Below are positions 1 to 64,000 of a stretch of 64,000 bases of DNA, in pieces (the stretch's first letter is position 1; each line of letters begins with the position of its first letter). The position numbers were made by a program, and so were the translations under genes. Below the pieces are notes generated by a model. That model saw only the letters and a list, made by a program, of their open reading frames with translations, was not told where the DNA came from and searched no databases. This DNA comes from Candidatus Latescibacterota bacterium (GTDB taxonomy: Bacteria > Latescibacterota > UBA2968 > UBA8231): positions 2,350,936-2,414,935 of the forward strand of contig CBDCNM010000002.1 in assembly GCA_965219385.1 (NCBI GenBank), written 5' to 3'.

Positions 1-1
1 C

Positions 2-826
2 GCCGACACCGCCAACGGCATGGTAGGCCCCATTCTTCAGCAGGTCTACCAGCGCCTGCCCGTAGACCTGATCGGCATGTACCTGGAGCCGGATGGTCGG
101 GTACCCAATCACGGACTCGATCCCCTGATGCCCGAAAATCGGGCCGAATTGCAGCAGCGGGTAGTGGCCGAGGGCGCCGATATCGGTTTTGCCTTTGATG
201 GGGATGGGGACCGGTTTTTTGTCATAGACGATCGGGGCGAATTCATCTCCGGCGATTTCCTCACGGCCCTGATGGGCGGGTACCTGCTGGAAAGGCACCC
301 CGGCGCCCCTATCGTTTACGATGTGCGGGCTTCATGGGCGGTGCCCGATACCATCCGGGCAACGGGCGGCACGCCGTTGATGGAGCGCGTCGGACATGCC
401 TTCATGAAAGCGCGCATGGTCAAAGAAAGAGGGTTGTTCGGAGGCGAGGTGACCGGGCACTATTATTTCAGGGATTTTTTCAACGCGGATTCGGGCATTG
501 TGCCGTCGCTGTTTATGCTGGAAATGCTCTCCCGCAAGGGACAGAGGCTTTCTGAACTACTGGTTGCCTTCGAGAGCAAGTACTTCATCTCCGGGGAGAT
601 CAACTCCACGGTTGCCGATCCTCTGGAAAAAATACGGGCCCTGGCCGAGTGCTACGGGGACGGCGAGATAGGACGATTGGATGGGATTTCAGTGGACTAC
701 GGCGACTGGCACTTCAACGTGCGGCCGTCCAATACCGAACCTTTGCTACGCCTGAACCTGGAAGCCAAGAGCAGGGAGTTGATGCAAGAGAAAAGGGACG
801 AAGTACTGGCCTTTATCCGCTCTTAG
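2..826 (+). CDS. phosphomannomutase/phosphoglucomutase, 5'-truncated by window edge
   Basis: Open frame from base 2 (ADTANGM...); metal loop FDGDGDR, sugar-binding GEVTGH, C-terminal VRPSNTEPLLRLNLE. Confidence 0.93.
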   Translation, partial: ADTANGMVGPILQQVYQRLPVDLIGMYLEPDGRVPNHGLDPLMPENRAELQQRVVAEGADIGFAFDGDGDRFFVIDDRGEFISGDFLTALMGGYLLERHPGAPIVYDVRASWAVPDTIRATGGTPLMERVGHAFMKARMVKERGLFGGEVTGHYYFRDFFNADSGIVPSLFMLEMLSRKGQRLSELLVAFESKYFISGEINSTVADPLEKIRALAECYGDGEIGRLDGISVDYGDWHFNVRPSNTEPLLRLNLEAKSRELMQEKRDEVLAFIRS

Positions 827-850
827 ATGAGATACAGTTGAGGATGTCAG

Positions 851-884
851 AAAGGAGGAAGCCCGGCGCTTCCTCCTTTTGTTT
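851..884. terminator. probable bidirectional intrinsic terminator
   Basis: AAAGGAGGAAGC-ccggc-GCTTCCTCCTTT perfect 12-bp stem followed by T-rich tail, between convergent genes. Confidence 0.7.
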
Positions 885-910
885 ATTCACCTCGACTAGT
901 GTTCCCAGAA

Positions 911-1651
911 TTAAATTGGCGAAGCACTAGTAGGTGAACCGCCTGGTTTCCGCAGGGTAAATACCATCACGCTACGCAGCCCCGCATAGATGGCTGCCGA
1001 ATTGACAAAGCGTTCGTATAGAAAGCCGATCAGGTACAAAGGCGCTATCAGGCGCAAATAAGTGGGGCGCCCTTCCCACATCTGCAGCTCTTCAACCGCG
1101 AATCCAGTGCGCCGGGCATACCTTCTAACAACTCGTGACGTATTGCACCTGTACAGAGTTGGAAAGGTGTCGTGTTCCTGGCGTCCGAGGAGCACCTTGG
1201 CGAGTCGTTCGTGAAAGGCATGAGGCAGCAAACGGGCCACGATGCCGGCGTAGTGCCATTTGTTGGGTGTTTTTGAGATAAAGAGTCCACCAGGTTTTAA
1301 GATCCTGTATACCTCCGCAAAGCAAACTTCTGGTGCGGGCAGATGCTCCACGACACTGTGGGAGAATGCGAGATCAAAGGTTTCGTCTGCAAAAGGTATT
1401 CGAGCATCGGGCAGTTGCAGGATCTTTGCTTCATCGAGAAAGGGGTTTCCAAGCACATCTTCATCGACATCTATACCTGCCACTAATTTTGTTTTTCCTT
1501 TGAAGTTCATGGCTGCGAGACGACCGCGTCCTGCCCCGTAGTCCAGGACGCAATCATCTGGATTTATCCGGTTTTCAAGCAGCCTTCCGAATTGCTCTAT
1601 ATACCCCAGATGATTCGGATACAGGGTTTTGTCCATCCACTCCCTTATCAT
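911..1651 (-). CDS. class I SAM-dependent methyltransferase (polysaccharide-cluster associated)
   Basis: Motif I VLDYGAGRG, IPFADETFDL, EHL, ILKPGG. Confidence 0.88.
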   Translation of the reverse strand: MIREWMDKTLYPNHLGYIEQFGRLLENRINPDDCVLDYGAGRGRLAAMNFKGKTKLVAGIDVDEDVLGNPFLDEAKILQLPDARIPFADETFDLAFSHSVVEHLPAPEVCFAEVYRILKPGGLFISKTPNKWHYAGIVARLLPHAFHERLAKVLLGRQEHDTFPTLYRCNTSRVVRRYARRTGFAVEELQMWEGRPTYLRLIAPLYLIGFLYERFVNSAAIYAGLRSVMVFTLRKPGGSPTSASPI

Positions 1652-1768
1652 AAATTCGCGCGTTCTTTGCGTTTATATCCCCTGGCTACTATATTTATAT
1701 TTTTTGCTGGTACACGGTAAATACCCACAAAAGAAGGTTTGACAGGCTGATTCAGTTCCAGGATTGAA

Positions 1769-3226
1769 ATGTCTCTTCTCACCCAACCAGAAACCCTCAG
1801 ACTGGAGATAGACCGCCGCTGGTTCATCCTCTGCCTCCTTCTGCAAATCGCGGTTCTGAGCGCCTTTCTGACGGACTCCTTCAAGCTTCTCTTAGTGGCG
1901 GCAATCGGAATCACCGCCGGCCTGTTCGCGGTCCTGATGTTGATCTATCCATGGCTACTGGTGCCGGTTATTCTGGGGACTACAGCTCTGGACAGCACCG
2001 GACAGGTGATAAAGACCACGGCTCTCGGCGTTCCTCTGACCAGTTTTCACCTGGCCTTCGTCGTGATGATCATTGTCCTGCCGATCCACATTCTACTGAA
2101 TAAGCGCACGGCGTTCCCGGCGTTCGAGTTGACCGGACCGATGTTCTTGTTACTGGGGGTGATGGCCATTTCCCTGACCTATTCACTCAATCAGCCCCAG
2201 GCCACCATCCATTTCATGCGAGCCGTGTTCCTGGTATTCTTCATGTACCTCGTTCAGATAATGATTGATTCGAGGGCGGCTGTCAACATAGTGGTATACT
2301 CTATGGCAATCGGGGTTATCGGAGGAGCCATCATGGGGGCCTGGCAAGTAGCAACCGGTGAGTTTCACCTGCCCGTCAACGTGATCCAAACCCTTGGCGC
2401 CAACGTACCCCGGGCCACGGGCACCTTTCACAATCCCAATACTTTCGGTTCGTTCCTGATGAGCGGCGTAATTCCGCTCCTGGGGATTCTGCTGAATTGC
2501 CGTCTGAGATGGTGGCAAAGGGTCCTTATGGGAACGGCTTGCATCATTGGATTTTTAGGGATTCTGGCCACCTTCAGCCGCTCCAACTGGGTATCCATAG
2601 GGGTCGGTGTGCTGATGGTAGTGTGGCTAGGTGGGAAGTTGCGCTACCTTTTTGGCCTTGCCCTCTTCGTTTTTGTGACCATACTGGCCCTCAGCCAATT
2701 TGTGGACTTTGCCGCCTATATTTTCGACCGTTTCCTGTCTATTTTCACCTTACTTAACGAGTTCGGCTCGATGGGGCAGACCTCCGGCACAACCCGCGTC
2801 TATCTGATCATGGCTTCCTATGAGATGTTTCTGGACCATCCCGTCCTGGGGGTGGGGTGGCGCAGTTTCCCCATTTATCTCCACGACTACGCCCCCCCGG
2901 GATACCCCTGGTGGAGCCTGGTCGATGAGAACCATACGGTGCTTGCCGCCATACTGGCGGAGCTGGGTACTGTGGGCCTGGCCGCGGCGCTCTGGTTTAT
3001 CGGGCGCACATTTTGGGTAGGCCTGCAAGGGATAAGAAATGCGCGGGATCCGTACTTGCGGGGCGTGTTGATCGGGCTGGTCTCCGTGTTCGTGGCCTTC
3101 CAGGTCAACCAGTCGTTCAACGGCGATTTTTCCAACAATATCTACTGGTTCTATATCGGCATGCTCTTTACCGTCGTGCGCCTTGATAAAGAGACTCAAC
3201 TTGATAAAGAGACTCAAACGGCGTGA
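1769..3226 (+). CDS. O-antigen ligase / Wzy-like polymerase family membrane protein
   Basis: Many hydrophobic helices; RATGTFHNPN, TFSRS, HPVLGVG, ENH..LAELG motifs typical of Wzy_C/WaaL. Confidence 0.85.
   Translation: MSLLTQPETLRLEIDRRWFILCLLLQIAVLSAFLTDSFKLLLVAAIGITAGLFAVLMLIYPWLLVPVILGTTALDSTGQVIKTTALGVPLTSFHLAFVVMIIVLPIHILLNKRTAFPAFELTGPMFLLLGVMAISLTYSLNQPQATIHFMRAVFLVFFMYLVQIMIDSRAAVNIVVYSMAIGVIGGAIMGAWQVATGEFHLPVNVIQTLGANVPRATGTFHNPNTFGSFLMSGVIPLLGILLNCRLRWWQRVLMGTACIIGFLGILATFSRSNWVSIGVGVLMVVWLGGKLRYLFGLALFVFVTILALSQFVDFAAYIFDRFLSIFTLLNEFGSMGQTSGTTRVYLIMASYEMFLDHPVLGVGWRSFPIYLHDYAPPGYPWWSLVDENHTVLAAILAELGTVGLAAALWFIGRTFWVGLQGIRNARDPYLRGVLIGLVSVFVAFQVNQSFNGDFSNNIYWFYIGMLFTVVRLDKETQLDKETQTA
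3182..3217 (+). repeat. 18-bp perfect tandem duplication (LDKETQ x2)
   Basis: CTTGATAAAGAGACTCAA twice. Confidence 0.95.
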
Positions 3227-4383
3227 AGATTCTGGTTGCCTCGCACCTGTACCCCAATGCCTCGACCCTGGCTACTGGTAGTTTTGTCCACAATCAGGTG
3301 CGCTTTTTGCGCGCCTACTGCGCCATCGAGGTGATTTCGCCCACTCCCTGGTTTCCGCCCCTGCCTGGATTTGGGCGCTGGAGTGGTTACGGCAGCGTCC
3401 AGCGCCAGGAGGTCATGGATGAGGTGGAAGTAGCGCGCCCGCCTTATTTTGCCCTGCCGCGCCGGGTGCTGTTCTCCCGGATCTGGCGTTCCTACCTGGC
3501 GGCCTTGCAGCGGACCATCCGCACCCCCCCCGACCTCATCCACGCCCATTGCGCCTATCCCGATGGACTGGCCGCCGTGCACTATGGCCGTCGTCTGGGT
3601 CTGCCCGTGGTCATCACCGTGCACGGGCACGATATAAGAGACCTACCTCGCAAGCCGCGCTGGGGGGAACTGGTTTTCGAAGCCCTGGAGCAGGCCGCCG
3701 TAGTGGTCTCCAATGGTCGGGATCTGTACGGGCGGATGCAGGATCTGGGCATTCCCGCCCACAAGATGGAAATCATACCCAATGGGGTCGACTGTCAGGT
3801 GTTTCGCAGCGATTTTACCCGTCGGCCTGGCGTCCAAGGGTGGCGCCTGCTCTACGTAGGACGTTTCGACCGCAGGAAGGGGATTGATGTCCTGCTCCAG
3901 GCAATGGCGCTTGTGCGGCGCAAGCGCGATGATGTACAACTCACGCTCATCGGCGGGGGCGAGACCACCGGAACGGCAGGGGGGTTTCTCCGGCAGGCAG
4001 AGGCATTGGGCCTGCAAGACTGCGTTGAATTTCTCGACGAACTACCTTGGTTCCAGATCTCGAACCACATGAGCGCTGCCGACGTTTTTGTTTTGCCCAG
4101 CCTGTACGAGAGCTTCGGATTGGTTCTGGTCGAAGCCATGGCCTGCGGCTTGCCGCTTGTAGCGACGCGGTGTGGCGGCCCGAATACCATTGTCGAGGAA
4201 GGAATCGGAGTCTTGGTCGGAGTGGATGATGTGGAGGATCTGGCGCGAGGCATCGAGGAGGTGCTGAAGAGCTACTCGACTTACGACCGGCAGGCGATCC
4301 GCCAGCGGGCAAAAGAGAAGTACGATTACCGCCAGATAGCGGCGCGGATTCACCGGGTGTACGAAGCAGTGCTGAGGGGCTGA
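3223..4383 (+). CDS. GT4 glycosyltransferase (TuaC-like)
   Basis: GTG start overlapping upstream stop; DLIHAH, TVHGHD, ESFGLVLVEAMACG (E-x7-E). Confidence 0.9.
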   Translation: MKILVASHLYPNASTLATGSFVHNQVRFLRAYCAIEVISPTPWFPPLPGFGRWSGYGSVQRQEVMDEVEVARPPYFALPRRVLFSRIWRSYLAALQRTIRTPPDLIHAHCAYPDGLAAVHYGRRLGLPVVITVHGHDIRDLPRKPRWGELVFEALEQAAVVVSNGRDLYGRMQDLGIPAHKMEIIPNGVDCQVFRSDFTRRPGVQGWRLLYVGRFDRRKGIDVLLQAMALVRRKRDDVQLTLIGGGETTGTAGGFLRQAEALGLQDCVEFLDELPWFQISNHMSAADVFVLPSLYESFGLVLVEAMACGLPLVATRCGGPNTIVEEGIGVLVGVDDVEDLARGIEEVLKSYSTYDRQAIRQRAKEKYDYRQIAARIHRVYEAVLRG

Positions 4384-5519
4384 CCTGTCCTGTCGTTTAT
4401 CAGTTCCTGGTAAAATTGCACCAGTTTCTCCCCTTCGACATCCCAGTTGTACTTGCCGAGCACGGCTTCCCGACCGCGCTCGCCCATTTCCCGACACAGG
4501 GTTTCGTCCTTCAGGAGACGTAGCACTGCTGCTTCGACGGCTTCCGGGTTTAAAGGGTCCACGGCCAGGCCGCATCGGGTTTCCTGGATGATCTCCTGCC
4601 AGAGGGGGGTATTGGAGATCACCACGGGCTTGCCCATCATCATGTACTCGAACGCCTTGGTGAATAGGGCGTCGAGGTAGGTAGGATCGGGGTGAATCAG
4701 GGCCAGCCCAATATCCGATCGCGAGATCTGGTGGTGGACCTCTGGATGTGAAACCCGGCCTTGCAATTCGACGTTAGAGTTGATCCCATAAGATGAAATC
4801 AGGTCGCGGACCCTGACCTCTTCGGCTACCGGGACGATGGGACCGACCAGGCGCAGGAGGATTTCCGGGTAGGATGGTTTGAGGCGGCGGACCAGTTCCA
4901 GCATTTCGTAGAGGCCCCGAATCGCCCGGATGGAGCCTGCGTAAATCAAGGTGGGACGCTTCGCGGCCTCTGGGTCTTTGGGGAGGCGAAGGGAGGTGTA
5001 GTTCGGCAAGGGGTAGTTCATCACGACTTGGGTGCGATAGTCCGGGTAGTATTTCAGCTGGCTGCTTACAACCAGGACGAGGCCGTCCAATAGGGGCAAG
5101 GTCAGGCGTTCGACCAGCTGGTAAAGCTTCAGGGCCAGGAAGCGCAAAGGGCGGGGCAACCACTCCTTGGTGAGAATCTGCTGCGGCACAATTTCGTGGA
5201 TATCGTAGACGACGCGGCTCCGAGTGAGGAGTTTGAGCAGGACGCCCACGGGGAGCAGTTCAGGGTCGTGAAAGGCATACAGGTCGGCGCGCTGGCGCAA
5301 GGCCAGAAAGGCGATGTGCAGGGTCCTCAACATCCGGTGCAGGCGATTTTTCGGCCTGGGAAGAGGCAGAATCCGAATCTTTTCCGCATCCTGGTGGGCG
5401 AGATCCTCCTGGGCGATGATCGTCACCTCAAAGCCGGCCCGGGCCAGACTGCGCGCTTCTTTTTGAAAAATGCGCGTGTCAAAGGCAAGGTGGACCGAGC
5501 TGAGCATACAGATCCGCAT
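4350..5519 (-). CDS. GT4 glycosyltransferase
   Basis: MRICMLSSVH..DTRIF.KE, HDPEL, KAFEYMMMGKPVV, YNW; overlaps convergent GT4 by 34 bp. Confidence 0.88.
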   Translation of the reverse strand: MRICMLSSVHLAFDTRIFQKEARSLARAGFEVTIIAQEDLAHQDAEKIRILPLPRPKNRLHRMLRTLHIAFLALRQRADLYAFHDPELLPVGVLLKLLTRSRVVYDIHEIVPQQILTKEWLPRPLRFLALKLYQLVERLTLPLLDGLVLVVSSQLKYYPDYRTQVVMNYPLPNYTSLRLPKDPEAAKRPTLIYAGSIRAIRGLYEMLELVRRLKPSYPEILLRLVGPIVPVAEEVRVRDLISSYGINSNVELQGRVSHPEVHHQISRSDIGLALIHPDPTYLDALFTKAFEYMMMGKPVVISNTPLWQEIIQETRCGLAVDPLNPEAVEAAVLRLLKDETLCREMGERGREAVLGKYNWDVEGEKLVQFYQELINDRTGQPLSTASYTR

Positions 5520-5569
5520 AGGACACATTGAAGTTTTGGGGGTGGGGAGGACCGCGCTGACAATTCCAT

Positions 5570-5603
5570 TTAAGCGTAGACCAAAATTAAGCGTAGACCA
5601 AAA
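5570..5603. repeat. 17-bp perfect tandem duplication in divergent intergenic region
   Basis: TTAAGCGTAGACCAAAA twice. Confidence 0.92.
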
Positions 5604-5803
5604 ATAGGAATTCTCCCCATAAAGTCAAAACCCCGGAACCGAAACCCGGCCGGCCGCGTTCCTGTACTGAACGCAGGGCGGGGGCTGCTTCTCCAGCGCT
5701 AGAAATTTATGTGCGGGAAGTTGCCTCTGGATGTCGATAACTCGTATATTCTATTAGATTTTCGCTCACTGCATTCGAGAGCTAAGGAGTCGCACTTCCG
5801 GAC

Positions 5804-7024
5804 ATGAGAATTTTGTTGGTGGCGCCTCGTTTCCCCTATCCAACTCGCACGGGCGACACCCTTACCGTCTTCCATTTGCTCAAACACTTTTCGCAGCGCC
5901 ATACGGTCGATCTGGTCGCCTGTGTTAGAGAGCATCCTCCTCCCGAGTATCGTGCGGCCGTGGCTGCATACTGTGGTCTTGTGCGCACGGTCCAGATACC
6001 GTTCTTGAAGAGCGCATTCAACAGCGCGACCGCTGTTTTGCAGGGAAGACCGTTGCAGTCGGCCTGGTTCACTTGTGCCAAGGTTCAGCGGGTTATTTCC
6101 GACCTGGTGCGCGAACAGGATTACGATGTCCTTTATGCCCATACCGTACGGGTTGCCCGGTATCTGCTAGATCTACCGGTGCAGACCAGGGCCTTGCGTA
6201 TCCTGGCCATGCAGATATCCATGAAGTTAAACTATCAAAGACTGGCTCTTTACGAACGCAACCCCCTGTACCGACTGGCGTTTCGCTACGAAGCCTCGCG
6301 CCTGGGCTCTTTCGAGCGGCAGCTGGTGGATAAATTTGATCGTTCACTGGTGATTTCAGCGGTGGATAGAAACGCTATTTCTCCAGACCCCGATGACAGA
6401 TTCTTCGAATGCCCCCATGGAGTCACCCTCGATGATCCGTCCGCACCGGTCGAGGTCAGGCGTCCCAACTCCATTATTTTTTCTGGAAATATGAACTATC
6501 GTCCCAACGTTGACGCCGTCGTTTACTTTTATAGAGAGATCTTCCCCAAGGTGCGCCGGACCATCCCCGACGCCGAGTTTCTCATAGTAGGCGCCAACCC
6601 GGATATCAGCATCCGCAGGCTCGAGGAGGATCCAGGAGTACACATTACTGGAGAGGTCCCATCCGTATATTCGTGGCTGCGCCGGACAATGGTGGGCATA
6701 GATCCCCTGCGCGCGGGGGCCGGACTGCAAAACAAGATTCTGGAAGGCATGACCTGTGGGCTGCCCATGGTGGTTACCCCGGTAGCCAACGAAGGCATCC
6801 AGGCAACCCCCGACGTACACCTGTTCGCCACGGATGATCCCGTGGAGTTTGCCGGGCATATCATCCGCCTGATGCAGGATAAAGATCTGCGCGAGTCGAT
6901 GGGCAATGCCGCACGGCGTTTCATTCAAGAGCGCTGGTCCTGGGAGGCCCATTTTAATCGCCTGGAGGCGATGTTCGTCGACGAGTTGAGGGCTCGAGAG
7001 GACCTTGCCAATCGAGCTGGTTGA
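5804..7024 (+). CDS. GT4 glycosyltransferase (TIGR03087-like sugar transferase)
   Basis: RFPYP, FSGNMNYRPNVDA, PLRAGAGLQNKILEGM..GLP. Confidence 0.88.
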   Translation: MRILLVAPRFPYPTRTGDTLTVFHLLKHFSQRHTVDLVACVREHPPPEYRAAVAAYCGLVRTVQIPFLKSAFNSATAVLQGRPLQSAWFTCAKVQRVISDLVREQDYDVLYAHTVRVARYLLDLPVQTRALRILAMQISMKLNYQRLALYERNPLYRLAFRYEASRLGSFERQLVDKFDRSLVISAVDRNAISPDPDDRFFECPHGVTLDDPSAPVEVRRPNSIIFSGNMNYRPNVDAVVYFYREIFPKVRRTIPDAEFLIVGANPDISIRRLEEDPGVHITGEVPSVYSWLRRTMVGIDPLRAGAGLQNKILEGMTCGLPMVVTPVANEGIQATPDVHLFATDDPVEFAGHIIRLMQDKDLRESMGNAARRFIQERWSWEAHFNRLEAMFVDELRAREDLANRAG

Positions 7025-7070
7025 CAAAATCCATACAATGATGGCCCGAACGCAGACCCTTTGTTAGAAG

Positions 7071-8531
7071 ATGTCCAGTACCAGAGAAAAAATACTGCTT
7101 CTGCTCAGTGATTTCCTTGCCGTTAACCTGGCTTCGGTCCTGTTTTTATGGCTGAAGTTCATCGGCGGACTGAGAAACGTCGAGCTTAGCTGGAACCGGC
7201 TCTATGCCGAGGCGACAGGCGGACCTTCTTTCTGGTACGCCCTCACCTACTACCTCTACGATGCCCTGCCGGTGATCTATGGTTGCTGGCTGGTGCTGTT
7301 CCTTTTTAACGGTATGTACCGGACCCAGTACTCCCGGTCCCGCTTTGACGAAGTGATTACTGCATTCAAGGTGGTCACTGTGGGTACCGTGATTTTTTTT
7401 ATTGCCACTTTTGATCCCGAGCAACCCCTCCCCTTTACCCGCACGCTCATATTTTCCTACTGGATAGCCTTGATCACTCTGGTGGCCGGGGGCAGGGTTG
7501 TGGTTCGCAGTTTCCAGCGTCAGCTGTTGATCCGGGGCATAGGCCGGCACAACGCCGTGATTGTGGGCAGCGATACGCGGGGAGCGCGGTTGCTGCACGA
7601 CCTGCGATCTTCACCGGCGCAAGGATACCACATAGTCGGTTTCGTGCGTGCGCGGGACGAGGAACCCAAGGCCGAGGTGGGGGGCATTTCCATTCTGGGC
7701 ACTACCGAGGAACTGGGCCACATCATCGCGGAAAACCGCGTAGAAACGGTCTTGATTGCCCTGCAGTCCAACTCCCACGAAGAGATCCTGGAGATCGTCA
7801 ACGCGGCGGACGGACAGCCGGTTTCTTTCAGTATCACCCCCGACCTTTACGACATTGTCACGGGTCACGTGCGCACCAACCAGATCTACGGGGTGCCCCT
7901 GATGGAGATGAGGCCGGAGTTGATGCCGGCCTGGGAACAGACCATCAAGCGTCTGATCGATATCGCCGTGGCCTTGCTGGTGAGCATCGGCTTGGCTCCG
8001 CTGTGGGTCCTTGTGGCCCTGTCCATCAAGCTCGACTCGAGAGGACCTGTGTTATTTCGCCAGGAACGGGTGGGCAAGAACGGCAAGCTGTTCACGATGT
8101 ACAAGTTTCGCTCCATGGTTGCCAATGCGGAAGACCGCACCGGGCCGGTGTGGGTCGGGCGGAGGGATCCGCGCGTGACCCGGGTGGGGAGCATTCTGCG
8201 CACCCTGCATCTGGACGAGGTGCCCCAGTGTCTCAATTTCCTCAAGGGCGATATGAGCCTGGTGGGGCCGCGGCCGGAGCGTCCTTACTTCGTCGAACAG
8301 TTCGGGAAGCACATTCCGTTCTACATGCGGCGCTTTAACGTGAAACCTGGTCTGCTGGGTTGGGCCCAGTCCCAACACGAATTCGACATGAATTCGAAGG
8401 ACTGGGTGGGCATTGCCCGGGGACGCGTGGAGTACGATCTCTACTATATTGAGAATATGTCCCTGGAGCTGGACTTCAAAATCATGCTCCAGACCATCTG
8501 GTTCGTGCTGGCCGGCAAGAGCACCCGGTAG
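7071..8531 (+). CDS. polyprenyl-phosphate sugar phosphotransferase (priming glycosyltransferase, WcaJ/WbaP-like)
   Basis: N-terminal TM helices, CoA-binding-like domain, KRLID, YKFRSM, LDEVPQ, GDMSLVGPRPERP, DLYYIEN. Confidence 0.93.
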   Translation: MSSTREKILLLLSDFLAVNLASVLFLWLKFIGGLRNVELSWNRLYAEATGGPSFWYALTYYLYDALPVIYGCWLVLFLFNGMYRTQYSRSRFDEVITAFKVVTVGTVIFFIATFDPEQPLPFTRTLIFSYWIALITLVAGGRVVVRSFQRQLLIRGIGRHNAVIVGSDTRGARLLHDLRSSPAQGYHIVGFVRARDEEPKAEVGGISILGTTEELGHIIAENRVETVLIALQSNSHEEILEIVNAADGQPVSFSITPDLYDIVTGHVRTNQIYGVPLMEMRPELMPAWEQTIKRLIDIAVALLVSIGLAPLWVLVALSIKLDSRGPVLFRQERVGKNGKLFTMYKFRSMVANAEDRTGPVWVGRRDPRVTRVGSILRTLHLDEVPQCLNFLKGDMSLVGPRPERPYFVEQFGKHIPFYMRRFNVKPGLLGWAQSQHEFDMNSKDWVGIARGRVEYDLYYIENMSLELDFKIMLQTIWFVLAGKSTR

Positions 8532-8533
8532 CT

Positions 8534-9310
8534 CTATGCTTCCCCGGTCGGGTTGGCGCGCAGGGTTTCCAGGTTTTTCTGTACGGTCTGGACGCCGTAG
8601 GCCAGGGCGTTGCCCACGTTGAGGAAGCGGTAACCCCAGCGGATTTTTTGCTGGATATCGGCGATGTCCAGCAGCGTGGTGCCGGTGGCGATGCCGGTGC
8701 CCTCCAGCCTTTTGGGCACATCCTCCATGATCTCCTGGACCTCCCTGGAGCCGGTATCCGCGATGGTGCCGACCGAGCCGGAAAGGTCCAGGGGGCCGAC
8801 CAGGATCACGTCGATCCCCGGTATTTTTTTGATCTCGTCGATGTTGTCGTAGGCCTCCCGGCTCTCGAGTTGGATGACCAGTACGGTCTCCTGATTGGCG
8901 GTCTTGATGACGTGGTTCCAGTCCTCGCCGGCTACCGCCGACCAGGTGGGGGTGATGCCGCGATTCCCCTCGGGGGGATAGTAGGCGTACTCCGCGGCCC
9001 GGGCTGCTGCTTCCGGGGTGTCGACCTGGGGCACCATCACGGCCACGGCCCCCACATCATAGGCTTTTTTGATCAGGGCCGGGTCGTTCCAGGCCACCCG
9101 GATCATGGGGGCCACGCCGCGCTGGCGCGTGAGCACGGGGATGGTGTCCAGCGCTTCGGTGCCGAAAGCAGCGTGTTCAGTGTCGATCCAGATGAAGTCC
9201 GGCCGGGTTCTGAGGACGGCGCCGGTGACCAGGGGCGAAGGAGCCGGCAGACCGGTGCCCAGAATCAGTTCGCCGTTTTTGAGTCGCTGCTTGAGTGGAT
9301 TGGGATACAT
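8534..9310 (-). CDS. HpcH/HpaI class II aldolase family protein
   Basis: Start MYPNPLKQRL with AGGAG RBS; IDTEH, MIRV, QLES, GPLDL. Confidence 0.88.
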   Translation of the reverse strand: MYPNPLKQRLKNGELILGTGLPAPSPLVTGAVLRTRPDFIWIDTEHAAFGTEALDTIPVLTRQRGVAPMIRVAWNDPALIKKAYDVGAVAVMVPQVDTPEAAARAAEYAYYPPEGNRGITPTWSAVAGEDWNHVIKTANQETVLVIQLESREAYDNIDEIKKIPGIDVILVGPLDLSGSVGTIADTGSREVQEIMEDVPKRLEGTGIATGTTLLDIADIQQKIRWGYRFLNVGNALAYGVQTVQKNLETLRANPTGEA

Positions 9311-9336
9311 GGTCTTCTCCTGATGATGGGAAATGG

Positions 9337-10143
9337 TCAGCTGAGAGTGAAGAGAATCAAAGCGCCCAGCAAGAGCCGGTAGAGGGAAAACAAGTCGGTC
9401 CGGTGGCGCTGCAAAAAGCTCAACAGAAAACCGATCGACAAGTAGCCGCTCACGGCGGCGGCTCCAACCCCGATCCCCAGGTTGAACAGACCCTCGCTGC
9501 CCATGCCCCGGTCCAGCAACTCGAAGAACTCCAGTACGCCGCTGGCGCCGATAGCCGGCAGGCCCAGGATAAAGGAAAAGCGGGCCGCGTCCTCCCGCCG
9601 GAGGCCGATGAACAGCCCGCCCATGATGGTAGAGCCCGAGCGCGAGCAGCCCGGGATCAGGGCCAGGGCCTGGCACAGGCCAATGAACTGGATGCGCCAG
9701 AAGCTCAGGTCCTGCATGAAGCGTTGTTGCCGACCCAGGCGCTCGGCCAGGATCAGCAGCACAGCCAGGACGATCAGGGCGCTGGCAATAAGGGAAAGAT
9801 CGCGCGCCTCGGTCTCAATGAAGTCCTTGAAGCCCAGGCCCAGCACGGCGATGGGCACGGTGCCCGGAACGATGGACCAGGCCAGGCGGGTGTCGGAGCT
9901 ATGGTTGAAGTTGCGGTGCCGCAGGCCGGCCAGGGCGGCGCTGGTCAGGCGCTTGATAGCGGACGCAAAGTAGATAAACACAGCGGCCAGGGTTCCCAAC
10001 TGAACGACGGCCGAGAAGGCCGCGCCGGGATCATCCCAGCCCAGAAAGTACGGCACCACGCGGAGGTGGGCGGTGCTGCTGATGGGCAGGAATTCGGTCA
10101 GTCCCTGGACCACGCCCAGGACCAGTGCCTGAAACCAGGTCAT
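9337..10143 (-). CDS. uppP: undecaprenyl-diphosphate phosphatase
   Basis: QGLTEFLPISSTAHL and PGCSRSGSTI signature motifs. Confidence 0.95.
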   Translation of the reverse strand: MTWFQALVLGVVQGLTEFLPISSTAHLRVVPYFLGWDDPGAAFSAVVQLGTLAAVFIYFASAIKRLTSAALAGLRHRNFNHSSDTRLAWSIVPGTVPIAVLGLGFKDFIETEARDLSLIASALIVLAVLLILAERLGRQQRFMQDLSFWRIQFIGLCQALALIPGCSRSGSTIMGGLFIGLRREDAARFSFILGLPAIGASGVLEFFELLDRGMGSEGLFNLGIGVGAAAVSGYLSIGFLLSFLQRHRTDLFSLYRLLLGALILFTLS

Positions 10144-10269
10144 ATACTCCTTTCACCAGAGGCTCGCAAAACGATGAGCTAAACTAAGCCCATCCCGCTC
10201 TCTTGACAAGCCCTGTTGGCAAGGTGTTCTTTCTCGAAGATCCCCTGGCCCTCAAGGACCTGGAGTGAT

Positions 10270-11472
10270 ATGAAAATCCTGGTTTCCAATTTGGGTAGCA
10301 CTTCCTTCAAGTACAAGCTTTTCGACCTGCCCTCAGGCTCAGTGCTGGCCCGAGGCGGCATGGATCGCATCGGCGCCAGCGGCTCGGTGCACACCTACAG
10401 CCTGGGCGGGGGGGACGAGGTGGAACAGCCCTGTGACCTGCCGGATCACGCCAGGGCCATCGACGAGGCCCTGGAACGACTGGTCGGGGCCGAGGGGGTT
10501 CTGGCCTCCCTGGACGAACTGGAGGCCGTGGGCTTTAAGACCGTACATGCCCGCAGCATATCCGGCGTGGCGGCCTTGGACGAGGACGTGATCGAGCGCA
10601 TGGTGAGCTACTACCCCCTGGCGCCGGCGCACAACCCGGCCTACGTGGCGGCCATCCACCAGTTCGCTCAGGTAGTGCCCGGGGTGCCCCTGGTGGGGTG
10701 TTTCGAAAGCGCCTTTCACGGCCGGATGCCGCTGCGCCGGCAGCTCTACGCCGTGCCCTACGAGTGGTACGAAAAATACGGGGTGCGGCGCTACGGCTTC
10801 CACGGGGCCAGCCATCGCTACGCCTCCGAGAAGGTGATCGAGCTGGAAGGCACCCGGGAGCTGAAGCACATCAACTGCCACCTAGGCGGCTCGTCCTCGC
10901 TGTGCGCCGTGGCGAACGGGGTTTCGCGCGGGGCCTCGCACGGCCTGACCCCCCAGGGCGGGGTGCCCCAGAACAACCGCATCGGCGACCTGGACCCCTA
11001 CGCCCTCGATCTGGTGATGCGCGAGGAGGGCCGCGGTTTTGCGGAGGTACTGGAGCAGTGCGCCGAGCAGAGCGGGTTGCAGGGGCTGTGCGGGTACAAT
11101 GATATGCGGGATATCGAGGACAGGGCGGCAAAAGGGGACCAACGTTGCGTCCTGGCCATCCAGGTTTACACCTCGGCCATCCGCGATTATGTGGGCAGCT
11201 ACGTAGTGGAGTTGGGCGGGCTGGATGTCATCAGTTTCACCGGCGGGATCGGTGAGTACTCGGCCGTGGTGCGGGGGCAGGTACTCGAGGGGCTGGAGTT
11301 TCTGGGGGTAGAACTGGACCCGAAAAAGAACCAGCAGACCCACGGCGAGGGCACCCTGCACGCGGAGGGGAGCCGGGTCCGCATCTACGTTTTGCGCACC
11401 GACGAGGAGTTGGTGGTGGCCCGGCAGACCTATGAGTTCCTGCTTGAAGAAGATGGGCAGGAACGGGGATGA
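10270..11472 (+). CDS. ackA: acetate/propionate kinase
   Basis: MKILVSNLGSTSFKY, APAHN, RRYGFHGASH, CHLGGSSS, FTGGIGE, TDEELVVAR; GGAG RBS. Confidence 0.9.
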   Translation: MKILVSNLGSTSFKYKLFDLPSGSVLARGGMDRIGASGSVHTYSLGGGDEVEQPCDLPDHARAIDEALERLVGAEGVLASLDELEAVGFKTVHARSISGVAALDEDVIERMVSYYPLAPAHNPAYVAAIHQFAQVVPGVPLVGCFESAFHGRMPLRRQLYAVPYEWYEKYGVRRYGFHGASHRYASEKVIELEGTRELKHINCHLGGSSSLCAVANGVSRGASHGLTPQGGVPQNNRIGDLDPYALDLVMREEGRGFAEVLEQCAEQSGLQGLCGYNDMRDIEDRAAKGDQRCVLAIQVYTSAIRDYVGSYVVELGGLDVISFTGGIGEYSAVVRGQVLEGLEFLGVELDPKKNQQTHGEGTLHAEGSRVRIYVLRTDEELVVARQTYEFLLEEDGQERG

Positions 11473-11534
11473 AATCCTGTCCGGCCCTGCAGCGAGGGAT
11501 GCACAAGGGGGGTTTTCTTTGTATATTATGATGT

Positions 11535-14444
11535 ATGCCGCAAACCGACACTCCACAATCTGAGATCAGAAGAAACCGTCCCAGCCGCCTGAGCCAGCGC
11601 CAGAAGCGCCTGCTGCTGGTAGTGGTGGGTCTGGGGGTGTTCATGGTGGCGGATACCCTCTACCTGCTGAGCAACCGGTTGGCCGATGCCCTGGGCATAA
11701 GCTACTTTGCCGTGACCCAGATTTCGTTGCCCAAGTTCTACCAGGGCATGGTCCTGTCCCACACCGGTGTGGGTTTGATCCTGGTACTGGCGGCCCTGGC
11801 CTTTGTGGCCTGGCATCTGCCCGTGGTGTGGCGCAAGAACCGCCGCCGGGCCATTTACACCGGCATCGTCACCCTGACCCTGGGGCTGGTCCTGGGCATC
11901 ACCGGGCTCTTCATCCTCAGCGCGGCTGCTAGCCGCGAAAATTCCTGGGCTTTCTGGGGCCACGTGGGGGCCGCGGCCCTGCTGCCTTTGTTCTACCTGG
12001 CACACCGGAGGATCTCGCTGTGGAAGCCCTCCCGGTCCAGCTACTGGGTGGTGCCCGCGACTACAGCCGGCCTGGTGGTCCTGGCCGTTGCGCTCCACCG
12101 CCTCACCTACGACCGGGAGTCCTACACCCTCGCTGCCGAGAAGGCCTTTGCGGCGGGCACCCACCTGGGGCCGGGCTCCAAACTACAGAGGGTCGAGGAC
12201 TTTGCCGAGACCGGGTTTGTGCCGGCCAATTTCGTGCCGCCCCCCAGTCCCTTCTTCCCGGCGGCCACCACCACCACCACGGGGAATTACCTGCCCTCGC
12301 GCATCATCACCCGGGGCGATCTATCCCACCCTGAAAAACTGAAGAGCGACCTGGAGCGCTACGGCTTTGTGGCCGACGAGCTGATCGGGGCCGAGACCTG
12401 TGCCCGCTGCCACGCCGATATCGTCGACCAGTGGTCCAAATCGGCGCACCGCTTCGCCTCGTTCAACAACCCGTTCTACGAGGCCACCATCAACGATATG
12501 CGGCGCAACTCCACCCACACCAACCCGGAAGTAGAAAAGCACCTGGCGCACTTTCCCCAGTTCAAAGGCCGGGAGGCCAAGATCAAGTCCAAGTGGTGCT
12601 CGGGGTGTCACGACCCGGCCCTGATGCTGGCCGGTCAGATGACGGAGGAAATTGACCGGGAGACGCCCCAGGCCCAGGCCGGGCTCACCTGTCTGGCCTG
12701 CCACGCCATCGACCAGATCCACGACCAGACCGGCAACGGCAACTACAACATCGCCGACGAGCAGGAGGACCCCTACCTCTTCGCCGAGGCCAGAGAGGGC
12801 CTGGGCAGCTTTGTCCACGACACCGCCCTCAAGGCCCGACCCGCGGTGCACAAGCGCCAGATGCTCAAGCCGTTCTTCCGCCAGTCCGAGTTTTGCGCCA
12901 CCTGCCACAAGGTCAGCCTGGACGTGCGCCTGAACGGGTATCGCTGGCTGCGCGGCCAGGACGAGTTCGATAACTGGCACGACAGCGGGGTATCCCTCAA
13001 TGCCTCGCGGACCTTTTATCTGCCGCCGAAAAAGCGGGTCTGCCAGGACTGCCACATGCCGCTGGAGCCGGCCCGACTGGGAGATGTGGCGGCCAAGAAC
13101 GGACAGGTGCGCTCGCATCGCTTTGTCGCGGTCAACACCGCCCTGCCCTTTGTGCGCGGCGATGGCGAGACCATACGTCGCATCGAGGAATTCCTCCAGG
13201 ACGAGAAGCTGAGGGTCGACATTTTTGCCCTGCGCCACGAAGGAGGCGAGACCCGCTACGCCCTGGACCGCAACCCGCCGGTGCTGAAGCCGGGTGCGGT
13301 CTTTGAATTCGACGTGGTGGTGCGCAACCAGGGAGTGGGCCATACCTTTCCCGGGGGCACCAACGACTCGAACGAAGGCTGGCTAGAGGTCTCGGTGGCG
13401 GACGCAGCAGGGAAGGTCCTGGCGCGCAGTGGCCGGATCCGGGAGGACGGGCACGTGGATCCGGCGGCGCACTTTTACAAGGCCCTGCTGGTGGATCGCC
13501 ACGGCCAGGCCATCCACCAGCGCAACGCCCAGGACATCGTGGCCCCGGTCTACGTGCGGGTCATCGGTCCGGGCACGGCGGATGTGGCGCACTACAGCTT
13601 CCGCGTGCCCGAGGACTACAGCGGCCGGCACTTGAAGCTGAAGGCCCGCCTGCTGTGGCGCAAGTTCGACCGCGCCTACACCGAATTCGCCTTTCGCAAC
13701 AACCCGGAGGGCTTCCGGGCTTTTGCCGGGGTGCCGGACCTGCCCGTGACCCAAATCGCCGCGGACGAGGTGGTCCTGAGGGTGGGCGGGGGTGAAGCCG
13801 GGGCGGGGACCTTGCCGGAGGGAGATTGGGTCCGCTTCAACGACCACGGCATCGGCCTTTTGCTGCAGGGGGATACCCGGGGGGCCGCCCGCTCCTTTTC
13901 CCGGGTCGCCGAGCTGGCTCCACAAAGGCTGGACGGGCCCCGCAACCTGGCCCGGGTGGCCCTGCGCGACGGCAACCTCGAAGAGGCCTATCGGCACCTG
14001 CAGCGCTGCGAGGAGCTGTCGGCGGGCAACGCCCAGACCGCCTGGATCTGGGGGGTGGTACTGCAGGAGGACGGGCGCTACGAGGATGCGGCCAAGGCCT
14101 ATCGCCGGGTGCTGCACGACTTTCCCGAGGACCGGGCCTCCTGGCGCAATCTGGGCCGGGTACTCTATCTGGACGGTCTCTCCGAAGAGGCCCTGAAGGC
14201 TCTCGACCAGGCCTTGCGGATTGACCCGGAAGACCGGGTGGCGCACTACCACCGCATGCTGGCTTTGCGCGGGCTGGGCCGCGCCCTTGAGGCCGACCGG
14301 GCCGAGGAGGCCTACCGGCTCTACCAGATCGACGAATCCGCCCAGGAACTCACCCGGACCTACCGGCTGGAACACCCGCACGACAACCACGAGGTGCAGA
14401 AGATCCACGTGCACGATCTGCAAAACGGCAGGGCCGGCACATGA
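11535..14444 (+). CDS. membrane-anchored multiheme c-type cytochrome with C-terminal TPR repeats
   Basis: About 5 N-terminal hydrophobic helices; five CxxCH motifs (CARCH, CSGCH, CLACH, CATCH, CQDCH); GHTFPGG; TPR-like helical repeats at C-terminus. Confidence 0.85.
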   Translation: MPQTDTPQSEIRRNRPSRLSQRQKRLLLVVVGLGVFMVADTLYLLSNRLADALGISYFAVTQISLPKFYQGMVLSHTGVGLILVLAALAFVAWHLPVVWRKNRRRAIYTGIVTLTLGLVLGITGLFILSAAASRENSWAFWGHVGAAALLPLFYLAHRRISLWKPSRSSYWVVPATTAGLVVLAVALHRLTYDRESYTLAAEKAFAAGTHLGPGSKLQRVEDFAETGFVPANFVPPPSPFFPAATTTTTGNYLPSRIITRGDLSHPEKLKSDLERYGFVADELIGAETCARCHADIVDQWSKSAHRFASFNNPFYEATINDMRRNSTHTNPEVEKHLAHFPQFKGREAKIKSKWCSGCHDPALMLAGQMTEEIDRETPQAQAGLTCLACHAIDQIHDQTGNGNYNIADEQEDPYLFAEAREGLGSFVHDTALKARPAVHKRQMLKPFFRQSEFCATCHKVSLDVRLNGYRWLRGQDEFDNWHDSGVSLNASRTFYLPPKKRVCQDCHMPLEPARLGDVAAKNGQVRSHRFVAVNTALPFVRGDGETIRRIEEFLQDEKLRVDIFALRHEGGETRYALDRNPPVLKPGAVFEFDVVVRNQGVGHTFPGGTNDSNEGWLEVSVADAAGKVLARSGRIREDGHVDPAAHFYKALLVDRHGQAIHQRNAQDIVAPVYVRVIGPGTADVAHYSFRVPEDYSGRHLKLKARLLWRKFDRAYTEFAFRNNPEGFRAFAGVPDLPVTQIAADEVVLRVGGGEAGAGTLPEGDWVRFNDHGIGLLLQGDTRGAARSFSRVAELAPQRLDGPRNLARVALRDGNLEEAYRHLQRCEELSAGNAQTAWIWGVVLQEDGRYEDAAKAYRRVLHDFPEDRASWRNLGRVLYLDGLSEEALKALDQALRIDPEDRVAHYHRMLALRGLGRALEADRAEEAYRLYQIDESAQELTRTYRLEHPHDNHEVQKIHVHDLQNGRAGT

Positions 14445-16219
14445 GGCTGGTTCTGTTTTTGAGTTTGCTGGGCGCGCTGTCCTGCGGGCAGAAAAAAGAG
14501 AAAAAACCGGCTCCCCCTCCCGAATACACCCGGGCTTCCGCCACGGATTATACCCTTTCCAGGAAGCAAAAGGAACCACCCCGGGTGGTCTTTACCGAGA
14601 TCGCGGCGGCGGCCGGAATCGACTTTGTGCACCAGAGTGGAGCGGCCGGCCAGAAGTGGATGCCCGAGACCATGGGCAGCGGCTGCGCCCTCTTCGATTA
14701 CGATGGGGATGAGCGGCTGGACGTATTGCTGGTCAACAGCGCCTACTGGCCGGGACAGGAAAAAGAGGAAAAGCCTACCAGCAAGCTCTATCGCAATCTG
14801 GGGAATGGCCGATTCGAGGATGCGACCCGCAAGGCGGGTCTGGACTTTTCGGCCTACGGCATGGGGGTGACCATTGCCGACTACGACGCCGACGGCGATA
14901 GCGATCTCTTCCTGACCACCCTCGGAGAGAACCTGCTGCTGCGCAACGAGGGGGGGAAATTCGTCGACCGGGCGCGCCGGGCCGGGGTGAGCGGCTCGAG
15001 GTGGGAGGACGACCAAGGCCGCTCGTACCCGGAGTGGTCCACGGGTGCGGCCTGGGTCGACGTGGACGGCGATGGCTGGCTGGACCTGCTGGTGACCAAC
15101 TACGTGCGCTGGTCGCCCCACACCGACATCTTCACCACCCTGGACGGCAAGAACAAATCCTACGCCACGCCGCAGCAGTACCCCGGCTCCACCTGCCGCC
15201 TTTACCGCAACCGGGGGGATGGGACCTTCGAGGAGATCACCGAAGCCGCCGGCCTCTACCTGCCCGAAGCCAAGTCTATGGGGGTGGCCGCGACCGATTT
15301 CGACGGGGACGGGGCGGTGGACCTGGTGATCACCAACGACACCCAGCCCAATTTCCTGCTCCACAATCTGGGCGACGGGCGCTTCGAGGAGATCGGCCTG
15401 GCCACCGGCATCGGCTACGACGAGGCCGGCCGCGCCCGGGCCGGCATGGGAGTGGATATCACCTCCCTGAACAACGACGGGATCCAGGCCATTGGCATCG
15501 GCAACTTCAGCCGAGAGGCCCTGTCGCTCTACCAGCAGCAGGGCGGGATCTTCCTGGACGTGGCCGGCCACACCCGGCTGGTGCAGCCGACCCTGCCGAC
15601 CCTGACCTTCGGGCTGCGCTTCTTCGACTACGACCTGGACGGGTACCAGGATCTGATCCTGGCCAACGGCCACATCGAGCCCGAGATCAACTCGGTGCAA
15701 AAGGACATCCAGTACGCCCAGGTGCCGCAGCTGTTCTGGAACGACGGGGATGGCCAACTGCGGGATGTATCGCAACGGACGGGCGGTCTGTTTACCAAGC
15801 CCTTGATCGGCCGCGGTCTGGCCGTGGGGGACATTGACGCGGACGGGGACCTGGACGTGCTGCTCACCACCAACGGGGGCAGGGCCTACCTGCTGAGCAA
15901 CAAGGGTCCGGTGGGCAACGCGGTTGCGGTGCATCTGCGCGGTGCCGCACCCAATCTGGATGCCCTGGGCGCCCTGGTCACGGCCACGGCCGGCGACACC
16001 AAACAGCAACAGATGGTGCGGACCGGGTCTTCCTACCTGAGCCACAGTACCATTGCTCTGAGTTTTGGCCTGGGCGCCGGGGAAAGGGTGGAAAGGCTCG
16101 AGATCCGCTGGCCGGACGGCGAAGAGGAGGCCCTAGAAAATCTGGCGGCCGGCTCGGCCTACTGGATCGAGCAGGGCAAGGGCATCGTAAAAAGCCGGGC
16201 CTTCAAGGAACCGCTCTGA
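14441..16219 (+). CDS. CRTAC1-family FG-GAP/VCBS beta-propeller lipoprotein with ASPIC/UnbV domain
   Basis: Lipobox-like LGALSC; repeated D.D.DG..DL motifs; C-terminal GSSYLS...FGLG...IRWPDG; ATGA overlap with upstream gene. Confidence 0.88.
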   Translation: MRLVLFLSLLGALSCGQKKEKKPAPPPEYTRASATDYTLSRKQKEPPRVVFTEIAAAAGIDFVHQSGAAGQKWMPETMGSGCALFDYDGDERLDVLLVNSAYWPGQEKEEKPTSKLYRNLGNGRFEDATRKAGLDFSAYGMGVTIADYDADGDSDLFLTTLGENLLLRNEGGKFVDRARRAGVSGSRWEDDQGRSYPEWSTGAAWVDVDGDGWLDLLVTNYVRWSPHTDIFTTLDGKNKSYATPQQYPGSTCRLYRNRGDGTFEEITEAAGLYLPEAKSMGVAATDFDGDGAVDLVITNDTQPNFLLHNLGDGRFEEIGLATGIGYDEAGRARAGMGVDITSLNNDGIQAIGIGNFSREALSLYQQQGGIFLDVAGHTRLVQPTLPTLTFGLRFFDYDLDGYQDLILANGHIEPEINSVQKDIQYAQVPQLFWNDGDGQLRDVSQRTGGLFTKPLIGRGLAVGDIDADGDLDVLLTTNGGRAYLLSNKGPVGNAVAVHLRGAAPNLDALGALVTATAGDTKQQQMVRTGSSYLSHSTIALSFGLGAGERVERLEIRWPDGEEEALENLAAGSAYWIEQGKGIVKSRAFKEPL

Positions 16220-16236
16220 GGCAAAGCCACACCACG

Positions 16237-17085
16237 TCAAGACGTTGCCAGCTCGGCCGGAAATCCGTAGGGCGCATCCCTGCGGTACGCCGGCAAGGGC
16301 CAGCTCTGGCCGCCCAGATTCTGGAAGGAATCGTGGCGCCCGCACAACCACAGGAACAACTCGGCCACCTTGATGTCGGCGCGGAACTGCTCGACGATGG
16401 AGGCGATCGGGCTGCCGTAGTTGGCCGCAGAGAAGTCGAAGTCCTCTTCGATGATCCAGTCCCGTTTGGGCGGGGCGGTACGCCAGTAGAAGTACTTCAG
16501 CATATTGCGCAGAGCCGGGGCGGTCGAGGGACCGCGGCGGTGCCAGATGTGGTAGGCGGTCAGGAAAATGGAGCCGGCCGGCGCCGCCGTGGCAACCACG
16601 CCGCGGATGCTGCCCAGATGCGACATGAAGCGAGCTTTGTTGTGCACCAGGTGAGAGCCGGGCAGGACCTGGGTGGGGCCCAGCTCGATGGGGGTGTCCT
16701 GGGGGTAATAGAAGACCTGCAGATAGTTGAGCTCGAGCGCAAAGTCGAAGTTGCCGTCCACGTGCCAGCCGCCGACATCGGCGTTGGGGCACTGCACCCG
16801 GTGATTGCTCATCAGCACCGGGGTGTGGAAATCGGCGCCCAGAAGGGCCCGCACCGCTCCGGCCGCGGCCGGGTTGAGGATCACATTCTCGACGAACCAG
16901 TCCCGCTCCAAAATGCCGATGGGTTCGTAGTAATCGTCCTCGTCCAGGTATTCCGTGGTCTTCTGATTTATCTGGTCCGGCACCACCCCTTCGAGCAGGA
17001 GATAGCCGTTCTTGCAGAATTCCAGTACCTGGGTGTCGTCCAGGGTGGGTTCGCAGTCGTAGGTCTTGCGTTCGGATGGGCGCAT
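16237..17085 (-). CDS. phytanoyl-CoA dioxygenase (PhyH) family Fe(II)/2OG oxygenase
   Basis: F..NGYL, WHVD, GPT.VLPGSH, distal WHRR. Confidence 0.85.
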   Translation of the reverse strand: MRPSERKTYDCEPTLDDTQVLEFCKNGYLLLEGVVPDQINQKTTEYLDEDDYYEPIGILERDWFVENVILNPAAAGAVRALLGADFHTPVLMSNHRVQCPNADVGGWHVDGNFDFALELNYLQVFYYPQDTPIELGPTQVLPGSHLVHNKARFMSHLGSIRGVVATAAPAGSIFLTAYHIWHRRGPSTAPALRNMLKYFYWRTAPPKRDWIIEEDFDFSAANYGSPIASIVEQFRADIKVAELFLWLCGRHDSFQNLGGQSWPLPAYRRDAPYGFPAELATS

Positions 17086-17088
17086 GGT

Positions 17089-17460
17089 TTACCTCCATCT
17101 TTCCAGAATGAATTCGAAGCCCAGGCCGTGTGAGTCGTCGTGGTCCATGGCCAGCAGGGCCATGTTGGGAAAGGAAATGATCCGCCAGCCGTCTTTGACC
17201 GCGTCCAGCACGGTCTGGTAGGGCCACTCCTCTGGATCGAGGCCGCCCTCGGAGCGCTCGCCGCCTTCGATCAGCATCATGCCGACGACCTGGGAGTGGG
17301 GCGAGGTGTTGGGGGCCTGCAGGTAGAGGAGGTCCTGGCGCGGGTGGCCGTTTTGGTGCGCGACGGCATCGAGACCCTGGCGCAGCCGCTCCTTGGTCAG
17401 GGTGCCGGCCTCCAGTTCGGCTTCCAGGGTGTCGGTGATTTCCCTCTGTGTTTCAGTCAT
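17089..17460 (-). CDS. hypothetical protein (123 aa) directly upstream of PhyH gene
   Basis: Clean ORF with host-like codon usage, 3-bp gap to next gene, motif WPYQTVLDAVKDGWRIISFP. Confidence 0.7.
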   Translation of the reverse strand: MTETQREITDTLEAELEAGTLTKERLRQGLDAVAHQNGHPRQDLLYLQAPNTSPHSQVVGMMLIEGGERSEGGLDPEEWPYQTVLDAVKDGWRIISFPNMALLAMDHDDSHGLGFEFILERWR

Positions 17461-17467
17461 CTATTTC

Positions 17468-17629
17468 TCACTCCTCGCCGGGTGGTTTCTCGCCCGAGAG
17501 CATCTGTTTGATCATCCCCGCCACGTCGCCAGAGCCCTTGCAGAAGACAAAGAGAACCGTCAGGTAGAACAGGGCGCTGGCTGCAAAGAATACAATCTGC
17601 CAGATGTCTTTCCAGGTTTGCGTCTCCAT
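17468..17629 (-). CDS. small 53-aa membrane protein, possible symporter accessory subunit (absent from ORF track)
   Basis: METQTWKDIWQIVFFAASALFYLTVLFVFCKGSGDV...; GGAG RBS; fills gap exactly between two same-strand genes. Confidence 0.6.
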   Translation of the reverse strand: METQTWKDIWQIVFFAASALFYLTVLFVFCKGSGDVAGMIKQMLSGEKPPGEE

Positions 17630-17635
17630 AAGCTA

Positions 17636-18049
17636 CTACTCCATGGCGCTGAAGTCGAGGGGGCGGGGCGAATGGGACTTCTGGGTAAGCAGAGAGCCCA
17701 CGACCATGCCCAGACCGGCCAGGATCAGGCTCATAAGCCCTGAAAGGTTGGAGCTTTCCACCAGGGGTTGCAGCCCGTCGGGGACATGCTCCGGTACCTG
17801 ACTCATGATCAGGAAGTTAATCGGCGCAATGGCGCCCAGGATCAGGGCGCAGTAGGCCCCCGCGGTGTTGGCCCGCTTCCAGTAGAGTCCCAGGGCCACG
17901 GTGCCGACGGCGCCGGCCAGGTAGATGGTGCCGGTGATGTACATGTACTCGGAGATGTTTCGGATGGCGCCGCGGGCCACGGTGCCGGCCAGGATGGTGC
18001 CGCCCACGTAGACCAGGACGATGGCGATGTCGATCCAGCTCAGGTGCAT
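17636..18049 (-). pseudogene. sodium:solute symporter remnant with large in-frame internal deletion
   Basis: SSS-like N-terminus (MHLSWIDIAIVLVY...RNISEY) joined directly to C-terminal part (GLYWKRANTAGA...VGSLLT); only 137 aa. Confidence 0.75.
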
Positions 18050-18137
18050 GGATGCTTTCTTTCGCAGGGGAAAAATTGCCATCAAATATAATCTGTAGGT
18101 TTCCAATTGTCAGCAGTCAAAAGGAGCGGGAATCAGA

Positions 18138-18166
18138 TTGACCAGAGAAAATTTAGGTCTTATAAT
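18138..18166 (+). promoter_or_regulatory. sigma70-type promoter
   Basis: TTGACC-N17-TATAAT upstream of PhyH gene. Confidence 0.65.
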
Positions 18167-18202
18167 TCAGTAGTTTTGTCTACCTCCATGGAAAGGGGTG
18201 GG

Positions 18203-19168
18203 ATGCAAGGACTCGACGACAAAGCACTGGAGTTTTTCCACCGCGAAGGCTACTTGATGGTACCGGAGGTGTACGCACCGGCCGATCTGCAGCCCCTGCG
18301 GGACGAACTGACCGGACTCATCCACCAGGAGGCCCTGCGCCTGCAGGCCCAGGGCCGGCTCAGCCGGCTCTACGAAGACGAACCCTTCGAGCGCCGCCTG
18401 AGCCGGATTCACGCCGAGGTCCCGGAGATCACTGGCGCCATCATCGGCCGGGGCGGTGGAGGGCACAGCGGCCGGGCGCTCTTCGAGGTGATTACCCACC
18501 CGAAACTGCTCGTAAAGGTGGAGTCCTTCATCGGGCCGGAAATCGTCGGGGCTTCGGCCTACCGGATCCGTCCCAAGATACCGGGCATGGCCAGCGGGGT
18601 GGTGCCCTGGCACCAGGATTCGGGCTACTTCAGTCCCCACTGCGATGCCAGCCTGATCCTCACCTGCTGGATCCCGCTGGTGGATGCGACCCCGGGGAAC
18701 GGGTGTTTACAGGTATTGCCCCGGGTCCACCACGGGGGCGTGGTGCGGCACTTCACCCATGGACCGAACGGGTACCTGGCCATTGTCGACCAGGACTTGG
18801 CGGCAGAGGAGCCCGTGACCGCGCCGGTGCCTTTGGGCGGGGTGTTGTTTTTGACCAATTGCACGCCCCACTGCTCGACGCCCAATACCACGGACGTGGT
18901 GCGCTGGAGCCTGGATTTGCGCTACCAGGGCGCGAATCTGCCCAACAACGTGGGGGAAGTCCCCGAGGATTTCAACCTGGATCGTCCACTGCACGAAATC
19001 GCCTGCTATCCCCCGGAGGCGGATTTTGTCGTCCAGAGTCGCGACGACCCCGATTCCGCGGTGGATACCTGGGAGGAATTTCACCAGATTCGCCAGCGCT
19101 ACGAGAAGCTACGGCCCCCCGGTCCGGATCGAGGCTGGGTGCCGATGAGTGAAATGCACACCACTTAA
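18203..19168 (+). CDS. phytanoyl-CoA dioxygenase (PhyH) family protein
   Basis: FHREGYL, VPWHQDSGY, WIPLVDA..NGCL, PHCS, RWSLDLRYQ; start could also be 18188. Confidence 0.88.
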   Translation: MQGLDDKALEFFHREGYLMVPEVYAPADLQPLRDELTGLIHQEALRLQAQGRLSRLYEDEPFERRLSRIHAEVPEITGAIIGRGGGGHSGRALFEVITHPKLLVKVESFIGPEIVGASAYRIRPKIPGMASGVVPWHQDSGYFSPHCDASLILTCWIPLVDATPGNGCLQVLPRVHHGGVVRHFTHGPNGYLAIVDQDLAAEEPVTAPVPLGGVLFLTNCTPHCSTPNTTDVVRWSLDLRYQGANLPNNVGEVPEDFNLDRPLHEIACYPPEADFVVQSRDDPDSAVDTWEEFHQIRQRYEKLRPPGPDRGWVPMSEMHTT

Positions 19169-19181
19169 ACAGGAGACCATC

Positions 19182-19652
19182 ATGGCAAAAAAAGTGAAGT
19201 GGCTGTTTGGAGCAGGTCTGATCGCCGGTGTGTTTTTCGTTGGGTGCGGGGGCGATGGGTCCAGCCTGGGGCCGGACGGCACCCCGGAGGAAAACGGCAA
19301 CGGCGACAACGGCAACGGCAATGGAGCAGAAAAGGTGACCCTGGCCGAACTCAGCACCGAAATATTCACCCCGAAATGCGCCTTTGCAGGTTGTCACGGC
19401 GGTGCCAATCCCGCAGGCGGTATGTCGCTGGCGGCGGATGTCATTGCCGCCGATATCGTCGATGTGGCCGCCACTGCCAATGCCGCTTTCAAGCGCATTG
19501 ATCCGGGCAATCCCGATGACTCTTATATCGTTATGAAGATTGAGGGAAGGGGTATTACCGGGAGACAGATGCCGCCGAACGCCACTCCCCTGAGCGCGGA
19601 GGAAATCGAAAAGATCCGCTCCTGGATCGCGGATGGAGCGCCGACCGAATAG
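19182..19652 (+). CDS. lipoprotein with putative monoheme cytochrome c domain
   Basis: AGGAG RBS; lipobox FVGC; NG-rich linker; CAFAGCH; PG.PDDSY, QMPP, I..WI.DGA. Confidence 0.75.
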   Translation: MAKKVKWLFGAGLIAGVFFVGCGGDGSSLGPDGTPEENGNGDNGNGNGAEKVTLAELSTEIFTPKCAFAGCHGGANPAGGMSLAADVIAADIVDVAATANAAFKRIDPGNPDDSYIVMKIEGRGITGRQMPPNATPLSAEEIEKIRSWIADGAPTE

Positions 19653-19691
19653 GCGCTCGCGGCCGCAGACAAAAAGGGGGATCCGTCTATC

Positions 19692-20780
19692 GTGAAAATT
19701 ACCCGCATAGAGCTATTTTCTATCTACACCCCCAGGGAATACGGCCACATCAGCAGCCATCAGATCGTGCGGCTGCACGGCGAGGACGGCTACTATGGAC
19801 TGGGGGAAATCTCGGACCACCGGCTGCCCGAGCGCGAGTGGGTCGAAGCCGAGTTGAACCGCCTGCTGCAGGGCCGCGAGGTGGAGGATGTGGTCGTTTT
19901 CAACGAAGAGTTGCCGGCGCACGATTTCCAGGTCTCGGTAGCGGCGCACACCATTGCCGCTGGAGTTGACCTGGCGCTGTGGGACCTGCAGGGCCGGCTG
20001 CAGGAAAAACCGGTCTACAAACTGCTGGGCGGCAAGTTTCGGGAGCGCATGAAGGCGTGTTATCCGATCTTCGGCACGGCGGCCCCCGAACAGTTCGACA
20101 AGAATCTGGGCCGCATCCAGCGGGTCGTGGAAAACGGCCACGACCTGGTGCGTTACTACCTTTCCGGGGACCTGGACAACGATGTCCGCTTCATGCGGGA
20201 GGCCCGGGTGCGCTTCGGGGAAAAGATCGGCTTCAAGTCCTTCGACTTTTCCCACCGCTTCAACGATGTGGACGAGGCCCTGAGGCACTACGAGGCCCTG
20301 CGGCCCTTTGATCCGATCCACGTGGAGGGGCCCTCGCGCGACCTGGAAGTAGCCGCCGAGTTCGTGCGGCGCACGGATCTGCCGGTGAGCATGCACGCCG
20401 GCCTGATCGACCACGCCTATGACATCATCGCCCGGGGGGCCGCGGATATCCTCAACATCGCCACCTCCACGGCCGGCATCACCTATGCGCGGCACTACGT
20501 CTCCCTGGCCAGGGCCGCGGATGTGGATTGGCTGATCGGCACGGATCAGGAGGCCTCGATCGGGATTGCCGCGCAGCTGCACTTTGCGGTTTCCCTGCCG
20601 GTGCTGGAGTATCCGGGGGATCCCTTCGGGAGCTTGCTCTACACCACGGATGTGGTACAGGAGAAGATGCGCTACGAAGGGGGGTACATGCTGCTGCCCG
20701 AAGGCCCCGGGCTGGGCATGGAGCTGGAGGAAGAACTGCTGGAGGAACAGCTGCGGCGGGGGGACCCTGGCGAGGGTTGA
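19692..20780 (+). CDS. mandelate racemase/muconate lactonizing enzyme (enolase superfamily) protein
   Basis: GTG start MKITRIE, GLGE, AGVDLALWDL.G...PVYKLLGG, PEGPGLG. Confidence 0.85.
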   Translation: MKITRIELFSIYTPREYGHISSHQIVRLHGEDGYYGLGEISDHRLPEREWVEAELNRLLQGREVEDVVVFNEELPAHDFQVSVAAHTIAAGVDLALWDLQGRLQEKPVYKLLGGKFRERMKACYPIFGTAAPEQFDKNLGRIQRVVENGHDLVRYYLSGDLDNDVRFMREARVRFGEKIGFKSFDFSHRFNDVDEALRHYEALRPFDPIHVEGPSRDLEVAAEFVRRTDLPVSMHAGLIDHAYDIIARGAADILNIATSTAGITYARHYVSLARAADVDWLIGTDQEASIGIAAQLHFAVSLPVLEYPGDPFGSLLYTTDVVQEKMRYEGGYMLLPEGPGLGMELEEELLEEQLRRGDPGEG

Positions 20781-20782
20781 TA

Positions 20783-22794
20783 CTACCTGACCCGTTCCTC
20801 CGCCTTGCTCCCATCCCCTTCCCCCAGCACAACATCCTCGCAATAAGCCCGCAGCACCTCGGCCACGCTCCAGGCCTGGGCGATGCAGCCGCGCGGGGCA
20901 AAGGGCGGCTCGGCATCGAAGATTTCGGACAGGGTGCCCAGCCCGGCCTCGGACAGGTGCGGCTCCAGGTCCTGGATGATCCGGAGGGCCCGCTGACGGC
21001 CCTGCTCGCCGTGCAGCCGCACCAGGGCGGTGATGAAGGGACCCAGGAGCCAGCCCCAGACAATGCCTTGGTGATAGGCCCCGTCGCGGTCGTAGGGGGA
21101 GCCGCTGTAGTGGGCGCGGTAGGCCGGATCCGCGGGCGAAAGGCTGCGCAGACCGCGAGGGGTGAAGAGGTGGTGGTCCACGGCCTCGAAAACCTGGCGG
21201 GCGCGCGTCCCAAAGAGTAAGGGGAAGGGCAGGCTGAGGGCGAAAATCTGGTTGGGTCGGATGGCCGGGTCGCGCCAATCGCCGTCGATCACGTCGAAGA
21301 GACAGTTGTCGACTTCGTTCCAGAAAAGTTCTCCAAAGGATTGGCCAGTACCTTCGGCCTGGAGCTGGAACTCTCGTTCTTTTTTCTGCTCGCCGAAGCG
21401 CTGGGCCAGGTGCGCCATGACGCACAGGGCATTGTACCACAGGGCATTGATCTCTACAGGCTGGCCCTGCCGTGGGGTGACGACCCAGTCGCCGACCTTG
21501 GCGTCCATCCAGGTCAGCTGCACCCCCTCCTCTCCGGCGTACAAAAGGCCATTTTCTGCGACGCGGATGCCGTAGCGGGTACCGCGCTGGTGCCAGGCGA
21601 TGATGTCCTGCAGAATGGGCCAGAGTTCGGCGCGGACAAAGTCGTAAGCATCGGTGTAGTGGAGATACTTGTACAGGGCGGTGAAGAACCAGAGGGTGGC
21701 GTCTACGGTATTGTATTCGGGTGCCTCGCCGGCATCCGGGAAGCGGTTGGGGATCATGCCCTCGCTGACGTGGGCGGCGAAGGCCTGGAAGATGCTGCGG
21801 GCCTGGGCGTGGCGTCCGCTCACCAGGCAGATGCCCGGCAGGGCGATCATGGTATCGCGGCCCCAGTCGGTAAACCAGTGGTACCCGGCGGTGATGGTGT
21901 GGAGCCGGCCGCCGCGGCGCACCAGGAACTGGTCGGCGGCGCGGACGAGCTGACGGGCCAGGGGATCAGAGTCGATGGTTGGGGGCACAGGCCGGCCGAC
22001 ACGGCGGTGTTTCTCCTCTTCGAGCAGGGCCGCGGCATCGCGTCCACTCGGGTTTTCCGTGGAGACCACGATCTCCAGTTTGTGCCCGGGTTCCAGGACG
22101 CAGCGCAGCACCCCGCAGGTCAACAGGTCCTCTCTGTGGTCCAGGCCGCGCTCGGCCTCGCGCGGGTATTCGAAGTTGTAGTACCAATCCGGCCCAGGTG
22201 CAAAGTGGGCTCCGGGGACCAGGAGGTGGACCAGAGGCTGGTCGGGGTAAGGTTGAAAGCGCAGCATATCTTCTGCAAAACCAGCCTCGCGCTGGGCTGG
22301 ATGGAATTGTTGGCCCGGGTCAGGTGGTGGTAGTCGCGGCCGGCGAAAAAAGGGCGCAACTCCAGGCCCACTGGAGCGGGGGCTCGTTCCAGCTCGTAGA
22401 CCATGAGCAGGGTGTGCTCCCCTTCGAGCATGGCAAGGGTCTTGCGCAGGCGGAAGGCTCCGGCCGCATAGGTGAAGACCGGAAAGGGATCCAGGGCAAA
22501 GCCCTGGAGAAATCTGTGGCCCTGGGGGCGGACGGCGCCGGGGAAGAGGTTGCAGCCCAACTCCACCCGTTCGCGCTCGAGCAGCAGGGTTTCTTCGAGC
22601 CTGGAGAGCAGGACCACGCGGCCCACCGGTGGCCGGGTAGCGACGACCAGGAGGCCGTGGTAGCGGCGGGTGTGGGCCCCGGCCAGGGTGGAGCTGGCCC
22701 AGCCGCCCAGGCGGTTGGTTTCGAGCCATTCGCGCGCCAGGGCGCGGGACAGGTCCGTGATGGTATCGGGGCCTAGTTGAATCAAGGTGGCCAT
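20783..22794 (-). pseudogene. glycogen debranching enzyme (amylo-alpha-1,6-glucosidase), frameshifted
   Basis: N-terminal EWLETN..GG...RRYHGLL in one frame, catalytic AGYHWFTDWGRDTMI, TWMDA, RPNQ, QAWS in another; 5-bp duplication GCTGGGCTGG at 22291-22300 joins them. Confidence 0.88.
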
Positions 22795-22803
22795 GGATAA
22801 AAG

Positions 22804-22835
22804 ACTGGCAGGGCCGCAAGGCCGACCCTGCCAGT
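22804..22835. repeat. inverted repeat (10-bp stem) between acs and debranching gene
   Basis: ACTGGCAGGG ... CCCTGCCAGT. Confidence 0.5.
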
Positions 22836-22936
22836 GGTGGGTTGCTGTATCTGGCAGTTAACCAATGGTGCTGGTCCGTCCGTTCTTGTGTCACCGGTCC
22901 TCAGGCCTGGGGTCCCTGGATACCGCCGCAAGTTGG

Positions 22937-24910
<1,974 letters not shown>

Positions 24911-25136
24911 TGTGCTACTCCTCGATAAGGGGTGATCAGACGGGTTCTGGTTGTAGATATCAGGTCAGGTCAAAATCGTTTTAGATAATATCTAGAGATT
25001 CGTCCGCAACCGCAAAAGAAAGGCCCCCTGCTTCACTCCTGATTCCGTGCAATTTCGCGCCTGAACCACATTGGGGCGATCAGGGTTTGGGCGTCGATGA
25101 TTGGGCCTTGTTCCAGGACCAGGAACCCGGTTCGGT

Positions 25137-26372
25137 TCATTGAAAGAGCCTTTCTATGATCTGCAGGTTTACCTCGTCTCCTGCTTCCACCTTCTCTTCG
25201 GGTTCCAGCACCACGATACCGTTGACCTCCAGCATGGAAGTCAGCATGTGCGAGTCCTGCCCGGCGCGGGTGGAGGCGCGCAGGTGGCCCTCGGCAAAGC
25301 GGAGGCGCGCCCGCAGGTAGTTGCACCGGTTGCCGTCGTTGTGGATCGAGTTTTCGACGAGTCCCTTTGCCGTGGGCAGGAGCAACTCGTCCTCGGAGTA
25401 CCCGGAGGCTTTGCGCACGGCCGGTCGCACGAACTGCAGGAAGGACATCATGCTGGACACCGGGTTGCCGGGCAGGCCGAAGTAGGGTTTGCCCTGGATG
25501 AGGCAGAAGAAAAGGGGTTTGCCCGGCTTCATGGCCACGCGCCAGAACTTGAACTGGCCGCCCATATCGTTCAGCACCTTTCTGATGTAGTCGTATTCGC
25601 CCACGGAAACCCCGCCCGATGAGAGGATGAAGTCCGCCTCCAGGGCCGCCTCCACGGCCCGGCGGATATCCTCTTCGCTGTCGCGGGCAATGGGCAGCAT
25701 GGTGGCTACAGCGCCGTGGGCGCGAGCCAGGGCCGCCAGGGCATAGGTGTTGCTATTGACGATCTTGCCGGGTTCAAGAGGCTCGTCGATTTCCACCAGT
25801 TCGTCCCCGGTGGACAGGATGGCCAGGGTGGGCCGGCGCTGCACCGGCACAAAACCGTGCTGCAGGGCCGCCAGCACCCCCAGCTCGCCGGGGCCGCACA
25901 GGGTGCCGGTTGGCAGGACCACGGAGCCGGTCCGGATATCCTCTCCGCGCCGGCGGATGTTGGCTCCAACAGCGTCCGGCTCCAGGATCTGTACGAGGCG
26001 GCCCGCGGCCCGGGTGTCCTCCACTGGGATCACGGTATCGGCGCCGTCCGGCACGGCAGCGCCGGTCATGATGCGGCTGGTCTGCCGTGGCCCCACGGTT
26101 TTTTCCCCCAGGTGCCCGGCCGGGATGTCCTCGATCATCTCCAGGCCGGCCGGCTGTGCGGGCGTGGCGTCCGCAATGTCCTGATGGCGGACGGCATACC
26201 CATCCATGGCGGAGTTGTCGCAGGGGGGATTGTCGCGGCGGGCCCGGACCTCTGCGGCCAGGATTCGGTCCAGGGCGTCCAGCAGGGCAACCCGCTCCAC
26301 CCCAAGTGGTCGGATGTGGTCGAGGACGATTTGCTGGGCCTGCTCCGGGGTGAGCATTTTTTCAGGGTTCAT
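25137..26372 (-). CDS. moeA: molybdopterin molybdotransferase
   Basis: SAMDGYA, IMTGA.VP, STGDEL, SGGVSVG, MKPGKP, GLPGNPVS. Confidence 0.95.
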   Translation of the reverse strand: MNPEKMLTPEQAQQIVLDHIRPLGVERVALLDALDRILAAEVRARRDNPPCDNSAMDGYAVRHQDIADATPAQPAGLEMIEDIPAGHLGEKTVGPRQTSRIMTGAAVPDGADTVIPVEDTRAAGRLVQILEPDAVGANIRRRGEDIRTGSVVLPTGTLCGPGELGVLAALQHGFVPVQRRPTLAILSTGDELVEIDEPLEPGKIVNSNTYALAALARAHGAVATMLPIARDSEEDIRRAVEAALEADFILSSGGVSVGEYDYIRKVLNDMGGQFKFWRVAMKPGKPLFFCLIQGKPYFGLPGNPVSSMMSFLQFVRPAVRKASGYSEDELLLPTAKGLVENSIHNDGNRCNYLRARLRFAEGHLRASTRAGQDSHMLTSMLEVNGIVVLEPEEKVEAGDEVNLQIIERLFQ

Positions 26373-26400
26373 CTGGTGGGCTGCTTTCGGTGGTTGGTCT

Positions 26401-26434
26401 GGTCGAAAGACTCTGGTGGTCGGAAGACTCTGGT
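26401..26434. repeat. 17-bp tandem duplication (1 mismatch)
   Basis: GGTCGAAAGACTCTGGT / GGTCGGAAGACTCTGGT. Confidence 0.8.
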
Positions 26435-26546
26435 TCCAAAAGATAATCGGGACCTGGGGACTGGCGCAAAAATGCTTTATGTTTTAGATTAATTCGCTAC
26501 CTGAATTTGCAAAAGTGTACAATAATGTTAAGCAACGAGGATTAAA

Positions 26547-26912
26547 ATGGCCGAATTCCGCTCCAGATCCAGCGACAGAGACCAGGATAGACCCCAGCGC
26601 CGAGAGTTTTCATCCAATACCCGGTCGCAGCGCCGGGAGTTCGTGGCCAAGCTTAAGCTCGAGGATATCGATTACAAAAAGCTGGATGTGTTGAGCCGCT
26701 TCCTGACCCCCAACGGCAAGATCGATGTGGCTCGTCGCACCGGCGCCTCGCGCAAGCAGCAGCACCGGGTGAGCCAGGCCATCAAGCGGGCCCGTTTCCT
26801 GGCTTTGCTGCCCTACGATAGAGATCCCGGAGACAATGTGCGGCCCAGGGTTGATTTCAAGCCTCGGGACCGCGATTTCAAGCCTCGGGACCGCGATCGG
26901 GGCCACGGTTAG
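26547..26912 (+). CDS. rpsR: 30S ribosomal protein S18, Cys-free form with repetitive extensions
   Basis: IDYK...L.RF...GKI..RRTG...QQ.....AIKRAR.LALLPY; GAGG RBS. Confidence 0.9.
26853..26897 (+). repeat. 21-bp perfect tandem duplication in rpsR tail (DFKPRDR x2)
   Basis: GATTTCAAGCCTCGGGACCGC twice plus GAT. Confidence 0.95.
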
Positions 26913-26932
26913 AGACGATTTCGGTTTCTTTA

Positions 26933-27864
26933 GAGGCCGTCTGAAAACCATGTTTATTCTAAGCGAGTCGTTTGAGTAGCAAGTAAATCATGGCGATCTG
27001 AATCAACGCTTCGCTGTGGCGGGTCAACACTTCATAATCTCGGGCATGCCGACGAACGTTCATCAACCACGCAAAGGTTCGTTCGACCACCCACCGTCGT
27101 TTGAGCGGTGTAAATCCATTTCCTTGTTTAGCGACGACTTCCAAGTCGATCTTATGCGTCTTTTTTAAGTCGGCTACCCACCCTTTGAGATCGGCTCCCG
27201 CAGAGCCGCCATCAACCCACAGCTTACGTAGCCTAGGTAGGCCGGGCGCAACATAGCGGGTCAACACCCGCTTCAAGCCGTCCCGATCGCCCACATCGGC
27301 GGCGGTGACTTCCACCGGCCGGATCCATCCCAAGGTATCTACCCACAGGTGACGTTTGCGTCCTTTGATCTTTTTGCCGGCGTCATAACCGATTGTTTCT
27401 CCTTGGGTTGCCGTCTTGATGGTCTGGCTATCGACCCCGCCGGCCGACGGGGTTGATAGCCGACCCTGCCGGCGGCGTTCCCGCTGGGTGAGTCGATCCA
27501 ATATCGGCGGCCAGACCCCTTGTAGGCTCCAGCGGCGAAAGTAGTCATACACCGTTTTCCACGGCCCCAAACTCGCGGGTAACAAAGCCCAAGGACAGCC
27601 GGTCTTGGTCAGATACAAAAGACCATTGATGATCTGGCGTGGATCCCGCCGCGGGCGGCCCGGCCCGCCAGGAGGCCACGTCGAGGCGGGTAGTAACGGC
27701 TTGATTAGACGCCATTGCGCATCGGTTAGATCGGTGGCATATTCGTCGGCAGGCGTACTCATCATAGGGGCCTTTCTATTCAGATTTTGTGGTGAAACCT
27801 GAATATGGCCCGATGAGTACGCCGATTCAAATACGGGCTACATCAAGAGTTTTCAGACGGCCTC
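26933..27864 (-). mobile_element. IS5-family (IS1031-like) insertion sequence
   Basis: Perfect 16-bp terminal IRs GAGGCCGTCTGAAAAC (26933-26948) / GTTTTCAGACGGCCTC (27849-27864); TNA flanks TTA and TGA. Confidence 0.9.
26959..27765 (-). CDS. IS5-family transposase (probably degenerate)
   Basis: Y.TDLTDAQW, DSQT, GYDAGKKIKGRKRH, RWVVERTFAW. Confidence 0.9.
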   Translation of the reverse strand: MMSTPADEYATDLTDAQWRLIKPLLPASTWPPGGPGRPRRDPRQIINGLLYLTKTGCPWALLPASLGPWKTVYDYFRRWSLQGVWPPILDRLTQRERRRQGRLSTPSAGGVDSQTIKTATQGETIGYDAGKKIKGRKRHLWVDTLGWIRPVEVTAADVGDRDGLKRVLTRYVAPGLPRLRKLWVDGGSAGADLKGWVADLKKTHKIDLEVVAKQGNGFTPLKRRWVVERTFAWLMNVRRHARDYEVLTRHSEALIQIAMIYLLLKRLA

Positions 27865-28048
27865 TGAAGCTTTTTCCTCGGTTTCGAGCCCCCGGCAAAA
27901 TGCCTGGCTGGTCTTCCATGGTCGGTCTTTTTAGGGACTCTCAACCCGCACTGCGTGCGGTACATTTCCGCATAGGACGATATTAAACCCTGTGGCTGGC
28001 AAGCAAGTCGCGGGTTTTTTTGTTCGCGCCCATTTCAATGTCGGTCTA

Positions 28049-29222
28049 CTAGTGTTGCGTCGTATAAATAACTTTACGAGATGGTGGTCATGTCGTAGGT
28101 TTCTCTTACCACCCCTTCTGAAAGGAGAGATCTATGGCGATGGGGCGTCCGTTAACGCCGTTAGCGCTGAGTGCGTCGGCCCGAGCACAATTGGAATCGA
28201 TGGCCCAATCACGGAGTCTTCCACACGGGTTGGTGCGGCGAGCGGAGATCGTCCTTTGGGCCGCCGAAGGCTGGCCCCATGAAGCGGTCGCTGCAGCGGT
28301 GGGTGTGACGCGCGCTACGGTGGGCAAGTGGCGCCGGCGTTTTCTCGAAAACGGACTCCATGGCTTGCATGATGAACTGCGTTCAGGGGCGCCGCGATCA
28401 ATCACCGACGAGCAGGTGGCCGAGGTGGTATACAAGACGCTGAAGACCAAGCCCCAAGACCGAACCCAGTGGTCGGTGCGCTCCATGGGCGCGGAAACCG
28501 GCCTCACCAAGGACGCGGTGCATCGCATCGGGCGCACGTATGGTTTGCAGCCCCACCGACACAAGCACTTCAAGCTTTCCACCGATCCTTTCTTGGTCGA
28601 CAAAGTACGGGATATCGTCGGCTTATACATGCATCCCCCCGAGCACGCCCTGGTTTTATGCGTCGACGAGAAGAGCCAGATCCAGGCGTTGGAACGAAGT
28701 CAGCCCCTGTTGCCCCTGGGTCTGGGCTACGTGGAAGGGGTTACGCACGACTACAAGCGCCATGGCACCACCACTCTGTTTGCCGCCCTGGACGTGGCCA
28801 CCGGTGAAGTGATGACTCCGTGCAAGCCCCGTCATCGTCACCAGGAGTTCCTCCCGTTCCTACGCCACATCGAGGACAACGTGCCCCGCGGTCTCGACGT
28901 GCATCTCGTGGTTGACCATTACGCCACCCACAAGCATGCCAAGGTCAAAAAGTGGCTGGCGCGGCGCCCCCGATTTCACCTTCACTACACCCCCCCCTAT
29001 GCTTCGTGGCTCAACCAGGTGGAGATTGGGTTCAACATCATCACGCGCCAGGCGGTTCGGCGGCACTCGTTCCGCAAGGTAAGAGAGCGCATCGAGCGCA
29101 TCGAACGCTATACCGCCCAATGGAACGCCAACGCGCACCCTTTCGTATGGACGGCTACGGCCGATTCCATCCTCGCGAAAATCAAGAGACTTTGTGAACG
29201 AATCTCTACGACACAACACTAG
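28049..29222 (+). mobile_element. IS630-family insertion sequence
   Basis: Imperfect IRs CTAGTGTTGCGTCGTA / TACGACACAACACTAG; TA at both ends. Confidence 0.88.
28134..29222 (+). CDS. IS630-family transposase (probably degenerate)
   Basis: HTH region, VDEKSQIQAL, RHGTTTLFAAL, SWLNQVE, PFVWT; AGGAG RBS. Confidence 0.92.
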   Translation: MAMGRPLTPLALSASARAQLESMAQSRSLPHGLVRRAEIVLWAAEGWPHEAVAAAVGVTRATVGKWRRRFLENGLHGLHDELRSGAPRSITDEQVAEVVYKTLKTKPQDRTQWSVRSMGAETGLTKDAVHRIGRTYGLQPHRHKHFKLSTDPFLVDKVRDIVGLYMHPPEHALVLCVDEKSQIQALERSQPLLPLGLGYVEGVTHDYKRHGTTTLFAALDVATGEVMTPCKPRHRHQEFLPFLRHIEDNVPRGLDVHLVVDHYATHKHAKVKKWLARRPRFHLHYTPPYASWLNQVEIGFNIITRQAVRRHSFRKVRERIERIERYTAQWNANAHPFVWTATADSILAKIKRLCERISTTQH

Positions 29223-30198
29223 CCTGGATTATTCACAAATCGCTAAGTTGAGCGGGATGCACGCGATGTTTTAAGTGCCCCGGGGCCTTTTCCGTGCTCG
29301 TGTGCCTGTCGAGTCCAGGTTTTGCATCGGTACCTGATCGCAGGTCCCCGTTTCAGGCGGTATGTCGTCGGGTTTGAACACAGTACTCCCTTGGTTTTGC
29401 GGCTGATCGTCGGGTCGAAGGTGGCCGTCGCCCATGGCGTGCCTTGCAGGCCGATCTGCTGGATGGCGTGCATGAGCACGGCGGCGGCGCTGTGCAGAAA
29501 AAGACGGAATTGATGGGCCGCAAATCGATGGCAGGAGGTGCGGTCCGAATGCAGGAAGGTCTTGTGATTCTTGATGAATCCTTCCGCCCGTCCGCGTGCA
29601 CAGTAGACCTTCTCATACAAGAGCTTGGGGGTTCGATCCCGGATGTTGGTGGTTACAAAGCGAGGATTGGCTTTGCCCTGGGTAACCTCGGCCTTGTAGA
29701 GGATGCGCTGCGGGTGGTTCCAGCTCTTCGCCTGGTAGTCGAAGCTGGAAAAGAGCCGCACCGGCTCCTCTTCAGCGCTCTCCTCCGCCTGGGCCAGCGC
29801 CGGCTCCATCCAGCGGCGCCCCGAGTTCGTGCAGCTTGGAGTTAGGAGCCTGGCCCAGGATAAACGACAGGCGGTACTCTTCGCACACGTCGTGGACCTC
29901 CGGGGGGCTGAAGTGCGAGTCTGCCCGCAACGGGATCTGCACCTTGGGCCACGCCTTCACAATCGCCGCGAAAACGCGCCGCAGAATCGCCGCAGAATCG
30001 CGGCCCTTGCTGCGCCCCATGGGTGATATCCTTGGAGGCATCGATGTCGACGATGAGCTTCTTCGGCGGCTTCTCGTAGGAAGCGATAAACGTGTCCAGC
30101 AACGAGCGCGCAAGATGGTTTGTGGTTTGTCTACCCCTAACTTAGGGATAAACAACCATTTGTACAGGGGACATCGCATTTTTTATGAATAATTCAGG
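29223..30198 (-). mobile_element. IS1380-family element remnant, internally deleted and frameshifted
   Basis: IRs CCTGGATTATTCACAAA (29223) and reverse-complement CCTGAATTATTCATAAA (30198); transposase fragments DIDASKDITHGAQQG, LRADSHF, YCARGRAE, SDRTSCHRF in different frames. Confidence 0.85.
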
Positions 30199-30243
30199 CT
30201 AAGAGTTCCTGCGCCCGGATCGGGACCGGGGTAAAGAAAAAGC

Positions 30244-30273
30244 TTGACAAGCCCGCTATACCCTCCCTATCTT
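30244..30273 (+). promoter_or_regulatory. sigma70-type promoter for nrdJ
   Basis: TTGACA-N18-TATCTT. Confidence 0.5.
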
Positions 30274-30286
30274 TTTGAGCAGACAT

Positions 30287-30333
30287 CCACAACATCTTGT
30301 GGGCAACACCTGCGGAACCCTGAGATAATGTGG
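30287..30333. promoter_or_regulatory. NrdR boxes (one strong, one weak, 31 bp apart)
   Basis: Palindromic CCACAACATCTTGTGG at 30287-30302 and CCCTGAGATAATGTGG at 30318-30333, upstream of a ribonucleotide reductase. Confidence 0.7.
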
Positions 30334-30462
30334 TACAAAGGGATCTGCTCTTTTCTTGCCTCCCCGTTCGTGGAACTCCTATAAATGCTTGTATTTTCTT
30401 GAGTCTCGGCGGTTGTTTCCCGGTCGCCGAGCAGGCTTGTTTTGTGCCAAGGGAGGGTATAA

Positions 30463-33400
30463 ATGGCGTCTGAACGACTTAAGCAAACGGCTGGTACTGC
30501 CCCGGAGAGCGTACATCGGCTCGAAGATTTGCTGGCCCAGCTCGAAGGGCATGGGCTCAAGCGCAATGGCCACGACCAAGAACTGGCCAGAGCCGCCGAT
30601 GCCGAAACCTATTACGGGGACAATGATCTGGCCATTGATGTGCTGCGCAACAAGTACCTGGCTCCGGGAGAGACCGGTCCCCTGCAGATGTGGGATCGGA
30701 TTGCCCGGGCCATGGCCTCGGTGGAGCACGACAAGGAGTACTGGTACGATCGCTTCTTTTCGGTTTTGCGGGACTTCAAATTCATCCCCGGCGGCCGGGT
30801 GATGCACGGGGCCGGGCGCGATGAAGCCCGCCGCAAACCGACCCTCTCCAATTGTTATGTCATTCCCATCGAAGAAGACAGCCTCGAGGACATCTACCGC
30901 TGCTTGAGCGAATCGGCCATGGTCTACCGCACCGGCGGCGGCGTGGGCACGGATCTGTCGCTCCTGCGTCCAAAGGGCGCTTCGGTCAATGCCACGGTGG
31001 ACCAGTCACCTGGCTGTACTGCGTTCATGAACCTGTTGAGCGAGAGCACCAACGCCGTGTCACAGGCCGGCCGGCGCGGGGCGCTGATGCTAACCTTGCG
31101 GGTGGATCATCCCGACATAGAGGATTTCATCACCATCAAGAACGACTCCAACCGCACCAAAGTGCAGTACGCCAACATCAGCGTGCTGATCACCCATGAG
31201 TTTATGCAGGCGGTACTCGGGGACAAGGAATTCGATCTGAAGTGGAACGGCAAGGTTTTCCGCACCGTACAGGCCAGGGAATTGTGGGACAAGATCATCG
31301 CCAATGCCCACGCCAGCGCCGAGCCGGGCATCATTTTCTGGGACACCATGAAGGAATACCACAATGTGGAATACGCCAATCCGTTGACCAGTACTAATCC
31401 GTGCGTTACCGGAGATACCCTGGTCTATACGCGGAGCGGGCTCTACCCCATTGCCGAGCTTTGTGAAGCCGGTGCCGCAGCGGATTTGACCCTGGACTCG
31501 CGCTTCGAGGCCGGTTCGGTTGGCCCGGGCCTGACCCCTTTCCGGACCGGGATCAAGCCGGTGTTCCGGGTGCAGACGCGCGAGGGCTACGAGGTCAGGA
31601 TCACAGAGGCCCACCGCTTTATGACCGAGCGGGGTTGGGTCTGCGCCGGCGATCTGGAACCGGGAGACCGGCTCCACATCCTGGACACCAAGGGCGGCTT
31701 TGGCGACAAGGGCACCGCGGCCGAGGGGCGAGTCCAGGGCTGGTTGATCGGGGACGGTCCCATCACGGGTGAATCGGGTCATGGAGCCGAGCGGGGCTTG
31801 TGGGACCAGGATCGCGTCGAGCGGGCCGACCGTTTCGCCGCGGATGTGAACCAGGTTCTGGGCCAGGATCCGGAGACGGTGCACTATCCGGTGGGCGTGG
31901 TCCAGGTAGAGGAGCGGGATCTGGCCATTGTCGGTTCCATTCGCCGGCGCGAGCTGGTGGCCGATCAGTACGGGGTGACTGCCGAGAACGAGCTCGCCGG
32001 CCTGCCCAAGGCCGCCTTGCGGGCCTCCGAGGGATTCCAGCAGGGACTGTTGCAGGCCCTGTTCACCGCCGATGGGCACGTGGCTGACCACCCAAAAGGG
32101 GGTTCGGTGCGTCTGACCTCGGTCTCGCTGGAACTGCTCAGGGACGTGCAGAGGATGTTGCTCAACTTTGGCATTGCTTCGCGGATCTACAAGGAGCGCT
32201 ACCCGGAGCGCGAGGTCGAGATCAAAGGGCGCACCTACCAGAGCCGGGAGGTTCACGACCTGGTGATCGGCCGCGGCAACCTGCTGGAGTTCGTCGAGGA
32301 GGTCGGCTTTCTGACCACTGTCAAGCAGGACACCCTGATCAGTCGGCTGGGCGAATGCGGTGGACGCGGTTCCTACCGGGAGAAGTTCACGGCGCGCTTC
32401 GAGGCCCTGGTGCCCGAAGGCGAGGAGATGGTCTACGATCTGACCGAACCCCTCACCCACTCCTTCGCGGCCAACGGCTTTGTGGTCCACAATTGCGGCG
32501 AGCAACCTCTCGCTTCGTACACCGCCTGTAACCTGGGAAATCTGAACCTCGTCAAGTTCGTGGATCAGGGCGGCAACCTGGATTTCGACGCATTGGCCGA
32601 CGCCACGGCCGTATCTACCCGCTTCCTGGACGATGTAATCGAGTACAACATGGACAACCACGCCCTGTCCAAAATCCGCGAGGCCGTATCCTCGGACCGC
32701 CGGGTGGGCATGGGGATCACGGGACTGGCCGATGCCCTGGTGCTAATGCAGCTCAAGTACGACTCGGCCGAGGCCCTGGAGGCGGTGGACAAAATCATGC
32801 AGACCCTTTGTCACAACGCCTATGAGACCTCGGTCGAGCTGGCCCGGGAGAAGGGCGCTTTTCCGCTTTTCGAGTGGGAAGGGTTGTCCCGCAGCAAGTT
32901 CATCCAGGGCCTGCCCCAGAGCCTGAGGGGCAAGATCGAGAAATTCGGCCTGCGCAACTGCACCCTGATCACCATGCCGCCGGTCGGCACGGGCTCAATC
33001 GTAGCGGAGACTACGTCGGGCATCGAGCCGATTTTCTGCACCAGCTACAATCGTCGCGTCAAACAGGCCGACGGCGAGACCTTCCGCGACTACAAGGTCT
33101 ACCATCCGCTGATCGAGGAGGTTTTCGGCGACGACGAGAACCTGCCCGACTACGTGGTGACCGCGCATCAGATTGACCCCTTTTTCCGGGTGAAGATGCA
33201 GGGCGTCATCCAGAAGTACACCGACAGCAGCATCTCCTCCACCATCAACCTGGCGGAAGATATCGCGGTCGAGACCGTGGCCGATATCTACATCACGGCC
33301 TACGAGGAAGGCCTCAAGGGTGTGACCGTGTACCGGGAAGGCAGCCGCCAGGGCATTCTGCAAACCGAGGATACCCAGAAGAAGAAAGAAGAGGAAGCGC

Positions 33401-33927
33401 AGCCGGAGGAGCCCGAAGAGATCGCACACGGGCGCCATCCACGGCGCCGTCCCGCGGTTACGCGCGGTGTTACCGAACGTATCCGCACGGGCGAGGGCAA
33501 GATCTACGTCACCATCAACGAAGACGAGCAGGGTCTGTGCGAGGTTTTCAGTACCATTGGCAAGGCCGGCGGCAATGCCGCGGCCCAGTCCGAAGCCATC
33601 AGCCGCCTGATTTCCCTGGCTCTGCGCTCGGATATTGATCCGCAGGAGATCATCAATGAGTTGAAGGGGATTTCCGGTCCTAATCCGGTGTGGGAAAACG
33701 GAGAGCTCATTCTCTCCACGCCGGATGCCATTGGCAAGGCCATAGAGCGCCATTTGCAGCGTCGAGAGGAGGGCAGAATGGTCAAGGCGGGGGAAGCCGT
33801 TGCCGCTGTTCCAGTGGCATCGGAGGGTGAGTTCAAAACCACGATCACCTGTCCGGAGTGCGGTGTCTCCGTGATGCACGAAAGTGGTTGCCTCACCTGC
33901 AAACACTGCGGCTGGTCCAAGTGTTGA
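30463..33927 (+). CDS. nrdJ: class II (B12-dependent) ribonucleotide reductase with intein and C-terminal TSCPD/Zn-ribbon
   Basis: SNCYV, RRGALM, ANISV, EPG..F.D, TNP|intein|CGEQPL, RRVGMG, PP.GT, SGIEP, KGVTVYR; CPEC...CLTCKHCGWSKC. Confidence 0.95.
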   Translation: MASERLKQTAGTAPESVHRLEDLLAQLEGHGLKRNGHDQELARAADAETYYGDNDLAIDVLRNKYLAPGETGPLQMWDRIARAMASVEHDKEYWYDRFFSVLRDFKFIPGGRVMHGAGRDEARRKPTLSNCYVIPIEEDSLEDIYRCLSESAMVYRTGGGVGTDLSLLRPKGASVNATVDQSPGCTAFMNLLSESTNAVSQAGRRGALMLTLRVDHPDIEDFITIKNDSNRTKVQYANISVLITHEFMQAVLGDKEFDLKWNGKVFRTVQARELWDKIIANAHASAEPGIIFWDTMKEYHNVEYANPLTSTNPCVTGDTLVYTRSGLYPIAELCEAGAAADLTLDSRFEAGSVGPGLTPFRTGIKPVFRVQTREGYEVRITEAHRFMTERGWVCAGDLEPGDRLHILDTKGGFGDKGTAAEGRVQGWLIGDGPITGESGHGAERGLWDQDRVERADRFAADVNQVLGQDPETVHYPVGVVQVEERDLAIVGSIRRRELVADQYGVTAENELAGLPKAALRASEGFQQGLLQALFTADGHVADHPKGGSVRLTSVSLELLRDVQRMLLNFGIASRIYKERYPEREVEIKGRTYQSREVHDLVIGRGNLLEFVEEVGFLTTVKQDTLISRLGECGGRGSYREKFTARFEALVPEGEEMVYDLTEPLTHSFAANGFVVHNCGEQPLASYTACNLGNLNLVKFVDQGGNLDFDALADATAVSTRFLDDVIEYNMDNHALSKIREAVSSDRRVGMGITGLADALVLMQLKYDSAEALEAVDKIMQTLCHNAYETSVELAREKGAFPLFEWEGLSRSKFIQGLPQSLRGKIEKFGLRNCTLITMPPVGTGSIVAETTSGIEPIFCTSYNRRVKQADGETFRDYKVYHPLIEEVFGDDENLPDYVVTAHQIDPFFRVKMQGVIQKYTDSSISSTINLAEDIAVETVADIYITAYEEGLKGVTVYREGSRQGILQTEDTQKKKEEEAQPEEPEEIAHGRHPRRRPAVTRGVTERIRTGEGKIYVTINEDEQGLCEVFSTIGKAGGNAAAQSEAISRLISLALRSDIDPQEIINELKGISGPNPVWENGELILSTPDAIGKAIERHLQRREEGRMVKAGEAVAAVPVASEGEFKTTITCPECGVSVMHESGCLTCKHCGWSKC
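31402..32493 (+). mobile_element. intein (364 aa) with LAGLIDADG homing endonuclease domain at the NP/CGE active site
   Basis: Starts CVTGDT, block B TEAH, GWLIGDG and LQALFTADG motifs, VYDLT, ends HN followed by Cys+1. Confidence 0.95.
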
Positions 33928-33948
33928 GGTACCGGTCCTCGACCGGGG

Positions 33949-33980
33949 AGCGCGTTTGCCGCGGCAAACGCGCTTTTTTT
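33949..33980 (+). terminator. intrinsic terminator after nrdJ
   Basis: AGCGCGTTTGC..GCAAACGCGCT stem followed by T run. Confidence 0.85.
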
Positions 33981-33987
33981 GTGCTCC

Positions 33988-34746
33988 TCAGTTGACCTCC
34001 AGAACCATGCCGTCGTAGGCCAGTTCGACGTGGGGCGGGAGGGCGGCATTGGTTTTGTGGTGGTCCAGCTCGTGCGCAATGTGGGTGAGAAAGGCTTTGC
34101 CGGGTTGCAGGGCGTGGATGGCCGCGAGCGCCTGGTCGACGCTGAAGTGCGTGGGGTGCTCCTTATAGCGCAGGGCATCGAGGATGAGAATGTCCAGATC
34201 CTGTAACTTGGCCATGGACTCCTCGGGTATGGCGTTGCAATCGGTCACATAGGCGAAGGAGCCCAGGCGAAACCCCAGAACCGGCAACTTGCCGTGGTAC
34301 ACCGTCACCGGTTCGATCTCCAGACCAAAGAGTTCAAAGCGGTTCTCGATCAGGTGCAGGTCGAGTTGCGGCAGGGCGTGCCTGTAGGGTGAATCAAAGG
34401 CGTAGTCAAAGACCCTATTGATGCGTTCCAGGGTAAATGTATCGCCATAGCAGGGCAGGGGGGTATCGCGCTGAAAGCAATAGATGCGCACGTCGTCAAG
34501 GCCGTGCAGGTGGTCGGCGTGGCCATGGGTAAAAATCACGGCGTCCACTTTGGCGATGTTGTAGCGCAGGGCCTGGGTGCGCAGGTCGGGGGTGGTATCG
34601 ACCAGGATGGCGCACTCCCGGTGCTCGATCAGAATGGAACATCGCAGCCGCTTGTTCTTGGGGTCTTCGGAAAGGCACACGGGACAGTCGCAGGCGATGC
34701 GGGGAACGCCGACGGAAGTGCCGGTACCCAGGAAAGTTATTTTCAC
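33988..34746 (-). CDS. MBL-fold metallo-hydrolase (PhnP-like)
   Basis: FLGTGTS.GVP...C.C..C, THGHADHLHG, AYVTD, HPTH, LAYDG. Confidence 0.9.
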   Translation of the reverse strand: MKITFLGTGTSVGVPRIACDCPVCLSEDPKNKRLRCSILIEHRECAILVDTTPDLRTQALRYNIAKVDAVIFTHGHADHLHGLDDVRIYCFQRDTPLPCYGDTFTLERINRVFDYAFDSPYRHALPQLDLHLIENRFELFGLEIEPVTVYHGKLPVLGFRLGSFAYVTDCNAIPEESMAKLQDLDILILDALRYKEHPTHFSVDQALAAIHALQPGKAFLTHIAHELDHHKTNAALPPHVELAYDGMVLEVN

Positions 34747-35567
34747 GAGAGGTTGGGGCTTTCAGGTCGTGGGTGGACGCTGTACTCCCCGTCCGGTCCG
34801 GCTGTAGAAAGGGGGGCAGCCTCCGGGAGGGTCAGGACCTCGGGGCCTTCCTCGGCAACAGCTATGGTGTGCTCGAAGTGGGCGGCCGGCTTGCCGTCGC
34901 GGGTGGTGGCGGTCCACTGGTCCGCGCCGACGACGATTTTGCCGTTTCCAGTGCTGAGTATGGGTTCGATGGCAAGCACGTTCCCCGGGCGCAGGCGCCG
35001 TCCTCTGCCCGGAGGGCCGTAGTTGTTGATATGGGGCTCTTCGTGCAGGGCGCGACCGATGCCATGGCCGCCGAATTCGCGGATTACCGAAAGTCCCCGG
35101 GCTTCGGCATGGGTCTGAATGGCATGGGAGATATCGGAGACCCTGTTGCCCTTGCGGGCCTGCTGGATACCGATGTCCAGGCACGCCTGAGTGGCATCCA
35201 GTAAATGCTGGAGTTCGGCGTCGATCCGGCCGATCCCTACAGTGAAAGCACCATCCCCGTAATACCCGTCGAGCAGGACCCCGACATCTACGGTGATGAT
35301 ATCCCCTTCTTGCAGAAAGGTCCTGCCTGGAATACCGTGGACCGTCTCGGCGTTTATTGAAGTGCAAATGGATGCCGGGAAGCCGTGGTAACCTTTAAAC
35401 GCCGGCACGGCACCGTGGGCGCGAATGGCGTTCTCGGCGAGAGCGTTCAGCTCAAGGGTGCTTATGCCCGGACCGATGGCTTCTTCAAGGACCTTCTGAA
35501 CCAGAGCAACAAGCTGGCAACTGGAGCGGATGCGATCTATTTCTCGGGGGGTTCGCCGTGCGATCAT
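34743..35567 (-). CDS. map: type I methionine aminopeptidase
   Basis: FPASICTSIN..VHGIP, DVG....YGD, GHGIG..LHEEP, AIEP, AHFEHT; AGGAG RBS. Confidence 0.95.
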   Translation of the reverse strand: MIARRTPREIDRIRSSCQLVALVQKVLEEAIGPGISTLELNALAENAIRAHGAVPAFKGYHGFPASICTSINAETVHGIPGRTFLQEGDIITVDVGVLLDGYYGDGAFTVGIGRIDAELQHLLDATQACLDIGIQQARKGNRVSDISHAIQTHAEARGLSVIREFGGHGIGRALHEEPHINNYGPPGRGRRLRPGNVLAIEPILSTGNGKIVVGADQWTATTRDGKPAAHFEHTIAVAEEGPEVLTLPEAAPLSTAGPDGEYSVHPRPESPNLS

Positions 35568-35662
35568 GCTACTCCTGGAGCACCTGGGGAGTTTGTTGGC
35601 CACGTTTTACGAAATGGATGCTGGAGGGATTTGTCAAGGGAGATAGGCTCTGCGCGCAGCAT

Positions 35663-35691
35663 TTGCCATTTGCAAGGGTCTTGTATATATT
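35663..35691 (+). promoter_or_regulatory. sigma70-type promoter for topA
   Basis: TTGCCA-N17-TATATT. Confidence 0.55.
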
Positions 35692-35745
35692 GGGGAAATA
35701 CCCGGGGCTAATCTGCCTTGGGGCTAGAAACAAGGGAACTACGAC

Positions 35746-38007
35746 ATGGGGAAATCGTTGGTAGTGGTCGAGTCGCCGGCCAAAGCGAAGACCATAAATA
35801 AAATCCTGGGCAAGGACTTCGTCGTAAAATCGTGCATGGGGCACGTGCGCGATCTGCCCGCCAAAGAATTAGGTATCGATATAGAAAATGATTTCAGGCC
35901 GCACTACGTGACCATTCGCGGCAAGGGCAAGATCCTGACCGAATTGCGCAAAGCAGCGCAGGGCATGGAGACCATTTACCTGGCTACTGACCCGGATCGC
36001 GAAGGAGAGGCGATTGCCTGGCACGTGGCCCACGCCATAAGCCGCAAGGACGACAAGATTCAGCGCATCATGTTCAACGAGATCACGCCCAAGGCGGTGC
36101 GCGAATCTCTCAAAAGATCGGGCGACCTGGACCTGGAGAAGGTCAATGCGCAACAGGCCCGGCGGGTGCTGGATCGCCTGGTGGGCTACGAGATCAGTCC
36201 CCTGCTGTGGAAGGTCATCCACGTCGGCCTCTCCGCCGGCCGGGTGCAATCCGTGGCCCTGCGCGTGATTTGCGAACGCGACAACGAGATCAAGGCTTTT
36301 GAGCCGGATGAGTACTGGTCTATTGACGCAGTGTTCAAGACGCAGGATGGGGAGTTGTTCAAGGCGCACGTGCTCCAGTACCGCGGGGATAAGATCGAGA
36401 TCGCCGACCAGGAGGCCGCCGAGCAGATAGTGGCGGCGCTCGGGCAGGAGAATTGCTTTGTCAAAGAGGTGAAGCAACGGGAGCGACCGCGCAATCCGGC
36501 CCCTCCTTTCACCACTAGTACCCTGCAGCAGGAGTGCGCCCGACGCCTGCGTTTTTCCGTAAAGCGCACCGATGCCGTGGCCCAGCAACTCTACGAGGGT
36601 ATAGAGGTAGAAGGAGAGATCCGCGGCCTGATTACCTATATGCGCACGGATTCGGTGCGCGTTTCCGACGAAGCCATTGAAGAAGTGCGCGCTTCGATTG
36701 CGAGACTCTACAGCCCCGAGTATCTACCCGATAAGCCCAATACCTACAAGATCAAAAGCGGAGCCCAGGACGCCCACGAGGCCATCCGTCCCACCTCGGT
36801 GGCCCTGCACCCGAATCAGGTCCGGGAGTTGCTCACCAAGGATCAGGCGCGCGTCTACGAACTTATCTGGAAGCGCTTCGTGGCCTCGCAGATGAAGCTG
36901 AAGGTGCGCAGCCTGACCACGGTGGGTATCCAGGTCGGCGATTACCTTTTGCGGGCGACGGGCTCGTCGGTCAAATTCCCCGGTTTTTCCCTGGTCTACA
37001 GCGAGGCCAAGGACGAAGAAGAACAGAGCGACAAAGTGCCGGCCCATATCGCGTCGGGCGATGTCCTGGACCTGCAGGAGTTGCTGCCCGAACAACATTT
37101 CACCAGGCCGCCGCCTCGCTATACTGAAGCATCGCTGGTGAAGGAACTGGAAGCAAAGGGGATCGGTCGGCCCAGTACCTATGCCCAGATCATCACCACC
37201 ATCCAGGATCGCGAGTACGTGGAAAAGGTGGACAACCGGCACTTTGTGGCCACGGATCGGGGACAAACCGTCAACAAATTACTGGTGGAGACCTTTCCAC
37301 ACATATTCAATGTAGAATTCACCGCCCGGATGGAGGATGAACTCGATCGCATCGAAGGCGGCAAGGACAACTGGGTCGAAACCGTGCGCCAGTTTTATGC
37401 GTCCTGGAAAGACACCCTCAAGGAAGCCAATGAGCGTCGCAAAGAATTGAAGCAGGCCTTGCAGGAGGAGTCTTCTGTGGACTGCGAAGAATGTGGCCTC
37501 AGGATGGTGATCAAGTGGGGGCGCAATGGCCGCTTCCTGGCCTGTCCCGGGTTTCCCCAGTGCAAGAATGCCAAACCCCTCGGAGACGAACAGGAACAAC
37601 CCGAGACCGATGAGGTTTGCGAGCAGTGCAATTCCCCCCTGGTGGTGAAGACGGGGCGCTATGGCCGGTTTCTGGCCTGCAGTGGCTATCCGGAGTGCAA
37701 GAATGTAAAGCCTTTTTCACTGGGGATCGACTGTCCACAGGAGGACTGCGATGGCGAGCTGGTGGAGAAACAGTCCCGCAAAGGCAAGGTATTCTATGGG
37801 TGCAACAGGTTTCCAAAGTGCAAATTTGCCAGCTGGGACAAACCTGTAGAGCGGTCCTGTCCCCAGTGCCAGACCCCTCTGTTGTTCGAGAAGAGCAGTC
37901 GAAGCGGTTTCTCTGTGCTGTTTTGCCGGGTGTGCGAGTTGACTCTGGACGACGCGGGCGGGCTTGAAGAATCCAGCGTCCTGGTCGCGGCGGCATCCAG
38001 CGAGTAG
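35746..38007 (+). CDS. topA: DNA topoisomerase I
   Basis: VVESPAKA, DPDREGE, SAGRVQS, ITYMRTD, DAHEAIRPT, GIGRPST, C-terminal Zn ribbons. Confidence 0.97.
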   Translation: MGKSLVVVESPAKAKTINKILGKDFVVKSCMGHVRDLPAKELGIDIENDFRPHYVTIRGKGKILTELRKAAQGMETIYLATDPDREGEAIAWHVAHAISRKDDKIQRIMFNEITPKAVRESLKRSGDLDLEKVNAQQARRVLDRLVGYEISPLLWKVIHVGLSAGRVQSVALRVICERDNEIKAFEPDEYWSIDAVFKTQDGELFKAHVLQYRGDKIEIADQEAAEQIVAALGQENCFVKEVKQRERPRNPAPPFTTSTLQQECARRLRFSVKRTDAVAQQLYEGIEVEGEIRGLITYMRTDSVRVSDEAIEEVRASIARLYSPEYLPDKPNTYKIKSGAQDAHEAIRPTSVALHPNQVRELLTKDQARVYELIWKRFVASQMKLKVRSLTTVGIQVGDYLLRATGSSVKFPGFSLVYSEAKDEEEQSDKVPAHIASGDVLDLQELLPEQHFTRPPPRYTEASLVKELEAKGIGRPSTYAQIITTIQDREYVEKVDNRHFVATDRGQTVNKLLVETFPHIFNVEFTARMEDELDRIEGGKDNWVETVRQFYASWKDTLKEANERRKELKQALQEESSVDCEECGLRMVIKWGRNGRFLACPGFPQCKNAKPLGDEQEQPETDEVCEQCNSPLVVKTGRYGRFLACSGYPECKNVKPFSLGIDCPQEDCDGELVEKQSRKGKVFYGCNRFPKCKFASWDKPVERSCPQCQTPLLFEKSSRSGFSVLFCRVCELTLDDAGGLEESSVLVAAASSE

Positions 38008-38071
38008 TACAACAAGTGAGAAAGCGATTTTGACCGCTGAGACGGACGGCAAGCTGGACGCGCACGCCGCG

Positions 38072-38980
38072 ATGGAGAAAGCCATAGAGGTATTTCTCGA
38101 ATACCTGGAAAAGGAGCGCAAATACGCCCGCTATACCCTGGACGCGTACAGGAGGGATTTGCAGCAGTTTGCTCGCTTCCTCTATCCGAGGATAGAGGAT
38201 GTGCGGCTACCCCTTTCCGCGGTGCAACAGGGAGTGGTGCGCAGCTTTCTCGAGGAACTGGAAGACAAGGGGTTGAAGCCCAGCAGCATTGCCCGCAAGC
38301 TGGCGGCCATCCGTTCTTTCTTCAGGTATCTTTGCCGCGAACAGGTTCTGCCCGGCAGTCCGGCCAGTGGTATCGGCTCACCCTCATTCGAGCGCCCGCT
38401 GCCAGACTCCCTGGACCTGGAACAAATCGAAGAGGCGATTGACCTGCCGCCGGTGGAGGAGTTCGCCGGGGCTCGGGACCGCGCCATTCTGGAGGTGTTC
38501 TATGGTGGCGGGATTCGCCTGGGAGAACTGGTCCAGCTCAACCTTTCTTCTCTGGATCTAGAGGAAGGCACAGTGCGGGTCGTGGGCAGGGGCAAAAAGG
38601 AGCGCATTGTCCCGGTGGGGAGCATGGCCCTGCAGGTGCTTGAGGTCTACCTGCGGCGGCGCGCCCAACTCCTGCTCGATCTGGAAATCACTCAGGTGGA
38701 TGTCGGTGCTCTCTTTCTCAACGAGCAGGGGCGTCGGCTCCACCAGCGCACGGTGCAACGCATGGTCAAGCGCTACCTCGGCAAAGTGGCGGAGAACCCG
38801 CAGTTGAGTCCGCACCTGCTGCGCCATACCTTTGCCACCCACTTGCTGGAGGCCGGCGCCGATCTGCGGGCGGTGAAGGAATTGCTGGGCCACGCCACCC
38901 TTTCCACTACGCAGGTCTACACCCATGTCAGCCTGGATCGACTGCGCTCGATCTACGAGCAAGCCCACCCTAGATCCTAG
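38072..38980 (+). CDS. xerC: tyrosine recombinase XerC
   Basis: RDRAILE..Y..GIR..E, KER.VP, SPHLLRHTFATHLL, LLGH..LSTTQVYTH; follows topA; start uncertain. Confidence 0.85.
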   Translation: MEKAIEVFLEYLEKERKYARYTLDAYRRDLQQFARFLYPRIEDVRLPLSAVQQGVVRSFLEELEDKGLKPSSIARKLAAIRSFFRYLCREQVLPGSPASGIGSPSFERPLPDSLDLEQIEEAIDLPPVEEFAGARDRAILEVFYGGGIRLGELVQLNLSSLDLEEGTVRVVGRGKKERIVPVGSMALQVLEVYLRRRAQLLLDLEITQVDVGALFLNEQGRRLHQRTVQRMVKRYLGKVAENPQLSPHLLRHTFATHLLEAGADLRAVKELLGHATLSTTQVYTHVSLDRLRSIYEQAHPRS

Positions 38981-39001
38981 GAGCCTTCTTAAAGTCCACT
39001 T

Positions 39002-40597
39002 ATGCGCAGCGCCTGGCTCTTAATCCTGCTGGGCCTGCTGGCGGCCTGTGCCAAGGTTGGCCCGCCTTCGGGAGGGGCAGTGGACCGGACTCCGCCCCGC
39101 ATCACCTCGCATCATCCGCCGGCGGATGCCATCGGTCTAGCTCTGGATACTCGGGTGGAAATAGTCTTCAGCGAAAGCATGAACCGGGAGCGCACCGAGG
39201 AAGCCATTTTTGTTTCCCCCGAGGTCGGGGCGCGCTATCGATGGCGGGGACCGCGCCTGGTGGTGGAATTTGAGTCGGGCCTGCAAGCTGATCGGACCTA
39301 CGTGGTCACAGTAGGTACGGGAGCGCTCGATCTGCGCCGCAATGCCCTGGAGGAATCCTTTACCTTTGCTTTTGCCACTGGAGAAAGGATCAACCAGGGA
39401 CGCATCGAGGGCTGGGTATTCCGCGATCACCAGCCGGCCGGCACCGCCCATGTATGGGTCTACGATCTGGGGCATTTCAAGGGCCGGATGGGGAGCGACC
39501 CGCCCGCCTACCGCACCCAGAGTGGCCGGGACGGACGGTACGAATTTTCCCGGCTTTCGGCGGCCCAATACCGGCTCTTTGCCTTTGTGGATAAAGACAG
39601 GGATCAACTCTACGATAAAGGCGAATTGCTGGCCTTGCCGGCCGGGGACGTGCAGGTAGAGGAGGGGGCCCAGGTGCGGGCCGGCGACCTGGAGCTTTTC
39701 CGCCGGGCGCTGTTGCCCGGCCGCCTGCGGCGGGTACAGGCCCTGCATCGCACCCGCCTGCTGCTCGATTTCGACGAGGCCGTGGATCCGCGGGCGGTGG
39801 AGGTAGGGTTCGAAGGGCTAGAGGTCGAGGGGCTCTACGGGGTGCCGCAAGAAAAGAACAAGGTCTATGCGCTCACCTCGCCCCAGGAGCCTGGACAGCC
39901 CTATCCCTTCGCGGTTCTGAAGGTTTCCGGCCGGGCTATCGAGTGGAAAGAACCGGTGCGAGGCAGCGGACGTGCGGACTGCACCCCACCGGTGGTCTCC
40001 GACCAGTTTCCCGAAGACCAGGACATGGCCCCGGGCGATACCCTGAGGCTGGTTTTCAGCGAGGCCATGCAGGAGGGGGCGCTGGTGGATTTCTGGGTGG
40101 AGAGCGACTCGACGCGGGCGCTGGAGGGGCACTGGCAGTGGCAGGGCAAAACCTCCCTGGTCTTTGTGCCGGAGCGGCCCTACGAGCCCGGCGTTTACCG
40201 GTTGCAGGGGCGCGGGGAGTTGCTGCGCGACCTGGCGGGGCTGGCTTTAAAAGACCCCTGGGTTAAATTCGACTTCAAGGTGCTGGCCGCGCAGGACCTG
40301 GCGGGTTTGAGAGGCCGCGTCCCCGCCGGGGTGAAGCCGATCCGGGTCGTGGCGCAGCACCAGGGCCGGGAGCGGGTATATCGCACCCGAGCGGCCCCCT
40401 CTGGATTCTATATCATGGCGGATTTGCTCCCTGGTTCCTATGCGGTATTTGCTTTCGAGGATCAAAATGAGAATGGGGTACAGGACCATGGCAGTCTGGC
40501 TCCCTTTGAATTAGCCGAGCCTTATTATCGCCACCCCGAGATTGTGGACTTATCCGCGGGCGGTCTTGCCGAAGGCATCGATCTGGCCTTTGAGTGA
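39002..40597 (+). CDS. lipoprotein with bacterial Ig-like (Big_5) domains
   Basis: Lipobox LAAC, PPSGG..D.TPP, FSE.M repeated in two Ig-like units. Confidence 0.8.
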   Translation: MRSAWLLILLGLLAACAKVGPPSGGAVDRTPPRITSHHPPADAIGLALDTRVEIVFSESMNRERTEEAIFVSPEVGARYRWRGPRLVVEFESGLQADRTYVVTVGTGALDLRRNALEESFTFAFATGERINQGRIEGWVFRDHQPAGTAHVWVYDLGHFKGRMGSDPPAYRTQSGRDGRYEFSRLSAAQYRLFAFVDKDRDQLYDKGELLALPAGDVQVEEGAQVRAGDLELFRRALLPGRLRRVQALHRTRLLLDFDEAVDPRAVEVGFEGLEVEGLYGVPQEKNKVYALTSPQEPGQPYPFAVLKVSGRAIEWKEPVRGSGRADCTPPVVSDQFPEDQDMAPGDTLRLVFSEAMQEGALVDFWVESDSTRALEGHWQWQGKTSLVFVPERPYEPGVYRLQGRGELLRDLAGLALKDPWVKFDFKVLAAQDLAGLRGRVPAGVKPIRVVAQHQGRERVYRTRAAPSGFYIMADLLPGSYAVFAFEDQNENGVQDHGSLAPFELAEPYYRHPEIVDLSAGGLAEGIDLAFE

Positions 40598-40610
40598 GGG
40601 GTGAATATCC

Positions 40611-40976
40611 TTGTCGTCGAACCGCTACCGCTATCTGGAAATTGCGCTGATCCTGATCATCCTGATCGGTCTGGGAATCGCCCATTTTTCCAGACTCACT
40701 CCGGAACAGCGCCAGGAGATCGAACTGGAAGCCGGCCTCGAGCAGCTCTACCAGTTGGAGCTGGAGTACTTCCGACACTACGAGCGCTATTTCGATCCCA
40801 CGGACTTGCTGGCAGGGCTGGACTGGCAGTGGATGGAGGAGTACGAGTGGGAGGTGAGGATCCAGCCGCATGATTTTTGGATCGCGGCCAAGGCGGATCT
40901 GGATCGGGACGGCGAAAAGGGGGCCTGGCTGATCAACAGCGAGAGCCTGAGGGTGCACCTCCTGGTCGAGGACTAG
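40611..40976 (+). CDS. small pilin-like membrane protein
   Basis: TTG start with GAGG RBS; LEIALILIILIGL helix, amphipathic helix, ADLDRDG..W.I C-terminus. Confidence 0.55.
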   Translation: MSSNRYRYLEIALILIILIGLGIAHFSRLTPEQRQEIELEAGLEQLYQLELEYFRHYERYFDPTDLLAGLDWQWMEEYEWEVRIQPHDFWIAAKADLDRDGEKGAWLINSESLRVHLLVED

Positions 40977-41836
40977 CGGGGGTGCAGGCGGGCCTCGCTG
41001 ATGCGGCCGGGCGGGTACGAGCCGACCAGGTGCAGTGCGCTCACCTGCTTGCCGACTTCATCCAGGGCAGCGGCGATGTGGGGTTCGGAAGCACCGCCGT
41101 TGAATTCCAGATAAAAGGTATACTCCCACGGGTGGCCGAGGCGCTTGCACGACTCGATCTTGAGGGGTTCGATCCGGTGGTCGACGAAGACCCCCAGAAC
41201 CTGTGGCAGGGTGCGGGCGTTGTCCGCAAGTTCGAATACCAGGGTCGTCTTGAGGGCTGAGTTGGAAAAATCGCAGGCCTGATGGCTGAGGACCAGGAAG
41301 CGGGTAAAATTGCGCGGATCGGTCTGGATGTCCTCAGCCAGTATCGCCATACCGTAGTCCACGGCTGCCTGGGCCGAGGCAATGGCGGCCTCTTCTTTAT
41401 TCCCTTTTCCCGCGATCATCTTGACGGCGCCGGCCGTATCGTAGACCTCCTCCTGGTCCACCCCCTCGAGGCGGTGGAGAAAGGCCTGGCACTGGGACAG
41501 GGCCTGGGCATGGGAGTAGACCCGCCGCAGGTCCTGCAGCCGGGTATCGGGGTGGGCGATGAGGCAGTGCTGGATGCGGAGCTGGATCTCGCCGGCGATG
41601 GGCAGGCGGCGCCGGGCCAGAAGGTCCCAGACGGGGTGGATGCTGCCGCCCAGGGAGTTGTCCACCGGGGCCATGCCGTAGTGGGCCGCGCCTCGCTCGA
41701 CGGCGGCAAAGAGGTCGGCAAAGCTAGCGCACGGTTTGATGTCCACCCGCGGGGAGAAAAACTCGTAGGCGGCCAGTTCGCTGTAGGCGCCCCTTTCGCC
41801 CTGAATGGCGACCGTGATTGCAGCGGTTGCGGACAT
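40973..41836 (-). CDS. pheA: prephenate dehydratase
   Basis: QGERGAYS, NS..GS, YSH.QAL.QC, DTAGA, NFTRF, C-terminal ACT domain. Confidence 0.93.
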   Translation of the reverse strand: MSATAAITVAIQGERGAYSELAAYEFFSPRVDIKPCASFADLFAAVERGAAHYGMAPVDNSLGGSIHPVWDLLARRRLPIAGEIQLRIQHCLIAHPDTRLQDLRRVYSHAQALSQCQAFLHRLEGVDQEEVYDTAGAVKMIAGKGNKEEAAIASAQAAVDYGMAILAEDIQTDPRNFTRFLVLSHQACDFSNSALKTTLVFELADNARTLPQVLGVFVDHRIEPLKIESCKRLGHPWEYTFYLEFNGGASEPHIAAALDEVGKQVSALHLVGSYPPGRISEARLHPR

Positions 41837-41841
41837 GAACT

Positions 41842-42636
41842 TCAGACCGCAATTTCCATGGGCACAGGGGGATGCGGGTCGTAGTTGAGGAGTTTGAAGT
41901 CGTCGTAGCGAAAGTGGAAGATATCCTGGCCGCGGTTTTTGATGGCCATCCAGGGTAAGTCCCGGGGCGTGCGCCGGAGTTGCTCTTGCAGGGGCTCGAT
42001 GTGGTTCTGGTAAATATGGACGTCGCCTCCGGTCCAGACAAACTCGCCGGGCTTCAGGGCGCAGACCTGGGCCAGCATCAGGGTGAGGAGGCTGTAGCTG
42101 GCGATGTTGAAGGGTACCCCCAGACCCACGTCGCAGCTGCGCTGGTAGAGCTGGCAGCTGAGCGTATTATCGGCCACGAAAAACTGGAAGAGGCAGTGGC
42201 AGGGGGTCAGGGCCATCAGGTCCAGCTCACCCACGTTCCAGGCGTTGACCACCATGCGCCGGCTGTTCGGGTCGTTTTTGATCAGGGTTACCACCTGTTT
42301 GATCTGGTCAATCTGGCGTCCGTCCGGGGCGGTCCAGGCCCGCCACTGCTTGCCGTAGACTGGACCCAGTTCGCCGTTCTCGTCGGCCCACTCATCCCAG
42401 ATGGTAATGCCTTTTTCCTGTAAATAGGCGATGTTGGTATCGCCTTTGAGGAACCACAAAAGCTCGCGGATGACGGAGCCCATGTGTAGCTTTTTGGTGG
42501 TCATACAGGGGAAGCCTGCGCCCAGGTCGAAGCGCATCTGGTAGCCGAACACAGCCAGGGTGCCGGTGCCGGTGCGGTCTGCTTTGGGCGTGCCGTTGTC
42601 CAGGACGTGGCGCACCAGGTCCAGGTAGTGTTTCAT
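41842..42636 (-). CDS. thyA: thymidylate synthase
   Basis: [46 protein letters not shown]. Confidence 0.98.
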
Positions 42637-42668
42637 CGAATCCTCCCCCGGTTCGAATGGCGGGTCAA

Positions 42669-42704
42669 TCTGTTCGTTTCTAATATTCTGTTCGTTTCTA
42701 ATAT
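42669..42704. repeat. 18-bp perfect tandem duplication upstream of thyA
   Basis: TCTGTTCGTTTCTAATAT twice. Confidence 0.92.
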
Positions 42705-42745
42705 AGTAAAAGTCGAGAGCCGGGAAAACGGAGGGGCGGGTGAGG

Positions 42746-42774
42746 TTGACAGGGTATAGGGGAAATTCTATTTT
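42746..42774 (+). promoter_or_regulatory. sigma70-type promoter for tRNA pair
   Basis: TTGACA-N17-TATTTT. Confidence 0.6.
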
Positions 42775-42797
42775 TCTGTTTTGTCAGAACTGTGAGA

Positions 42798-42871
42798 GGC
42801 GACGTGGCCAAGTGGTAAGGCAGGGGCCTGCAAAGCCCTTATCCCCGGTTCGATTCCGGGCGTCGCCTCCA
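42798..42871 (+). tRNA. tRNA-Cys(GCA)
   Basis: Acceptor GGCGACG/CGTCGCC, anticodon loop CTGCAAA, GGTTCGATT T-loop, encoded CCA. Confidence 0.96.
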
Positions 42872-42892
42872 ATTTTTTATTTCTTTATTAAT

Positions 42893-42981
42893 GCCGGGGT
42901 GGCGAAATTGGTATACGCGACGGACTTAAAATCCGTTGGTCATCTATGACCGTGCCGGTTCGAGTCCGGCCCTCGGCACCA
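42893..42981 (+). tRNA. tRNA-Leu(TAA)
   Basis: Acceptor GCCGGGG/CCTCGGC, loop CTTAAAA, long variable arm GGTCATCTATGACC, GTTCGAGTC, CCA. Confidence 0.96.
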
Positions 42982-43792
42982 ACTCATGCTCCCCTTCCCT
43001 ACATGCCTTCAAACAGGCATTGAGGTACCCCCGGCTCTCCGCCGCAATCGCTGCTACCTGCGGCAACTCGTAGCCCTTGGCACCAATGATCTCCAGGTTG
43101 GCGGCCACGTCCAGGCCGGACTCGTGCAACACCCGCACGTAACCAAAGAGATCGATTTGGCCGCGGCCGCAGGCCTGCAACTCCGGTGCACCCGGCCCGG
43201 GCTCGGCAGCACTCGGGCAGTCGCGGATGTGCACATGCCCCACCCGCCCGATCACCGCTTTTAGCGCCTCCACCGGGTTTTCTCCGGCGCGCAAAATATG
43301 ACTGGGGTCCATGTCCACCCCAAAGCCCTCCGATCCGATCTGTTCCATGGCCCTGAGCGTGCTCGGGGTGTCGTCGATGCACTGCCCCACGTGGGCCTTG
43401 GCGCACAGCTTCACCCCGTACTCGACGGCCCGCTCGGCCATCTTGCCGATCAGGGCGACCTGGCGCTCGAAGTCCTCCTCTACGCCGCTCTTGCCGCCCG
43501 GCCCCACATTGACCACGGGAATACCTAGCGCAGCGGCCACCTCGTAGGCCTTGAGCAGCCGCTCCTCGTCCAGGGCGGCCTCCTCCATGGCCAGCAACTC
43601 CAGCCCGTAGTGCTCGGACAGCTCCTTTATCTGCGCCACCTGGTCCTGATAGTTGTCCAGCTCCAGGTGCTCGCACATGCCCTTGATGGCCGACAACTCC
43701 ACACCGTCGTACCCGGCCTGGGCGATGTGCTTCATGGCCGTCTCTAAATCATACCCCGCAAACAGCACGGAATTGGCGCCCAATTTGATCAT
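42944..43792 (-). CDS. sugar phosphate isomerase/epimerase (TIM barrel, AP endonuclease 2 family)
   Basis: AGYDGVEL, DMDPSH, HVHIRD, G.G.IDL, LEI; AGGAG RBS; 3' end overlaps tRNA-Leu. Confidence 0.85.
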   Translation of the reverse strand: MIKLGANSVLFAGYDLETAMKHIAQAGYDGVELSAIKGMCEHLELDNYQDQVAQIKELSEHYGLELLAMEEAALDEERLLKAYEVAAALGIPVVNVGPGGKSGVEEDFERQVALIGKMAERAVEYGVKLCAKAHVGQCIDDTPSTLRAMEQIGSEGFGVDMDPSHILRAGENPVEALKAVIGRVGHVHIRDCPSAAEPGPGAPELQACGRGQIDLFGYVRVLHESGLDVAANLEIIGAKGYELPQVAAIAAESRGYLNACLKACREGEHELVPRAGLEPARS

Positions 43793-44051
43793 CTCGCTAA
43801 ACTCCTAGAAAATTCCCGGTGAGCCCCGAGCGCGAGCGCAAAAGCAGCGGACAAGGCGGGACAGGATCGAGAATACTTGTATCGCAATGGGGGACCTTGT
43901 GTAATTCATCGTAAAATATAGCAGGATCGGCAATTTTTTCAATCTTCACGAGGAATTTCTACCCCGATCCCTCCATCCTTGCCTGCTGCACATCAGTACA
44001 CTATATTCAAAATCTTGTACCTGCTCACCCTCCGACTTCCCAATAGAGGAT

Positions 44052-49727
<5,676 letters not shown>

Positions 49728-49733
49728 GGTAGC

Positions 49734-50393
49734 ATGTCCAACCTGTTCATCCCCCAGCGCACCTTTTTCACCTACTCCTTTCCCTGTCTTTTGCGCCGCG
49801 AAGCACCCCTGATAGACGGCAACCTGCGCGACTGGGACGAGACCTATAAAATCCCCGACCTGATGGGCGTGGAAGGCCTTGAGCCCTATGCCGACCTGTA
49901 CATGGCCTGGAACGACGAAGGCCTTTATTTCGGCCTCCGGGTCAAGGCCAAAACCCGCTACAAAATCGCCCCTAAAAACTACACCCAGGGCGACTGTCTG
50001 GAGCTTTTTCTCGACACCCGGGATTTAAAGGACATGCACCGGGCCAATCGCTACTGCCACCACTTCTACTTCCTGCCCGGCGGCAGCGGCGTGGACGGCA
50101 AAACCCCGATCGGCCGCCAGACCTCCATCAAGCGTGCCCGCGAGCAGGCCCCTCCCTGTCCCGAGGAATCCATCCAGGTCGCCACGCGCCGCCTCAAAAA
50201 AAGTTACCAGATGGAGATCGAGCTCCCGGCCGAGGGCCTAAACGGCTTCCAGCCCCGGGAATTCAACCGCCTCGGCTTCACCTATATGCTCCACGACACC
50301 CAACTGGGCCTACAGTCCTGGTCGGCCGGACGCGACCTGCCCGTGGCCCAGGATCCCAGCACCTGGGGCACGGTCGAGTTCCAGGAGGAGTAG
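49734..50393 (+). CDS. hypothetical protein with DOMON/CBM9-like fold
   Basis: P.IDGNLRDW, MAWNDEGLYF, GD.LELFLDTR, YQMEI.LP, LGF. Confidence 0.65.
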   Translation: MSNLFIPQRTFFTYSFPCLLRREAPLIDGNLRDWDETYKIPDLMGVEGLEPYADLYMAWNDEGLYFGLRVKAKTRYKIAPKNYTQGDCLELFLDTRDLKDMHRANRYCHHFYFLPGGSGVDGKTPIGRQTSIKRAREQAPPCPEESIQVATRRLKKSYQMEIELPAEGLNGFQPREFNRLGFTYMLHDTQLGLQSWSAGRDLPVAQDPSTWGTVEFQEE

Positions 50394-50476
50394 TCTCTCC
50401 TTTCGCCAAAGTGGGCAATTATTTAGATTTGCATATTTAATCTCAGGTTCTGACTTACCTCCTGCAAAGGATTCAC

Positions 50477-53083
50477 ATGGAAAGAAGTAGCGCACTGCCG
50501 TATCGTCTATTGGGGGTAGGGGTGTTTGTCGTGGCCCTGGGTCTTTACCTGAAGACCCAGGCCTCGACCGTGTCGTTTTGGGACTGCGGCGAGTTCATCG
50601 CCTGCTCCTACATCCTGGGCGTTCCCCACCCACCCGGCGCCCCCCTCTACGTGTTGCTGGGCCGGTTGTTCACCCTGATCCCCCTCCACGAGGTGGCCTG
50701 GCGGGTCACCCTCATGTCGGCCCTGGCCTCGGCCCTGGGCATCTGGTGCGTGTATCTGAGCGCGGTGGCCCTGGCCCGTCGCGCCCTGGGCGGCGTCGCT
50801 CAGACCCCCTTCGGCGACGGGCGCGACCTGAGCTGCCTTTGCGGCGCCGGCCTGGCGGCCCTGGTCCTGGCCACCTCCTACACCTACTGGTTCAACGCCG
50901 TCGAGGCCGAGGTGTATGGCTACTCCATCTTCTTTGCCTGTCTGAGTCTGTGGCTCATCCTCTACTGGGAGGGCACCCAGCACGGGGCGGGCAACGACCG
51001 CTTTCTCTTGCTCATCGCCTATTTGTTCGGCCTGGGCGGGGGCATCCACCTGTTGTGCCTGCTGACCATCCCCTCCCTGTTGATCCTGGCCTGGTATGCC
51101 GACGCGAAGCTGCGCCGGCTGATCGTGGTGCTGCTGGGCCTGGGGGTGTGGAGCGGAGTCTGGCTGGTGTTGTTGGGGCCGGGCGCGGGCAGCAACGGGG
51201 CGCTGGGGGTGGGCCTGGGGGGGGGGCTGTATTACCTGTACGGCAAGGACCGGCGCTCGTTCGGGCTGTTGCTGGGGGTATTGGTGTTGTTTGGGCTGGG
51301 CTATTCGACGTATGCGGCCCTGTATATCCGCTCGGGGTTGAATCCGGCCATCGACGAGAATGATCCGGAGACCCTGGCCGCGTTCGTCAAATTTTTGAAT
51401 CGGGAGCAGTATGGCACCGACAGCCAGTTGCTGGGCATGTTGGAGGGGCAGGCGAGTCGGGTTTATCAATTCTGGCACTTGCAGATGAAGTATTTTTTTC
51501 AGCAGTTTCCCCTTTCCTTTCTGGAGGTGGAAGCCCAGTTCCGGCGGGCGACGGGGGCCGCGTACGAACGGGTGTGGATCTCGCTGGTGCCCTATGCATT
51601 GGGCCTGTGGGGATGTATGTGGCAGGCGCGGAAAGATGGCAAGCGGTTCTGGGCGTTGCTGGTGTTGTTCGGGGTGATGGGGTTTGGCCTGTCGTTGTAT
51701 CTGAACATGCGCGACCCGCAGCCGCGGGAGCGGCACTATGTGTTCGGGGGGATGTTCTGCGCCTTTGCCGTGTGGATGGGGCTGGGCTGGACGGGGCTGG
51801 TGGAGGCGATTCGGTCGCGCTGGAGGTTGAGCGGCTGGAGGGTGGGGCTGGTGGGGTGTGTGGGGTTGTTGTTGCCGGTGGGGCTGGGGGTGCGTCAGTA
51901 TCACGTGCAGGATCGGACGGGGGATTACATTGCCTACGACTACGCCTACAACCTCCTGCACTCGTGCGATCCGCACAGTTTGTTGTTCACCAACGGGGAC
52001 AACGACACCTTCCCGCTGTGGTTTTTGCAGGAAGTGGAGGGGATTCGTCGGGATGTTCGGGTGATCAATCTGAGTCTGCTCAACACCGGCTGGTACATCA
52101 AGCAGCTCCGCGACCGCGAACCCCGCGTGGATATTCGGTTCGGAGACACCCTGATTGACTCGGCTCTGACCGACACTCAAGAGGTCGACCTCCGCAAGCG
52201 CCTCTGGCCCGAACCCAAGGTCCCCAAAGATTTTAAGGAACTGGGTCTGGATGTCCAGATCGCGAGCCAGCCCGGACACGGTCTACTGAGGATCCAGGAC
52301 ATCATGGTCATGAAAATCATCCGCTGGAACGAGTGGAAACGTCCCATCTATTTTGCCATCACCGTGGCCGGCAGCAACCGCCTGAACCTGGACCCCTATC
52401 TGCGCATGGAAGGCATGACCATGCGGCTGGTCGAAGAGAAGGACCTGGATGCGGATGGAGAGCGGCTGGAGCACAACCTGTTCAACGTGTACCGGTTCCG
52501 CAGCATCAAAGATCCAGAGGTCTACAAAGACGGCAATACAACCCGCCTCCTGGGCAACTATCACGCCTGTGTCATGCAGCTGGCCGAGATCTACCAGCGC
52601 GAAGGCAAGACCGCGGAACTGGTGGACTTGATGGATTGGGCCAGTACCACTCTTTTTACCGAGTGGGATAACTATTACATTGCCTCCGAATACCTGTCCG
52701 AGGTCGGCCAGCTCGACCGGGCCGCCCAGTACCTCGAAGAGGCCGGAGTTTTGTTGCTCGAAAACCATGGTCTCGAAGAAGCCGCCAATTATTCCAACCT
52801 CATCACCATAGGAAGCATCCTGCTGAATCGGTACGCAGCCTACGAACGGGCAGAGCGCTTCTACCGCCTTCTGATCGACCGGATGCCGGAACGTTGGGAG
52901 ATCTATTACGAACTGGCAATTACCCTGCAAGCCATGGACGAGATACCGACCGCATTGGAATTGCTGGCCCGCTACAGGGCCGAATATGGCGAGGTCCCCC
53001 GACTCGTTGAAGCCGAGCAAATCCTGATGAACGCCCTGCAAAATCGCCAGGCCGCCCCGGAAAGCTCCGCGGCGCAACCGTGA
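50477..53083 (+). CDS. DUF2723 (TMEM260-like, GT-C fold) membrane protein with C-terminal TPR-like region
   Basis: SFWDCGEFIA, HPPGAP, EAEVY, REQYG, QPRER.Y, FTNGDNDTFPLW..QEVEG.R.DV. Confidence 0.9.
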   Translation: MERSSALPYRLLGVGVFVVALGLYLKTQASTVSFWDCGEFIACSYILGVPHPPGAPLYVLLGRLFTLIPLHEVAWRVTLMSALASALGIWCVYLSAVALARRALGGVAQTPFGDGRDLSCLCGAGLAALVLATSYTYWFNAVEAEVYGYSIFFACLSLWLILYWEGTQHGAGNDRFLLLIAYLFGLGGGIHLLCLLTIPSLLILAWYADAKLRRLIVVLLGLGVWSGVWLVLLGPGAGSNGALGVGLGGGLYYLYGKDRRSFGLLLGVLVLFGLGYSTYAALYIRSGLNPAIDENDPETLAAFVKFLNREQYGTDSQLLGMLEGQASRVYQFWHLQMKYFFQQFPLSFLEVEAQFRRATGAAYERVWISLVPYALGLWGCMWQARKDGKRFWALLVLFGVMGFGLSLYLNMRDPQPRERHYVFGGMFCAFAVWMGLGWTGLVEAIRSRWRLSGWRVGLVGCVGLLLPVGLGVRQYHVQDRTGDYIAYDYAYNLLHSCDPHSLLFTNGDNDTFPLWFLQEVEGIRRDVRVINLSLLNTGWYIKQLRDREPRVDIRFGDTLIDSALTDTQEVDLRKRLWPEPKVPKDFKELGLDVQIASQPGHGLLRIQDIMVMKIIRWNEWKRPIYFAITVAGSNRLNLDPYLRMEGMTMRLVEEKDLDADGERLEHNLFNVYRFRSIKDPEVYKDGNTTRLLGNYHACVMQLAEIYQREGKTAELVDLMDWASTTLFTEWDNYYIASEYLSEVGQLDRAAQYLEEAGVLLLENHGLEEAANYSNLITIGSILLNRYAAYERAERFYRLLIDRMPERWEIYYELAITLQAMDEIPTALELLARYRAEYGEVPRLVEAEQILMNALQNRQAAPESSAAQP

Positions 53084-54120
53084 GCGATCCCATCACCATC
53101 ATCATCCCGCACTACCGGGCCAAGATCCTGGGAGAATGCCTGGAATCCCTCTTTGCCCACAGCGACCTTCCAATCCACGTGATTGTAGTGGACGATGGGC
53201 CGGACGCCCCGAGTATTCAACAGGCCAGAAAGACATTCCCGCAAATCGAAATCCTGCGCAACCAGCACAACCTGGGTTTTTGCGCCGCCTGCAACCGCGG
53301 CCTGCAGGCGGCGCGCACCCGCTACGCCATTCTGCTCAACGACGACACCCGGGTGACTCCCAACTGGCTGGCCCCTCTGCTCCAGACCATCGAAAGCGAT
53401 CCGGCCATCGGCGCCTGTCAACCCAAGCTGCTCTCGCCCACCGATCCGGGGCATTTCGACTACGCCGGAGCCGGCGGCGGCTACATGGATCGCCTCGGCT
53501 ATGCCTTCTGCCGCGGACGCATCTTCGATTACCGCGAAAAAGACGAGGGCCAGTACGACGGCCAGGTGTCTTTGTTCTGGGCTTGTGGCTCGGCCCTGTT
53601 TGTGCGCCTCGAAGCAGCGCGCCAGGTCGGCCTGCTGGATCCGGACTACGTGGCGCATTTCGAGGAGATCGATCTGTGCTGGCGCCTGCAACTGGCCGGC
53701 TACCGAATCGTGGCCGTGCCCGCGTCCGTGGTCTACCACCATTCGGGCTTTTCCCTGCCGCCCAGCACCTTCCGCAAGAACTACCTGAACCACCGCAACA
53801 ACCTGATTTTGCTCTACAAGAATATGGCTGCAGGTCGGCTCCTCTGGGTTTTGCCCGTACGGCTCGCCCTCGACACCCTCGCCATGCTGGTTTATGGGCT
53901 GAAGCGAGAATGGCACAGTGTCCCGGCACCACTCATTGCCTTTCTCTGGTGCCTGATCCATCCGCTCAATCTGCAGCGGCGACGGCGGCACAGCCAATCC
54001 CTGCGCCGGACCGATGGCTCCTCGCTGAACGGGATTTATCCGGGCAGCATCCTCTACCAGTACTTTGCCCGACGAATCCGCCGTGCCGCTCGCCTTATGC
54101 CGGAGGACGTAGACCCGTGA
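53080..54120 (+). CDS. GT2 glycosyltransferase
   Basis: IIIPHY, VVDD, NLGF..ACN.G, LLNDD, FEEIDLCWR; GTGA overlap with DUF2723 gene. Confidence 0.9.
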   Translation: MSDPITIIIPHYRAKILGECLESLFAHSDLPIHVIVVDDGPDAPSIQQARKTFPQIEILRNQHNLGFCAACNRGLQAARTRYAILLNDDTRVTPNWLAPLLQTIESDPAIGACQPKLLSPTDPGHFDYAGAGGGYMDRLGYAFCRGRIFDYREKDEGQYDGQVSLFWACGSALFVRLEAARQVGLLDPDYVAHFEEIDLCWRLQLAGYRIVAVPASVVYHHSGFSLPPSTFRKNYLNHRNNLILLYKNMAAGRLLWVLPVRLALDTLAMLVYGLKREWHSVPAPLIAFLWCLIHPLNLQRRRRHSQSLRRTDGSSLNGIYPGSILYQYFARRIRRAARLMPEDVDP

Positions 54121-54286
54121 AGCTCATCCACCACATTGACCTGAGGCTCTGGCCACGGTCTTTGCCGGTATGGTCCTCTGGATTTTCGCCGTGGCCGTGC
54201 TGTTCTTCGCGCTGAGCAATATTGCCGGCCTGCTGGGCGGCGTAGCCTTTGTTATGCGCCGGGGAGAAAAAGATGCAGCAGGGTAA
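54117..54286 (+). pseudogene. collapsed membrane-protein remnant (possibly LPG-synthase/flippase-like)
   Basis: GTG start overlapping GT2 stop (MKLIHHIDL) then a shifted hydrophobic frame LATVFAGMVLWIFAVAVLFFALSNIAGLLGGVAF ending inside the namZ start. Confidence 0.4.
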
Positions 54287-55445
54287 ACCGCGCCTCACCC
54301 TGGGCTGTGAGCGACTGCTCGAGGATGACTTCCACCTGATTGCCGGCAAGCGCCTGGGGCTGATTACCAATCCCTCGGGCGTCGACGCTGCCCTCCGGTC
54401 GACGGCCGACCGGCTGCACCAGACCCAGGGCGCCGAACTGGTGGCCCTCTTCGGTCCGGAACACGGCATTCGCGGCAACGCGGCCGACGGGATTGCGGTG
54501 GATACCGCGCGCGACCAGCGGACCGGGGTGCCGGCCTACAGCCTCTACGGAGAGCGACGCCGGCCCGACGAGGCCATGCTCGAGGAGGTGGAGATCCTGG
54601 TCTTCGATATCCAGGACGTGGGCGTCCGCTTCTATACCTATCTCTACACCATGAGCCTGAGCATGGCTGCCTGCGCCCACCGGGGCCTGCCGTTCGTGGT
54701 TCTCGACCGTCCCAACCCCATCGGCGGCACCAGAGTGGAAGGCAACCTGCTGGATGTACAATTCGCATCCTTTGTCGGGCTCTACCCCATCCCCATCCGC
54801 TACGGCATGAGCCTGGGCGAGCTGGCGCGCCTGTTCAACGAGGCCTTTGCGCTCGGGGTCGAACTCCACGTGGTGGAAATGCAGGGGTGGGAGCGCTCCG
54901 CCTACTGGGAGGAAACCGGCCTGCCTTGGCTCCCGCCTTCGCCGAATATGCCGACCGTGGACACGGCCGTGGTCTATGCGGGGATGTGCTTTTTTGAAGG
55001 CACCAATATATCGGAGGGCCGCGGTACCACCAAACCCTTTGAACAGGTGGGCGCGCCCTTCATCCAGGCCGAGCGCCTGACCGACCGGCTCAACGCCCTG
55101 GAATTACCCGGGGTCCGCTTTCGCCCGGTCTACTTTCAGCCTACGGCCGGCAAGTACGTCGGCTACATCTGCCAGGGCATCCAGGTCCACGTGCTCGACC
55201 GCCGGCTCCTGCAACCGGTGCGCACCGGCCTGGAAACGCTGGCCGCGATCAAGGCTCTGTGGCCGCGCGAGTTTGAATGGCATCTTCCCCACAACGGCAT
55301 CCACAACTTCGACCGTCTGGCCGGCACCGACAAAATCCGCCTTGCTCTGGATGCGGGCACCCCGGTCGCCGAAATACTGGCCGGCTGGCAAGAGGATTTG
55401 CAAGGTTTCAGGGCCCTGCGGAAAAACTACCTTCTCTACAATTGA
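54273..55445 (+). CDS. exo-beta-N-acetylmuramidase NamZ (DUF1343) family
   Basis: GLITNPSG, LFGPEHG.RG, FDIQDVGVRFYTY, LDRPNP, PPSPNMPT, SEGRGTT.PFE. Confidence 0.92.
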   Translation: MQQGKPRLTLGCERLLEDDFHLIAGKRLGLITNPSGVDAALRSTADRLHQTQGAELVALFGPEHGIRGNAADGIAVDTARDQRTGVPAYSLYGERRRPDEAMLEEVEILVFDIQDVGVRFYTYLYTMSLSMAACAHRGLPFVVLDRPNPIGGTRVEGNLLDVQFASFVGLYPIPIRYGMSLGELARLFNEAFALGVELHVVEMQGWERSAYWEETGLPWLPPSPNMPTVDTAVVYAGMCFFEGTNISEGRGTTKPFEQVGAPFIQAERLTDRLNALELPGVRFRPVYFQPTAGKYVGYICQGIQVHVLDRRLLQPVRTGLETLAAIKALWPREFEWHLPHNGIHNFDRLAGTDKIRLALDAGTPVAEILAGWQEDLQGFRALRKNYLLYN

Positions 55446-55501
55446 CAGGACACCCTGCTTTTTACCATTTTAGATATGTAATGTCACCCGCCAGCAGAAC
55501 G

Positions 55502-55663
55502 ATGCGCCCTGCGCCCGTCCCCCTCGGACCAGGAACCTTCCTCATCGCCTCGCCCAACCTCGACGATCTTGGAAGCCACGAACGCGGCGATCCCAATTTC
55601 AATCGCACGGTCGTCCTGCTTCTCCAGCACCAGCCCCAGGCCACCGTAGGACGAATGAACTAA
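55502..55663 (+). pseudogene. truncated YqgE/AlgH (DUF179) fragment
   Basis: G.FLIASP.L...DPNFNRTVVLL..H....VG then stop after about 53 codons. Confidence 0.65.
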
Positions 55664-55711
55664 GAGCCTATCCGGCGTGGACGGGCCACACAGCGCGTTT
55701 TAAGATAGTCC

Positions 55712-56683
55712 CTAGCAAATCATCCCGCGCTTGGCCCGGATTCCGTGGGCCGGCGGGTCCTCTCCAATCCAGCGCTCGTCCACCGGCTCGGAAGCCAGTT
55801 GATAGCGGGAGTCCGACGACAGACGGATCCGCTCGGTCTGATTATCCGAACTGGCGTGCAGGATGTACATGCAGAAGACCAGCAAATCGCCCATTTCGTA
55901 CTCGGTGCTCAGCCAGCGTCCGCCGAGCCGGCGCTGGACTTCTAGGGCATCGGTGGAATAAGCCCCGGTGGAATTCCAGCGGATCTGCGCGCCCTCCTCT
56001 GCGTTTAACGGACGATTTTCCGCCCGCGCCCGCTCGACGATCCGCCGGGCCTCGCCCCCTTCGTTTTCGCAATACGCATCCACATCGGTCTGGCCATAGG
56101 TCTGCGCCAGCTCCTCGATGCGATGCGAGTGCTCCAGGACCATCAATCCGCCCATCTCGTAGGGCACATCCCCCAGGGGTGTCCAGGAGGTGTAGAGCTG
56201 CCGGGTGCCCCTGCCCATGTAGACGATATCGCAATGGGGCTGGGTGGCGGTATTGGTGCCCGGCGTCTTGGCGCGAAACCAGGTGTAGTCGAAATGGCGC
56301 ACCGGACCGCCCAGATAAAATTCGTAGAACGCCCTCATGGGCCCCGCGTACAGCACCCTGTCCAGCGCCGGGTTGTCGCGCGTCAGCTCCGGCCTGAAAG
56401 AGAGGGTCTGGTCGGGTCTGACAAACCCTTCCACGAAAGGAAAGCGGTCGTCCAGCACTCCGGCCCGGAACAGGCGCTCAAGGACCGCATTGCGGGCTTC
56501 TAAAACCTGGTCTCGATCCAGCAGTCCGGGGAGGTAGAGGTATCCGTCAGCGGCCATGCGCCGGTGTAATTCTTCCCGATCATCCACGGCGTCGCTGGAA
56601 ACCCGCAATCTGCCAAAGTGCTCTGGGGAGGTGTCTATTTTGTCGCCGCAATAAGTAAGTTCTGGAATGGCCGCCGCGCTCAT
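55712..56683 (-). CDS. phytanoyl-CoA dioxygenase (PhyH) family protein
   Basis: DGYLYLPG, TQPHCD, WTPLGD, GGL..LE.SH, LHAS.DN, RLSSDSRYQ. Confidence 0.88.
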   Translation of the reverse strand: MSAAAIPELTYCGDKIDTSPEHFGRLRVSSDAVDDREELHRRMAADGYLYLPGLLDRDQVLEARNAVLERLFRAGVLDDRFPFVEGFVRPDQTLSFRPELTRDNPALDRVLYAGPMRAFYEFYLGGPVRHFDYTWFRAKTPGTNTATQPHCDIVYMGRGTRQLYTSWTPLGDVPYEMGGLMVLEHSHRIEELAQTYGQTDVDAYCENEGGEARRIVERARAENRPLNAEEGAQIRWNSTGAYSTDALEVQRRLGGRWLSTEYEMGDLLVFCMYILHASSDNQTERIRLSSDSRYQLASEPVDERWIGEDPPAHGIRAKRGMIC

Positions 56684-56817
56684 GGAATACCTTTCTTTTG
56701 GCAAGCCGTCTCAAATCTCCCGAGCGGCCCCAAGCGTGGCTGCAAGCGGGTTTTGAGACGATTTTTTATAAAAATAGCCCCTGGTATGGCTTCAGTCCAA
56801 TTTTTCATCCCCCCCAA

Positions 56818-56846
56818 TTGACCTGAAAATCATTCGGGGTTATCTT
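56818..56846 (+). promoter_or_regulatory. sigma70-type promoter
   Basis: TTGACC-N17-TATCTT upstream of carboxypeptidase. Confidence 0.5.
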
Positions 56847-56993
56847 AAGTTTATTCCCTCTCCTGACAACCCTGGATCTACCAGCAACATCCCGTTCCTC
56901 CTCGCCATCAATATCGCCCTTCTCGCGAGTCTGAACCACCGGTCCATTAAATCTGCGCTCGAAGCACCAGGCGCAGCGAAAGGTAGAGGATAC

Positions 56994-58139
56994 ATGCCGT
57001 TTACCAGGTGTCTTTTCCGTTTGTGGCTCTCTGCATTCTTCATTTATTTGACAACCCCGCTTGGCGCCACCGTCTTTGATCCGGGCGCAAAACCGCCCTA
57101 TGCCGCGGCCGTCCTGGTAGAAGCCGAAACCGGCGCCGTCCTCTTCGAGTACAACCTCCACCTCCAGCGCTCACCGGCCAGCACCCAGAAACTCCTGCTC
57201 GAACTGGTAGTCATGGACGCGGTCGCAGCTGGCAAGTTCGCTCTGGATGAGCCCGTCCAGGTCTCGGCCCGGGCCAGCCGCACGGGCGGCGCCCAGGTCT
57301 ATTTGAAGCAGGGCGAAATCTTCTCTCTGAAAGAGCTGATGGAGGCGATAGCCATCTCCTCGGCCAACGATGCCTGCGTGGCCGTGGCCGAGCACATCGC
57401 CGGTTCGGTGGAGGGCTTTGTGAACTTGATGAACACTCGCGCCCGGGACCTGGGTCTGCAACATACCTACTGCGTCAATGTCCACGGTCTCGACGACACC
57501 CCCAAAAACAACCGCAACCTGACCACGGCCCACGACCTGGCCCAGATCGCCCTTGCCCTGCTGCCCTATCCCCAGATCCTGGAGTGGTCCTCGATCCGCC
57601 GTAAGCCCTTTCGCCAGGGCAAATTCATACTCGATACCACCAACAAGTTGCTGGGCAAATTCAAGGGCCTGGACGGCCTCAAAACAGGCTATACCGGGCG
57701 TGCCTGCTTCTGTCTGGTGGCCACGGCCGTGCGCGGGGACATGCGGCTGGTCTCGGTGATTCTGGGAGCGCCCCACGAAAAAGCCCGTCGGCAGGAAACC
57801 GCACGCTTGCTGAGCTGGGGCTTCAATACCTTCTCCAAGGTGCCCCTGGTGCAGGCCGGGGTCCCCATGGGCAAGGTGCGACTGGACTGGGGCCTGGAAC
57901 CCGAGGTCCAGACGCAGAGCCGGGATACGGTAGTGGCGGTGCTGAGCCCGTTACAGGAAAAACAACTGGTGCGCAAACTCGAACTACCCGCCGAACTCCC
58001 GGCGCCGGTCCGGGCCGGGGAGGGCCTGGGCCTTCTCGAGATCACGCTGGGCGACAGCCTCCTGGCCCAGGTCAATCTGGTGGCCGAAAAGAGCGTTGGA
58101 CGCATGGGGCTGTGGGAAAAGTTTATGAGTTATTTTTAG
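56994..58139 (+). CDS. D-alanyl-D-alanine carboxypeptidase (peptidase S11)
   Basis: SxxK (STQK), SxN (SAN), KTG motifs; signal peptide; PBP5-like C-terminal domain. Confidence 0.93.
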   Translation: MPFTRCLFRLWLSAFFIYLTTPLGATVFDPGAKPPYAAAVLVEAETGAVLFEYNLHLQRSPASTQKLLLELVVMDAVAAGKFALDEPVQVSARASRTGGAQVYLKQGEIFSLKELMEAIAISSANDACVAVAEHIAGSVEGFVNLMNTRARDLGLQHTYCVNVHGLDDTPKNNRNLTTAHDLAQIALALLPYPQILEWSSIRRKPFRQGKFILDTTNKLLGKFKGLDGLKTGYTGRACFCLVATAVRGDMRLVSVILGAPHEKARRQETARLLSWGFNTFSKVPLVQAGVPMGKVRLDWGLEPEVQTQSRDTVVAVLSPLQEKQLVRKLELPAELPAPVRAGEGLGLLEITLGDSLLAQVNLVAEKSVGRMGLWEKFMSYF

Positions 58140-58175
58140 AGATCTGCTGGAACGAGACGATGGATATTTTCACCC

Positions 58176-59237
58176 TCAGTAGTGATCCGGCGCCACGGCC
58201 ATATCGCGATTTTGTAACGGCAGTTCGACCCGGGCTCCGCCCTGGCGGTGGGAAGCGATCATCCCCAGGATGATCTCCTGGCTGCGGCAGGCCAGGCGGA
58301 TATTGCCCTGGGTGTCGGTATCGTCGTCCAGGGCCCCGACCAAGTCCTCGAGCGCCTTGAGGGTGCCGCTTGTCAGGGTGAAATCCGGCGACGGAGCATC
58401 CATGAAACGGCCGTGTTCGTCCACCTTGCGCAGATGGTAACCCGCGCCGTTGTTGAGGATGCGCAACTTGCCCATGGTACCGCTGAGTTCGAATTCGTAG
58501 CCGCTCCCCGCCACCAGATAGGCGTGGACGTCGTTGTCGAAGTGGACGTAGCCCATGGAAATAGGCGCGTCTACCTTGAGTCGCTCGCCCTCCCAGTCGT
58601 CCTCCGAGGCCAGGGCCGTACCCTGGACAAAGTCCACCGCGCAGTCGCCGGCCATAAACAGCAGCATATCCGCTGCGTGGGTATGTCCCCACTGTGCCGC
58701 GCCCACCCCGCAATGCGCCAGGATCGCCTGCAAGTCGCCTATTTCCCCCTCTTCCACCAGGCGCCGGGCATCGCGGTACAGGGGTATGTAACGTCGCTGG
58801 GTGCCGTAGTTGAACTTTACCCCGTGGCGCTCGCAGGCACCCAGCATGGCATCGGCCTGGCGCATGGAATTGCACAGCGGTTTCTCGCAGTATATCCCTT
58901 TGATCCCGCTCTCGGCGGCAAAGACCGCGATTTCGGCGTGCGGCCCCGGACGGGTGGCAATGCAGAGGATATCCAGTTCTTCCCGGCGGATCATCTCCTG
59001 GTAGTCTTCATAGGCCTTTCCCGCATTGTAGCGCGCTCGAATGGTCTCGGCCTTTTCCCCCAGCGGATCGGACACCGCCACCAGGTCGGTGCGCTTGTAG
59101 GCCACCGCGCTCGCCGCGTGCGAATAGGGCAGGTGGGATTGCAGATTCGGCGCGTTGCGCGCGATGGCTTCGTCGTCGATGGTGGCGCCCATGCGGCCGC
59201 AGCCGGCCAGGCCCGCGCGGTAGGTCTTTTTTGTCAT
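58176..59237 (-). CDS. Gfo/Idh/MocA family oxidoreductase
   Basis: GLAGCGRMG, DIL.IAT..H, CEKP. Confidence 0.88.
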   Translation of the reverse strand: MTKKTYRAGLAGCGRMGATIDDEAIARNAPNLQSHLPYSHAASAVAYKRTDLVAVSDPLGEKAETIRARYNAGKAYEDYQEMIRREELDILCIATRPGPHAEIAVFAAESGIKGIYCEKPLCNSMRQADAMLGACERHGVKFNYGTQRRYIPLYRDARRLVEEGEIGDLQAILAHCGVGAAQWGHTHAADMLLFMAGDCAVDFVQGTALASEDDWEGERLKVDAPISMGYVHFDNDVHAYLVAGSGYEFELSGTMGKLRILNNGAGYHLRKVDEHGRFMDAPSPDFTLTSGTLKALEDLVGALDDDTDTQGNIRLACRSQEIILGMIASHRQGGARVELPLQNRDMAVAPDHY

Positions 59238-59359
59238 CTTGTCCTCGTTTTCTCCGGTCTTGACCAGTACCGGGTTTTATTATACATTAATCCCCAGCCG
59301 GGAACCGTCTTCAATAACGGGTATTGGTCAAACCCTGTAAAGGGATACGGTCCTTCGAT

Positions 59360-59436
59360 GGGCGATTAGCTCAGGTGGCTAGAGCGCCTGCTTGACATGC
59401 AGGAGGTCACTAGTTCAAGTCTAGTATCGCCCACCA
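59360..59436 (+). tRNA. tRNA-Val(GAC)
   Basis: Acceptor GGGCGAT/ATCGCCC, stem CCTGC/GCAGG with loop TTGACAT, GTTCAAGT, CCA. Confidence 0.96.
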
Positions 59437-59477
59437 AATTTCCAGCCGCTAACTTTGGCGGTTTATTGGTTAACGTG

Positions 59478-59506
59478 AGCCCCCGAAGATTGACTTCTCG
59501 GGGGCT
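59478..59506. terminator. possible terminator hairpin after tRNA-Val
   Basis: AGCCCCCGA..TCGGGGGCT stem; no clean U tail. Confidence 0.45.
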
Positions 59507-59614
59507 GTCGTTTCTGGCGCTTCTTCAAGCACTTGCGCCACTCCACACATCATTCCCGATTCTCCGTTTCGAAGCGGAACTCGTGGGGTACGAGTGCAAC
59601 CGTGGGGGTAGCTA

Positions 59615-60367
59615 TCAGTCCACCCGCTCGCCACCGCGCAGCACCGGCAGGCGATCGCCCCAAGGTTCGCCATTTCTCACCAAAATCAGATCGGGCACGT
59701 GGTACTGGGGCACATAACTCCGACGCGGCCGGTCCTTGGACGTATTGGGACCGCTTCTGTGCAATAACAGCGACGAGAACACGGCTACCTGCCCGGCGCG
59801 CATCTCCACGGGCATGGCTCCGGCCTCGTCTTCCAGCTGGGCGTTCTTGCCGCCGTAGCGCTCTGCGTCTTCTTCTTCCCGGACGTGCTCGAGCACGCCG
59901 CGCTTGTGGGACTCGGGAATGATCCATATGCAGCCGTTTTCCAAATCCGAGTCGGAGATCGCTGTCCAACACGTGATGTACTCCAACGGCTCCGTCGTCG
60001 TATAACCGGAATCCTGATGCCAATCGAACACCTTGCCGCGGCCTTCGGGCATTTTGGTCGTGGCCTGGTTGAAATAGAGATCGGCATCGTCCCCTATGAG
60101 CCGGCGACAGGCCTCCAGGTAAATCGGCTTTTTAACAAACTCGAGGGCCACCGGACTCAACGTGTGAAACTGGCTAAACGAGCGTCGCCCACGAGCGCTC
60201 TCCACTTCGGCCGCATTGCCACCGGCTTCTACCTCGCGCACGTGCTCGGCATATACCCGATCCATTTCCGCCGCCATGGGCTCGAGCTCGTCGGGCGCAA
60301 AGACGACATCGGTGACGAAATAACCCATCTCGCGAAACTGCTCTATGTCTCCAGTACTGATGAGCAT
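59615..60367 (-). CDS. phytanoyl-CoA dioxygenase (PhyH) family protein
   Basis: FREMGYF, WHQDSGY, TCWTA, ENGC.W.IP.SH, LLHRSGPN. Confidence 0.9.
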   Translation of the reverse strand: MLISTGDIEQFREMGYFVTDVVFAPDELEPMAAEMDRVYAEHVREVEAGGNAAEVESARGRRSFSQFHTLSPVALEFVKKPIYLEACRRLIGDDADLYFNQATTKMPEGRGKVFDWHQDSGYTTTEPLEYITCWTAISDSDLENGCIWIIPESHKRGVLEHVREEEDAERYGGKNAQLEDEAGAMPVEMRAGQVAVFSSLLLHRSGPNTSKDRPRRSYVPQYHVPDLILVRNGEPWGDRLPVLRGGERVD

Positions 60368-60497
60368 CACTGAGGTTTTCGTCTCATCTGTTTAAAGTCT
60401 CTCCACCAGGATAAATATACCACATGAAATTCAGCCAACCAAACTCTGGGAATCCCCCAACAAGGCTGCAGGCGGTTGGTTCTCCGGGGCCTGCCGT

Positions 60498-61490
60498 TCA
60501 GTCGGCACGTTTCTTACGGCACACGGCGACGGCGAAATCGCTGCGGATATCGCCGCTGGCCAGCAGGGCGTCCTCCACCTCGAAACACAGGTCGAGGAAG
60601 CGCCGGGTCTGGGGGTCGTCGTCCAGGAAATTGTGGGCGATCGAATTGAACAGCATATGCAGGATGGTTCCTCCGTAGGCCTTCACTTCGACCAAGTCGA
60701 ACAGCTTTCCCAGCAAAGGCAGGATGGCGGCCGCCTCGGCCGCTTCGGACGGGTCGCTCAGGCGCGCGCTGAGGCGGCTGGCCCGATGGACGCGCGTCTT
60801 GACAGTGCGGCCATCCGGCAGCAGCCGGTAGCGCCGGGGCAGGACGGCCAGCAGCCCGTTGATGGCCTCCAACTGGCGGGGTGTCCACTGGAAGCGGTTG
60901 GGGCCGACGTATTCGACGGCGATGAGATGGCCTTCGGGTTTGAGGAATCGATCGATGCGGCGCAGGACCGGTTCGAGGGGCGAGAAGTGGTGCAGGGCGC
61001 CCTCGACCAAGACCACATCGTAAAAGGCGGGCTGCACGGGGAGAGTGTGGGCGTCGCCCACGGCAAAGCGCACGGTCCGATCGTAGCCCTGTTCGGCGGC
61101 CCGGCGACGGGCGAAGTCAATGCGCTCGGGCGACAGGTCGTAGGCGTTGATGCGGGCGAAGCGCTCCAACTGGCTCCAGCGCGCTTCCCGCACCCCCGTG
61201 CCGCAGCCCAGCGACAGACCCCGTAGCCCCTGGCGGCCGTCCAGGTAGCGGCGGTCGATATAGGCATTGTAGTCAACGTCGTCCCGGCCCGAGATGAGTC
61301 GGTTCCAGCGCTGTTGCACCGCCGGGATATCCCACCAGTTGGTCGGTGGGGTCTGGGTGTGCGACCAGGCCAGGCGCACTTTGCGGTGCTGGGTACCGAC
61401 CAGCTTCAGCAGTACGCGCTTGAGCTGGCCGCGGCGGGCCTTATTCCACAGGAAGACGAGGTCGTGGATATTGACCAGATTGTCAAACAT
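60498..61490 (-). CDS. class I SAM-dependent methyltransferase
   Basis: LSLGCGTG, YDLS, ALHHF, LKPEG, EYVGPNRFQW, DPSEA. Confidence 0.88.
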   Translation of the reverse strand: MFDNLVNIHDLVFLWNKARRGQLKRVLLKLVGTQHRKVRLAWSHTQTPPTNWWDIPAVQQRWNRLISGRDDVDYNAYIDRRYLDGRQGLRGLSLGCGTGVREARWSQLERFARINAYDLSPERIDFARRRAAEQGYDRTVRFAVGDAHTLPVQPAFYDVVLVEGALHHFSPLEPVLRRIDRFLKPEGHLIAVEYVGPNRFQWTPRQLEAINGLLAVLPRRYRLLPDGRTVKTRVHRASRLSARLSDPSEAAEAAAILPLLGKLFDLVEVKAYGGTILHMLFNSIAHNFLDDDPQTRRFLDLCFEVEDALLASGDIRSDFAVAVCRKKRAD

Positions 61491-61878
61491 GGGCGGTCGC
61501 CTCAGGCCGGTTCTCGCGGGCTACCAGCAGCAGGTTCCAGGCGTTGCCCTCGACCCGGTGCAGCCGGTCCCCCCCCAGGCCGTCAGCTGTACCAGGGCGT
61601 ACAGCGGGCGCACCAGCGGCCCCAGATGGTCTATATAGCGGCCTTAGGTCCGGCCACCGGCATCAATGGTCGTCGGCGTCCCCTTGCGCAGGGTCGCTTT
61701 ATATAGCTGATGCGGCCGGTGGGCCTGGTACATTCTACACCCGGGCCGAAGACCCGCTCCTGCTGCTCCGAGGCCCGCCGTGTTACCTTCCGAGCGCTGG
61801 CAGACCGCGAGGGGCGAGATAGGGATTAGTCCCCCCCAATCGTTCATCCTGGGCCTGCCCTTCTACCTATCGGCTGGA

Positions 61879-62116
61879 TCACAGGCGCTCCTTGGCCCAT
61901 TGGACGACTGCTTCAGCGATCTCAACCTCTCCATATACTCCGGCACGGCAACAGGTCTGGCAATTCCGGGATAACGCGTGATCAAGGCGTATGGGGTTAG
62001 TTATTCAGCCTTGCGGACCATCTCTGGGATGGTCTCTCCTGTTTCTTCATCTTCTCCGGCTGGGCCACCTCCACAATGCGCCGGATGATGTCGTCCAACG
62101 TCTTTTTCTCAAGCAT
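61879..62116 (-). pseudogene. MNT-HEPN toxin-antitoxin remnant fused by internal deletion
   Basis: MLEKKTLDDIIRRIVEVAQPEK (nucleotidyltransferase N-terminus) joined to ETIPE..RKAE*LTPYALITRYPG...EY..VEIAEAVVQWAKERL (HEPN C-terminus) with internal stop and frameshift. Confidence 0.7.
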
Positions 62117-62258
62117 CCTTCAAGTCCCAATTTGCGAAGTCCTCAATGAACCTCGTCATGGCAATACCTCCAAATACCTTGTAATATACAATAATGCCTT
62201 ACTTGAAGGTAATGGAGCAAGGAACTAGCGCAGTGGCAATCGTGGGCTCTCTGCTTCC

Positions 62259-64000
62259 TCACTTGATCCCTTCCCACTCCACCACCTCCCGCCGCTCCAG
62301 GTGCGCCTCGACCTCGGCCCGGCTGCGCCACACCGGCCGCAGGTCCTGCCGCGCCATCAGCTCCAACTGGTCGCCCCGGTGCGGCGAATCCGGCTGGCTG
62401 GCATTGCCATAGCCCAGCAGCACCCGCGCCCGCACTGGCTCGCTGAATTCCACTACCGCCACATACGAATCGCCGCCGCGCACCTCGAATAGGCCGTCCG
62501 TGCTCCGGGCGAACCACAGGGTGCGGAAACCCGGCCCGCCGCTGGCCGGTAGATCCCGCCCGGCAAAGCGGAGGCGGTGGATTTCCCTCCAGGGGACATC
62601 GAGCGCCCCGTGCGTCTCTACCACCTTTTGGGCCGCCCGCTCTAAGGCCGCCACAGCGCCCCGGGGATCGGCCAGGCCGGAGGGCGTGCCCAGCGGGTCG
62701 TCCATCTGCCAAGTCGTGCGGAAAGGCACCCCTCCCACTTGAGCGGCCCACTCATCAAACAACACCGCCCCCCGACTGTCCGCGGCCACTCGCCGGTCCC
62801 ACGCGGCCAACACCGCGGCGGCCGGCCGCACCGAGTCGGCGCCGTGCTCTTCCACCGCGCTGAGCAAATCGTCGAGCACGCGGTCGGCCATTTCCCGGCG
62901 GGTCGAGTGCTTGTACTCGACCAGTTCCTCAAAGGTGATTGACGCATCCTCGCTCAGCATGCGCAGCGAGCGCTGTTGGCGAAAGCCCAGGTGCGGGGCC
63001 GGCGCCATATAGGGCGGAAAATCCCCCGGGTCCAGTAGAAGGGGCACCGTCGCGGTCCAGGGCGGATCGTTGGTGTTTTGCACCCAGCCGCTGGGCGGGT
63101 CAAGCAGGCGCGGTAGGTCCTCGTACGCGTGCGTCTCCGTCCACAGGGTTGCCGCCGTATTCCCCGGCGCCACGCCCCGCCAATAGTCCCAATCCCCGCG
63201 ATTCCGGCGCGGCGTGCGGCCCCCGAACAGATAGAGGATATGCCCGTCCCGGTCGGCGTACACCACGTTGAAGAAGGGCATCTGCAGGCGCCGGAGCGCC
63301 TCCTCGAACTGGGGCAGCGAGGTCGCCCGAATCATGTCCCAGTACTGCTCCATGAGATGGGGCCGGTCCAGGCCCACCAGGCGCAGGGCCACCGCCTTGT
63401 CCTGCTTGCGGGCCAGCACCGGTCCGTGCACCGAGCGCAATACGGGCAGCGGCTCGGCCCTGAGCGTCCCGTCTTCCTGCCGCACCCGCAAAGTGTCCAC
63501 GCTCCGCTCAAAGGCGCGCACGCCGCCGTCCCACCGGTAGCCGCCCTCCACCAGCTCCAGCTCGTACAGGTCGGCCCCGTCCATGGTGTTGTTCGTGTGG
63601 GTCCAGCCTAGGTGGTCGTTGAAGGCAATGCCCAAAATGGGAAAGCCCACCAGCGTCGCCCCATACGCGTCCAAACCCGGCCCTTGCAACTGCACTTCGA
63701 ACCAGGTGGTCATGCCGCCCCAGGGCAGGTGCGGGTTGGCCAGCAACAGGGCGTGGCCGCTGGCCGAGCGGGACGGAGCCACGGCCCAGGCATTGGACCC
63801 GGCCCGCTGCCAGCGCCCCGCCCCCCGGGCCTGGCTTCCACCGACAAAAGAGAGGTGGATGACGCGCTGCAAATGCGCCAGCACGTCCTCGGCCACCACC
63901 GGCAGTACCCGCCGCCTGTCTGGATCAAGCCGGTCGGGGTGGGCCTGGGCATAGGCGTTCATCCCGGCGACAAAGGCGTCGAGGTATGCGCGCATCTGGA
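62259..64000 (-). CDS. penicillin acylase family Ntn hydrolase (AHL acylase / glutaryl-7-ACA acylase-like), 5'-truncated by window edge
   Basis: GSNAWA beta-subunit start, LLANPHLPW, GWTHTN, FNVVYAD, QNTN. Confidence 0.92.
   Translation of the reverse strand, partial: QMRAYLDAFVAGMNAYAQAHPDRLDPDRRRVLPVVAEDVLAHLQRVIHLSFVGGSQARGAGRWQRAGSNAWAVAPSRSASGHALLLANPHLPWGGMTTWFEVQLQGPGLDAYGATLVGFPILGIAFNDHLGWTHTNNTMDGADLYELELVEGGYRWDGGVRAFERSVDTLRVRQEDGTLRAEPLPVLRSVHGPVLARKQDKAVALRLVGLDRPHLMEQYWDMIRATSLPQFEEALRRLQMPFFNVVYADRDGHILYLFGGRTPRRNRGDWDYWRGVAPGNTAATLWTETHAYEDLPRLLDPPSGWVQNTNDPPWTATVPLLLDPGDFPPYMAPAPHLGFRQQRSLRMLSEDASITFEELVEYKHSTRREMADRVLDDLLSAVEEHGADSVRPAAAVLAAWDRRVAADSRGAVLFDEWAAQVGGVPFRTTWQMDDPLGTPSGLADPRGAVAALERAAQKVVETHGALDVPWREIHRLRFAGRDLPASGGPGFRTLWFARSTDGLFEVRGGDSYVAVVEFSEPVRARVLLGYGNASQPDSPHRGDQLELMARQDLRPVWRSRAEVEAHLERREVVEWEGIK

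What the first reader, a model, noticed from the sequence alone, without database searches (positions are those of the whole stretch)
28134..29222. IS630 transposase decays almost only by A>C / T>G transversions: a one-directional mutational signature
Seen: codons at normally conserved positions are TGG 28257 (expected L, TTG), GGG 28530 (RIW, TGG), CAT 28632 (LNPP, AAT), CCG 28818 (TQC, CAG), CCG 28854 (FLQF, CAG), CAT 28917 (DNY beside the catalytic Asp, AAT), CCC 28995 (TPTY, ACC), GGG 29028 (QVE.W, TGG) and CGC 29088 (EL, CTC). Each is one A>C or T>G step from the expected codon, on both strands, mostly in a CA>CC / TG>GG context, and the frame stays open. The expected residues come from my memory of the IS630 consensus, not from an alignment. 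Established: neutral bacterial decay is usually dominated by C>T/G>A transitions, and A:T>C:G is the MutT-deficiency (8-oxo-dGTP) signature. Inference: either a lineage-wide natural GC-driving mutator state or an undescribed, RIP-like mutagenic silencing of mobile DNA.
Basis: partly seen in the sequence, partly recalled or inferred. Interest (0 to 1): 0.82.

Follow-up and report, generated by a model that had tools for sequence, protein, structure and literature searches.

The report
Jumping gene scarred by A-to-C mutations
A jumping gene in a sponge-dwelling bacterium carries an unusual excess of one mutation type, A-to-C next to C or G, at positions that change its protein, and it is still open whether the whole genome or only its mobile DNA is affected.

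Summary
The nine codons are as described. The element is a 1,174-bp IS630-family insertion sequence with 7 young and 4 older copies in this genome.

"Almost only A>C" is overstated. Of 51 outgroup-polarised changes in the window copy, 17 are A>C/T>G. At codon positions 1+2 the share is 16 of 27. Across 10 copies it is 28 of 58, against 21 of 171 in four external relatives (p=5e-8).

The CA>CC / TG>GG context holds: 19 of 29 sites have a 5' C and 28 of 29 a 5' C or G.

An unrelated IS5-family element in the same genome shows the same pattern, 17 of 41. rpoB/rpoC (3 of 55), WD40 paralogs (2 of 70) and the youngest IS bursts do not. MutY, Fpg and a MutT-like Nudix domain are intact, as in relatives. 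Host synonymous sites lean the same way.

Best reading (about 0.5): selection-free IS copies record a host A:T>C:G mutational pressure of the oxidised-dGTP type. Mutagenesis restricted to mobile DNA is not excluded (about 0.2).

The parts
28049..29223 (+). Complete IS630-family insertion sequence, about 1,174 bp, sitting in a CTAG/TA target.
   Evidence: blastn of the window stretch against the whole genome ends at these bases in 10 copies. The alignment shows every copy flanked by C-TAG...CTA-G.
28049..28069 (+). Left terminal inverted repeat.
   Evidence: Inverted pair I1: 21 nt, 86% complementary to 29202-29222.
29202..29222 (+). Right terminal inverted repeat. It contains the last codons and the stop of the transposase gene.
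28134..29222 (+). Transposase ORF, 362 aa, open.
   Evidence: Pfam DDE_3 plus HTH_23/28/32/29. NCBIfam NF033545 IS630 at 248.4 bits, cut-off 100.
28257..28259 (+). TGG (Trp42). Leu in relatives. T>G at 28258, polymorphic among the young copies: G in 5 of 7, T in 2 of 7.
28530..28532 (+). GGG (Gly133). TGG (Trp) in all 8 external relatives and in the 4 older copies of this genome.
28632..28634 (+). CAT (His167). AAT/AAC in 5 of 8 external relatives.
28818..28820 (+). CCG (Pro229). CAG/CAA in 8 of 8 external relatives. The same A>C is seen in three other lineages of this genome.
28854..28856 (+). CCG (Pro241). CAG/CAA in 7 of 8 external relatives.
28917..28919 (+). CAT (His262), next to the second Asp of the VVD motif. 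AAT/AAC in 8 of 8 external relatives. That this Asp is catalytic is recalled from the IS630/Tc1 literature and was not tested here.
28995..28997 (+). CCC (Pro). ACN (Thr) in 8 of 8 external relatives.
29028..29030 (+). GGG (Gly299). TGG in 8 of 8 external relatives.
29088..29090 (+). CGC (Arg). CTC/CTG/TTG (Leu) in 8 of 8 external relatives.
28165..28492 (+).
26959..27765 (-). Neighbouring IS5-family transposase gene (DUF4096 + DDE_Tnp_1). Context only.
29246..29956 (-). Fragment of an IS1380-type transposase (DDE_Tnp_1_4, profile positions 264-389 of 435), directly right of the IS630 copy. Context only.
   Evidence: The flank recurs at C2:12315-12496.

Best explanation
The object is an ordinary IS630-family insertion sequence that is losing function.

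Shown: its copies in this genome have gained many A:T>C:G transversions. These fall at adenines preceded by C or G, above all CCA>CCC and its complement TGG>GGG. Over the same period the copies gained almost no excess of any other substitution type.

Inferred: these copies are no longer under selection for the transposase. They therefore record a host-level mutational pressure of the kind produced when oxidised dGTP (8-oxo-dGTP) is inserted opposite template A and the mispair is then fixed by MutY. Whether that pressure is persistent or came as an episode is not known.

A>C and T>G steps almost never create stop codons, so the frame stays open while conserved Trp, Asn, Gln, Thr and Leu codons are replaced.
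For: 1. Polarity and excess.
- At cp1+2, A>C is 28 of 58 distinct changes in 10 copies, against 21 of 171 in four external relatives.
- On the young-clade stem it is 7 of 8 at cp1+2.
- Without A>C the cp1+2: cp3 ratio is 0.65, like the controls.

2. Both strands are hit, and the context is 5' C in 19 and 5' G in 9 of 29 sites.

3. Third positions and non-coding sites do not contradict neutrality. Given context, 2.8 A>C were expected and 1 was seen (P=0.23).

4. An unrelated IS5-family element in the same genome shows the same thing. At cp1+2 it has 17 A>C of 41, at cp3 1 of 34, again mostly in CA/TG context.

5. The process acted inside this genome. Four of the 7 substitutions that vary among the 7 young copies are A>C/T>G (read off the alignment; 3 of these 4 pass the polarising filter).

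6. Host genes lean the same way at four-fold sites.
- In 31 window ORFs the log-odds of C over A after C (versus after T) is 0.66.
- The log-odds of G over T before G (versus not before G) is 0.95.
- The mirror-image contexts are negative.
- In rpoB/rpoC this genome ranks 1st of 20 family genomes for the second measure.

7. The letters are in contigs of runs from two studies.

8. A nearly pure A:T>C:G spectrum is what mutT or 8-oxo-dGTP mutagenesis gives in E. coli and P. aeruginosa (passages of 10.1101/2022.10.21.513255; abstract and section 13 of PMC12318082).
Against: - rpoB/rpoC private changes in this genome are A>C in 1 of 33 (strict) or 3 of 55 (relaxed), among the lowest shares of 20 genomes. 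By my own estimate this test has little power against a short burst.
- MutY, Fpg and a MutT-like Nudix domain with an intact Nudix box are present. The same domain is found in 23 of 26 family genomes, so no gene loss explains the pattern.
- Singletons in the three largest young IS bursts are A>C in 0 of 8.
- Singletons in all other repeat families together are A>C in 21 of 156, and 14 of those come from the IS5-type family. WD40 paralogs give 2 of 70.
- The context differs from the E. coli mutT preference for a 3' A and from the Pol IV preference for 5' G and/or 3' C.
- The codon-context test can reflect selection on codon pairs. Three other genomes score nearly as high.
Confidence: 0.5

Rival explanations
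1. Mutagenesis restricted to mobile DNA. Two routes are conceivable. In one, error-prone repair synthesis (for example a Y-family polymerase using oxidised dGTP) refills the donor site each time a cut-and-paste element excises. In the other, a dedicated process targets transposons in a RIP-like way. Either way A>C accumulates in IS copies but not in the rest of the chromosome.
For: - The signature is strong in two cut-and-paste-type IS families and absent from rpoB/rpoC and WD40 paralogs.
- The same sites are hit in independent lineages of this genome. For the 75%-identity copy versus the young clade, 6 A>C sites are shared against 1.5 expected (p=0.002).
- Four-gamete conflicts among the young copies occur at the A>C sites only (read off).
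- In genome G018 the successive IS subfamilies also differ by many A>C changes: 8 of 32 polymorphic cp1+2 changes.
- Pol IV misincorporation of oxidised guanine nucleotides gives A>C (PMC12318082, abstract and section 13).
Against: - There is no positive evidence of restriction. The single-copy tests are weak, and no single-copy pseudogene was found to test.
- Actively multiplying copies of the same IS in G015 carry few A>C changes, 3 of 15 at cp1+2, so transposition alone does not produce the signature.
- Other classes also overlap between lineages more than expected.
- Host synonymous sites lean the same way.
- No such system is known in bacteria (my knowledge; the two literature searches returned none).
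Confidence: 0.2
2. The A>C changes arose in another host, a mutator or very GC-rich symbiont of the same sponge community, and the already-scarred elements then entered this genome by horizontal transfer.
For: - The IS moves between genera. IS copies are 88-92% identical in DNA between genomes whose rpoB/rpoC are 70-75% identical.
- Sponge run contigs hold many variants of this IS at high depth.
Against: - A>C sites are polymorphic among the 7 near-identical copies inside this genome.
- They are also polymorphic among copies of the IS5-type family.
- Four separate IS630 lineages plus an unrelated IS family would all have to come from such a donor.
Confidence: 0.1
3. Selection rather than mutation: the host, or the element itself, favoured amino-acid changes that tame the transposase.
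For: - All but one of the A>C changes are protein-changing.
- Several hit conserved residues.
- The HMM score falls by 21-28 bits.
Against: - Selection for inactivation would use every mutation type, including stops and frameshifts. It would not use one transversion in one sequence context.
- The shortage at third positions is explained by the few A/T targets there.
- The same class dominates in an unrelated transposase.
Confidence: 0.05
4. Sequencing or assembly artefact at CCA/TGG contexts.
For: - The changes extend C or G runs.
- The copies also differ by homopolymer-length indels.
- All runs that hold the sequence may come from one platform, which was not checked.
Against: - Copies with identical local sequence differ at these sites. 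At 28530 the base is G in 7 young copies and T in 4 older ones; at 28258 it is G in 5 and T in 2.
- Depths of the two alleles in run X3 fit copy numbers.
- The derived letters occur in runs of two studies.
- The known Illumina-like and biological GGGT>GGGG hotspot has the opposite orientation (10.1101/2022.10.28.514265, sections 9 and 14).
Confidence: 0.03

Closest known systems
IS630 family (IS630/Tc1/mariner superfamily) insertion sequences
   Same: - Single DDE_3 transposase with N-terminal helix-turn-helix domains.
- NF033545 hit at 248 bits.
- About 1.17 kb with terminal inverted repeats.
- Insertion with TA at both ends inside CTAG in all 7 young copies.
   Different: The window copy has lost consensus residues (248 against 269-276 bits). 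No ISfinder name could be assigned because that database is not among the tools.
MutT-deficiency / 8-oxo-dGTP mutational signature (E. coli mutT; P. aeruginosa mutT with Pol IV)
   Same: A nearly pure A:T>C:G excess on both strands (papers read).
   Different: - No loss of a MutT-like gene.
- The preferred context here is 5' C or G, especially CCA/TGG. E. coli mutT DNA prefers a 3' A (44% in AA). Pol IV prefers 5' G and/or 3' C.
- Genome-wide action is not shown.
GGGT>GGGG hotspot of T>G mutation in bacteria (Cherry 2022 preprint, 10.1101/2022.10.28.514265)
   Same: A T>G (A>C) change that lengthens a G (C) run.
   Different: The orientation is opposite. [quoted passage not shown] Here the G run follows the T (TGG>GGG). 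That paper also reports no such enrichment in mutT strains (section 14).
Repeat-induced point mutation (RIP) of fungi
   Same: Many point mutations of one class, in one dinucleotide context, in repeated mobile DNA. The features of RIP are recalled, not read here.
   Different: - RIP gives C>T transitions at CpA and creates stops. Here the change is A>C after C and the frame stays open.
- Restriction to repeats is not shown. WD40 repeats and the youngest IS bursts lack the signature.

Membership tests
IS630 family insertion sequence | Transposase matching the family model (DDE_3 / NF033545). | tested here: met
   PF13358 at 70.8 bits. NF033545 at 248.4 bits, cut-off 100.
IS630 family insertion sequence | Terminal inverted repeats. 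| tested here: met
   21-nt arms, 86% complementary, at 28049-28069 and 29202-29222.
IS630 family insertion sequence | TA target duplication, often within CTAG (feature recalled from the literature). | tested here: met
   All 7 young copies and 3 of the 4 older copies are bounded by C-TAG...CTA-G in different flanks.
MutT-deficiency (8-oxo-dGTP) mutator signature | A:T>C:G dominates the spectrum. | tested here: inconclusive
   It dominates at cp1+2 (28 of 58; 7 of 8 on the young stem) but not over all sites (17 of 51 in the window copy).
MutT-deficiency (8-oxo-dGTP) mutator signature | Acts on the whole genome. | tested here: inconclusive
   Against: rpoB/rpoC 3 of 55. For: a second IS family and the synonymous-site context bias. 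No close strain was available for neutral sites.
MutT-deficiency (8-oxo-dGTP) mutator signature | Loss or defect of mutT. | tested here: not met
   A MutT-like domain at 97.6 bits with an intact Nudix box sits in the MutY ORF. The same domain is in 23 of 26 family genomes. Its activity cannot be tested here.
MutT-deficiency (8-oxo-dGTP) mutator signature | E. coli context preference (3' A; TAA/CAA hotspots). | tested here: not met
   The 3' neighbour here is G in 13, A in 7, C in 6 and T in 3 of 29 sites. The 5' neighbour is C in 19 and G in 9.
RIP-like silencing of repeats | Confined to repeated or mobile DNA. | tested here: inconclusive
   Present in 2 IS families. Absent from WD40 repeats (2 of 70) and from the three largest young IS bursts (0 of 8). 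Single-copy neutral DNA could not be tested.
RIP-like silencing of repeats | C>T at CpA, creating stops. | tested here: not met
   The excess class is A>C. The ORF is open in 4 of 7 young copies, and the other 3 are broken by indels, not by stops.
GGGT>GGGG hotspot (Cherry 2022) | T preceded by a run of 3 or more G. | tested here: not met
   Here the run follows the T (TGG) or precedes the A (CCA).

The most novel reading that the evidence does not exclude
Bacteria of this sponge-symbiont group subject their cut-and-paste insertion sequences, and not the rest of the chromosome, to A:T>C:G hypermutation at C/G-A sites. This could be a by-product of error-prone gap repair after excision, or a dedicated silencing process. 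Either would disable transposases without creating stop codons. It would be a bacterial counterpart, by a different chemistry, of repeat-induced point mutation.
Probability: 0.2. Interest if true: 0.85.

Novelty: new variant of a known kind. Interest (0 to 1): 0.55.

Why it matters
Neutral decay in bacteria is normally dominated by C>T and other GC-to-AT changes. A natural lineage whose selection-free DNA changes almost only by A:T>C:G, in a CCA/TGG context that matches none of the described contexts, would be unusual in one of two ways.
- If the bias is host-wide, it is a rare natural example of a GC-driving mutational bias. That bears on the old question of how GC-rich genomes arise.
- If it is limited to mobile DNA, it is the first sign of mutagenesis aimed at transposons in bacteria.

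It also shows how a transposase gene can be functionally worn down while its reading frame stays open, which misleads annotation that relies on intact ORFs.

Tried and rejected
I used majority states of external relatives instead.
- A strict 'private state' count under-counts A>C because of recurrent hits. It is reported, but not used as the main measure.
- A crude majority-versus-minority count over all repeat families mixes polarities and was set aside.
- The IS701-type family alignment was too mixed to use.
- Close strains were sought in JGI metagenome contigs with the neighbouring NrdJ protein. The best hit was 82% amino-acid identity among 49 loci, so there is no neutral single-copy comparison.
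- Single-copy pseudogenes were sought and none was found. There were no split genes among 47 window ORFs, 6 of 6 sulfatase domains had no stops, and 62 of 62 ABC ATPase domains had no stops.
- I first thought the IS was much richer in GC at third positions than the host. That was an artefact of looking only at conserved sites and of using rpoB/rpoC. Window host ORFs have GC3 0.774 and the IS ORF 0.727. The argument is dropped.
- GC-biased gene conversion was rejected because A>G is rare (7, against 28 A>C at cp1+2).
- A diversity-generating retroelement was rejected because both strands are hit.
- Contigs of run X7 did not show the derived G at 28530. Contigs drop variants, so this is not evidence of absence.
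- Earlier-findings look-ups by words found nothing.
Full report
**What is there**

Window 28049-29223 is a complete insertion sequence of about 1,174 bp.
- It has 21-nt terminal inverted repeats, 86% complementary.
- It has one open gene, 28134..29222, 362 aa.
- The protein carries Pfam DDE_3 and four helix-turn-helix families. It matches the NCBIfam IS630 model at 248.4 bits, cut-off 100.

The genome that holds the window has 5.81 Mb in 2 contigs. It contains:
- 7 copies at 98.5-100% identity;
- 3 copies at 87-90%;
- one copy at 75%;
- one short fragment.

Every full copy lies between C-TAG and CTA-G in a different flank. Four of the 7 young copies keep the full frame. Three are broken by one-base indels in short homopolymers.

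Relatives of the element are titled Candidatus Latescibacterota MAGs. The public runs that hold the stretch are sponge metagenomes or coded host organisms.

**The observation**

I took eight copies of the same IS from seven other genomes of the same bacterial family, at 62-92% protein identity.
- At 28854, seven of eight do.
- At 28257, six carry Leu and two carry Met.
- At 28632, five carry Asn.

The window codons are derived by single A>C or T>G steps.

**How much of the change is A>C**

I therefore polarised each alignment column by the majority state of external relatives.

With five external sequences, at least four agreeing, the window copy has 51 changes and 17 of them are A>C/T>G. With six external sequences, five agreeing, it has 13 of 35. 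'Almost only' is therefore too strong.

The split by codon position gives the sharper picture.
- At positions 1+2 the window copy has 16 A>C of 27. At position 3 it has 1 of 21, where C>T (11) and C>G (7) dominate.
- Counting each site once over the 10 closer copies of this genome, positions 1+2 give A>C 28, C>T 14, A>G 7, C>G 6, C>A 3 and A>T 0 (58 in all). Position 3 gives A>C 1 of 47.
- Four external relatives give 3 of 15, 2 of 24, 5 of 55 and 11 of 77, or 21 of 171 together (Fisher p=5e-8).
- Without A>C, the ratio of position-1+2 to position-3 changes is 30:46 = 0.65. That lies within the controls' range of 0.45-0.68.
- Among changes fixed in all seven young copies and absent from genome G018, 7 of 8 at positions 1+2 are A>C.

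The fair statement is that everything beyond the ordinary, selection-filtered divergence of this transposase is A>C.

A stricter count requires the derived state to be private to one lineage. It gives only 3 of 19 for the young stem, because many A>C sites recur in other lineages.

The near-absence at third positions is not significant. Few conserved A/T sites exist there, and given context 2.8 hits were expected and 1 was seen (P=0.23).

**Context and recurrence**

Of 29 distinct A>C sites in the 10 copies, the base 5' of the A is C in 19, G in 9, A in 1 and T in 0. The background over 367 sites is C 130, G 122, A 75 and T 40.
- CA is enriched (p=9e-4).
- CCA is enriched, 13 of 29 against 60 of 367 (p=1.5e-4).
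- Coding-strand A accounts for 20 of 29 against 193 of 367 (p=0.09), so both strands are hit.

The same sites are hit in separate lineages of this genome. The 75% copy shares 6 A>C sites with the young clade against 1.5 expected (p=0.002). Other classes also overlap somewhat, for example C>T 4 against 1.9.

Seven substitutions vary among the seven young copies. Four are A>C/T>G (28180, 28186, 28231, 28258), and these four conflict with one another on any tree. The three others do not conflict. This was read off the alignment; three of the four pass the polarising filter.

**Is it real DNA**

Copies with the same local sequence differ at these sites, so a deterministic basecalling error is excluded.

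Contigs of run X3 carry the window's letters at depths that fit copy number. For example, at 28258 G has about 44 of 111.5, and at 28530 G has about 65 of 171. Run X5, from another study, carries G at 28530 at about 152 of 2054. The left junction 27850-28052 is seen without any difference in X5 and X7.

These are contigs, possibly from one platform. One of the runs may be the source sample.

**Is it the whole genome or only mobile DNA**

For a host-wide cause:
- An unrelated IS5-family element (NF033579, 300 bits) shows the same pattern among its copies. Positions 1+2 give A>C 17 of 41. Position 3 gives 1 of 34, with C>T 18. The context is again mostly CA or TG.
- At four-fold sites of 31 host ORFs in the window, C is favoured over A after C (log-odds 0.66 against after T). 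G is favoured over T before G (log-odds 0.95). The mirror contexts are negative.
- In rpoB/rpoC this genome ranks first of 20 family genomes for the second measure (0.80), with three others at 0.45-0.75. Codon-pair selection could also cause this.

Against a host-wide cause:
- rpoB and rpoC from 20 genomes give A>C in 1 of 33 private changes at otherwise invariant sites, and in 3 of 55 with a looser rule. Most changes run GC to AT. By my estimate a short burst would add only about three such changes, so this rules out a long-standing dominance, not an episode.
- Singletons in the three largest young IS bursts are A>C in 0 of 8 (2 of 13 over all young bursts).
- Over all other repeat families the count is 21 of 156, of which 14 come from the IS5-type family. 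WD40 paralogs give 2 of 70.
- Unpolarised A-C differences are 31% and 34% of pairwise differences in the two IS families. In most other repeat or paralog families they are 14-27%.

Repair genes do not explain it.
- mutY (315 bits) and fpg (281 bits) are present.
- The best MutT match (97.6 bits) is the C-terminal domain of the MutY ORF and has an intact Nudix box.
- The same domain occurs in 23 of 26 family genomes.

I could not find neutral single-copy DNA to polarise. No close strain turned up in metagenome contigs. No split genes appeared among 47 window ORFs. There were no stops in 6 sulfatase or 62 ABC ATPase domains.

**Other genomes**

G018, a different genus, holds at least 23 full copies in a ladder of subfamilies 92-100% alike. 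Its transposases end two codons early but are otherwise intact. A>C is 8 of 32 polymorphic position-1+2 changes there. That is milder than here but above the controls.

G015 has many identical intact copies and few A>C changes, 3 of 15. The IS is 88-92% identical in DNA between genomes whose rpoB/rpoC are 70-75% identical. It therefore moves horizontally.

**Mechanism**

The only well-described process that yields nearly pure A:T>C:G is insertion of 8-oxo-dGTP opposite A. This is seen in mutT strains and enhanced by Pol IV (papers read). MutY's part in fixing such mispairs is recalled.

The context here (5' C or G, above all CCA/TGG) fits none of the described preferences:
- E. coli mutT DNA prefers a 3' A.
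- Pol IV prefers 5' G and/or 3' C.
- The bacterial GGGT>GGGG hotspot has the opposite orientation and is said not to depend on mutT.

A strong next base pair helping a mispair escape proofreading, or template dislocation at the run, would fit. Both are inference.

A>C and T>G can create stops only from TAT and TTA. That explains why the frame survives although Trp133, Trp299, Asn262, Gln229, Gln241 and others are replaced and the family-model score falls by 21-28 bits.

**Verdict**

- Most likely (about 0.5): selection-free IS copies are recording a host A:T>C:G pressure of the oxidised-dGTP type, persistent or episodic.
- Mutagenesis restricted to mobile DNA remains possible (about 0.2) and would be the novel outcome.
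- Import from a mutator donor (0.1), selection (0.05) and artefact (0.03) are less likely.

Noticed in passing
G000:C2:2717479-2718519 (outside the window): The MutY gene (433-aa open frame) ends in a MutT-like domain (97.6 bits to TIGR00586) with a complete Nudix box. The same arrangement is found in most genomes of the family (23 of 26 have the domain). As far as I recall, ordinary MutY C-terminal domains lack the catalytic box.
   Followed up: partly
window 30463-33927: The class II-type ribonucleotide reductase gene is 1,154 aa. Its metagenome relatives match in about 790 codons, so this copy seems to carry an insert of about 360 aa, probably an intein.
   Followed up: no
window 43905-49724: A 1,940-aa ORF has two sets of UvrA interaction and DNA-binding domains, looking like a doubled or fused UvrA.
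   Followed up: no
window 26959-29956: Three different IS types lie side by side: an IS5-family element, the IS630 copy and an IS1380-type fragment. The IS630 copy abuts the IS1380-type fragment at a CTAG.
   Followed up: partly
window 29085-29102 and other copies: A 9-bp in-frame tandem unit (GAGCGCATC) is present twice in 4 young copies and three times in 3. Its distribution conflicts with the other markers. One X3 contig also shows the extra unit.
   Followed up: partly
G018 (L051-L070): At least 23 full copies of the same IS form a graded series of subfamilies (100, 98, 97, 96, 95 and 93% identity). This looks like successive waves from a changing master copy.
   Followed up: partly
G000 whole genome: About 514 kb (9%) of the genome is repeated at 80% identity or more over 400 bp, in 353 loci. 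The largest families are IS701-type (51 loci) and IS5-type (25 and 14 loci). All 62 ABC ATPase domains are nevertheless free of stops.
   Followed up: partly
L018 (G010:C5), 3' end of the IS copy: The last 60 bp or so of this copy do not align with the family and gave a false cluster of 10 'A>C/T>G' differences. This is probably a truncation or junction, not mutation.
   Followed up: no
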